37,312 nt of DNA, taken from positions 1 through 37,312 of the IMG/VR virus record IMGVR_UViG_3300005077_000106; one strand, given 5' to 3'. The translations under genes and the position numbers were made by a program. How positions within the stretch are numbered: the stretch's first letter is position 1; every line of letters starts with the position of its first letter. This DNA comes from a virus (Duplodnaviria > Caudoviricetes). Shown here in pieces: positions 1-37,312 of the stretch. The notes under the pieces were generated by a model, which saw only the letters and a list, made by a program, of their open reading frames with translations, was not told where the DNA came from and ran no database searches.

Positions 1-98
1 TTCTTATAGGATTTTACGATAAAATCCCTTGTAGCGTGGTCTTTACGGAAGTATGCTATCTCCACACCATCGGAAAAGATGTAAGCATCAAGTCCCAT
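1..98 (-). CDS. Phage hypothetical protein, partial (runs off window)
   Basis: Not in ORF track. ATG at 98 preceded by GGAGGT; translates MGLDAYIFSDGVEIAYFRKDHATRDF... Confidence 0.65.
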   Translation of the reverse strand, partial: MGLDAYIFSDGVEIAYFRKDHATRDFIVKSYK

Positions 99-110
99 TG
101 TAACCTCCCG

Positions 111-832
111 TTAGTATGCGCACTCGCACGGTTTTCTGTGTTCTGGAAACAGTAAGCCTTGATTAGCACTCACTATTGCATCGAGGGGATTATTAGACGA
201 GGAGTGCCAGTATCCAACTTTAGGCCGGCCTTTTTCTATCTGTCTCTCTATAGATGCGTCCTCGAGCCGTTTTAACTTACAGAATAGCTCAGGGTGTATG
301 TCGCGCATCTCTCTGACCTGCCTCTGGGTCTGCATGGGACAAATGAACAGCCGGACTTCCTGGGGATAGGGAGACCGTGGGCGGAGATAATATCTATACA
401 CCCGTCCCGCGATATCCCGTGCTCGATGAGCGGATAACAGTTCTCGAGCCCAGCAGTCGTAGAAACCCTTTGGCGCTTTGCCTCTTCGGTTGCAATACCG
501 ATATCGACAAAACAGGGCTTCTCGAAGTATGTATGGAGGGGCTTTATCTTATGTAAGCTTGTACACCATCGTATTTGCATGATGGGGACCATCCTATATT
601 TGATGCAATGTTCATAGAGGTCGAGTTTGTCTGAAGTGTAATCCGCACTTCGCAATATAGTGACAGGAAAAATTTTTTTATTCACCATGTCAACATATTC
701 GTATGTCTCTGGGTATTCGCATCCAGTGTCGACAAAGACAACCTCGGAGTCGTACTCTTTCTTCTCGAGGAGCAGCAGGAGCATTGCTACGCTGTTTACC
801 CCTCCCCCGAAGCTAAGGTAGTGCTTGTCCAT
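111..832 (-). CDS. PAPS reductase-family protein, frameshifted near 346
   Basis: PP-loop-like SFGGGVNS, VFVDTGCEYPETY and RWCT..KIKP. ORF 272..832 ends RKSGC and ORF 111..401 continues FICPMQ; one extra T restores SGCFICP. Confidence 0.8.
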
Positions 833-834
833 AA

Positions 835-1140
835 TTAGCCCTTTCTGAGCTGCCTTATGATGCTGGTTATGGTCTTAATGTATGAGACGATGAGTATGTG
901 GGCACCATGAAATCGGACCTTTTTCCATGTGCGGGCGGCGTCGCACATCTCGAACAGCAGTAACAAGAGGTCTGCCTCGGTTTTCTTGCACGTGCCGCAC
1001 TGTTGCTTTTTTTTCTCTTTGGCTGCCTTCACGTTCCCAACTCCCTTAATTTCGCAGTCCCTGCATAGTTCGATCTTGTAGTGCATAGCCCCGTACGCAT
1101 GGAACGTCCTTCCGCAGTCTTTACACCGTAACAGCGTCAT
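835..1140 (-). CDS. Zinc-finger hypothetical protein
   Basis: Likely start MTLLRCKDCG at 1140 (ATGA overlap with upstream stop); three CxxC pairs. Confidence 0.65.
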   Translation of the reverse strand: MTLLRCKDCGRTFHAYGAMHYKIELCRDCEIKGVGNVKAAKEKKKQQCGTCKKTEADLLLLLFEMCDAARTWKKVRFHGAHILIVSYIKTITSIIRQLRKG

Positions 1141-1340
1141 TTCTTGGAACCACGCTCGGTGTATATGGTGATCATTGTGAAGGCGATGAAAGCAAGCGGC
1201 AGCACAGCAAACCACCACCAGGAGACAATATTCGACCAGTTCTCTATGGAGAAGAACCAGAGCTCAAATGTCTTCATCGACAGCCAGAACGTAGCCCCGA
1301 GCATTGCTGCAGACAGACTCTTCAAGATCTCAGGAAGCAT
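1137..1340 (-). CDS. Small membrane protein, two hydrophobic segments
   Basis: 67 aa, two hydrophobic stretches, packed between operon neighbours. Confidence 0.6.
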   Translation of the reverse strand: MLPEILKSLSAAMLGATFWLSMKTFELWFFSIENWSNIVSWWWFAVLPLAFIAFTMITIYTERGSKK

Positions 1341-1596
1341 CCTCTGGGCCCTCCTCCTTCATGGAATTGTCAAACATGGTTAGTACTGCGTCCTGGAGCG
1401 TCAACACCCAAGTCCTGCTGTCTCCTGGGTCGATGAACACAAAGAGACCGTCGCTGCACAGAGACTCCGGAAATGTCTCAAACGCTACGCTAGAGAGGTG
1501 ACAGGTGCATCGGTCTATGTCGTAGTCGTTCCGATAAAAGATGCATCGCTTACAGGCGATGTCGGAGAACGACTTTATTGGGACTGGTTTCTTCAT
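1330..1596 (-). CDS. Cys-rich hypothetical protein
   Basis: GGAGGT RBS; CKRC...C...CSDGLF; resembles 1660..1962. Confidence 0.7.
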   Translation of the reverse strand: MKKPVPIKSFSDIACKRCIFYRNDYDIDRCTCHLSSVAFETFPESLCSDGLFVFIDPGDSRTWVLTLQDAVLTMFDNSMKEEGPEDAS

Positions 1597-1659
1597 CGAT
1601 ACCTCCTGCAGCAGGCATGTAGTTTCCTGCCCACTGCTAAGTGCACAAGGCGGTGCTCC

Positions 1660-1962
1660 CTATTCGCAACTGCAGCGCTTTTCGTGTGCGCTGGACTCGA
1701 ATACCAACTCCTCGAGACACTTCTCGTTGTCGTCAAACGTCCATAATTCCACATCTCCGGTTATCTCTGACACTTTCTTCCACAGGCCCTCTCCGCAGGA
1801 CTGTATTCTGTTGGTGATAGGGAAGTATCCAACCGCTTCATCGTTCTCGTCGAAGAACAGTGTTGGGGCTTTAACCCGGCACATACCGTCTTCCTCCTCG
1901 GCATCGAAGGCCAAGAAGTAGATGCACGTCTCACAGATTCTGTCTTTCTCGTTGTAAGGCAT
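1660..1962 (-). CDS. Cys-rich hypothetical protein
   Basis: AAGGAG RBS; CETC...GMC...CGEGLW. Confidence 0.7.
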   Translation of the reverse strand: MPYNEKDRICETCIYFLAFDAEEEDGMCRVKAPTLFFDENDEAVGYFPITNRIQSCGEGLWKKVSEITGDVELWTFDDNEKCLEELVFESSAHEKRCSCE

Positions 1963-1971
1963 AGCTTCTCC

Positions 1972-2193
1972 TTATATGAATTCTCCCTCATCTGAGGGGG
2001 AGTACTGCACGTAGTCGGAAGTTGAGAGCTCCCTGCCGGCGGCGAATTTGTCTATCCTGCGGTTCAGATTGAAGATTGGCGTATTCACTGTCAGGTAGTC
2101 GTAATAGTAGTACTCTGTTTTTACCTCGCCCTGCATCTCGGACGTGATGCTCACGCGGTTCAGAGAGTCGTCAACGAAGATTGTAATTATCAA
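1972..2193 (-). CDS. Hypothetical protein
   Basis: TTG start with GGAG RBS; fills operon gap. Confidence 0.55.
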   Translation of the reverse strand: MIITIFVDDSLNRVSITSEMQGEVKTEYYYYDYLTVNTPIFNLNRRIDKFAAGRELSTSDYVQYSPSDEGEFI

Positions 2194-2305
2194 AATCGTC
2201 TCTCCCTGTATTGATGAGGTCTTTTTTGACGATTAAAACAGACAGCCAGACGCCACTAGCTACTCCGAGCAGGTAGGTCAGCGAATAACTAAGCAGCTCT
2301 GCCAT
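2171..2305 (-). CDS. 44-aa single-pass membrane protein
   Basis: Not in ORF track. GGGAGG RBS; MAELLSYSLTYLLGVASGVWLSVLIVKK... Confidence 0.55.
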   Translation of the reverse strand: MAELLSYSLTYLLGVASGVWLSVLIVKKDLINTGRDDFDNYNLR

Positions 2306-3209
2306 TCTGCCTCCCTATAAAACTGTGGTTATATTTGTTTACCAGGAGCGGGACCCCGTCCATCACGACCACGAACCCATTCTGCCATTCCGGGTGCAGG
2401 TTGGTGCGGAGGGCCTTGTATTGGGTTCTCAGCACGTCCCTGCAGTGCCCCGTCTCGATGGCATAGTGTATGCCGTTAGGGGCAAGACAGAATGACTGTC
2501 GGTGTGTGTGCCCGGCTATGACGTGCATGTTATTGGTGACGGCGAGTCCTCTCGGCACAGTGCACGGCTGAGACGAGTAGTTGTCAGGGTGGCATACTAA
2601 GAAGCGCTCCCCGGAAGACTCAAGCACACAGTACGCATACTCGCTGAATTTCACGTCCAGACCCTCGAGGAAATAGCCCAGGATTATATTTCCGTCAGTC
2701 TGCCTGGAGATACGCCTTTCGTGGTTGCCGGTTATGTAGATTACGTTGTCGAAGATCTTGATGAAAACCTTTAGCGACTCGATAGCAGGAGCGAGCTCGT
2801 TAGCGAAGTTATAGACTGTGCCGGTCGACTTCTTCCATGTCGAGAAGCTGTCGAGTGCTACGAAATCCCCTGCGATAATAAGGGTCCGGATCTTCTCTCG
2901 TTCTGCCACGTCGGCGGCTAGCTCAAACGTGTCGGCATCGTGGTCCGGGATCTCTGCGTCGCCCAGGATTAGTGCAGAACTTGCTCTGATGTACTCGAAG
3001 TCGTCGTATCTTCTAGTAGCGCTGCGAGGAAAGCGACGGACTCCATTATTACCGGGTCCTTTATTATTGAGGCTAGCGCTAGTGCTGCTAGAAATGCTGG
3101 ACATCTTTTGCAGTACTCGTTCACCTGGTCCAGTGAGCTTATAGTCGTTCCCGACACTTGAGGCCTCCTTTTCTGATATAATCTGGGCGAGCCTGTGCAT
3201 AAAACTCAT
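2289..3209 (-). CDS. Calcineurin-like metallophosphoesterase
   Basis: Motifs GDAE, AGDF, GNHE, CHP, GHTH. Start at 3209 by TGATG coupling. Confidence 0.85.
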   Translation of the reverse strand: MSFMHRLAQIISEKEASSVGNDYKLTGPGERVLQKMSSISSSTSASLNNKGPGNNGVRRFPRSATRRYDDFEYIRASSALILGDAEIPDHDADTFELAADVAEREKIRTLIIAGDFVALDSFSTWKKSTGTVYNFANELAPAIESLKVFIKIFDNVIYITGNHERRISRQTDGNIILGYFLEGLDVKFSEYAYCVLESSGERFLVCHPDNYSSQPCTVPRGLAVTNNMHVIAGHTHRQSFCLAPNGIHYAIETGHCRDVLRTQYKALRTNLHPEWQNGFVVVMDGVPLLVNKYNHSFIGRQNGRAA

Positions 3210-3787
3210 CAGTATCCCCTTTCTGTGCCCTGCGTCGTAAGCTTGCTCCCGCTCCATATGCCCTTGTATGCGTCTGTGGATCCGCCAGACATCTCATAGA
3301 ACATTACCGTCGCGAACCGAGCACCATGCTGTAGTTTTACCCCCATGTGTCCGCACACATAAAGCCCCACTCGCAGCTGCCCTGAGAATCCAGGCGCTAT
3401 TCTAGTACCACAAATAATACACTCGGCATTAAAAAACGATGACCTTGGCAATACAATGCCGCCGATGGTCTCTGGCAATGAAATTGTCTCTGCGGACTGT
3501 AGAAGGTAATATGCAGGGTACAGGTGGTATATGTCAGAGTCAACAAAGCAGTCCCTTACGGACTTGAACTCCGGGAGTGATCGCTCTTCCCTGCCCACAT
3601 ATGGCACCATGCCGGTGACGTATCTCGAATAGACGTCGCTGATCGTTATGTCAAACCCAGACCCCTCTATGAAAGACATTCTCTCACTGAGCCAGGATGC
3701 ATTCTCGGCATCGTTGGCGATGTCTGTTCTGGAGATCATATTGCTTACAGCGACCGCAGCACGGATCTCGTCTGCGCTAAGAAACAT
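3209..3787 (-). CDS. dCTP deaminase/trimeric dUTPase-fold protein with divergent active site
   Basis: GFDITI, PRSS, IAPGFSG, GARFATVMF and Y.G.W motifs. Confidence 0.8.
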   Translation of the reverse strand: MFLSADEIRAAVAVSNMISRTDIANDAENASWLSERMSFIEGSGFDITISDVYSRYVTGMVPYVGREERSLPEFKSVRDCFVDSDIYHLYPAYYLLQSAETISLPETIGGIVLPRSSFFNAECIICGTRIAPGFSGQLRVGLYVCGHMGVKLQHGARFATVMFYEMSGGSTDAYKGIWSGSKLTTQGTERGY

Positions 3788-4082
3788 GTGACCTCCATGT
3801 AATTAGTGATGTGGTAGCTGCCCCACATTTCTTGCACTGGAAATGCGTAGGGCCGTCTTCTGAGTATGTAATATGGGGAAGTCCTGCAGTCCCGCACTCT
3901 TCGCACTTAAAGTTGACCTGCACCAGGAACTCGTCGCATTCGCATCTTTTGCAAAGCAGGGGCAGGTCTGTTCCAAAATCTTCAGTATTGAGGACCGTGA
4001 AGTCGGATATAGCTCCGGTATACCCGCAGTCACAGCAGACAAGCCTCGCCACGAGTATTTTTAGCGGTCTTGTTTTGTCCAT
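3777..4082 (-). CDS. Double zinc-ribbon protein
   Basis: Four CxxC pairs in 101 aa. Confidence 0.65.
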   Translation of the reverse strand: MDKTRPLKILVARLVCCDCGYTGAISDFTVLNTEDFGTDLPLLCKRCECDEFLVQVNFKCEECGTAGLPHITYSEDGPTHFQCKKCGAATTSLITWRSHVS

Positions 4083-4387
4083 ATCTTCTTTATCCCCTTC
4101 TGAGGAGTTGTCGTAATTACCTTAACCGGGAGTCTAGATTGTATTGCCGCAACACGGTCTGACAGGTGATAAAGCTGCCCCCTAACCATGATTAACTCCT
4201 CTTGCAGCTTGTTTGCCCTGTTGGTCTCCATGATGAGCCAATCCATTACTTCTGTATGCTGCGTATCGCACTTCGCACTCAGGGCAGCGCATTGGTGTTT
4301 TGCTGTGTCTGCAAACAAGTAGTAGAGCGCCGCAAATGATATCGCTGCGAAGGCAACCGCGGTGATTAACACACTAGCTCGTTTCAT
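4061..4387 (-). CDS. N-terminally anchored coiled-coil membrane protein
   Basis: Hydrophobic N-terminus followed by a heptad-like region. Confidence 0.6.
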   Translation of the reverse strand: MKRASVLITAVAFAAISFAALYYLFADTAKHQCAALSAKCDTQHTEVMDWLIMETNRANKLQEELIMVRGQLYHLSDRVAAIQSRLPVKVITTTPQKGIKKIWTKQDR

Positions 4388-4396
4388 TGTCGCCCC

Positions 4397-4528
4397 TTAG
4401 AATAGTACCACGAGCCCTACCCAGAGCCATCCAAACTCGGGATAAAACACGAGGGACTCGACGCCGAGGGTTAAAAGCGTGTCTCCTAAACTTCCTAGAA
4501 ATAAAAGCCCGTCAGGTTGTATAAACAT
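4397..4528 (-). CDS. 43-aa hydrophobic peptide
   Basis: Not in ORF track. MFIQPDGLLFLGSLGDTLLTLGVESLVFYPEFGWLWVGLVVLF; fills gap, weak RBS. Confidence 0.4.
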   Translation of the reverse strand: MFIQPDGLLFLGSLGDTLLTLGVESLVFYPEFGWLWVGLVVLF

Positions 4529-4550
4529 GGATCACTCTTTTGGTGAGAAT

Positions 4551-4578
4551 GTGGGCCAGGCTTTGAGACCTAGCCCAC
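4551..4578. other. Stem-loop downstream of the Gln-rich gene
   Basis: GTGGGCCAGG-loop-CCTAGCCCAC; no strong U tract. Confidence 0.45.
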
Positions 4579-4588
4579 GGTTAAAGAC

Positions 4589-4921
4589 TTACTGCTTTTG
4601 CAGGTTTTGCATCTGTTGCTGGAATGATTGTTGGAGGGCCTGCACCTGCTGCTGGAAGGACTGTGCAGCCTGTTGCGCGGCCTGTGGGTTACTCTGATTC
4701 TGTAGCTGTTGCATTCGGAAATTGTGCTGCAGCTCCTGCAAGCGCCGGTTGTAATCGTACTGGGCCTGCATGATCTGCTGTTGACGCATCTGCGCCTGTT
4801 GCTGGGAATGATTCATCTGCGCCTGCCCTGCCATAGGCATTGGGTTTGGACCGCAGGTGCTCTGGGCCTGCGCAAACGCCGAGGTTGTTAAAATGATTAA
4901 AAAAGTTACGAAGTTTCTCAA
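4589..4921 (-). CDS. Secreted glutamine-rich protein
   Basis: TTG start with AGGAG RBS; signal peptide MRNFVTFLIILTTSAFAQA; Gln-rich mature region. Confidence 0.7.
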   Translation of the reverse strand: MRNFVTFLIILTTSAFAQAQSTCGPNPMPMAGQAQMNHSQQQAQMRQQQIMQAQYDYNRRLQELQHNFRMQQLQNQSNPQAAQQAAQSFQQQVQALQQSFQQQMQNLQKQ

Positions 4922-5069
4922 TTCGATCTCCTGTATATGAATTAGCGATCCATACCCTTTCCCCTGCTGAAATACCTCCTTTCATGTGAATTGCGAAGGG
5001 CACTGCGCGCCCTAGGGCGACGTATCCCCCACTCCTTGGTGTGTAGGGGTGGGGGGCGTCGACGAAGAT

Positions 5070-5098
5070 ATACTACACTACTTTTTAGCGATTGTCAA
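5070..5098 (-). promoter_or_regulatory. Sigma70-type promoter
   Basis: TTGACA (5098-5093), N17, TAGTAT (5075-5070). Confidence 0.7.
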
Positions 5099-5404
5099 GC
5101 GGTTCTTGTCCGTCCGCCTTCTTTGGTGACAGCCGAGCCTAGCTGGTGTTTGTGCCGCCTCCAGGATGTTGCCTACTTCACTGACCATGCGCCTAGCTCT
5201 TTTGGTCCAGGCGATTGCTATTCCCATGTCCCGCTCTGTATCCAGAGTAAGGCACATAAGTTCCATCCCGCTTATACCTATCTTTGTCTCTTCAAGCCAC
5301 TCATTAAGTGCCACAGAAAGGATGCACCGCCCAGCCTTCTCCACTTCTTCGGCTGTAATCGTCCCCCCACGAGACAAAACAAAGTCTGCAACCTCGTTTT
5401 CCAT
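5078..5404 (-). CDS. Hypothetical protein
   Basis: AGGAGG RBS, ATG start, 108 aa. Confidence 0.65.
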   Translation of the reverse strand: MENEVADFVLSRGGTITAEEVEKAGRCILSVALNEWLEETKIGISGMELMCLTLDTERDMGIAIAWTKRARRMVSEVGNILEAAQTPARLGCHQRRRTDKNRLTIAKK

Positions 5405-5444
5405 ACGTACCTCCTATATAGATGTGTCTTGATTTGCTAAGTGC

Positions 5445-5473
5445 ACTATGCTACGCACATCTACATAAGTCAA
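5445..5473 (-). promoter_or_regulatory. Possible sigma70-type promoter
   Basis: TTGACT, N17, CATAGT in an intergenic gap. Confidence 0.45.
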
Positions 5474-5481
5474 GCTAAAAA

Positions 5482-5835
5482 TCAGTCTTCGTCGTACGGG
5501 ACACCATACTGCTTTCTAAGTGATCTCAAGAACTTCAAGAATGCGATTTCAGCTACCCTGAAATCTTTTTTTACTTTCTCGTCCTCGGTAGACTCGGCCA
5601 TCTCCCCCAGCTTGGACAGCCCCTCGTGCATTGCATCCAGCATCTCTTTTACATTTGTCTCTTCCATGTAACACCTCATTTCAAATGATGGGCAATCCTG
5701 ATTGCCGTGGACGAAAGTCTGCCACTTGTAGCACCATCCCCATTCCCTATATCCGAGCATATAGTCGCAGTTGCCGCATACAGGAGATAGGCTTGTGCGG
5801 GGGTGACTGGGGTCTTCTATGCTACGCTCTATCAT
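5482..5835 (-). CDS. Cys-rich N-domain plus helical C-domain; possible internal start at 5667
   Basis: CGNC...WC...CPSF; GAGGTG RBS precedes the internal MEETNV. Confidence 0.6.
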   Translation of the reverse strand: MIERSIEDPSHPRTSLSPVCGNCDYMLGYREWGWCYKWQTFVHGNQDCPSFEMRCYMEETNVKEMLDAMHEGLSKLGEMAESTEDEKVKKDFRVAEIAFLKFLRSLRKQYGVPYDED

Positions 5836-7673
5836 AACTCACACCGGCCTGCGGCACATGCCAGCTCTTTTGCTCCCTCTGTCATGTCGGTTGACTCGTA
5901 GTCAGACAACCTGCTGAAGTCAAGCTGTGGAAAGCTGTCAGCGAGCCTGTTGTATTCATCTTCTGAGATCTCTTCGTATGGAAGCCACTCGTAGGTGTGC
6001 TCGTTCTCGTCGGTTGGGAAGAATGACACGCCCCTTATTTTGTCAAACCGGTCGTATACCCACGTTGCTACTTTGAGCCACTCGTCACGCCCAACATATA
6101 TCGTGCAGCTAGCGTTGTGTTCGCACCAGTTTTCCGTAACGCGCTGATACCACTCGAGCTGCTCGATAGCGGTCATGTCCTTCCTGGTGACACAGCCCTC
6201 AGGAGATGCTATGGGGAACTCTAGCACCGCTGTGCTAGGGCCTTTGTCTAGGCGCGGTACCCCCTGGTCCACCATCGCCCGGAAGAGTGGGTCCGCCTTT
6301 GAGATCATCACCCTGCGCATGTAGTGTTGTGCCCACCGCGGGTGCACACCTGGCGATGAGTTGACAAGCTGAGAGACAGTCCCAGATGGTTTGGTGGTTG
6401 TGCATGCGGCCGGCATGTTAATGCCGAGGATCTTGGCGGCCTTCCTAGCCACATTAAGCACATGGGCCTTTGAGTATTTGAGCACCTCAGGGGTTAGTAG
6501 CGACGGATTGTCTTGTTGTCCTGTTAGCGACACCCCTATTAACCGCTCCTCTTCCGCATTCTCCTTCCATGCTGATGGTATGTAAGGGAAGAGCGTAAAC
6601 ATGCTCTGTATGACTCCGAGCCATGTAGCGGTAGTTATCTTATCCCTCAGCGACTCGAAATCGTCAGTACTCCTTACGACAACCTCTGTGACGTTGCAAA
6701 GCCCACGGTTTCGGAGATTTACCTCCCCGCACGGGTTTACGCCGTCGATAAGTTTGCTTTTGCGTCTATGTGGTGAGCTTTTTCTGGACGCCCAGATATT
6801 CGCAATACCGCGCTCGCCCTGCCCGCTTTTCGCGAGGCTAACCCACTCGTCCAGGAAATCGAGAATATCCGGCATCTCGTGGTAGGCGGCACTGTTGTTT
6901 GCGCCATTCAGGCGCTCGTGGTACGGCGGGACCTTGATCCTTCTCATGCTCGTGTCGGTGAGGTCTGACATAGAGAGCAGTGCGCTTCTCCTCGTCCCTC
7001 CGACTACCACAACAGATGCGACTTCGCACAGGAGGTTGTGGCACTCAGAAGAGGTTAGTTGCCTCCCCTGAGCAGCCAGGAATACCTCCCTGAAGTATGC
7101 TAACAACTGCCGGAGCACCTCCGGGCCACTAGACCGTCCCCCCATAGTCTTTAGCGGAGCGCCCATAGGCCGCAGAGCGGAGAAGTCGAAATAAACAGAC
7201 CTGCCGTCGTAGAAGCAGTTTACGGCGAGGTCGAGTGCTTCCTTCCATCCGATCCGGCTGTCAGGGATGCGGAACCTTACGACTGGAAGGTTCCTGTTGT
7301 ATTTCACGGTCGGGAGCTTCGATATGAAGCGTTGCTCGACGCTGAAGCCGACACCAGCCCCGCACATTAAAAGGTAGAGGGCCTCTCCGAATGAGCCTGG
7401 CGAATCAACCCCCAAGAAGCTGCAGTTGTACATAACCTCGTTCGAGCCTTCCGCGGCAACTCCTGCAGTCCAGAGAGCACGCATTGATGGCATTACCTCG
7501 AGGTTTAAGATCTTTTCCCTGGACTTAACCCTCACCTTTTCCGGTATCATGGGGTTCTGGAAGGCAAAGTTGCAGTACCTGTCCACGGTCTCGGGCCAAA
7601 TCTCTCGCCGGCCCTCTTCCCATAAATACCTCGAATAGGTTCTTAGGTAGATAAATTCCTGATATGGCGTCAT
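5832..7673 (-). CDS. nrdJ: Class II (adenosylcobalamin-dependent) ribonucleotide reductase, monomeric type
   Basis: RTYSR, YNCSF, GGTRRSA, NPCGE, GLCNVTEV, KPSGT and C-terminal CAAGRC. No NrdB small subunit nearby. Confidence 0.92.
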   Translation of the reverse strand: MTPYQEFIYLRTYSRYLWEEGRREIWPETVDRYCNFAFQNPMIPEKVRVKSREKILNLEVMPSMRALWTAGVAAEGSNEVMYNCSFLGVDSPGSFGEALYLLMCGAGVGFSVEQRFISKLPTVKYNRNLPVVRFRIPDSRIGWKEALDLAVNCFYDGRSVYFDFSALRPMGAPLKTMGGRSSGPEVLRQLLAYFREVFLAAQGRQLTSSECHNLLCEVASVVVVGGTRRSALLSMSDLTDTSMRRIKVPPYHERLNGANNSAAYHEMPDILDFLDEWVSLAKSGQGERGIANIWASRKSSPHRRKSKLIDGVNPCGEVNLRNRGLCNVTEVVVRSTDDFESLRDKITTATWLGVIQSMFTLFPYIPSAWKENAEEERLIGVSLTGQQDNPSLLTPEVLKYSKAHVLNVARKAAKILGINMPAACTTTKPSGTVSQLVNSSPGVHPRWAQHYMRRVMISKADPLFRAMVDQGVPRLDKGPSTAVLEFPIASPEGCVTRKDMTAIEQLEWYQRVTENWCEHNASCTIYVGRDEWLKVATWVYDRFDKIRGVSFFPTDENEHTYEWLPYEEISEDEYNRLADSFPQLDFSRLSDYESTDMTEGAKELACAAGRCEL

Positions 7674-7704
7674 TCAACTCCTCCTTCCCCTAAGAAAGGG
7701 GACT

Positions 7705-7714
7705 ATTATAACAT
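7705..7714 (-). promoter_or_regulatory. Extended -10 promoter upstream of nrdJ
   Basis: ATGTTATAAT on the minus strand, just upstream of the GGAG RBS. Confidence 0.55.
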
Positions 7715-7716
7715 AA

Positions 7717-7995
7717 CTATTGTTTAGTGCAAGTTGCATTTCGCAGTTCGCGCTGTTCCTGTATCACGTATGGGCAGGCGGGGAGCCTGTCCACCGGCTG
7801 AGGGTATTTGGGCCAGTAATTGCAGATCATTTTCCTGCCAGATAGAGACACAAAGGTGCAATACATGCAGGCATTCCGCGTGATATCTATCTTATCCGGG
7901 CACACCTTCAGCACATTTGCATTTCTATACACATTTCCGAGGTTGCACCATGTGTTTATATAGTGTTTACAAGACGAACACTCGGTTGGGTTCAT
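7717..7995 (-). CDS. Cys-rich protein with two tandem CxxC..C..C units
   Basis: Likely start MNPTEC at 7995 (AGAGGG RBS); eight motif cysteines. Confidence 0.6.
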   Translation of the reverse strand: MNPTECSSCKHYINTWCNLGNVYRNANVLKVCPDKIDITRNACMYCTFVSLSGRKMICNYWPKYPQPVDRLPACPYVIQEQRELRNATCTKQ

Positions 7996-8015
7996 TCGGG
8001 TTCCCTCTGTTATGT

Positions 8016-8360
8016 CCGGCAATTTGCCGGTTTTTTGAATCCCGGCAATTTGCCGAGCCTCTCAAAAACTGAAAACACAGTATTTCCGATGGGTTGAGTT
8101 TGTGCCAATTTGCCGGGATGGTTGGGATATATAACTATTTTCATTCATAAAACCCAGATTCCTAACCCCCTATAATATATAGTATATATTATTATATATA
8201 TATATATATATTATATAGTAGTAGGCAGAGAAGAGTGAAAAACTATATATAACTACAATCCCGGCAATTTGGCAGAAAGTTAAAGTGTTATTTTTATTCA
8301 TCAATCGATTTTCGAAACCTTCGGCATTTTGCCGGGATTCGGTTTGCAGGCAATTTGCCG
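8016..8360. repeat. Putative replication origin: six palindromic iterons around an AT core
   Basis: CGGCAA(T)TTGCCG-like copies at 8016, 8042, 8104, 8261, 8322 and 8349; (TA)n core 8171-8220; abuts the primase-helicase stop codon. Confidence 0.8.
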
Positions 8361-8361
8361 A

Positions 8362-10203
8362 TTACTCATCCGCACATGCCGCACTTGCGACATCGGAAAC
8401 GAGCACATATTTCCCACGCCCCAAGGCGGAGGTACACAAAATACCCCTCTCCTTAAGGCTTAACACTATGTTCTCGAGCTTCCTTCTGGTCTTCCAGTCG
8501 GCAGCCTCTCCGTAAAGTTTCTTCACGATCTCGCCCTTTGATCTCGGCACCCCGTCCTGCATCAAGTCGATGACATCCATCGACCCCTCGCTCAAGTCGT
8601 CGGAAGCGTCGCCTTTGTACAACCAGAGCCCGTTTTCTTTCTGGAACTCTATGTCGTAGTACTTATCAGAGATATCTCTGCCATGTATTATGAGCTTGCC
8701 GGCCGTCTTCTCCCTGTCAGGCCGTCGGAGAAGGGCGATAGTGTCCGCTGCCCCTGTCAGCCCGATCGTGCCGGAAACTGCCTCTATGTCGTCGTCTGCC
8801 TCGCCTTTCCTGAGGTGGTGCACCACAACCATAGCGACCCTATACTCGTGGCAGATGGTCTGCAGGCTGCCGATATCCTCATACTCTGAGTAGTATGCAT
8901 TTCCCTTCGACTGCCTCTTGCCTTGTATCTTTCCCAAGGTGTCCAGTATTATCAGGGAGGTATCGCCGTTCTCGTCGAGCCATTTTCGCAGCATCGTAGC
9001 TGCGTGGGGCATGCTGGGCCACTCATTTACAAAGAACGCGTTCCGAGGTGCCTTCTCACCGTCCAGAAGCATCATCATCCTGCTCTTAAAACGCCTGGCT
9101 GAGTCTTCAAGTGAAACAGAGAGCACCTTGCCCTGTGCTGTCTTAAAGCAGCCCATCGCAGGTGTACCGTTTGCCACAGACAGGCACCAGCTCTGTGTTA
9201 GCCAACTTTTCCCGACCTTCGGCTTCCCGGCCAATATGCACAGGCCTTCTGGGAGCACACCCTCTATAACCCACCGCACAGGGTCCATCGCAACCTCCGC
9301 GAGTTGTTCAAACGTCCTCGAGATATCAAAATATCGTTTCGGGTCTGGCGCAGGGCCATACCAACTATTCGAGTAACTGCCCTGAGAGTTCCCCCATTTT
9401 ACGAGCTTCTCCACCTCGCCAAACGCAAGCGGTGGTGAGCAGTGCTGGGAGTTCCACGCCATAGCAGCATTCAATAACGCCGTGCCGGAGAGACCACTAT
9501 TGCGGAGCCGGCCTACCGTTTTAGACATAGCGCCGTGCCGTTGTCCCTTGGGGATACAAAGTGACTCGCCAGACGCCTGCTGCGCTGGTGCCGGAGCCTC
9601 TTTTTCCTCATAGGCCCGCAGCCGGAGGGACTCTGCGAGTTCATCCGTCTTGTGTATAACCCCAGGATTACAGTATTTCATCTGGGAGGTGTATGCCTCC
9701 CCTTTTTTATGCAGGAAGCCAGGGATCCGCATTACTCTGGGCAGGTCCTTGACTGACGGGTCTCCATTAAATTTCTTTGCCAGCGCTGTCTGTATGTCAG
9801 TGAACTTGTCTAGTGGGCAATCATCTACCAGCCAGTAGCCGTGGAATCGACCTGGAGACGATTCTATGACAATGTTGGGGATTGGGTTGGCACGTCTCAG
9901 GTTTTCGATAGGTGCGCCGTCCAGGTCTACGAAGACCGCCCTCACCTTCGTTATGTTCTCCTTTGATCTACCCTTGCCGTCTCCTTCGTTCACCACAATG
10001 TAGATCCCGGCACCCTTCATATTCTCGTCGATCAGCCACTTGGAGAGCTGTGAGAACTTGCCGTACTTCCACTGAGGGATTACGGTATTGCCTTTCGAGT
10101 CCTTCATGTCGTTGAAGGTCTGGAAGCAGGCCTCACCGCCACGCGTTATTGCGGCGATGTATTTCTCTGCGACCGCGAGGTCGATGGTTTTAGATGGCAA
10201 CAC
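8362..10203 (-). CDS. Primase-helicase (RepB-type AEP primase + PriCT + AAA_25 helicase)
   Basis: VFVDLD, ESSPGRFHGYW, PRVMRIPGF; Walker A GKPKVGKS, LIILDTL, VVHHLRK. Confidence 0.9.
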   Translation of the reverse strand: MLPSKTIDLAVAEKYIAAITRGGEACFQTFNDMKDSKGNTVIPQWKYGKFSQLSKWLIDENMKGAGIYIVVNEGDGKGRSKENITKVRAVFVDLDGAPIENLRRANPIPNIVIESSPGRFHGYWLVDDCPLDKFTDIQTALAKKFNGDPSVKDLPRVMRIPGFLHKKGEAYTSQMKYCNPGVIHKTDELAESLRLRAYEEKEAPAPAQQASGESLCIPKGQRHGAMSKTVGRLRNSGLSGTALLNAAMAWNSQHCSPPLAFGEVEKLVKWGNSQGSYSNSWYGPAPDPKRYFDISRTFEQLAEVAMDPVRWVIEGVLPEGLCILAGKPKVGKSWLTQSWCLSVANGTPAMGCFKTAQGKVLSVSLEDSARRFKSRMMMLLDGEKAPRNAFFVNEWPSMPHAATMLRKWLDENGDTSLIILDTLGKIQGKRQSKGNAYYSEYEDIGSLQTICHEYRVAMVVVHHLRKGEADDDIEAVSGTIGLTGAADTIALLRRPDREKTAGKLIIHGRDISDKYYDIEFQKENGLWLYKGDASDDLSEGSMDVIDLMQDGVPRSKGEIVKKLYGEAADWKTRRKLENIVLSLKERGILCTSALGRGKYVLVSDVASAACADE

Positions 10204-11831
10204 TACCTCCTTTTAGGGTATTTGTTGGGCGAAACACTCAAGTTGGGCTGCCAGAACACCGGAACACTTGCGAACTCGCAGGCAGAGGTAATATTCCACA
10301 CCCACTCCCATTTGGGTTGCAGTGCGGCTACCGTAGGTGTCCTCCTTCGTGGCCCGATGATGACCCAATCGAAAAGGTCATACCCCGCCTCTATCTGTAC
10401 CTCCTCAAGTAATGGCTCCATCTGCAGGAACCTTAGATTAGATCTGATATCCTTAAAAACCTCGACAGCATTCTCATACGACCGCTGGTCACAGGCAGAA
10501 GCCCCAAGCCACACGTTCTGGGGCCACTCAAACTCCGGATATCTTGCCGGGTTTCTGGTCGTAACCAAAAAAGTCCAGTGCTTGTTCTGCCCCATGGATT
10601 TTATGACGTCCAATACCCATTCCGGCGGGACAGTCTGGCAGAGCATGTCACCCATGTCGCACGTGATAACCTTTTTCGAAGAGTCTGTCTCGCTTGTAGG
10701 TGGGTGCGAACTGTATGGTGCACTGAGCATTTCGCGCCGTATGCGAGGCCTAAATCTCATCTCTGGTTCTTGTATTGCGTTTGCGTAGTGCACGTGCGCT
10801 TCCCATCTAGCGTAGCAGTAATTACAGCCGTAGTCACACCCGGTTATCGGGTTCCAGACCCAATCGGCGAGCCTAGCCTCGCCCCTGGTCCTCGTGAATA
10901 CCCTCAGCTCCTCGGCCTGGGTCTCTTCTACGAGGTTCTGCAGGTCTACGTTGTATTTTACGGACTGCTCGTTTAGTCCCTTAGCCTGCGCGACCGCATC
11001 TACGGGGCGCATAGTCCTGACAAGCTCCTCCTGGGTATCCCTTGGGAGCTTTGCTATCTCCGCTGCCCCAGAGATGGACAGGTCGCCTTTTTCCACCGCC
11101 TCTATCAGAGACGGGCACCCCTCGGAAACAACCACCTCGGCTCTCTTCTGTGTGCGTTCAGATCTCGGGACCCTGCCCCTGAGGAGGTCATATCCTGTTT
11201 TTATGGATATTTCGCCGTTAGCTACTTTGTCTCTTACCTCTTTGTTGCCAGATCTCTCAATAAAATCGACTCGCTCTACTGTGGTGTGTCCCACCCCAAC
11301 TATGTCTGCAATGATGTACGAATATCTGCCAACAGGTGTAGAACTATTTTCTTCATTTTCTGCTAAGTCCCCCCGGGGGGACTTAGCAGATCCATCCTTT
11401 TTTGTGTGCTGATTTCCTCTCCAGCCGTCAGAGGCCCCCCACCCCCTCTTCATACTCAGTAACCTAACGACACAATTATATATTTCCTTTTTCGTCAGGT
11501 TTCTCCTGAACTTCTGGAGCTTAATTGCGTATCCGGCGGCATCCTCGAGCGTCGGAAACTCCTTTAAGACCACCGGTACTTTTCTGATGTCTGCCCACGA
11601 AGCAGCGTCGGCGCGGGTGTGCCCATCGAGGATATACTCTGCGATCTCTGTGGTTCCGTCGTAGTTCTTGTGTATGGCCCATTCTCCGGTGCAGAGTATG
11701 ATGGGGGTGCTCTCGTCAAACCCGTTGGTGGTCATGTCCTCTGAGATAGCCAGCATCATCTCGCTGTCTATGGGGAACAGCGCCGCCAAGTCCGGGTGTC
11801 TTCGCAGGTCCAGGGTGTTCCTGTAGTCCAT
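10203..11831 (-). CDS. ParB/Srx-like domain + HTH fused to DUF5131 (Gp37/Gp68) radical-SAM-like domain
   Basis: Start MDYRN at 11831 (GGAG RBS). N-terminal ILDGHTR and RRNLT; C-terminal WNPITGCDYGCNYCYA, DMGD, NVWLGAS, EPLL, DWVIIG. Confidence 0.85.
   Translation of the reverse strand: MDYRNTLDLRRHPDLAALFPIDSEMMLAISEDMTTNGFDESTPIILCTGEWAIHKNYDGTTEIAEYILDGHTRADAASWADIRKVPVVLKEFPTLEDAAGYAIKLQKFRRNLTKKEIYNCVVRLLSMKRGWGASDGWRGNQHTKKDGSAKSPRGDLAENEENSSTPVGRYSYIIADIVGVGHTTVERVDFIERSGNKEVRDKVANGEISIKTGYDLLRGRVPRSERTQKRAEVVVSEGCPSLIEAVEKGDLSISGAAEIAKLPRDTQEELVRTMRPVDAVAQAKGLNEQSVKYNVDLQNLVEETQAEELRVFTRTRGEARLADWVWNPITGCDYGCNYCYARWEAHVHYANAIQEPEMRFRPRIRREMLSAPYSSHPPTSETDSSKKVITCDMGDMLCQTVPPEWVLDVIKSMGQNKHWTFLVTTRNPARYPEFEWPQNVWLGASACDQRSYENAVEVFKDIRSNLRFLQMEPLLEEVQIEAGYDLFDWVIIGPRRRTPTVAALQPKWEWVWNITSACEFASVPVFWQPNLSVSPNKYPKRR
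11359..11390. repeat. Perfect 32-bp palindrome inside the ParB-like gene
   Basis: TCTGCTAAGTCCCCCC|GGGGGGACTTAGCAGA. Confidence 0.95.
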
Positions 11832-11832
11832 G

Positions 11833-12012
11833 CTACTCCTCCACGCCGAGCGTTTTGAGCGCCATAACAAAAAGCTCAAGCTGTCCGAAACCGGTCTTCC
11901 GAAAAACCTCGGAAATTGAAGCTTTAGGGTTGAGCTCAATCAGCGGGTGCTTTTCCCCTCGCTGAGAGTATTGTATGTACTCAGTCATCTCTCTTTCGGT
12001 CAGCGCCTTCAT
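11833..12012 (-). CDS. 59-aa hypothetical protein
   Basis: Not in ORF track. GGAGGT RBS; MKALTEREMTEYIQYSQRGEKHPLIELNPKASISEVFRKTGFGQLELFVMALKTLGVEE; exactly fills the gap. Confidence 0.7.
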   Translation of the reverse strand: MKALTEREMTEYIQYSQRGEKHPLIELNPKASISEVFRKTGFGQLELFVMALKTLGVEE

Positions 12013-12013
12013 A

Positions 12014-12475
12014 TTACCTCCCGAACAGCCTCTTGAAGAATCCTATTTTTTGTGGCTTGTTGTTTTTTACGAAGGTCTCGAGCTCCTCCTTCTGTTTGGC
12101 TAGGAGCTCTATGTCGAGCATGAGTCTCGCCCGCTGTATTGTGAGGTTTGTTGTGTCTGTTTCTGTAATTCCTGGGTTAGTGTGTGCGGTTGTGTCTTGT
12201 GATTCCATTTTGATCAATCTGACAGCGGTGGAAACGGAATATCTTCCAGTCCTGACGCGCTCTTTTATATCCTCTCTGTTGCTGTCTATTATTGTCACGC
12301 AGCCCCGCACGAAGGTATGGCTGACGCCCAATTTCCTGCCCACTGACCCAGCTGACGGAATGAACTTCGTCATGTGCCCATATTTGCCGCCTGCCCTCAT
12401 AGGTCTATTTGAGTCTGGCTTGTATATCTTCTCTATCTTTTTGTAGGTATCCATAAAAGTTGAAGGGTCGTGCAT
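12014..12475 (-). CDS. HTH + coiled coil + C-terminal amphipathic helix protein
   Basis: VGRKLGVSHTFV HTH, leucine heptads, ends KIGFFKRLFGR. Confidence 0.75.
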   Translation of the reverse strand: MHDPSTFMDTYKKIEKIYKPDSNRPMRAGGKYGHMTKFIPSAGSVGRKLGVSHTFVRGCVTIIDSNREDIKERVRTGRYSVSTAVRLIKMESQDTTAHTNPGITETDTTNLTIQRARLMLDIELLAKQKEELETFVKNNKPQKIGFFKRLFGR

Positions 12476-12476
12476 C

Positions 12477-12806
12477 TCATGTCACCTTTCTGCTTGCGTC
12501 GATTATCCTATCCACCATATCCCACGGGTTATAGGACACAGATTCTATCTCGTCCCAGCTGTCCACTGATTGGAACAGGTCCTTTTTCTCTTCGATCTCC
12601 AACAGTATCCTGTCCAATTCCGCATCAAGTTCGTCCACCTTGGCTTTTTTGGGCATAACCCTACACCCCTCACAAAGTCTGAAGTTTTTTCCTTTAGATA
12701 TAAAGGGTTGGTTGCAGGACAGGCACAGCCTTACCGTTTCACTCTGTGCCGTTTCTTGATGGTCTATTACCTCCAAAAGCAGGGGTAATTTCTTCTGGTC
12801 TATCAT
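12477..12806 (-). CDS. Zinc-ribbon protein
   Basis: CLSCNQPF...RLCEGC. Confidence 0.7.
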   Translation of the reverse strand: MIDQKKLPLLLEVIDHQETAQSETVRLCLSCNQPFISKGKNFRLCEGCRVMPKKAKVDELDAELDRILLEIEEKKDLFQSVDSWDEIESVSYNPWDMVDRIIDASRKVT

Positions 12807-13152
12807 CCTTGGTAAACTCCTCTATTTCCCAGCCACCTCCTCTCTTCTTGGGTCGTTGGGTTATTGCGATGAAGCGAAACGGGAACAGTTTCGCAGCTAC
12901 CTTAATCTTCACTCTGGCGTCGTCGTGCCAGTATCCTTTTACCTCATGCACCTGCAATTCGTAGTTCGCAGTGCACACGAGAAAATCAGGGCAATAATAT
13001 GTCTTCTCGGCTAGTTTGAGTCTGATGGGCTCGAATGCCCACCAGACGATCTCTCCAGCGACAATAAGGCTGTCGAGGTGCTCGGCATATGCATTCTCTA
13101 GTCGATTCATGCCGTTCGACAACTTAACTGCTCTGGCGAATTTTCTCCCCAT
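12739..13152 (-). CDS. PD-(D/E)XK endonuclease (DUF1064-like, possible resolvase)
   Basis: LENAYA, YCPDF, HEVKG. Start MGRKF at 13152 with GGAGGAG RBS. Confidence 0.8.
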   Translation of the reverse strand: MGRKFARAVKLSNGMNRLENAYAEHLDSLIVAGEIVWWAFEPIRLKLAEKTYYCPDFLVCTANYELQVHEVKGYWHDDARVKIKVAAKLFPFRFIAITQRPKKRGGGWEIEEFTKDDRPEEITPAFGGNRPSRNGTE

Positions 13153-13199
13153 CTCTCCTCCATGAAAAGCCCCCGTGACCGTTTTGGTCAACGGGGGAG

Positions 13200-13228
13200 A
13201 GTGTAATATTATCTCAAAAAAGAGTCAA
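13200..13228 (-). promoter_or_regulatory. Sigma70-type promoter
   Basis: TTGACT, N17, TACACT in the gap after ssb. Confidence 0.65.
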
Positions 13229-13258
13229 GCGAAAAATGCACTTCGCACGAAACATTTT

Positions 13259-13651
13259 CTAGAACGGGATGTCGTCTGACGGCAGCAGCGGTGCGCCAGT
13301 AGGTTCTGGTGCCGCCGGGCTGCTTGCTCTGTCACTCCTCCCCCCTAGCAGGGTGAGCTCCTGTATCACTATCTCTGTAACATATCGCTTGGTGCCGCTG
13401 TTATCTTCATAGTTACGGTACGATATTTCCCCCCTCACAGCCAACTGAGACCCCTTGGTAACATACTTCTCGATTATTTCTGCAGTCTTCTCCCAGGCCA
13501 CAAGCTTGTGCCATGATGTTGTCTCGTTTCCGTTGTATTTCCTGGACGTAGCGAGAGACAGGCTCGCCACCCGTTTGCCGGTCTGGGTTTGTCTTATGGT
13601 GGGCTCATCACCTACCCTTCCCACCAACACCGCCAAGTTTATACCACTCAT
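13259..13651 (-). CDS. ssb: Single-stranded DNA-binding protein
   Basis: INLAVLVGRVG, SLATS, KGSQLAVRGEI, C-terminal DDIPF. Confidence 0.97.
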   Translation of the reverse strand: MSGINLAVLVGRVGDEPTIRQTQTGKRVASLSLATSRKYNGNETTSWHKLVAWEKTAEIIEKYVTKGSQLAVRGEISYRNYEDNSGTKRYVTEIVIQELTLLGGRSDRASSPAAPEPTGAPLLPSDDIPF

Positions 13652-14856
13652 TTAATTTCTCCTTTCATTTTTACTGGCCCAAATTTACGCTTTGATTCTT
13701 TACTTACCCCGAGCCCTAGTAACAGCGCTTTTAGCTCGTTATATTTTATAGGGAGCCTTTCGATCGATGTCTTTGATATACTTGCTACTCTCCCTATTTC
13801 TTCTACTGACATGCCGGAGTCTAGCATGGTTTGTATCACGAATCCGGTGTCAACAGTGTTTACGTCAGATTCGTGCCAGCCGTACATGGTGTCACCGATT
13901 TGGAATGGACCGTTCCTGTCCGTCCACTGCGCTGCGTTCTGCTTCACAACCTTAGCTGCGTTCTCTAGCTGCGTAGCTGCGAAATACGCACGCGCAGCTG
14001 TGTCTGCTGAGTTTATAATATCGCTGTGGTCGCGCATTGCGAAGAACGCCTCCTTATATTCCTTATAGTCAGGTAGTATCTCGTGGGTGGTGGCAGGTAA
14101 CCTTTGGGACAGCGGGCACTCTGCCCCGTGAAACACACAAGGCGTACCATACCATTTTACGCAGTGCTGTCCAGGGTTGGGCCTTGCTGGGGTAGTCCGG
14201 ATCTTCCTGATGATTGCCTCTAACCAAGCTAGTAGTGGGCTTTTGTTGTCGCAGAGGAACTCTGTTTTGCCGCTAGGCGAGGTTATCAACAGCTCTTTGT
14301 CTTTTTTGCTGAACTTGTATTCAGAGTGGAGGACGTCTCCAGATCTAACAAAAATAAGATTGAAATGCACCGTGCTATACTCTGGAAACATCGCATGCGC
14401 TAGCATCCCGCCATAAAGGTGGCGCTCGAATATATTGTCTTTCTGATACTTGCCTGTCTTCCAGTCGCTCACCACTACTATTTCTTTAGAGGGTATTGGC
14501 TCTACGATATCCAGGATCCCGTGCGCAATAGATTTTTTGGCGTCTGTGGTTATGTTGCCTTTTTTGTCTATGCTCACCCGGTTCTCAAATAGGGCCCGCT
14601 CTTTATCTACGACAGGGGAGAGCATAACCCCCTTAGCAAACAGAGATCGTACCTCGTCCGAGGATGCCATCTCCAGTGCCATAGGTTCAGAGATCCTCTC
14701 AGAGAGGACGCCCTCCAGTAAGTCATGTGTCTCTATCCCGTCGGCCGCAGGCTGCCCCCATGAGTCCTCAAGGCCCAGGTTCTTTAACGCATGCGCTTTC
14801 CATGGGCACTTGAGGAACACCTCATATTTACTTTTTGAGAGGGGTTGGAGGATCAT
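13648..14856 (-). CDS. Cas4/RecB-like PD-(D/E)XK exonuclease
   Basis: N-terminal CP, G..H, GILD, DWKTG, C-terminal PGQHC..C..CP (Fe-S type). Confidence 0.85.
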   Translation of the reverse strand: MILQPLSKSKYEVFLKCPWKAHALKNLGLEDSWGQPAADGIETHDLLEGVLSERISEPMALEMASSDEVRSLFAKGVMLSPVVDKERALFENRVSIDKKGNITTDAKKSIAHGILDIVEPIPSKEIVVVSDWKTGKYQKDNIFERHLYGGMLAHAMFPEYSTVHFNLIFVRSGDVLHSEYKFSKKDKELLITSPSGKTEFLCDNKSPLLAWLEAIIRKIRTTPARPNPGQHCVKWYGTPCVFHGAECPLSQRLPATTHEILPDYKEYKEAFFAMRDHSDIINSADTAARAYFAATQLENAAKVVKQNAAQWTDRNGPFQIGDTMYGWHESDVNTVDTGFVIQTMLDSGMSVEEIGRVASISKTSIERLPIKYNELKALLLGLGVSKESKRKFGPVKMKGEIK

Positions 14857-15827
14857 TTCAATACACTTGGTATGGCAGTGTTTTTGATGTAGGTGCGCAG
14901 CTCCTCCACTTTCTCGTCTGGCACATCGGAAAGGTCCTTGACTGCAAAGTGCGCTGCGCAGTTCGCAAAGACGGCGTTAATTTTCTCCTCGCTTGTGCCA
15001 ATAGAGCGCAACCAAGGGAGCACCTGACCTGTGAGGAGGGAGGATACGCCGGCGCTCCCTGCGCCCTCTGTGTATGATGGTTCAATTGGCTTTTTGGGTT
15101 CTGCGGGCTTAGAGAACTTGGGCTTTGGCTCTGCTACCCCGATTTCGAGCCATCTCTTCAGGACGCTACCCACATCGTCTCCAGGTTTGTTAAATACCTT
15201 ATTGTCAAGCTCGGCGCACCTGGTTTTTTCTATTATGAGGTTGTGGTTTGCGTCGAGGTCTCCCACGACATCAAACTCATAGTCGATGCCGTCCCTTTGT
15301 ATGGGGGCGAGTCCTATCTTCTTGGGCGTCTTCTTCCCGCTACTGTCGTCTATGATCCACTCGGTCTTTGTCCTCATGGTGCAGATGATGTGCATCTTTG
15401 ACTGCAGTATGGCATCAACCAGGGCGTTGTGCGCAGGGGTTACCTCCCTCCAAGCCGCCCAAGTATTGCCAGACTTCTGCCTGGTATTCGCAGCGTTCAC
15501 CATCTCTAGCGCGCCACCCTTACCTGACCACGCGTGAGAGAGCGAGTCAATGATCAATACCTCGAACCCCTCTGTTTCTGCTTCTTTTATAGCCGCTACA
15601 TACTTAGACGGCTGGAAGTCGTCCTCCAGCGGGCACACAAAGAACTCAAAGGATCCGGGCTCGCCTCCCGCATACTTTTCCGCACTCCCTCTCTCTGTGT
15701 CAATTAATGCTATTTTGTTTCCGAGCGACTGTGCTATGCGAAGAGCAGTGTATGTTTTGCCACTTCCCGAAGGCCCAACTAGGGCCATCCGCAGCCGGCT
15801 CTGACTGCGTTCAGCTTTTCTGAACAT
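14853..15827 (-). CDS. Sak4-like AAA_24 recombination ATPase
   Basis: GPSGSGKT, IDTERGS, IIDSLSHAW, YEFD. Start MFRKA at 15827 with AAGGAGG RBS. Confidence 0.88.
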   Translation of the reverse strand: MFRKAERSQSRLRMALVGPSGSGKTYTALRIAQSLGNKIALIDTERGSAEKYAGGEPGSFEFFVCPLEDDFQPSKYVAAIKEAETEGFEVLIIDSLSHAWSGKGGALEMVNAANTRQKSGNTWAAWREVTPAHNALVDAILQSKMHIICTMRTKTEWIIDDSSGKKTPKKIGLAPIQRDGIDYEFDVVGDLDANHNLIIEKTRCAELDNKVFNKPGDDVGSVLKRWLEIGVAEPKPKFSKPAEPKKPIEPSYTEGAGSAGVSSLLTGQVLPWLRSIGTSEEKINAVFANCAAHFAVKDLSDVPDEKVEELRTYIKNTAIPSVLK

Positions 15828-15843
15828 AGGTCCTCCTTCTTTT

Positions 15844-16041
15844 TTAATTGATCTCAACGATCCTGTGTGTTATGTTGTGTCGAGAGGAAAGCAGGAATGC
15901 GTCGATATCGTTACGAGAAATCCGAACAGATCTTCCGACAGAGTAAAAAGGTAGACGCCCCCCGGCTCTTAGTCTTTGGATCGTTTTTTTGCTCACCCCG
16001 AGAAAATCCGCTGCCTGTTTTTCCGATAAAAAATCCTTCAA
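15844..16041 (-). CDS. Excisionase-family HTH protein (HTH_17)
   Basis: FLSEKQAADFLGVSKKTIQRL..GRLP...GRSVRI...DIDAFL. Confidence 0.9.
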   Translation of the reverse strand: MKDFLSEKQAADFLGVSKKTIQRLRAGGRLPFYSVGRSVRISRNDIDAFLLSSRHNITHRIVEIN

Positions 16042-16092
16042 ACCTCACCTCTGGACTGGATTTTATTTTTTTTTGGATTAGTTAAAAAAAGC

Positions 16093-16122
16093 TTGACAGG
16101 TAAATGACATATGAGTTACTGT
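16093..16122 (+). promoter_or_regulatory. Lysogenic promoter for repressor-integrase
   Basis: TTGACA (16093-16098), N18, TACTGT; A/T tracts upstream. Confidence 0.6.
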
Positions 16123-16169
16123 GTAGGTAACGGTAACAGACTCTTTTTCCATGAGTCGCTCAGGGGGAC

Positions 16170-16198
16170 ATTATAGCAAATATCGTGTCCCCTGTCAA
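16170..16198 (-). promoter_or_regulatory. Early lytic promoter, perfect consensus
   Basis: TTGACA (16198-16193), N17, TATAAT (16175-16170); overlapped by inverted repeat GGGGACA...TGTCCCC. Confidence 0.9.
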
Positions 16199-16226
16199 GA
16201 GCAAATCGCAAGCCGCGGAGGTATAA

Positions 16227-16946
16227 ATGCTTGCTACTAACAACAAACAGGACGATAGGCTGGAGGCGTCAAGGCGATTCTGGCAAGAGATAGCCAAGAC
16301 CAGGGGAATAGACCCCGATACCGGCGAGCCAGAATCACTGCGGAGCTGGGCTAGGAGGCTCGGCATTGACATAAATAATCTAGTGCAATGGCAGCGAGGA
16401 GGCTCCATCACGCCGAGGATGATCAGAAAGGTAACTGACAAGCTAAATATGCCTCAGTCAGAGTTTTTTCGGCTCTTCTCCATCGCAGAGCCCGCCGCCC
16501 CAGAGTTCACTCCGACGCGGGTTGTCCCTCTATATGACGCAGAGAGAACGCGAGGAATAGATGGACATATCGACGGGGATAAGATCGGCGGAGCCCCTAT
16601 TATGCCTGAATTGTTGAGGGATGCAAATGTGTCCAGGGATATTGCAGCAATAAAGATATCCGATAGCTGCGACGACTCATCGCCAATAGTCCCTCCTGGG
16701 TCGATAGTCTTTATCGATGTAGCCGTGTCTAGGGACACGATAACTCACGGGGCCCTTTACGCAGTCAACGATGAGTATGAGGAAAAGATATTGCTTAGGA
16801 CCCTAAAGGAGGCGCGAGGGGTGTTGTACACCGACCCAATAAACAAGAAGATAAAAGGAGAACGAAGCTGGACGGCTAACCTGAGGAAGCTGATTGTAGG
16901 TGTTGTATTTCTTGTACAGGCACCGATACGGAGGGTGGTAGTGTGA
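16227..16946 (+). CDS. CI-like repressor (XRE HTH + S24-like C-domain)
   Basis: GGAGGT RBS; SLRSWARRLGIDINNLVQWQRG; P.VPPGSIVFID; LIVGVV; divergent from xis. Confidence 0.85.
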   Translation: MLATNNKQDDRLEASRRFWQEIAKTRGIDPDTGEPESLRSWARRLGIDINNLVQWQRGGSITPRMIRKVTDKLNMPQSEFFRLFSIAEPAAPEFTPTRVVPLYDAERTRGIDGHIDGDKIGGAPIMPELLRDANVSRDIAAIKISDSCDDSSPIVPPGSIVFIDVAVSRDTITHGALYAVNDEYEEKILLRTLKEARGVLYTDPINKKIKGERSWTANLRKLIVGVVFLVQAPIRRVVV

Positions 16947-18037
16947 TATCTGCGAAGTGTAGCGGATGCGGGGCACTTAATAGTGTAAACACAAAGCGCT
17001 GTTATAGGTGTAGCCAACAGCTCCCAAAGAATGGGAGGGGGCTGACTCTATTCGCAGAGTGGAGGGTGTCGGGGAGGAAGCACAGAAAGTCTCTTGGCAA
17101 GATAGGCATAACAGAGGCACAGCGTGTACTGGCGGAAATAAAGTCTGCGTCTAGGAGAAAAAACACCACCACCACCATAGTAGTTGGAGCATCGTGCAAC
17201 CTCACCGTCCACGAGGGGATAGGTAGATTTTATAGAAGCAGGGAGCTGTCTGGTGCCAAGAGGCAGACGCTAGTCAATATCCGTACTGCTGCTGGCAAGC
17301 TTATGCCGATCGGAGGCCTGTATATGGCGTCCGTAGGTGCAGATGATATAATGCCTTTACTGGCAGGACTATCTCTCTCGTCACAGAAGTCATATGCCGC
17401 GATTATAAATAGTATTTGGAAATATAATCTCCCTAACTTAGGTCGCGGCCTTAACCTAAAAATAACCGTACCAGAGCGGCCCTTCATGGTGCTGTCTGCG
17501 GAACAGCAAGACAGGCTCCTCAAGGTAGCTACCGGGGACATAAGGGATTTTATAGTGGTGGCACTATGCACAGGGCTGAGAAAGGATAATATTCTGAGGC
17601 TTAGGTGGCAAGACGTCGATTTAGAGAACAGGAGGATAGTGGTCGTCCAAAAGAGAGGCCGCATCCATTCCGTCCCGATTGCCCAGCCAGTTTACAATAT
17701 TCTGTGTTCTAGGCAGCGGGTATCTGAATATGTTTGGCCGTCGGCTAGCCCCGATGCTCCCAGGAAAGGGTTCTATGCAGCCTGGCTGACGCTAAAGCGA
17801 AAGGCCGGCCTCCCGAATGGTTTCAGGTTTCACGACCTGAGGCACACCTGTGCCACGAGGATAGTAGAGAAGTTTGGGGACATAAGATATGCCCAGAGTA
17901 TGCTCGGCCATGCCACGATTGTTACTACCCAGAGGTATGCCCATATAATGCAAGACCGATTAGCCCGCATAGCGGAGGCCGTAGCGGGTGATATTATGGA
18001 GCCCAGCAAAACGCCCAACAAGCAGAGCTTTCGTTAA
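16943..18037 (+). CDS. int: Tyrosine integrase with N-terminal zinc ribbon
   Basis: TGLR, FHDLRH, LGH, TQRYAH; N-terminal CSGC...CYRC. Confidence 0.95.
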   Translation: MISAKCSGCGALNSVNTKRCYRCSQQLPKNGRGLTLFAEWRVSGRKHRKSLGKIGITEAQRVLAEIKSASRRKNTTTTIVVGASCNLTVHEGIGRFYRSRELSGAKRQTLVNIRTAAGKLMPIGGLYMASVGADDIMPLLAGLSLSSQKSYAAIINSIWKYNLPNLGRGLNLKITVPERPFMVLSAEQQDRLLKVATGDIRDFIVVALCTGLRKDNILRLRWQDVDLENRRIVVVQKRGRIHSVPIAQPVYNILCSRQRVSEYVWPSASPDAPRKGFYAAWLTLKRKAGLPNGFRFHDLRHTCATRIVEKFGDIRYAQSMLGHATIVTTQRYAHIMQDRLARIAEAVAGDIMEPSKTPNKQSFR

Positions 18038-18291
18038 TGATATCAATGGGGGTAATACTTCTTTCTCAAGTATTGTCCTGTATATGATTCCATCGTTAGA
18101 CGCCAATAAAATCAGACACTTCGCCGTAGCCAACGGCACAAAAACTACCAAAATGTAACAATCCTACAGCTAGTATTATTAGGGATTTGGCGATTTAAGA
18201 GACAGGTCGGGACACCCAGAGCCCAGCCAAATGCCCAGCCCCCCCACCGATTACATCAGGCAAATTGCCGTCAAGTGATTTCAGCTACTTA
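18001..18291. other. Putative attP region
   Basis: Paired GCCCA(G/A)C direct repeats at 18001/18013 and 18221/18233; IHF-like TTTCAGCTACTTA at 18279-18291; follows int. Confidence 0.6.
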
Positions 18292-18310
18292 AAAAACTAA
18301 TCGGCGCTAA

Positions 18311-18320
18311 ATGTTATAAT
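18311..18320 (+). promoter_or_regulatory. Extended -10 promoter of the late operon
   Basis: ATGTTATAAT 33 nt upstream of the first late ORF; no consensus -35. Confidence 0.6.
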
Positions 18321-18353
18321 GAATGTAGATAGAGATATCTGCGGGGGCGCACT

Positions 18354-18641
18354 ATGGGTAAAATCATTACGGCGATTATTTCATTTTTTGTCAGGCTGAA
18401 ATCGAATCCGTTGGCGGCTTCGATTGCTACGGCTGTAGTGGACGCCATATCCAGTATACCTCCAGAGGTTCCGAGAAGGGTGTTTTCTCTGGTTGTTGAG
18501 GCGTCTCAGCGTGACGAGGAAAACAGGGCTAAGTTTATTTGGGTATATAATAAGTTGCGTTCCGAATTCCCAGATGTGGGAGAGAATATGATTCGTACCC
18601 TTATTGAGAGCTCTCTGTTAAATGTCAAAAAGGGGCAGTAA
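18354..18641 (+). CDS. Hypothetical protein, possibly LL-H-type holin-like
   Basis: Hydrophobic N-terminus and VVEASQ...K...LIESSL pattern; the holin label is weak. Confidence 0.55.
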   Translation: MGKIITAIISFFVRLKSNPLAASIATAVVDAISSIPPEVPRRVFSLVVEASQRDEENRAKFIWVYNKLRSEFPDVGENMIRTLIESSLLNVKKGQ

Positions 18642-19207
18642 TGGCGGAAGATGTCGAGTCGGCCGACTCCAACAATCTACCGGAAAACTTAGAAGGCATG
18701 GAGCTTATCGAGTCTATGCCAGACTCGATAAAAATGAGGATAGTGAGATGGTACTATCAGAATGTGCCATACAAAGAGATAGCGAGCCGGCTAGAGCAAC
18801 ATAAATACAAGGTAAATCACGTAACAATATATAGGTGGTGTCTCAAGCATCTCCACACCATAGACTCTGGAAAGCGCAGGGTACACGAGGATAAGCTTGA
18901 GGAACTCCAAGACACCGCCGTACTAAAAATCATAGAGAAGGGCCTTGAGGCCCTCGAAGGCTGTTCGCTTCCGCAGATCAAGACGTTCAAAGAGTTTGAG
19001 CAAGTATCACAGGCGGTAGCGAGAACCATAACCTCAAAGTCACAGGTCGAGCGGGTGAAGATTGAAACTACCCGGGCAGTCGATGCACTCAGAGAGCAAT
19101 TCAAAGCTGCAATACAGCGTGAGTTAGCACAATACCCGGAATTGGTTGACAAGATTCACGAGGCAATAGCAGAGGCAAGCAAGAAATTCACGCCTCTCCC
19201 AGAGTAG
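18641..19207 (+). CDS. Terminase small subunit (HTH, DUF3486-like)
   Basis: YKEIASRL...VNHVTIYRW HTH plus helical region; directly upstream of the large subunit. Confidence 0.7.
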   Translation: MAEDVESADSNNLPENLEGMELIESMPDSIKMRIVRWYYQNVPYKEIASRLEQHKYKVNHVTIYRWCLKHLHTIDSGKRRVHEDKLEELQDTAVLKIIEKGLEALEGCSLPQIKTFKEFEQVSQAVARTITSKSQVERVKIETTRAVDALREQFKAAIQRELAQYPELVDKIHEAIAEASKKFTPLPE

Positions 19208-19208
19208 C

Positions 19209-20864
19209 ATGGAAGCTGTAAGGGACATTCTACCCAGAACGGCATATATGCCGACAGCCTCACGCCTTAGCCTGATCGACTGGATGGGTCACGCCGGGGT
19301 TCTGTTAAGAGGTAAACCATATTCAACAAAGAATCACGAGTACCTACAGCAGATCCTCGGCGACGACCATCACGACATAACTTTCCAAAAAGCCGCCCAG
19401 GTGGGTATTAGCACATTGGTGCTAATAAAATCCCTATGGATTTCAGAGCATTTAGGCAAGAAGGTTGTGTATTACTTTCAAGATGACAAGGCGGTGCAAG
19501 ACTTCTCGAGCGACAGGGCCACACCACTTATTGAGGAAAGCCCTTATCTATCCTCGAGAATGAGGACAACGGATCGCGTGGGGTTGAAGCAGCTGGGTCC
19601 AGGCACAATATACTTTAGGGGGCTCCAAAACAGAGGGAAAGTCAAGAGCATAGACTGCGACTATGTTGTGTTAGATGAGCTCGATGCCTCGCGGGAGGAT
19701 ACAGTCTCCTTTGCAATCGACCGGTTAAGGCATAGCGATATGGGGTGGGTAGCCTCTCTGTCGCAGCCGTCTATACCAGGCTTCGGAATTAATAAGCGGT
19801 ATGGGAAGACAGATCAGCACCATTGGAATCTCATCTGTCCATCCTGCGGGCACCGCAACTGCCTTGAGTTGGACTGGCCCTCGAACTTTATGCCGATCCC
19901 GGAAAGCAAAAGAAGGACCTTCCCGGAGGGCGCAACCCATTACCGCGGATGCACTAAGTGCGAGGCACGACTAAATCCGGCACAAGGCGAATGGATTGCA
20001 AGGCACCCTGGGAGAAAACAGCGCGGTTATCACCTTTCGCAGCTTTATACGCAGATATCAAGTCCGGGGTATCCCAACATTGCATCAAGGATCATGTGGG
20101 AATATCAGGACAAGCTTGGCTCGCAGTTAGGTTTAGAGAATTTTACTATCTCCGTGTTGGGTTTTCCGTTCAGCGGCGCTGCAGCAAGGGTCAATGACGA
20201 GCTGCTCGACTTCTGTGAGGGGGATTATCCGTTCACGATAAACCAAGAAGGTTGTTTTATGGGCGTCGACCAGGGCGACACGCTGAGTATAGTGATTGGC
20301 ATTCTCTCTGGGCCGTCATTTAAGGTAGTCTATGCAGAGCAGACCGAGAAGTGGGACAGGCTAGATCAGCTACTTAATAACTTCGCGGTGCACTACTGCG
20401 TAATAGATGCCCAGCCGAATAAGCACTCAGCAAAAGCCCTCGCCACCAGGTACCCCGGGAGGGTCTCTATTCAGTATTTCGGAGCCAAGGAGACGAAACT
20501 AGGAAAAGAGCTCCACGAGGGCCGCGTGGAAGTCGATACTATTAATGTGGATAGGACAGAGTCAATAGACAGAATGATTGATAGGATGGAGGCCGGATTC
20601 ATTAACCTCCCATCGAGAAAGCTCAGTGATGGAAGGGGTATGGCGGTTATAGAAGATTTGAGACGCCATCTTAAACAGCTGGTCACAAAAACAGAAATTA
20701 CATCACGCGGAATACCGCTCAGGACCTACTTAAGGGGGGCGGGAATAGAGAATCACTTGGGTATGGCGCTGAATAACGCGGTATTAGCTGCATATGAGAT
20801 GGGTATTACTACCGGCCCGATGGTAAGCCCCATTTTTGCTCCTATACGTTTTGGGAGGGCATAG
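19209..20864 (+). CDS. terL: Terminase large subunit, GpA-like
   Basis: KAAQVGIST, VVLDELD, CPSCGH, GYHLSQLY, nuclease motif MGVDQG. Confidence 0.92.
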   Translation: MEAVRDILPRTAYMPTASRLSLIDWMGHAGVLLRGKPYSTKNHEYLQQILGDDHHDITFQKAAQVGISTLVLIKSLWISEHLGKKVVYYFQDDKAVQDFSSDRATPLIEESPYLSSRMRTTDRVGLKQLGPGTIYFRGLQNRGKVKSIDCDYVVLDELDASREDTVSFAIDRLRHSDMGWVASLSQPSIPGFGINKRYGKTDQHHWNLICPSCGHRNCLELDWPSNFMPIPESKRRTFPEGATHYRGCTKCEARLNPAQGEWIARHPGRKQRGYHLSQLYTQISSPGYPNIASRIMWEYQDKLGSQLGLENFTISVLGFPFSGAAARVNDELLDFCEGDYPFTINQEGCFMGVDQGDTLSIVIGILSGPSFKVVYAEQTEKWDRLDQLLNNFAVHYCVIDAQPNKHSAKALATRYPGRVSIQYFGAKETKLGKELHEGRVEVDTINVDRTESIDRMIDRMEAGFINLPSRKLSDGRGMAVIEDLRRHLKQLVTKTEITSRGIPLRTYLRGAGIENHLGMALNNAVLAAYEMGITTGPMVSPIFAPIRFGRA

Positions 20865-23047
20865 TGGGGATTACCTCTAGAATAAAGGAAATATTTGCCG
20901 CCGAATCGAAGCCTGAGGCCTACCCAACAGTCACCGCAAGGGTCAGCGTGGACGAAGAGGGGCAATACGGGGCCCAGGTGGATCGATTTCTGCGCGGCTT
21001 GTCTGTTATAGCTGCGAAGTTCCCGTTCGAGTTCTACAATGTTATTGACAACTTAACCATGATAGACCCTTACATATCCAAGTTCCATCAGACCACAATT
21101 AATATGGGGAACCTGGGGCATACATTAGAACTCGACACCGACTCTGAGTCGAAGGCTGACACAGCTATAGCGGTCGCAAACGACCTAGCTGCAAGGTGTT
21201 TTCCAATAAGCGGAGGCATGGACGGGCTGGTAAACGCGATGCTGTCACAAGTAGCGCGCACCGGGGGGATGTGTGTTGAGTGGGTCCCGGACAAGACCCT
21301 GTCCAGAGTGGAGCGTGCGTTTGTAATACCAATTAAGACCCTGAGGTGGAGATACAACGCAAAGAATGAACTAGAACTTGTCCAAATTCAGAATGATGGA
21401 CTTGTTCCATTAAACATGACGCAAACATCTTATCATAACGCTACGATAAGAGACACGAATCCATATCCAATCCCCCCAGCAATAGCCGCACTAGAGAGCT
21501 GTTCCGCACATCGCACCATAATCGAAAAGATTAAAGACTGGATGGAGAAGGTCTCCGCCTTGGGTGTTCTTTTGGCGTCGGTCTCTCCCCCGCCAAGGGA
21601 GATAGGCGAGACCCAGGCTCAGTATGACCTAAAGGCGCAGGCGTATCTAGAGAAGATTGCCAAGAGCATCCAGGATAATATGAGCACTGGCATTGGCGTA
21701 GGGTACAACAACATAGAGTTTACCTTCCAAAACACCCAGAGCGCAGCCCAGGGGGCACAGGACATATTGCAGATAGTCCTACACGGATTATTCGCAGCCC
21801 TACACAGGGACCCGCTGTTTTTTGGGTGGCACTTTAATAGCACCGAGAGCTACGCCAGGGTTGTCTATGACGAAATGGTTCAGGGCATCAAAGCCTTCCA
21901 GCTTGGGCTCAAGAGGCTACTCGAGCACGGGCATCGTCTAAATTTCGCCCTGCACGGCATGGGGGATGTTGGGATATCTGTGCACTTTAACTCTGGAGCT
22001 TCTATCGATGCCTTCAGAGATGCTGAGGCCGAGTACATGAAAACCCAGGCAATAATAGCGCAGATAGAGCCTGGTGTCCTTAGTATCGAAGAGGCCCGTA
22101 AAATATTGGGCCATGATGACAGAAAGGCTGAGAGCGGGAGATTCGTAGCTTCGTTCAATAGGTCAGACCGTCGCTATCAGATCCTAAAGTTAAATAACCG
22201 GTGGATAGGCGCAGAGTTTGATGAAGGTGAAGAGTACGAAGACTGGGTAGAGAAGCAGCTATCCTCAGCGAATAGCGAGGGAAGTAAGGCGTTACTGCTA
22301 TGGTTATTGCTGTTTGTTAATAGTAGAGACCTCCCAGACAAAGAGTCTTTCATAAAAGAAGGCACTACACGCTTTATATCGGCGGCAGAGGGAGCGATAT
22401 CCAGGAGGCAGATATCTGGACGTACTAGAGACTACCTCACAAAAGAGTGGAACAAAGGGCGCACGGCGAGCGGGCATGTTTCTAACAAGGAGCTTGCAGC
22501 TATAGCGTTCCTCGCGGGTGCCGTAGAAGCGAGGGTAATATCAGAATATCTATCGAGGTCTACCCAAAGGCAGAGCTCTATAGAGGCCTTCCTCGGCAAG
22601 ATATACTCAGGAATAAAAACCGGTGAGGGGAGCGGGGCGGTAGCATTGGAGGTAGCCTCATTGTCGGACAGGCTGGCAGATAATGCTGCATCAGTAATAG
22701 CAAGCACATCGGTTAGAAGGGCAAGGGTGTGGGCAAAACTATATTCCATGGAACGAGATGGAATAGAGCTCTACAGGGTGGATGGTCCCCGAGACGACAG
22801 GAAGTGTGACTTCTGTTGGGGAATGCTTGATAGGGTATTTTCTGTCAGCAACGCTACAGACAGAATACGCAATACGATAGAAAACGGGTATGACGAGTTT
22901 GAGCGCAACATGCCGTTTCTTAAGGACCTTATTGGAATAGAAGACCTCAAAAAGATGTCAGACTATGAGGTTCAAAATACAGGGTTTGCGGCTCCTCCAT
23001 ATCATCCTAATTGTAGAGACTATTTGGTTGAGGTGAAGACCAATTGA
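20864..23047 (+). CDS. Portal protein fused to MuF-like head morphogenesis domain
   Basis: Follows terL; portal-type ending GVLSIEEARKILG; C-terminal DDRKCDFC...PPYHPNCR. Confidence 0.8.
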   Translation: MGITSRIKEIFAAESKPEAYPTVTARVSVDEEGQYGAQVDRFLRGLSVIAAKFPFEFYNVIDNLTMIDPYISKFHQTTINMGNLGHTLELDTDSESKADTAIAVANDLAARCFPISGGMDGLVNAMLSQVARTGGMCVEWVPDKTLSRVERAFVIPIKTLRWRYNAKNELELVQIQNDGLVPLNMTQTSYHNATIRDTNPYPIPPAIAALESCSAHRTIIEKIKDWMEKVSALGVLLASVSPPPREIGETQAQYDLKAQAYLEKIAKSIQDNMSTGIGVGYNNIEFTFQNTQSAAQGAQDILQIVLHGLFAALHRDPLFFGWHFNSTESYARVVYDEMVQGIKAFQLGLKRLLEHGHRLNFALHGMGDVGISVHFNSGASIDAFRDAEAEYMKTQAIIAQIEPGVLSIEEARKILGHDDRKAESGRFVASFNRSDRRYQILKLNNRWIGAEFDEGEEYEDWVEKQLSSANSEGSKALLLWLLLFVNSRDLPDKESFIKEGTTRFISAAEGAISRRQISGRTRDYLTKEWNKGRTASGHVSNKELAAIAFLAGAVEARVISEYLSRSTQRQSSIEAFLGKIYSGIKTGEGSGAVALEVASLSDRLADNAASVIASTSVRRARVWAKLYSMERDGIELYRVDGPRDDRKCDFCWGMLDRVFSVSNATDRIRNTIENGYDEFERNMPFLKDLIGIEDLKKMSDYEVQNTGFAAPPYHPNCRDYLVEVKTN

Positions 23048-23961
23048 GAACATTGAATTTTTCGGACAAACCGGTTGGGACTAAGAGTGGAGTCGATATT
23101 TTTAGATTCGACTGCATCATTGATTCTAGTAGGCGGCCGTGTGAACCATCCGAGCCTGTCACCATGCCGACAGAGCAGGACAACGAGGAGCATGCTGACG
23201 AGACCCCTATCCCAGACGATAACCTTGTAAGGGATAGGTGGAGGCTGATTAGTGCCGTCAAGGCATGGCCCACGACCGGTATGCCATCGCCTCAGCTAGT
23301 CGATTATGGGCACGACGGCGGCTCGGTATTAAGGAAAGCCATAGATCTTGTAAACATTTCAAAGCCTGATCTCACATGGAATCATAGCGTGGATGCACGA
23401 GACGTAGCGGGGTATGTAGAGAATGCCACATGGGAGGCGTCTGTGGATATCCCGCCAGGCATAAACGCCGATCTCGTAGTGGACCCGGAATATGACTCCA
23501 AGGCCGCGACAGGCCTGAGGCGGGGACAGCTTCGTAATGGGAGCATTGGATTTACTATGGATGTCCAGCCAAGTCACCCGTCGATGGAGTTCTATGATTT
23601 TGTTGAGAGACAAGGGGAGATTGTCGACGGAGTGCAAGTTCGGTGGCTCCCCACAGACCTATATGAGGTGAGGCACATGGCTCTTGTCCCGGCTGGGACT
23701 GGGGCTGACAAATTCGCGGGTCGGAGGGCATCTGGGACCGACAATATCGCGGAATATACAAATGAACGGAGGACGGAAACAGTGGAGAAACATTTTGAAT
23801 TTTTCCAGTCGGTCCTGGAACAACTCGGGATCGATATTCTCCTCACTGAGTCTGCCGAAGTCTCTGATGCGACACGGGAACGTGTATCGGAGCGGATCGA
23901 AAAGCTCTCGAATGTGCGGATGGCATTTATGCGATGGCACAACGTGGCGAGAGGTTGGTAG
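23044..23961 (+). CDS. Prohead protease/scaffold, N-terminal part
   Basis: WNH..D, GSIGF, HMALV..GAD; lies between portal and capsid. Confidence 0.75.
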   Translation: MRTLNFSDKPVGTKSGVDIFRFDCIIDSSRRPCEPSEPVTMPTEQDNEEHADETPIPDDNLVRDRWRLISAVKAWPTTGMPSPQLVDYGHDGGSVLRKAIDLVNISKPDLTWNHSVDARDVAGYVENATWEASVDIPPGINADLVVDPEYDSKAATGLRRGQLRNGSIGFTMDVQPSHPSMEFYDFVERQGEIVDGVQVRWLPTDLYEVRHMALVPAGTGADKFAGRRASGTDNIAEYTNERRTETVEKHFEFFQSVLEQLGIDILLTESAEVSDATRERVSERIEKLSNVRMAFMRWHNVARGW

Positions 23962-24242
23962 AGTTTAAGCAGCGGGAGGCGCTTGAGTGGTTTGACAAGG
24001 CCAAGTTTGCGCCAGACAAGCCGGAACTTACTGATTCGGAGAAGCGTATGCGTGGTCGCATCGAGGCGTCCTCGGATCTCGATTACCTGGAGGACATGGC
24101 CTCTGAGTATAGGAACCTCGCGCAGCAGAAATTTGGACTGAACCGATCTTCAGCGGCAGAGGAACTGCCTGTGGTTGAAATGCAAAGGGAGTCAGAGAAG
24201 AATATTGATATCGCTGAATCCTCAAAAAAGCTGTTTGGATAA
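23934..24242 (+). CDS. Scaffold C-terminal region, probably the -1 frame continuation of 23044..23961
   Basis: Charged helical sequence; the frame is open upstream past 23900; no clear RBS. Confidence 0.6.
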   Translation: MAQRGERLVEFKQREALEWFDKAKFAPDKPELTDSEKRMRGRIEASSDLDYLEDMASEYRNLAQQKFGLNRSSAAEELPVVEMQRESEKNIDIAESSKKLFG

Positions 24243-24255
24243 GGAGATAGGGTAG

Positions 24256-24627
24256 ATGTATCAGAAACGATCTGAGGTATTGGCTGTTAAATTCACCTGT
24301 CCTACGACAGTTGGGGTCGGTGATCCTGTTGTGATCTCTGATGATCTCACTGTTGCTGCGATCTCTGGTGCTGGGTCAACCTCCATCATTGGGACGGTGT
24401 GTCAGCATCTCGATGGGGCAGCGTATTGCACTGTCGAAACAAAATTCCGTGAGCGGCGTGATGATCGGGTGGCGGGCGCTGAGTGTGCTGTTGGACCGTT
24501 TGTGTTTGATGCGAATGGGGAGGTTATTGCGTATGACGCAGATTCCCATGATCCAGCGGCTATAGTAGGGGTGGTCATTGTCGCTGCCGCTCAAGCTGAC
24601 GATATTGTAGAAACACTCGAATATTAG
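24256..24627 (+). CDS. Capsid decoration/cement protein
   Basis: AAGGAG RBS; small beta-rich protein (VGDPVVIS, IGTV, CTVET) upstream of the capsid gene. Confidence 0.7.
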   Translation: MYQKRSEVLAVKFTCPTTVGVGDPVVISDDLTVAAISGAGSTSIIGTVCQHLDGAAYCTVETKFRERRDDRVAGAECAVGPFVFDANGEVIAYDADSHDPAAIVGVVIVAAAQADDIVETLEY

Positions 24628-24635
24628 GAGGAGAA

Positions 24636-26210
24636 ATGAGCAATAACAAGGCTCCGTGCCTTGCAGTGAGTTTTACCTGCCCCTCTGATATCGAGGTTGG
24701 TGATCCAGTAGTCATCTCATCTAGTGACTATACGGTTGCCGCAATATCGGCAGAGGCAGACGTAAAACACATTGGCACGGTTGTGAAACACGAAGATAGC
24801 GCAACGACTTGTACTGTGGAGACAAAATTCCGTGAGCGCAGAGATGACCGCACAGCAGCGGCAGTGTTCGCTAATGGCCCGTTCGTGTGGGATGCTACGG
24901 GTAAGGCTGCTGCGTATACAGCCGAGTCCACTGTCTCTGTCACTGGAACTGAAACTGGGCCGTATGCTGTGGTGACTGGCAGCAACGACAAAATCAAACT
25001 CAATGTCAATGGGGGCGCATCTCAGACGTTCACTCTTACCGCTGCGGCCAACGCTGTGCTGACTGGCAGTGTTGCACAGAATTATGCAATTGACGCTGGC
25101 GTGAATGACAAAATAGAGCTTGTGATTGGGACTGGTAGTGCTCAGACGTTCACTCTTACCGCTGCGACTAAGGCATCAGTAACTGGTACACAGACAGAGA
25201 CGTTCGCCATAGTCCTCGACACGAGCGATAAGATTAAGATCAAGGTTGGCGATGGAGACTCGCAGACATTCACCCTTACTGCTGGCGGGACGCAGACCGC
25301 AGCCAATGTTGTTGCAGACTTGGCAGCACTTGTGGACGCAACTGCTAGTGTTTCGGCTGGGGCAGTGAAGATTACATGTGATTCATCTGCTGATACTCTT
25401 GAGATCGAAGCAGTTGCCAACGATGCGTATACCGTGTTGGGCCTAACCGCAGCGGTTACGAGTCCCACGCTCCGTACGGCAGCTAATATCGTGTCGGATC
25501 TCGCGGCCCTTACCGACGCGTCGGCATCAGTCGCAACTGACAAGGTGAGGATAACTGCTACTGACATCGCAGATTCAATCACGATAAATGAAGTGGCGAA
25601 TGATACATATGCCACGTTAGGCTTCACGGAAGGAGTCACGACCCCCACACTTCGCACCGCATCGCAGATTGTCACCGACCTAGCTGCCATGACTGATGCT
25701 ACCGCGAGTGTGGCAAGTAATCACGTAAAAATCACAGCAGATACAGATGGTGACACGATAGAAATCGAAACCATCGCTAATGATGCTTATACCCTGCTTG
25801 GTTTTACCGAGTCAGAATATTCCGGTGAGTCTTCACACAGTCCGGCAGCAGTCGCTGGTGTGAAGATATCAGATCCTGAGCTTTGTGTCGTAACTGGGAC
25901 AAAAACTGGCCCATTTGCGATAACGCTAAACACCAATGACAAGCTCAAAATATCAATTGGTGGGGCAACAGCTCAAACGGTTACCCTTACCGCTGGTACA
26001 GCAAGAACTGCGACTCAGATTGCGGAAGATATTAATGCAACGGCAACAGATGTCACGGCATCCGCATATTGGGGTGCTGTTAGGTTGACGGCTGATGCAC
26101 CGGGCGATTCGATTGCGGTACAGAGCGTTACCTACAACTCTGCTACGACACTCGGTTTTACAGTGGGCACCACTGCTGCCCCTATGATTATCAATACGTT
26201 AGAGTATTAA
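24636..26210 (+). CDS. Decoration protein paralogue with four inserted ~100-aa modules
   Basis: Shares FTCP..VGDPVVIS, CTVETKFRERRDDR, SH.PAA..GV and TLEY with 24256..24627; internal repeats. Confidence 0.8.
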   Translation: MSNNKAPCLAVSFTCPSDIEVGDPVVISSSDYTVAAISAEADVKHIGTVVKHEDSATTCTVETKFRERRDDRTAAAVFANGPFVWDATGKAAAYTAESTVSVTGTETGPYAVVTGSNDKIKLNVNGGASQTFTLTAAANAVLTGSVAQNYAIDAGVNDKIELVIGTGSAQTFTLTAATKASVTGTQTETFAIVLDTSDKIKIKVGDGDSQTFTLTAGGTQTAANVVADLAALVDATASVSAGAVKITCDSSADTLEIEAVANDAYTVLGLTAAVTSPTLRTAANIVSDLAALTDASASVATDKVRITATDIADSITINEVANDTYATLGFTEGVTTPTLRTASQIVTDLAAMTDATASVASNHVKITADTDGDTIEIETIANDAYTLLGFTESEYSGESSHSPAAVAGVKISDPELCVVTGTKTGPFAITLNTNDKLKISIGGATAQTVTLTAGTARTATQIAEDINATATDVTASAYWGAVRLTADAPGDSIAVQSVTYNSATTLGFTVGTTAAPMIINTLEY

Positions 26211-26229
26211 ACTAAAGGAGAGTATTAAA

Positions 26230-27351
26230 ATGGGAGCTTTGGGGCTGAAAAACAGTCTTCACGAAAAAGTGGTTGCCCCGCTGAAAAACTATCGGGACGG
26301 TGACAAGGGCGGGAAGGAAATTTCCTTCATCAATTTCGCGCAGACTCGTGCGCTCAACGAAGATGGAAAGCCTATCGGGCTGAAGAATACATCTGGCAAT
26401 CCTATTACCTGGGATGATATTTGGACCGATCTCGGTCTAGATCCCGCGTCCGTGAGCCTTGATAACCTCTTGACGGTGAGCGGTGACGTTCGCTATTTGG
26501 CACCTGAGATCGTCAGAGATTTCATCCTAAAGGGTATGGAATCTGACGCATCGTACCTCGATCTGGTTGCTGGCGTTGAGTCCGTAGATCAGATGGTTGT
26601 TACGTCACCATGGATTCAGATGGTGAACGAAGGCCCAGAGGCAATCGGAGAAGCGGAAACTATCCCGCTGGCCGAAATGACCTGGGGCCACAAAACGATT
26701 GAACTGAGTAAACGAGCGAAAGCTATACAGTTCTCAGATGAGCTTATGTTGCGGGTTAAGCTGCCCCTTCTGAGCTACTACCTGCGTAAGTTCGGTGTAC
26801 TCCTGGCGTCTGATCTTTACACCGAAGCCATCACTACGATGGTGAACGGTGATCAGTCCGATAATTCCGATTCATGTGCAGTGGTCGGTGTTACCTCTAC
26901 TTCCAATGGTGTGGAATTTATAGATTTTCTTAGGGCGTGGATTCGCGCCCGTCGCATTGCTATGCGTTGGGACAGCCTTATCACCACGGAAGCTGGCGCA
27001 TGGGATGTCCTTCAGATCGATGAGTTCTCTGATCAGAAAGGCGTCGGCGGTCAGGTAGTGACCATCGAAACGAGGAATCAGGTTATTCCTTCGAGGATGC
27101 CTCACCTCATTTCCAGTGTGATCAATGATGACCAGCGTATGCTGTTCGATAAGTCCCAGGCGCTGCTCTTCTTGGTGTTCCGACCGCTCTTGGTGGAATC
27201 CGAGAGGATTATAATGAGGCAGATCCAGGGTACTGCGGCCAGCATTATCTGTGGCTGGAGCACGATCGATCGTAACGCAAGGATCATCCTTGATGGCAGC
27301 AAGGCGTACGGTAGCTACGGGTTCCCGTCCTACATGGCCCCGTTGGTGTAA
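26230..27351 (+). CDS. Major capsid protein
   Basis: AAGGAG RBS; 373 aa; IGEAETIP, KAIQFSDE (HK97-fold style); position in operon. Confidence 0.85.
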   Translation: MGALGLKNSLHEKVVAPLKNYRDGDKGGKEISFINFAQTRALNEDGKPIGLKNTSGNPITWDDIWTDLGLDPASVSLDNLLTVSGDVRYLAPEIVRDFILKGMESDASYLDLVAGVESVDQMVVTSPWIQMVNEGPEAIGEAETIPLAEMTWGHKTIELSKRAKAIQFSDELMLRVKLPLLSYYLRKFGVLLASDLYTEAITTMVNGDQSDNSDSCAVVGVTSTSNGVEFIDFLRAWIRARRIAMRWDSLITTEAGAWDVLQIDEFSDQKGVGGQVVTIETRNQVIPSRMPHLISSVINDDQRMLFDKSQALLFLVFRPLLVESERIIMRQIQGTAASIICGWSTIDRNARIILDGSKAYGSYGFPSYMAPLV

Positions 27352-27371
27352 ATAATTAAAGGGAGAGTGTT

Positions 27372-27722
27372 ATGTTGGTTAGTTTGAGAAACGGTGTGGG
27401 CATGTTTCGAGACCCCGCTACTGGGTTTAGTCTCGTTGGTGACGAGGTAAAGACTCTCCCTCAGAATGTTGGTGCCCTTACACGTCGCTGGCTTAATGCT
27501 GGTGGCATCGTGTCTGTTGCCTCGAGTAAGCCGGTGGACAATAAAAATATCGATGAGGCTAGAGAAGTTGTTCAATCGTCCACAGCGGTTGACAACTATC
27601 TAGCCGAGTTCGATAGGTCAGAGCTTATGAGACTCTGTAAGGAGAGGGGAATCCCTACAACTAGGAAAGACAAGGCTATTGACCTGGCAAGGCGACTTGC
27701 CGAAGTGGACCTTGAAACATGA
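27372..27722 (+). CDS. Small head-associated protein with C-terminal HeH/SAP-like motif
   Basis: ELMRLCKERGI...KAIDLARRL; follows capsid gene. Confidence 0.6.
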   Translation: MLVSLRNGVGMFRDPATGFSLVGDEVKTLPQNVGALTRRWLNAGGIVSVASSKPVDNKNIDEAREVVQSSTAVDNYLAEFDRSELMRLCKERGIPTTRKDKAIDLARRLAEVDLET

Positions 27723-28111
27723 GCATTGACATCACAGCCCTGGTAACTATAGATCTCGAGCCTGTTTTCACGCTAGACCCCACACTAAGCACCACTATAT
27801 CAGACAGAATAGCAGCGGAGATGGCGCTACAGGGGTGGGGTATCAGTGACATAACTGATGCCAGGGCAGTGTATATCGCTACGCTTACGAGCAAAGCTTT
27901 TATACCGAGACTGCTCCTGAAGTTCGCCCAAGAGCTCAAAAAAACTAAGGCAGCAAAAGCAGAAGCAGAGTTTAATGATGCCATTAGATATCTAGAGGCT
28001 CTTCAGGTGGAGTTGCAAGATAGGCTGCAGCGCGCGGCCTCAGAGGTAGCCCCAGAGGACCTTCCAGTAACTCAGACACCGTGGCCGAGCTGTGGGGTTG
28101 TGGAGTGGTAG
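27719..28111 (+). CDS. Putative head-tail adaptor
   Basis: Helical 130 aa; position only. Confidence 0.55.
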   Translation: MSIDITALVTIDLEPVFTLDPTLSTTISDRIAAEMALQGWGISDITDARAVYIATLTSKAFIPRLLLKFAQELKKTKAAKAEAEFNDAIRYLEALQVELQDRLQRAASEVAPEDLPVTQTPWPSCGVVEW

Positions 28112-28522
28112 TTGAGGCCTGAACAGGTTGAGCGTGTTGATGCTGGGATACAAAAGGGATACCGCCTTTTGGCCGGCGACACAGTAACCATTGTAAACGG
28201 GGACAGCGAAATAGATGTCACGTGCATTATGTACGACCTGGAGACTGGAGAGGGGCTTACTGTCGACGCAGCCGGCATCAGGAGTGACGTTATAAGGGAG
28301 ATATTGATCTTAAACACTGACATATCTGACTTTGACTTTTCCCCGGAGTGCCACTTTATAGTTAATGGAGAGCGATGGGACTTTGTATCCGGCGACCCAA
28401 TCATGTCGGCGGTGGTGCCGATAGGTGGTCTTCACAATATGACTCTCTGCTGGGTTACTAGGGCAACCGAAATAGAAAAGACAGACACAGAGGGCACCTG
28501 GGGGTGGAACAGTAACGGGTGA
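28112..28522 (+). CDS. Putative head closure protein
   Basis: Beta-rich 136 aa with FIVNGERW; position. Confidence 0.55.
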   Translation: MRPEQVERVDAGIQKGYRLLAGDTVTIVNGDSEIDVTCIMYDLETGEGLTVDAAGIRSDVIREILILNTDISDFDFSPECHFIVNGERWDFVSGDPIMSAVVPIGGLHNMTLCWVTRATEIEKTDTEGTWGWNSNG

Positions 28523-29109
28523 AAATAGCGGTTAGCAGGGATGCGCAAAAATTCTCCTCAAGCCTCAAGAGGGCCTCTAAGCGGCTATATCCAGAGGTTC
28601 GGAATGCCAGGGACCAGGCAGGACGATATCTTGAACAGGCGGTCAGGAATACGCTTAATGCGCAGGACTTCACCCCCATATCTGAGGCGTGGCTCGAATG
28701 GAAAATGGAGCATGGTTTTGATACCAGAATCCTTTTTATGACCCACATTATGTATCACATGGTGCGTGCCAAGAAATATGCGACGTCAAGATCTGTCATG
28801 AGCGGCGGGGTAACTGTTATCGATAGACAGTACCCGAGGCTAGAGACGTTGTTATCGAGAGCCCCAGAGAACCGTATTATGGCCTCTAGGGCAGAGGCCA
28901 CTAAATCGTCCAGATCTATATCGAAGAAGAGCGGCGGCCGGCGAAGGAAAGCCAGCTCACCTTCGACTACACTGACAGTAGCGAAGGAACATGAGGGTGA
29001 CAGAGAAAAGCGTAGGGCTTTTTTTAAGCCAACCTACGCGCGGGAGCTCCCTAAGGTTCTCGGTTTTTTTAGGGAGGCCCTAGAGAAGGTGGTAAAGGCG
29101 ATTCGATGA
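28519..29109 (+). CDS. Putative neck/tail completion protein
   Basis: Basic; TPISEAW..WK, RILF.T, HEG...RRAFFKP. Confidence 0.65.
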   Translation: MKIAVSRDAQKFSSSLKRASKRLYPEVRNARDQAGRYLEQAVRNTLNAQDFTPISEAWLEWKMEHGFDTRILFMTHIMYHMVRAKKYATSRSVMSGGVTVIDRQYPRLETLLSRAPENRIMASRAEATKSSRSISKKSGGRRRKASSPSTTLTVAKEHEGDREKRRAFFKPTYARELPKVLGFFREALEKVVKAIR

Positions 29110-29681
29110 TTGACACCCTAGAGCAGCACATAGTCTCCAGGCTTAGAAGAGTGACTGTCAACAGTGAGCCCATGAGGGTACTGCCTTACTCGCCTGGTAG
29201 AGATAGCGGAGAGACTAGATACCCGTGCTGCTGGCTGTGTATGAGGGGGTTTTTCCAGACCACCGTTGATGCACGGCCGATGTGTGAAGTCATAACTCCA
29301 GTGGGCGATGAGGTCACAATTACCCTTCCGTATAACATGGGCGGCCACCAGGTGTCAGGTACCCCGAGTTGGGATTTCAAGCCGTACCCAACACCTACGG
29401 AGCTTTATTACGAGCTCGGGGCAGGTGCTACCCGAATTTCTGATCACCACAAGCTGCTGGAGGGAATATTCCAGGCGTTTCCAGTCGGTTATACCCCTAC
29501 GCTTTCTACTCAGAGACCATTCTTTAAGTTAGAGAACGTAGTAGAGGATGACGATTTCGAGAAGCCCCTTTTTGTTAAAATTTTCATGCTCAGGGTCACC
29601 GATCTGTGGCTCGAACGGGCTGAGATAGAAACATATGCATCAATGCGGGATATCACTTTGTCCTGCGATGTCGAAGACTAG
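29106..29681 (+). CDS. Putative tail terminator
   Basis: Position ahead of sheath; 191 aa. Confidence 0.5.
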   Translation: MIDTLEQHIVSRLRRVTVNSEPMRVLPYSPGRDSGETRYPCCWLCMRGFFQTTVDARPMCEVITPVGDEVTITLPYNMGGHQVSGTPSWDFKPYPTPTELYYELGAGATRISDHHKLLEGIFQAFPVGYTPTLSTQRPFFKLENVVEDDDFEKPLFVKIFMLRVTDLWLERAEIETYASMRDITLSCDVED

Positions 29682-29693
29682 GAGGGATTTTAG

Positions 29694-29915
29694 ATGACCA
29701 CCAACGCTCAGTCCGGGACCGGGCTAGTAAGGATCGTGAATCTAGAGGCCAGCTACAAGGATATCACCTTGCTAGATGGGAGCAATATAAGGCTTGCACC
29801 TTATTCAAGGGGAGGAGGCCCCAATGTATCTGAGCCTGTGCTCAAAAAGCTCCTCCCCCCGGCGCTAAAAAGCATGGCTACCCGGCGATGGATCAAGATA
29901 GAGGAGGTATCATAA
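29694..29915 (+). CDS. Small hypothetical protein before sheath
   Basis: GGAGG RBS; 73 aa. Confidence 0.65.
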   Translation: MTTNAQSGTGLVRIVNLEASYKDITLLDGSNIRLAPYSRGGGPNVSEPVLKKLLPPALKSMATRRWIKIEEVS

Positions 29916-29916
29916 T

Positions 29917-32027
29917 ATGACTCTAGGAGCTGCGCGAGTAATCCCCCGTCTAATTGATCTGTCGTTCTATGTAGATCAGCTTATGGCGGGGTATGTTGTA
30001 GCTATTGTGCAAACAGAGAGGGGGCCCTTATGGGAGCCTACGCCTGTAACATCGTGGGACGAATTCGAGAGGTCGTTTGGCAGATGTTACAGCGGAAGCA
30101 CCGACCCCTTGGTTATGAAGATGGGTCTGCTGCAAGGAGCCCAGTTCCTTGTTATTAGAATCGTAAACTGCACGGATCCGTCAGACATCACGACCGCTAC
30201 GGCCCTCACATCTTCTCTCACCCTGCAAGATCGAGGGGACACGCCTACTGCTGGCAGCGTAATCTCCGCTGTAGGGGCTTTCACTATTGTAGCCGCATCT
30301 GGTGGTACCGCAACCGGTAGCGAGGTTCAGAATTTTACATTCGGGACCGGTAGCAGCGATAAGCTGCTCATTTCTGTTGGCGGAGGGGGCGACCAAGAGG
30401 TGACGCTTTCTGGTAGCGCACAGACTGCAACTCAGGTGTGTGCGACAATAAACGCCGCCACAACTGATCTTACCGCTACCGTGTCCGAGGGTAGAGTAAA
30501 GATTACCGCCGACGACGCTGCAGACAATCTTGTTATAAAGGTGATAGCCAACGATGCCTATAGCGTTCTGGGCCTTGTCGAGGGTACTTACGCTGTTACC
30601 GCCGGAACAGATAGTCTCGTGATAGCGGTAGATGGGGGCGCAGATCAGGAGTTTACGCTTACGGCAGGCGCTAGGACCGCTGCCCAGATAGTCACGGATC
30701 TCAGCGCTCTCACAGGCGCAACCGCAACCGCAACCGGCGGGAAGGTCTTACATTTGAATCCAAAAATCCTGGAGCTTGGGGCAATTCCCTTAAAATATAT
30801 GCCTACGATAGTGATCTGCACCCTGATGACACGTTTGATATTCGTGTTGCCTATAGCCTGCAGGGTGGTTTGAATGAGTACTTCTCTGACCTGTCGATGG
30901 ATCCAGAGTCGGAAAGGTATGTTGTTAATTTTATCAACGAGCGCTCCAGACTTGTTACGGTGACCGACGAAGAGTCAACCAATTCATCTGCAGTTGCCAG
31001 GCCACTTGAAGATACAGTGGGGACGTCCATGACTGGTGGTTCTGACGGGGACCCCATCACAGACGCAGATTACATCGGAGATGAACTCGCACAGACAGGC
31101 ATCTATGCGTGCGACAAGACCGACATGTCTATCGATGTAATCATTCCGGGGACCACCTCGATAAGCGTCCTGCAGGCGCTCACTGCATATTGCGAAGACC
31201 GCGGATTGTTCATTGCATATGCCAATACGCCGAACGGCCTAGCCCCCAGCGACGCTAAGGACTGGCGAATGGGCGATTCGCCCTACTCGCATGAGGCATT
31301 TAATAGCCACCGCCTTACGCTGTGGTTTGGTAGACCGCTTTGCTATGACTCTCAGTATGACACTCGTCGCTATATCTCAAATCTTGGGCACCTGGCCTCT
31401 TGTCTTTCCAAGACCACGGTTCGCTACGATTATTCTTATGCGCCTGTCGGGCCAAGGAGAGGCACGGTTGATTACGTAGAGGGCATCGACTACAACGTAG
31501 CACAATACCCAGGTTACCAAGATATGTTCGCCGACTACGGCATCAACTCCCTCATAATAAACCGTCAACAAGGAATAGAGGGGGCGATGTTTTGGGAGCA
31601 GTATACTACTCAGCGTGCAGCGTCCGCCCTCAGGGACCTCAATGTTGTGAGATTCTGTACAATGGTAGTGCGTGTGCTGATGCCGGTGCTCCGTACGTTC
31701 GTATTTGAACCTAACCACCCGGTAACATGGCGAGAAGTCCACAGAACCCTGGAGCCGACATTCCAGCTCTGGAAGTCTAAGTTCAATATATATAGCTACT
31801 TTTTACAGACAGACAGGGATGCGTGGTTTGACTCAACCGGTGAGCTTAAAAATGCCACACTCAATACCGGCCTAGAAATAGACCAGGGTATCTATAGCTG
31901 CAGGGCCCTCATTCAGCCGACCAGAGCAATGAGGTATGTCATGTTCGACCTCGGAGTGATGCGGACCGGTGAGCAGTTCATTCAATATACTCCCCTCAAG
32001 GAATTGCCAGGGTGGGTCAAGCTTTAA
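29917..32027 (+). CDS. Tail sheath protein, frame broken near 30746
   Basis: TERGP..PTPVTSWDEFERSFG; in the -1 frame from 30747 LTFESKNPGAWGNSL, then GGSDG, YAPVGPRRG, LNVVR, FVFEPN. Confidence 0.88.
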
Positions 32028-32035
32028 TTAAAAAT

Positions 32036-32058
32036 GCGGAGTGCACTTCGCACTCCGC
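32036..32058. other. Perfect 9-bp stem-loop between sheath and tube genes
   Basis: GCGGAGTGC-ACTTC-GCACTCCGC; T tract only on the minus-strand side. Confidence 0.7.
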
Positions 32059-32079
32059 CCTTTACAGGAGACAACGAAA

Positions 32080-32559
32080 TTGGCACATACAGGCATAGTT
32101 TACGAGAAGGTAAAGGAGTACGCGTTCCGTGTCGAGGTAAACGGCTTTCCGGTAGGTTTAGTGGAGGAGTTTGACCCTGGTGAGGTTTCAATAGCCGTAG
32201 TTGAGAGTAACGGCGGAGGGCAAAACCACCCCACAAAAGAAGGCGGGATGCTTAAATATGGAAACGCCAAGCTCAGGAACGTGGTTCCTACAACAGGAAC
32301 CGGCGTGACGTTTTGGCAGCGTGCGCTTAACATGGTACAAAATCCGATGACTAATTCCGGGCTCTCCCCGTCTGGTTACTGGTTTAACTTTTCGATGGTG
32401 GAGCTCGATAACGAAAAAAATCCAGTGCGATCGACTGAATTCTATCAGGCGTTTGTTTGCAACTACAACATGGGCAACCGGAGTGCGCTGACGGAAGATA
32501 AAAATGCGATAGAAGAGGTGGAGATTGCGTACGTGGATAGAGAGACTAGGGATATCTAG
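32080..32559 (+). CDS. Tail tube protein (T4 gp19-like)
   Basis: TTG at 32080 with AGGAG RBS; FRVEVNG, KEGG..KYGN..L, AIEEVEIAY. Confidence 0.85.
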   Translation: MAHTGIVYEKVKEYAFRVEVNGFPVGLVEEFDPGEVSIAVVESNGGGQNHPTKEGGMLKYGNAKLRNVVPTTGTGVTFWQRALNMVQNPMTNSGLSPSGYWFNFSMVELDNEKNPVRSTEFYQAFVCNYNMGNRSALTEDKNAIEEVEIAYVDRETRDI

Positions 32560-32561
32560 AC

Positions 32562-33266
32562 ATGGCGCTTGAAACAAAAGAGGTCATCCTCCCGGTAAGC
32601 AAAAAGACCGTAGTTCTTAAAGAGGGCGACGGCTACACCGAAAGGAACCTGATCAAAAACAACAAGAAATTATACCAGACTGTCCCCCACTATGTTGTAG
32701 CCTCCATTGAGTCGATAGATGGAGGGGGGAAGCCTTCTGTTAAGGATGTGCAGGATCTGTTGGTGCCTGACATAGAGGCCCTGCTCATAGAGATATTTAA
32801 GCTAAACAATGGCAGCGAATTTCTCTTTGAGTATGTGTGCCAAAGCTGCGGCAAAGAGGTTGAAGTCGGAATAGACTTAGACACTCTTGAGTTTAGAAAA
32901 CTCAAAGATGGACTAGAGGAAAGCACGGATCCCACCATATTGCTAAGGCTTCCCAGGACAGGCAAAACAGTTGAGGTGGGGTGCCTGACAGGCAAAAAGG
33001 AAACGATCCTCATGGACCTGCAGGCCTCTGGCGTACTCGATCTTAGTCAGGGAGATTACCAGTGTTTGCGCTCCATAGATGGCAGCAAGGACTTTAGCTA
33101 CGAGGACGTTGTTAAGCTGCCGCTTGGAGATCATCGTGCGATACGTAGGGCTAGGAGAAACCTTGTGTGCGGATATGATGTTGATGTGTCTGTTACCTGC
33201 CCTGAATGCGACGCTAAGGAGGTCATCAATATCTTGATGCAGAGAGATTTTTTGTTCAGTGGGTGA
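32562..33266 (+). CDS. Tail assembly chaperone with CxxC pairs
   Basis: Between tube and tape measure; internally duplicated LP...K.V motif; CQSC and CPEC; ends at slippery DFL codons. Confidence 0.7.
   Translation: MALETKEVILPVSKKTVVLKEGDGYTERNLIKNNKKLYQTVPHYVVASIESIDGGGKPSVKDVQDLLVPDIEALLIEIFKLNNGSEFLFEYVCQSCGKEVEVGIDLDTLEFRKLKDGLEESTDPTILLRLPRTGKTVEVGCLTGKKETILMDLQASGVLDLSQGDYQCLRSIDGSKDFSYEDVVKLPLGDHRAIRRARRNLVCGYDVDVSVTCPECDAKEVINILMQRDFLFSG
33248..33254 (+). other. Programmed -1 frameshift site T TTT TTG
   Basis: In-frame X XXY YYZ heptamer; the -1 frame is open into 33263..33499. Confidence 0.8.
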
Positions 33267-33499
33267 TAGGTGTTCGCAAGGCAGTCGCTAATGTACAATG
33301 GGGCTGCAAAGACCTATCACTCATCTGCCCCTCTATATCCAACACCCTAGCCAACCTTACACAAGAGATTTTCAACCTGATATATCATTTACGGCTCCCC
33401 GCCCACGATGCGTACTCACTGACGAGGCGAATGCGTCACGAACTCTGGACTGCATTTGAATCCCAGAGGAAGTTCGAGGAAAAGAGCTCAAAAAGATGA
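33263..33499 (+). CDS. Tail chaperone frameshift extension
   Basis: -1 frame relative to upstream gene; LTRRMRHEL motif; ATGA overlap with tape measure. Confidence 0.7.
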   Translation: MIGVRKAVANVQWGCKDLSLICPSISNTLANLTQEIFNLIYHLRLPAHDAYSLTRRMRHELWTAFESQRKFEEKSSKR

Positions 33500-35784
33500 A
33501 CCAAACCATAGGCATAGAGTATACAGCTACTGGATACGAGAAGGTTACTAGGACCTTCCTAGCGCTATCCAAGTCGCTAGATAAGTTCATCGCCAAGGTT
33601 GGGCTTGCTAACACTGCACTCAAGAGTCTTAAAGAGAATTTAGCAATCTCGAAGATGTTTGGTGGGCAGGTGGAGGGGGTGCGCGAACTAACCACCGCCC
33701 TGACAGCGTTCAACGCCGCTGCAGAGAGAAATAAAAAGGTTACCGGCAGGAGAGGAATAGCGCTCACCGCCCCTTCCGCCGACCCCAAGATCTCAAAAAG
33801 CAAAACGATCGGCGAGTGGAGGAAGTCCCAGGCAGTCATAAGTTACCCGCCTTACCAGAAAGGGTCAGCCAAGGAAGAGAGTGGAGCTCAGGTTATAGCG
33901 GCCAAAAGTCCGAAAGCTAGCAAGAAAAGGAGCGGCATTAATCAGTCCTCTGGAAGGCAGGACGGCTCTGGGATGCCTTGGGCCTTGGGGGCTTTCCCCT
34001 ATGCGCTGCGATGGGGTGGTACGGCAGCTGCCATATATGGTGGCGCTTCCCTAGCTAAGAGCACGCTGTTGGGTGGTAGTAGGACTGAGACGGTAAAAGG
34101 ACTTAGGGACGTAGCTGCACTCGGATTCAACAAGAAGGAGCTCCGCGGCATAGAGGATTGGGCTGATCAGTTCGTAAAGAAGAATTGGGTTGCAGGAAAC
34201 CAGTCCGACATGCTGGATGTGTTTTCGGAAATAGGCAGTGCGTTCGATCCAGAGAGAAGCCCCTACTTCAAAAACCCGGCCCACGGGGCAGCTACAATAA
34301 AAAGAATGTCAGAGCAGGCCGCAATCCTCGCATCTGTGTCGAAGATGGCACCAGGTGCCGGCGGGAAACTTCTAGCCGGTGCTTTGCAGGCGCAGTTAGC
34401 CTTTATGAAACCCGATGAACTCGAACTATACAAGAAGGGGATAAAGGACATAGGGGATCTGTCCGGTTCTACCGCAGCCAAGATCGGAGAGGCCATCAAA
34501 GTCACGGCTATTTGGGGCACAGAAATACAGCAGGCCTTCGGATACGAGCTGCCAGGGGCACTCCAATCTGGATGGTCGCTAGAGAGCGTGCTGTCGTATA
34601 GCGGCATGCTAAAAACAGCCGGGATCCCGGCGACTAAGGCCGCAAGGGCTCTGCGTGGGTTAATGGAGACGGGGCCCGAGGATATGGCCTACCTATGGTT
34701 GGCCGGCAACGAAGACGCTGCAACCTCGGAGAAGTTTAAGGCCCTCAAGGAGTCCGATAGAAAAAAACTAGCCAAGCAATTCGCCCCAGAAATGAAAAGC
34801 ATGTTTAGTAAAGACCCGTTCGGCTTCGGGAGGTATTTGGGCGAGAGGCTAATACAAGCCGAAAAAAATAATTTTATGCTTGGGGACATATTTGATACCG
34901 ATTTTACCCAGATAATTAGAGCCTTCCTCTCCCCAGAGATGCTAGAGAGAATGAAGCAGGTAAGGGACACTATCGGCGGGGCCACTATGGAGTCTCTAGA
35001 AAAACGATCTCAGGAAACTGCCGACGACCCGGGGGGGTACCAGAAGAGGATTTCAGACGCGTGGGGGCATATGACGAGGCAACTTGCGCTGCTAGCCGGG
35101 CAGACAGAGTCTATGCCAGCCGTATTGGACGCTATGCTGAAGCCTATGTATAGCGTTATTGAGTGGCTAAAAGGACAAAAGACTGGGCTGGACTTAACCC
35201 AGGACGTGTCTAATCTTGTTGGGCAGCTATCTTGGGGTGCGTTCCAGGCCGCCTTCACACCTATCAGGTGGGCCACAAACTTCCTGCTCGAAGACTACGG
35301 GGTGAATTTGCAGTGGCAAAGCTTCGCACAATTCAAAGAGGCGGTTGACGCCTTCCTTAATCAGTTTAGGTATTTCTGGACCAGGCTAGAGGACTGGATG
35401 CGAGAGGGTGCGAAGTGGATTGTCGAAAAACTCAATACTGCCGAGAAGTGGACCGAAGAAACTGCAAAAGCGGCCGGCGCTGCTATCCAGAAGGGCCTCC
35501 CCATTGCTCCAGACACCCCTCAGTGGCAGGGGCAAGTTGGGCTCGCCCCCCCATGGTTCAATAAATTCTTCGGAGGCGGAGGCCAGGTAGCACTGAATGG
35601 TGGCGTAGGCGCAGGCGGACAGCCGGTCACAGTGAACAATAACGAGACTATACGGCTAGAGTCTAAGGTGATGATTAATCAAGAGGAAATAGGCAGAGCT
35701 GTAGAGGAGTACATGCGCGGGAACACCATACAGCGTGGTGTGGGCTACGGAGACGGACTAGAGGGGGTAGCCGGTGGGTACTAA
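33496..35784 (+). CDS. Tail tape measure protein
   Basis: 762 aa, Ala/Gly-rich helical; GIPATKAARALR; position. Confidence 0.85.
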   Translation: MNQTIGIEYTATGYEKVTRTFLALSKSLDKFIAKVGLANTALKSLKENLAISKMFGGQVEGVRELTTALTAFNAAAERNKKVTGRRGIALTAPSADPKISKSKTIGEWRKSQAVISYPPYQKGSAKEESGAQVIAAKSPKASKKRSGINQSSGRQDGSGMPWALGAFPYALRWGGTAAAIYGGASLAKSTLLGGSRTETVKGLRDVAALGFNKKELRGIEDWADQFVKKNWVAGNQSDMLDVFSEIGSAFDPERSPYFKNPAHGAATIKRMSEQAAILASVSKMAPGAGGKLLAGALQAQLAFMKPDELELYKKGIKDIGDLSGSTAAKIGEAIKVTAIWGTEIQQAFGYELPGALQSGWSLESVLSYSGMLKTAGIPATKAARALRGLMETGPEDMAYLWLAGNEDAATSEKFKALKESDRKKLAKQFAPEMKSMFSKDPFGFGRYLGERLIQAEKNNFMLGDIFDTDFTQIIRAFLSPEMLERMKQVRDTIGGATMESLEKRSQETADDPGGYQKRISDAWGHMTRQLALLAGQTESMPAVLDAMLKPMYSVIEWLKGQKTGLDLTQDVSNLVGQLSWGAFQAAFTPIRWATNFLLEDYGVNLQWQSFAQFKEAVDAFLNQFRYFWTRLEDWMREGAKWIVEKLNTAEKWTEETAKAAGAAIQKGLPIAPDTPQWQGQVGLAPPWFNKFFGGGGQVALNGGVGAGGQPVTVNNNETIRLESKVMINQEEIGRAVEEYMRGNTIQRGVGYGDGLEGVAGGY

Positions 35785-36211
35785 TAGCTGGTACCGTGGC
35801 AGCATATTCGGTGGTGGGGGAGTCGTGGAGTTCTTCTATAACCCCCTAGAGGTAAAGATAACCAAGCAGACAAAATGGAATCACCTTGCAGCAGCGGGCC
35901 GCGAACAGCCAATACTTCAATATGGATGCGGAGAGGCAAGGCACTTTGATATAGAGCTTACGCTCGCAAGGTCCGCAGGGGACTCATACGCAAAGAATAC
36001 AGTGGAGAAACTGATAGACATGTGCCGGCCAAAGTCCAAAGGTGCCGGGGTTGATTCTCCGCATAAGGTGCGCTTGATGTTAGGCGACGCTCTAAAGGTA
36101 GACTGCATAATAGACAGTGTTGATGCGGTGTATGGACCTATGTTTGACCCAAATAGCCTGAACCCATATACGGGTAAGGTCTCCGTGAAGCTCACAGAGA
36201 TAATGGAATAG
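35774..36211 (+). CDS. Tail tube initiator/baseplate protein
   Basis: FFYNP.EVKI, PILQYG.GE.R, VSVKLTE. Confidence 0.75.
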   Translation: MGTNSWYRGSIFGGGGVVEFFYNPLEVKITKQTKWNHLAAAGREQPILQYGCGEARHFDIELTLARSAGDSYAKNTVEKLIDMCRPKSKGAGVDSPHKVRLMLGDALKVDCIIDSVDAVYGPMFDPNSLNPYTGKVSVKLTEIME

Positions 36212-37312
36212 ATGACATATAAGTGGCAGCCAGACTTCGTTATCACGGTAGCAGGAAAGGATATCACCAAATTGGTGGAGTCTTGGACGCTAAATGACGT
36301 TGAGGATGGTATATCGAACCTTAGCGTCACTCTTGTGAACCAACACTGGGACTTTAACGGGAAGGTAGACGACGAGGCCACGATTAAGCACGGTCTCCGG
36401 GGCAATCTTTCCGGGAAGGTTACCATGAAGATAAAGGAGTATACCGAGACGTATTCTGTCGGTGGCAGCAGGGTCACGATAACAGCCCACGATTGCCTCG
36501 AGAGAATGACAGGTGTTTCAGCACATGGTTTTTTCCAGCATAAAGATACCCAGAAGGCCATCAAACAAATAGGTGAGATGCTTGAGCAGCGCATAAACGT
36601 GAAGACAGACGGCATGGAAAACCCCCAATACCCAGAAGACTACAAAATCAGCATAGCTAATCAGAGGCTTTTTGATGCCCAGCGGGAACTGATCGGCACC
36701 ATGGGTAACCTAAAGAAGAAAAAGGCCGGCAATACCCCCAGCGCAAGCGGCAAAAAGGCTATTAAAAAGCAGACGAAGGGGAAAAAGATAGCAGACTTTG
36801 AGGGTGTGGTAAAAGAGGGTCTACTATCGGCTCAGGGGCCATATAGCACGGAGAATAAAATAAAAGACGTGAACAACGTCATGAAAAACGTCCTTGACCA
36901 GTTCACGCAGAACGCCTCCGGGGAAACATTAAGGGCCGCCATGAAGACCGTAGGCCTGCCGGATCTTAAGGCAAAGATAGTCATAACCGTAAACAACGTA
37001 GGGCGGCACTCCGGAAAATGGTACGTTAAGGGAGCGACTCACTCGTGGGATAAGAGCGGCACATACACAGTAAACACAGAGCTCATCAAGGTAGATGAAG
37101 ATGCCCCGCTCGTAAGGTATGCAGAAATATACGAGAAGGATACAGTCTATTGTGGACCAAGAAAAGTTGATGCTGGCAGCGCACTTACGTTCACCTTTGG
37201 CAAGGAGGATAAGCGGATAATAGACTTTAAGTGGACAGAGAGTGTCCAGGAGGCGAGAGCAGCCGGAGAAAGGTCGCAGTCTGACCACATCCCGATCGAC
37301 GCCGTCAAAGAA
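36212..37312 (+). CDS. Baseplate hub, late control D-like; partial (runs off window)
   Basis: Not in ORF track. ATG at 36212: MTYKWQPDFVITVAGKDITKLVESWTLNDVEDGISNLSVTLVN...; later GLPDLKA and SGKWYVKGATH. Confidence 0.8.
   Translation, partial: MTYKWQPDFVITVAGKDITKLVESWTLNDVEDGISNLSVTLVNQHWDFNGKVDDEATIKHGLRGNLSGKVTMKIKEYTETYSVGGSRVTITAHDCLERMTGVSAHGFFQHKDTQKAIKQIGEMLEQRINVKTDGMENPQYPEDYKISIANQRLFDAQRELIGTMGNLKKKKAGNTPSASGKKAIKKQTKGKKIADFEGVVKEGLLSAQGPYSTENKIKDVNNVMKNVLDQFTQNASGETLRAAMKTVGLPDLKAKIVITVNNVGRHSGKWYVKGATHSWDKSGTYTVNTELIKVDEDAPLVRYAEIYEKDTVYCGPRKVDAGSALTFTFGKEDKRIIDFKWTESVQEARAAGERSQSDHIPIDAVKE

Follow-up and report, generated by a model that had tools for sequence, protein, structure and literature searches.

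Among the closest described systems, the head proteins gp8.5 of phi29 and gp18 of HFTV1 are reported to form trimers on the three-fold sites of the capsid (PMC6542822, PMC12494034), cement folds being described in these papers and in 10.1101/216911, while a FliD/FliC-like FD domain is described as inserted in a capsid-surface protein, the auxiliary capsid protein gp36 of crAss001 (PMC10172136). Outer domains of tail sheaths have been surveyed (PMC9230969). Nesting of a domain within itself is likewise on record: the D4/D5 region of the Geovibrio thiophilus flagellin is described as a duplicate inserted in its own loop (PMC11532411), and Si3 of the cyanobacterial RNA polymerase as an elongated body of recursive sandwich-barrel hybrid motifs in which a domain is nested in its own copies (PMC10895346, PMC13114784). 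No self-nested domain in a capsid cement was found in the literature that was covered, which consisted mostly of open-access articles in their main texts. The T4 protein gp18 has been described in Russian-doll terms, and surface proteins of the periscope type vary in length through near-identical tandem DNA repeats, the number of which is changed by slippage or recombination.

Here, we describe a 524-aa phage protein which is probably, as a whole, a capsid cement subunit bearing a self-nested, doubly tethered stalk that likely projects from the head. It is encoded in a contig of 37,312 nt, analyzed at its full length and referred to below as the window.

The predicted cement scaffold and its genome setting

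The window derives from a tailed phage with a contractile tail, its gene order comprising terminase, portal, protease, two small paralogues, major capsid protein, sheath, tube, baseplate hub and tape measure, with an integrase also present. The features pertinent to this account are as follows.

24256..24627, + strand: plain cement paralogue (predicted), 123 aa, without the inserted module, two small beta-barrels (AF2, fold matches, Phage_cement_2 matches of relatives)
24636..26210, + strand: likely decorated cement paralogue of 524 aa, flanked by the protease and plain cement genes on one side and the major capsid protein gene on the other
24636..24926, + strand: N-terminal part of the cement scaffold, aa 1-97 (alignment to paralogue residues 1-96)
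24927..25046, + strand: half A1, aa 98-137, putative N-half of the base (outer) shell, with the last B as its presumed partner (repeat period, profile, covarying pair S/E)
25047..25166, + strand: half A2, aa 138-177, putative N-half of the middle shell (overlay of a single sheath domain on model unit 138..338)
25167..25466, + strand: A3 plus B1, aa 178-277, uninterrupted innermost (tip) module (full-length profile match 25170-25463; fold matches over 177-278)
25467..25646, + strand: half B2, aa 278-337, putative C-half of the middle shell (repeat period, profile, fold match)
25647..25826, + strand: half B3, aa 338-397, putative C-half of the base shell (repeat period, profile, covariation)
25827..25880, + strand: middle piece of the cement scaffold, aa 398-415 (lag-303 diagonal to the paralogue)
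25881..26177, + strand: lone uninterrupted module of the second insertion, aa 416-514 (profile, fold matches)
26178..26210, + strand: last strand of the cement scaffold and stop (lag-401 diagonal to the paralogue)
26230..27351, + strand: major capsid protein (phrog_3922, E 5e-24)
30250..30746 (start approximate), + strand: two-deep nest of the module within the tail-sheath gene, first-strand loop; inner copy at 30307-30594, outer copy truncated by a deletion

The 123-aa paralogue, encoded directly upstream of the long open reading frame (ORF), was modelled by AF2 in an alignment with 26 relatives, which yielded a pLDDT of 87.6 and two similar beta-barrels of the beta-tulip type (approximately residues 1-63 and 64-123). 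Head proteins of HFTV1, phi29, BB1 and lambda (gpD) occupied the top rows of a Foldseek search, and in a wide fold search each barrel aligned to cement barrels, the best being the phi29 gp8.5 base (6qyy; Z 7.9, rmsd 1.4, 52 aligned); the paralogue matched 8qsy at Z 6.7. Phage_cement_2 (PF09956) was matched by 12 of the 26 relatives at E<=1 (best 1.4e-6) and by neither window protein, and Atlas rows name this Pfam family. A double-barrel cement fold is, on the strength of this model, predicted for the paralogue, and the 524-aa protein is likely a capsid cement (decoration) subunit; the capsid decoration scaffold posited in the original prediction is thus supported by the double-barrel model, the cement fold matches and the relatives' Phage_cement_2 matches. 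By analogy with phi29 gp8.5 and HFTV1, it may be trimeric on capsid three-fold sites. The cement gene lies between those for the protease/scaffold and the major capsid protein, both in the window and in every locus long enough to show both neighbours. DSSP assignment of the paralogue model places both insertion points in loops of the second barrel. In the model of the 524-aa protein, built from a 3-sequence alignment, the scaffold has a pLDDT below 50 (residues 22-98, 398-414 and 516-524), and its sequence is conserved with the paralogue.

Several further observations concern the genome itself. Relatives that share these head genes, loci L020 and L021, are prophage-like with one module each and were found on contigs whose titles name Syntrophaceae and Desulfomonile, which hints at the host group and no more. 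The tail-sheath gene (29917-32027) is split, 127 nt being absent between 30746 and 30747 relative to the approximately 91% identical L007; as a result, the outer module lacks its end and the reading frame is shifted, and the cause is either decay or assembly error. The protease/scaffold gene (23044-24242) is approximately 94 nt shorter than that of L007 near 23.9 kb and is divided into two ORFs, of 305 and 102 aa, in place of the single ORF of relatives; the two lesions together suggest a decaying or misassembled genome. Domains of a B12-dependent (class II-like) ribonucleotide reductase are encoded at 5832-7673 of this 37-kb phage, and a perfect 32-nt palindrome is located at 11359-11390, inside ORF 10203-11939. 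An AAA_24 ATPase gene adjoins that of a PD-(D/E)XK nuclease (13648-15857), which we take to be a Sak4-type recombination pair; such a pair could promote exchange between diverged repeats.

Order and pairing of the module halves

The paralogue aligns to residues 1-96, approximately 398-415 and approximately 515-524 of the long protein (diagonals at lags 0-1, 303 and 401), with 70% nucleotide identity between the genes over 123 nt; these three separate stretches therefore define two insertions. The first (aa 98-397) consists of three 40-residue halves, termed A, followed by three 60-residue halves, termed B, and the second (aa 416-514) is one whole module, so that the profile parse reads A-A-A-B-B-B and then A-B and rules out a tandem AB-AB-AB order for the first insertion. 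At the nucleotide level, the A halves recur with a period of 120 nt, including a run at 25021 and 25141 identical over exactly 26 bp, and a fourth A copy follows 711 nt further; B halves start near 25291, 25471 and 25651, a period of 180 nt. The original prediction had read precisely this layout, namely, two insertions relative to the paralogue, of which the second (~25881-26177) is a complete ~100-aa module of half A plus half B and the first (~24927-25826) has the grouped order with these periods, and the alignment diagonals, profile parse and coordinates bear it out. The best 30-residue self-diagonals of the protein score 63-106 (lags 40, 60, 80, 118, 120, 178, 237, 238, 277 and 317), against an average best score of 38 +/- 5 and a maximum of 63 in 200 shuffles. 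Leaving the 26-bp run aside, nucleotide identity is 48-59% between A halves and 54-59% between B halves, and the copies are, by this measure of their sequences, old. An assembly artefact was rejected as the source of the repeat block on account of the approximately 55% identity of the copies and the occurrence of the same order in P0003, P0004 and loci L004 and L007.

Searches of Pfam and PHROGs with the 524-aa protein returned no match, a sequence search of solved structures with a single module returned one chance-level match only, and no match was obtained among 50,697 GenBank phages. A viral-contig scan with a single sequence found nothing; the scan with an alignment did find relatives. 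At the level of fold, the uninterrupted module matches the outer domain of XM1 chain 7kh1_A6 (Z 10.7, rmsd 2.9, 109 aligned), Vibrio flagellins (Z 10.6) and residues 103-223 of E. coli FliD (Z 9.1), the rmsd of these matches being 2.4-2.9 over 96-109 residues at 16-21% identity, and further matches include several other sheaths and crAss001 gp36 (Z 5.8). Flagellin_IN (PF07196) is matched by 4 of 23 aligned modules (best 3.8e-6), the three modules of the window being without a match. The ~100-aa module is thus predicted, from its model, to fold like the outer domains of FliD, flagellin and tail sheaths, and the resemblance of half B to the flagellin/hook IN motif, originally noted by eye, finds support in these fold matches and in the Flagellin_IN matches.

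Only one of five AF2 models of the 524-aa protein was confident (71.6 versus 36-46; pTM 0.51). In this best model, the repeat block has a pLDDT of mostly 70-92, and split and whole copies share a secondary-structure pattern. Residues 93..201 of 8fop_T, a single sheath domain, could be superposed on 138..338 of the model, corresponding to the middle shell, over 64 residues (rmsd 3.4) at a low Z of 3.3, and a second small single domain aligns to range 136..340 at a similarly low Z of 3.1. The discontinuous halves of the middle shell are hence predicted to close as one domain, and pairing of A1 with B3 in the outer shell is supported, within the limits of the model, by pLDDT and one covarying pair. 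AlphaFold had been expected to pair A1-B1, A2-B2 and A3-B3; closure of the middle shell agrees with that expectation, whereas its numbering does not hold, since nesting in sequence order pairs the first A with the last B.

Covariation bears on the same point. Of the 30 strongest couplings computed over 272 uninterrupted modules, 22 link positions on opposite sides of the A/B cut, and the halves therefore interdigitate. The strongest coupled pair combines S with E in 63 of 73 cases; in the window protein, its positions read S-E, A-N and S-E if the layers are nested, while crossing the two outer layers would give S-N and A-E. A coupling-based pairing test ranks nesting first in 11 of 21 proteins (approximately 3.8 expected), but is not significant (p 0.23 over seven lineages) when kin are collapsed. 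A mirror test, in which the similarity of N-halves is compared with that of C-halves, gave a higher correlation for nested than for parallel pairing in 17 of 21 proteins, a lower one in 3 and a tie in 1. Of the five nests at least five deep, four favour nesting (ranks 90/5040, 3/120, 3/720, 16/5040 and 73/120), and over seven lineages a rough p of 0.011 was obtained, part of the signal being driven by distinct end layers. No mirror signal was detected in the window protein (rank 3 of 6), in the four-deep sheath-like DUF3383-type proteins as a group (ranks 3-23 of 24), in the P0008 group or in P0091.

Three-deep nesting of the module in itself, as originally claimed, is supported by the AF2 repeat model, the sheath-domain superposition and the couplings across the A/B cut. 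Taking the model, covariation, matched counts of halves and mirror similarity together, we consider it very highly probable that the first insertion of the 524-aa protein is self-nested. The alternative, in which no single-chain nest exists and the halves either pair between trimer subunits by domain swapping or fold alone as A and B blocks, draws on the trimeric state of cement proteins, which keeps partner halves close by. It is nevertheless highly improbable: the halves interdigitate, a monomer model is confident with its middle shell closed, the same nests occur on unrelated scaffolds, and nothing would require the numbers of A and B to match if the blocks folded independently.

Relatives and changes in nest depth

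The family sample comprised the 80 proteins with a cement scaffold among P0001-P0220. An automatic parse was balanced in 61 (5 of them without a module), and inspection of the remaining 19 added 18 with matched halves, giving 79 of 80; these 19 included 16 with a degenerate or spurious token, one with a shortened hairpin, one nested at a third loop and one, P0093, that is unbalanced and has a broken C-terminus. Cement relatives carry 0 to 6 modules in steps of approximately 100 residues, protein length following 128.6 + 99.9 n for n modules (residual sd 9). The nesting loop of the window protein, located after the hairpin, is a minority solution found in three of the 80 cements, all three deep, while in the majority of deep cements the nest opens behind the first strand and comprises two to five layers, with an N-piece of 15-18 residues and a C-piece of approximately 85. 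The expectation that homologues would vary as AnBn consequently stands with respect to matched counts, but among cements AnBn itself occurs only at n=3, other depths using a different loop. On other scaffolds, A(n)B(n) arrangements are present at n=2 (P0042 and P0112), 3, 4 (DUF3383-type) and 7 (P0171). A scaffold tree (73 rows, 98 columns; rows shorter than 220 aa or without a start Met excluded), in which many forks are unresolved, places the three window-type proteins in a supported clade next to the first-strand nesters and reveals differing depths between near-identical scaffolds; it suggests that the two nest types at this one site arose separately.

Individual relatives extend this range of forms. 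In the cement P0099 (330 aa), a module is nested at the third loop, just before the last helix of its host module, and P0106, on another scaffold, mixes two nesting loops. Tandem modules occur inside a host loop in P0015, P0016 and P0090 and at site 1 in P0039 and P0040. P0171 (848 aa) bears a seven-deep nest at the window's loop on a scaffold of approximately 110 residues.

A module profile search of 1.84 billion representatives retrieved 937 proteins at E<=0.001, the best 150 of which were listed. Among 47 chosen module-bearing proteins scanned against Pfam, the hosts were sheaths, flagellins, FlgK, a lambda-gpD-like protein, a capsid protein, an adaptor and Ig-rich proteins. P0212 (429 aa), a lambda gpD-like head decoration protein (HDPD, E 2.6e-6) with nested module copies, represents a second decoration family built in this manner, while P0162 and P0045, one a major capsid protein (weak Pfam matches) and one an SU10-type adaptor, each carry a single module. 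P0119 (2745 aa) and P0123 (2011 aa) are Ig-rich with many N-x-T/S sequons, are possibly archaeal surface glycoproteins and harbor seven- and six-deep nests, respectively, at the first-strand loop. Within the same phage as the 524-aa protein, the module recurs in the tail-sheath gene, and an intact sheath carries two module copies at 11 of 11 loci, including one whose cement has none.

Comparison of close relatives points to two routes by which depth likely changes. P0008 and P0010 are 88-100% identical in their two outer layers but have different tips (two modules versus one different module); by such a route, a contiguous tip would be exchanged, and balance would be kept by itself. P0005 corresponds to P0007 plus one middle layer on both sides, and in P0171 a two-layer block recurs in the outward arm and again in the return arm; here, a middle layer would be doubled in step on the two sides, a change retained only when balanced, which would require either a matched pair of duplications or a single exchange out of register at each end. 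Of the length-tunable spike originally proposed, variation of length between lineages is upheld, while fast tuning is not, given the approximately 55% identity of the halves. A single slip would unbalance the nest by leaving an unpaired half, and rapid tuning is therefore unlikely.

Proposed function and comparison with known systems

In the architecture that we propose, a 100-residue domain of the FliD/flagellin/sheath type would be inserted at two loops of a cement subunit. At the first site, three copies would lie one inside the next, the chain traversing the three N-halves on its way out and the three C-halves on its return to produce a doubly tethered three-domain stalk, which likely points away from the capsid; this outward orientation, the 'spike' of the original prediction, is our inference, the scaffold having a pLDDT below 50 in the model. 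Co-assembly or alternation with the plain paralogue may relieve crowding by diluting the bulky subunits: the paralogue adjoins cement with at least two modules in 12 of 13 records (loci and window, several of which are copies of one phage), the 13th (L010) being too short to tell, and four loci with a one-module cement have a single cement gene.

As to role, the nest is acidic (36 D+E versus 13 K+R), and its tip bears no added binding or head domain and few aromatics (12 W/Y/F in 301 aa). Set against its rivals, a function as an acidic bristle coat which sets reach and makes weak surface contacts is a tentative proposal to which we would give slightly less than an even chance. A nested stack might instead lie along the shell and brace neighbouring capsomers or cement trimers, its job being capsid stability rather than reach. 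Cementing by outer sheath domains is one proposal made in PMC9230969, and the same-fold domain of crAss001 is described as resting against the major capsid protein without projecting (PMC10172136). Depth at this site, however, ranges from 0 to 5 among phages with major capsid proteins of similar length, even on near-identical scaffolds, a poor fit to a fixed lattice distance, and this together with the strong acidity of the nest makes bracing unlikely. Near-neutral accretion, whereby a domain with close termini and permissive loops would be copied into tolerant surface loops and selection would remove only unbalanced forms, accommodates the occurrence of the module in cements, sheaths, a capsid protein, an adaptor, flagellins, FlgK and Ig-rich surface proteins, its nesting at three loops and the existence of zero- and one-copy relatives. 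It agrees less well with retention of the three-deep form in three proteins at 58-63% identity, with the tip being the best-conserved layer among these window-type proteins (62-72% versus 41-62% for the others) and with the plain paralogue that accompanies multi-module cements, and we regard it as quite improbable.

Beyond the bristle role itself, a broader generalization can be entertained, although we would grant it only a modest chance of being correct: a 100-residue domain with three permissive loops would be a general-purpose cassette for building stalks, nesting in itself to depths of up to seven on phage heads, on tails and on proteins of the cell surface; it would grow by tip exchange and mirrored double duplication and furnish this phage family with bristles on the capsid, their length being set in single-domain steps under selection for host-surface contact.

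The plain paralogue finds its best fold matches in phi29 gp8.5 and HFTV1 gp18, which likewise have two small beta-barrels per subunit and are grouped with the Phage_cement_2 clan of Pfam, and in gp8.5 the double-barrel base also carries a projection (PMC6542822). That projection is a trimeric fibre appended at the C-terminus, whereas the 524-aa protein is proposed to bear single-chain stalks inserted in two second-barrel loops. The FD domain of crAss001 gp36 is similarly a FliD-like domain on a capsid-surface protein; in gp36, however, a single such domain sits in a PH-like host and binds the major capsid protein, and self-nesting is not among the features described in the gp36 sections of PMC10172136. 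The outer domains of the XM1, Pa193, E217, A-1(L), Mu and PhiTE sheaths and of FliD/flagellin share the fold of the module, but the solved sheaths are matched over one copy, while in the 524-aa protein the module would be repeated inside itself on a head protein. Geovibrio D4/D5 differs in being two deep and on a flagellum; the best alignment of the 524-aa model to this flagellin (9au6) spans 176..591 at Z 4.4, from which fold identity with D4/D5 does not follow. Unlike proteins of the periscope type, the halves of the 524-aa protein are 48-59% identical in DNA and are not arranged as whole units head to tail.

Most elongated surface proteins grow by head-to-tail repeats; here, each added domain would be tied by two chains, a rarer mode. 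This small phage family offers a natural series, with 0 to 6 modules, three nesting loops and near-identical scaffolds one layer apart, in which it becomes testable how balanced insertion is inherited although recombination should unbalance a nest, and whether doubly tethered stacks are stiffer or more protease resistant than tandem ones. The family also connects the outer domains of heads, tails and flagella by way of one mobile fold. Si3 provides the parallel of one domain nested in copies of itself, yet its fold is unrelated and its setting is an intracellular enzyme, whereas in the cement family copy number varies between close relatives and three loops are used. The nesting principle and the module fold are, therefore, already known, and what appears, from sequence comparison and as far as our searches extend, to be new is the placement on a head cement, the use of three loops and the graded series of depths.
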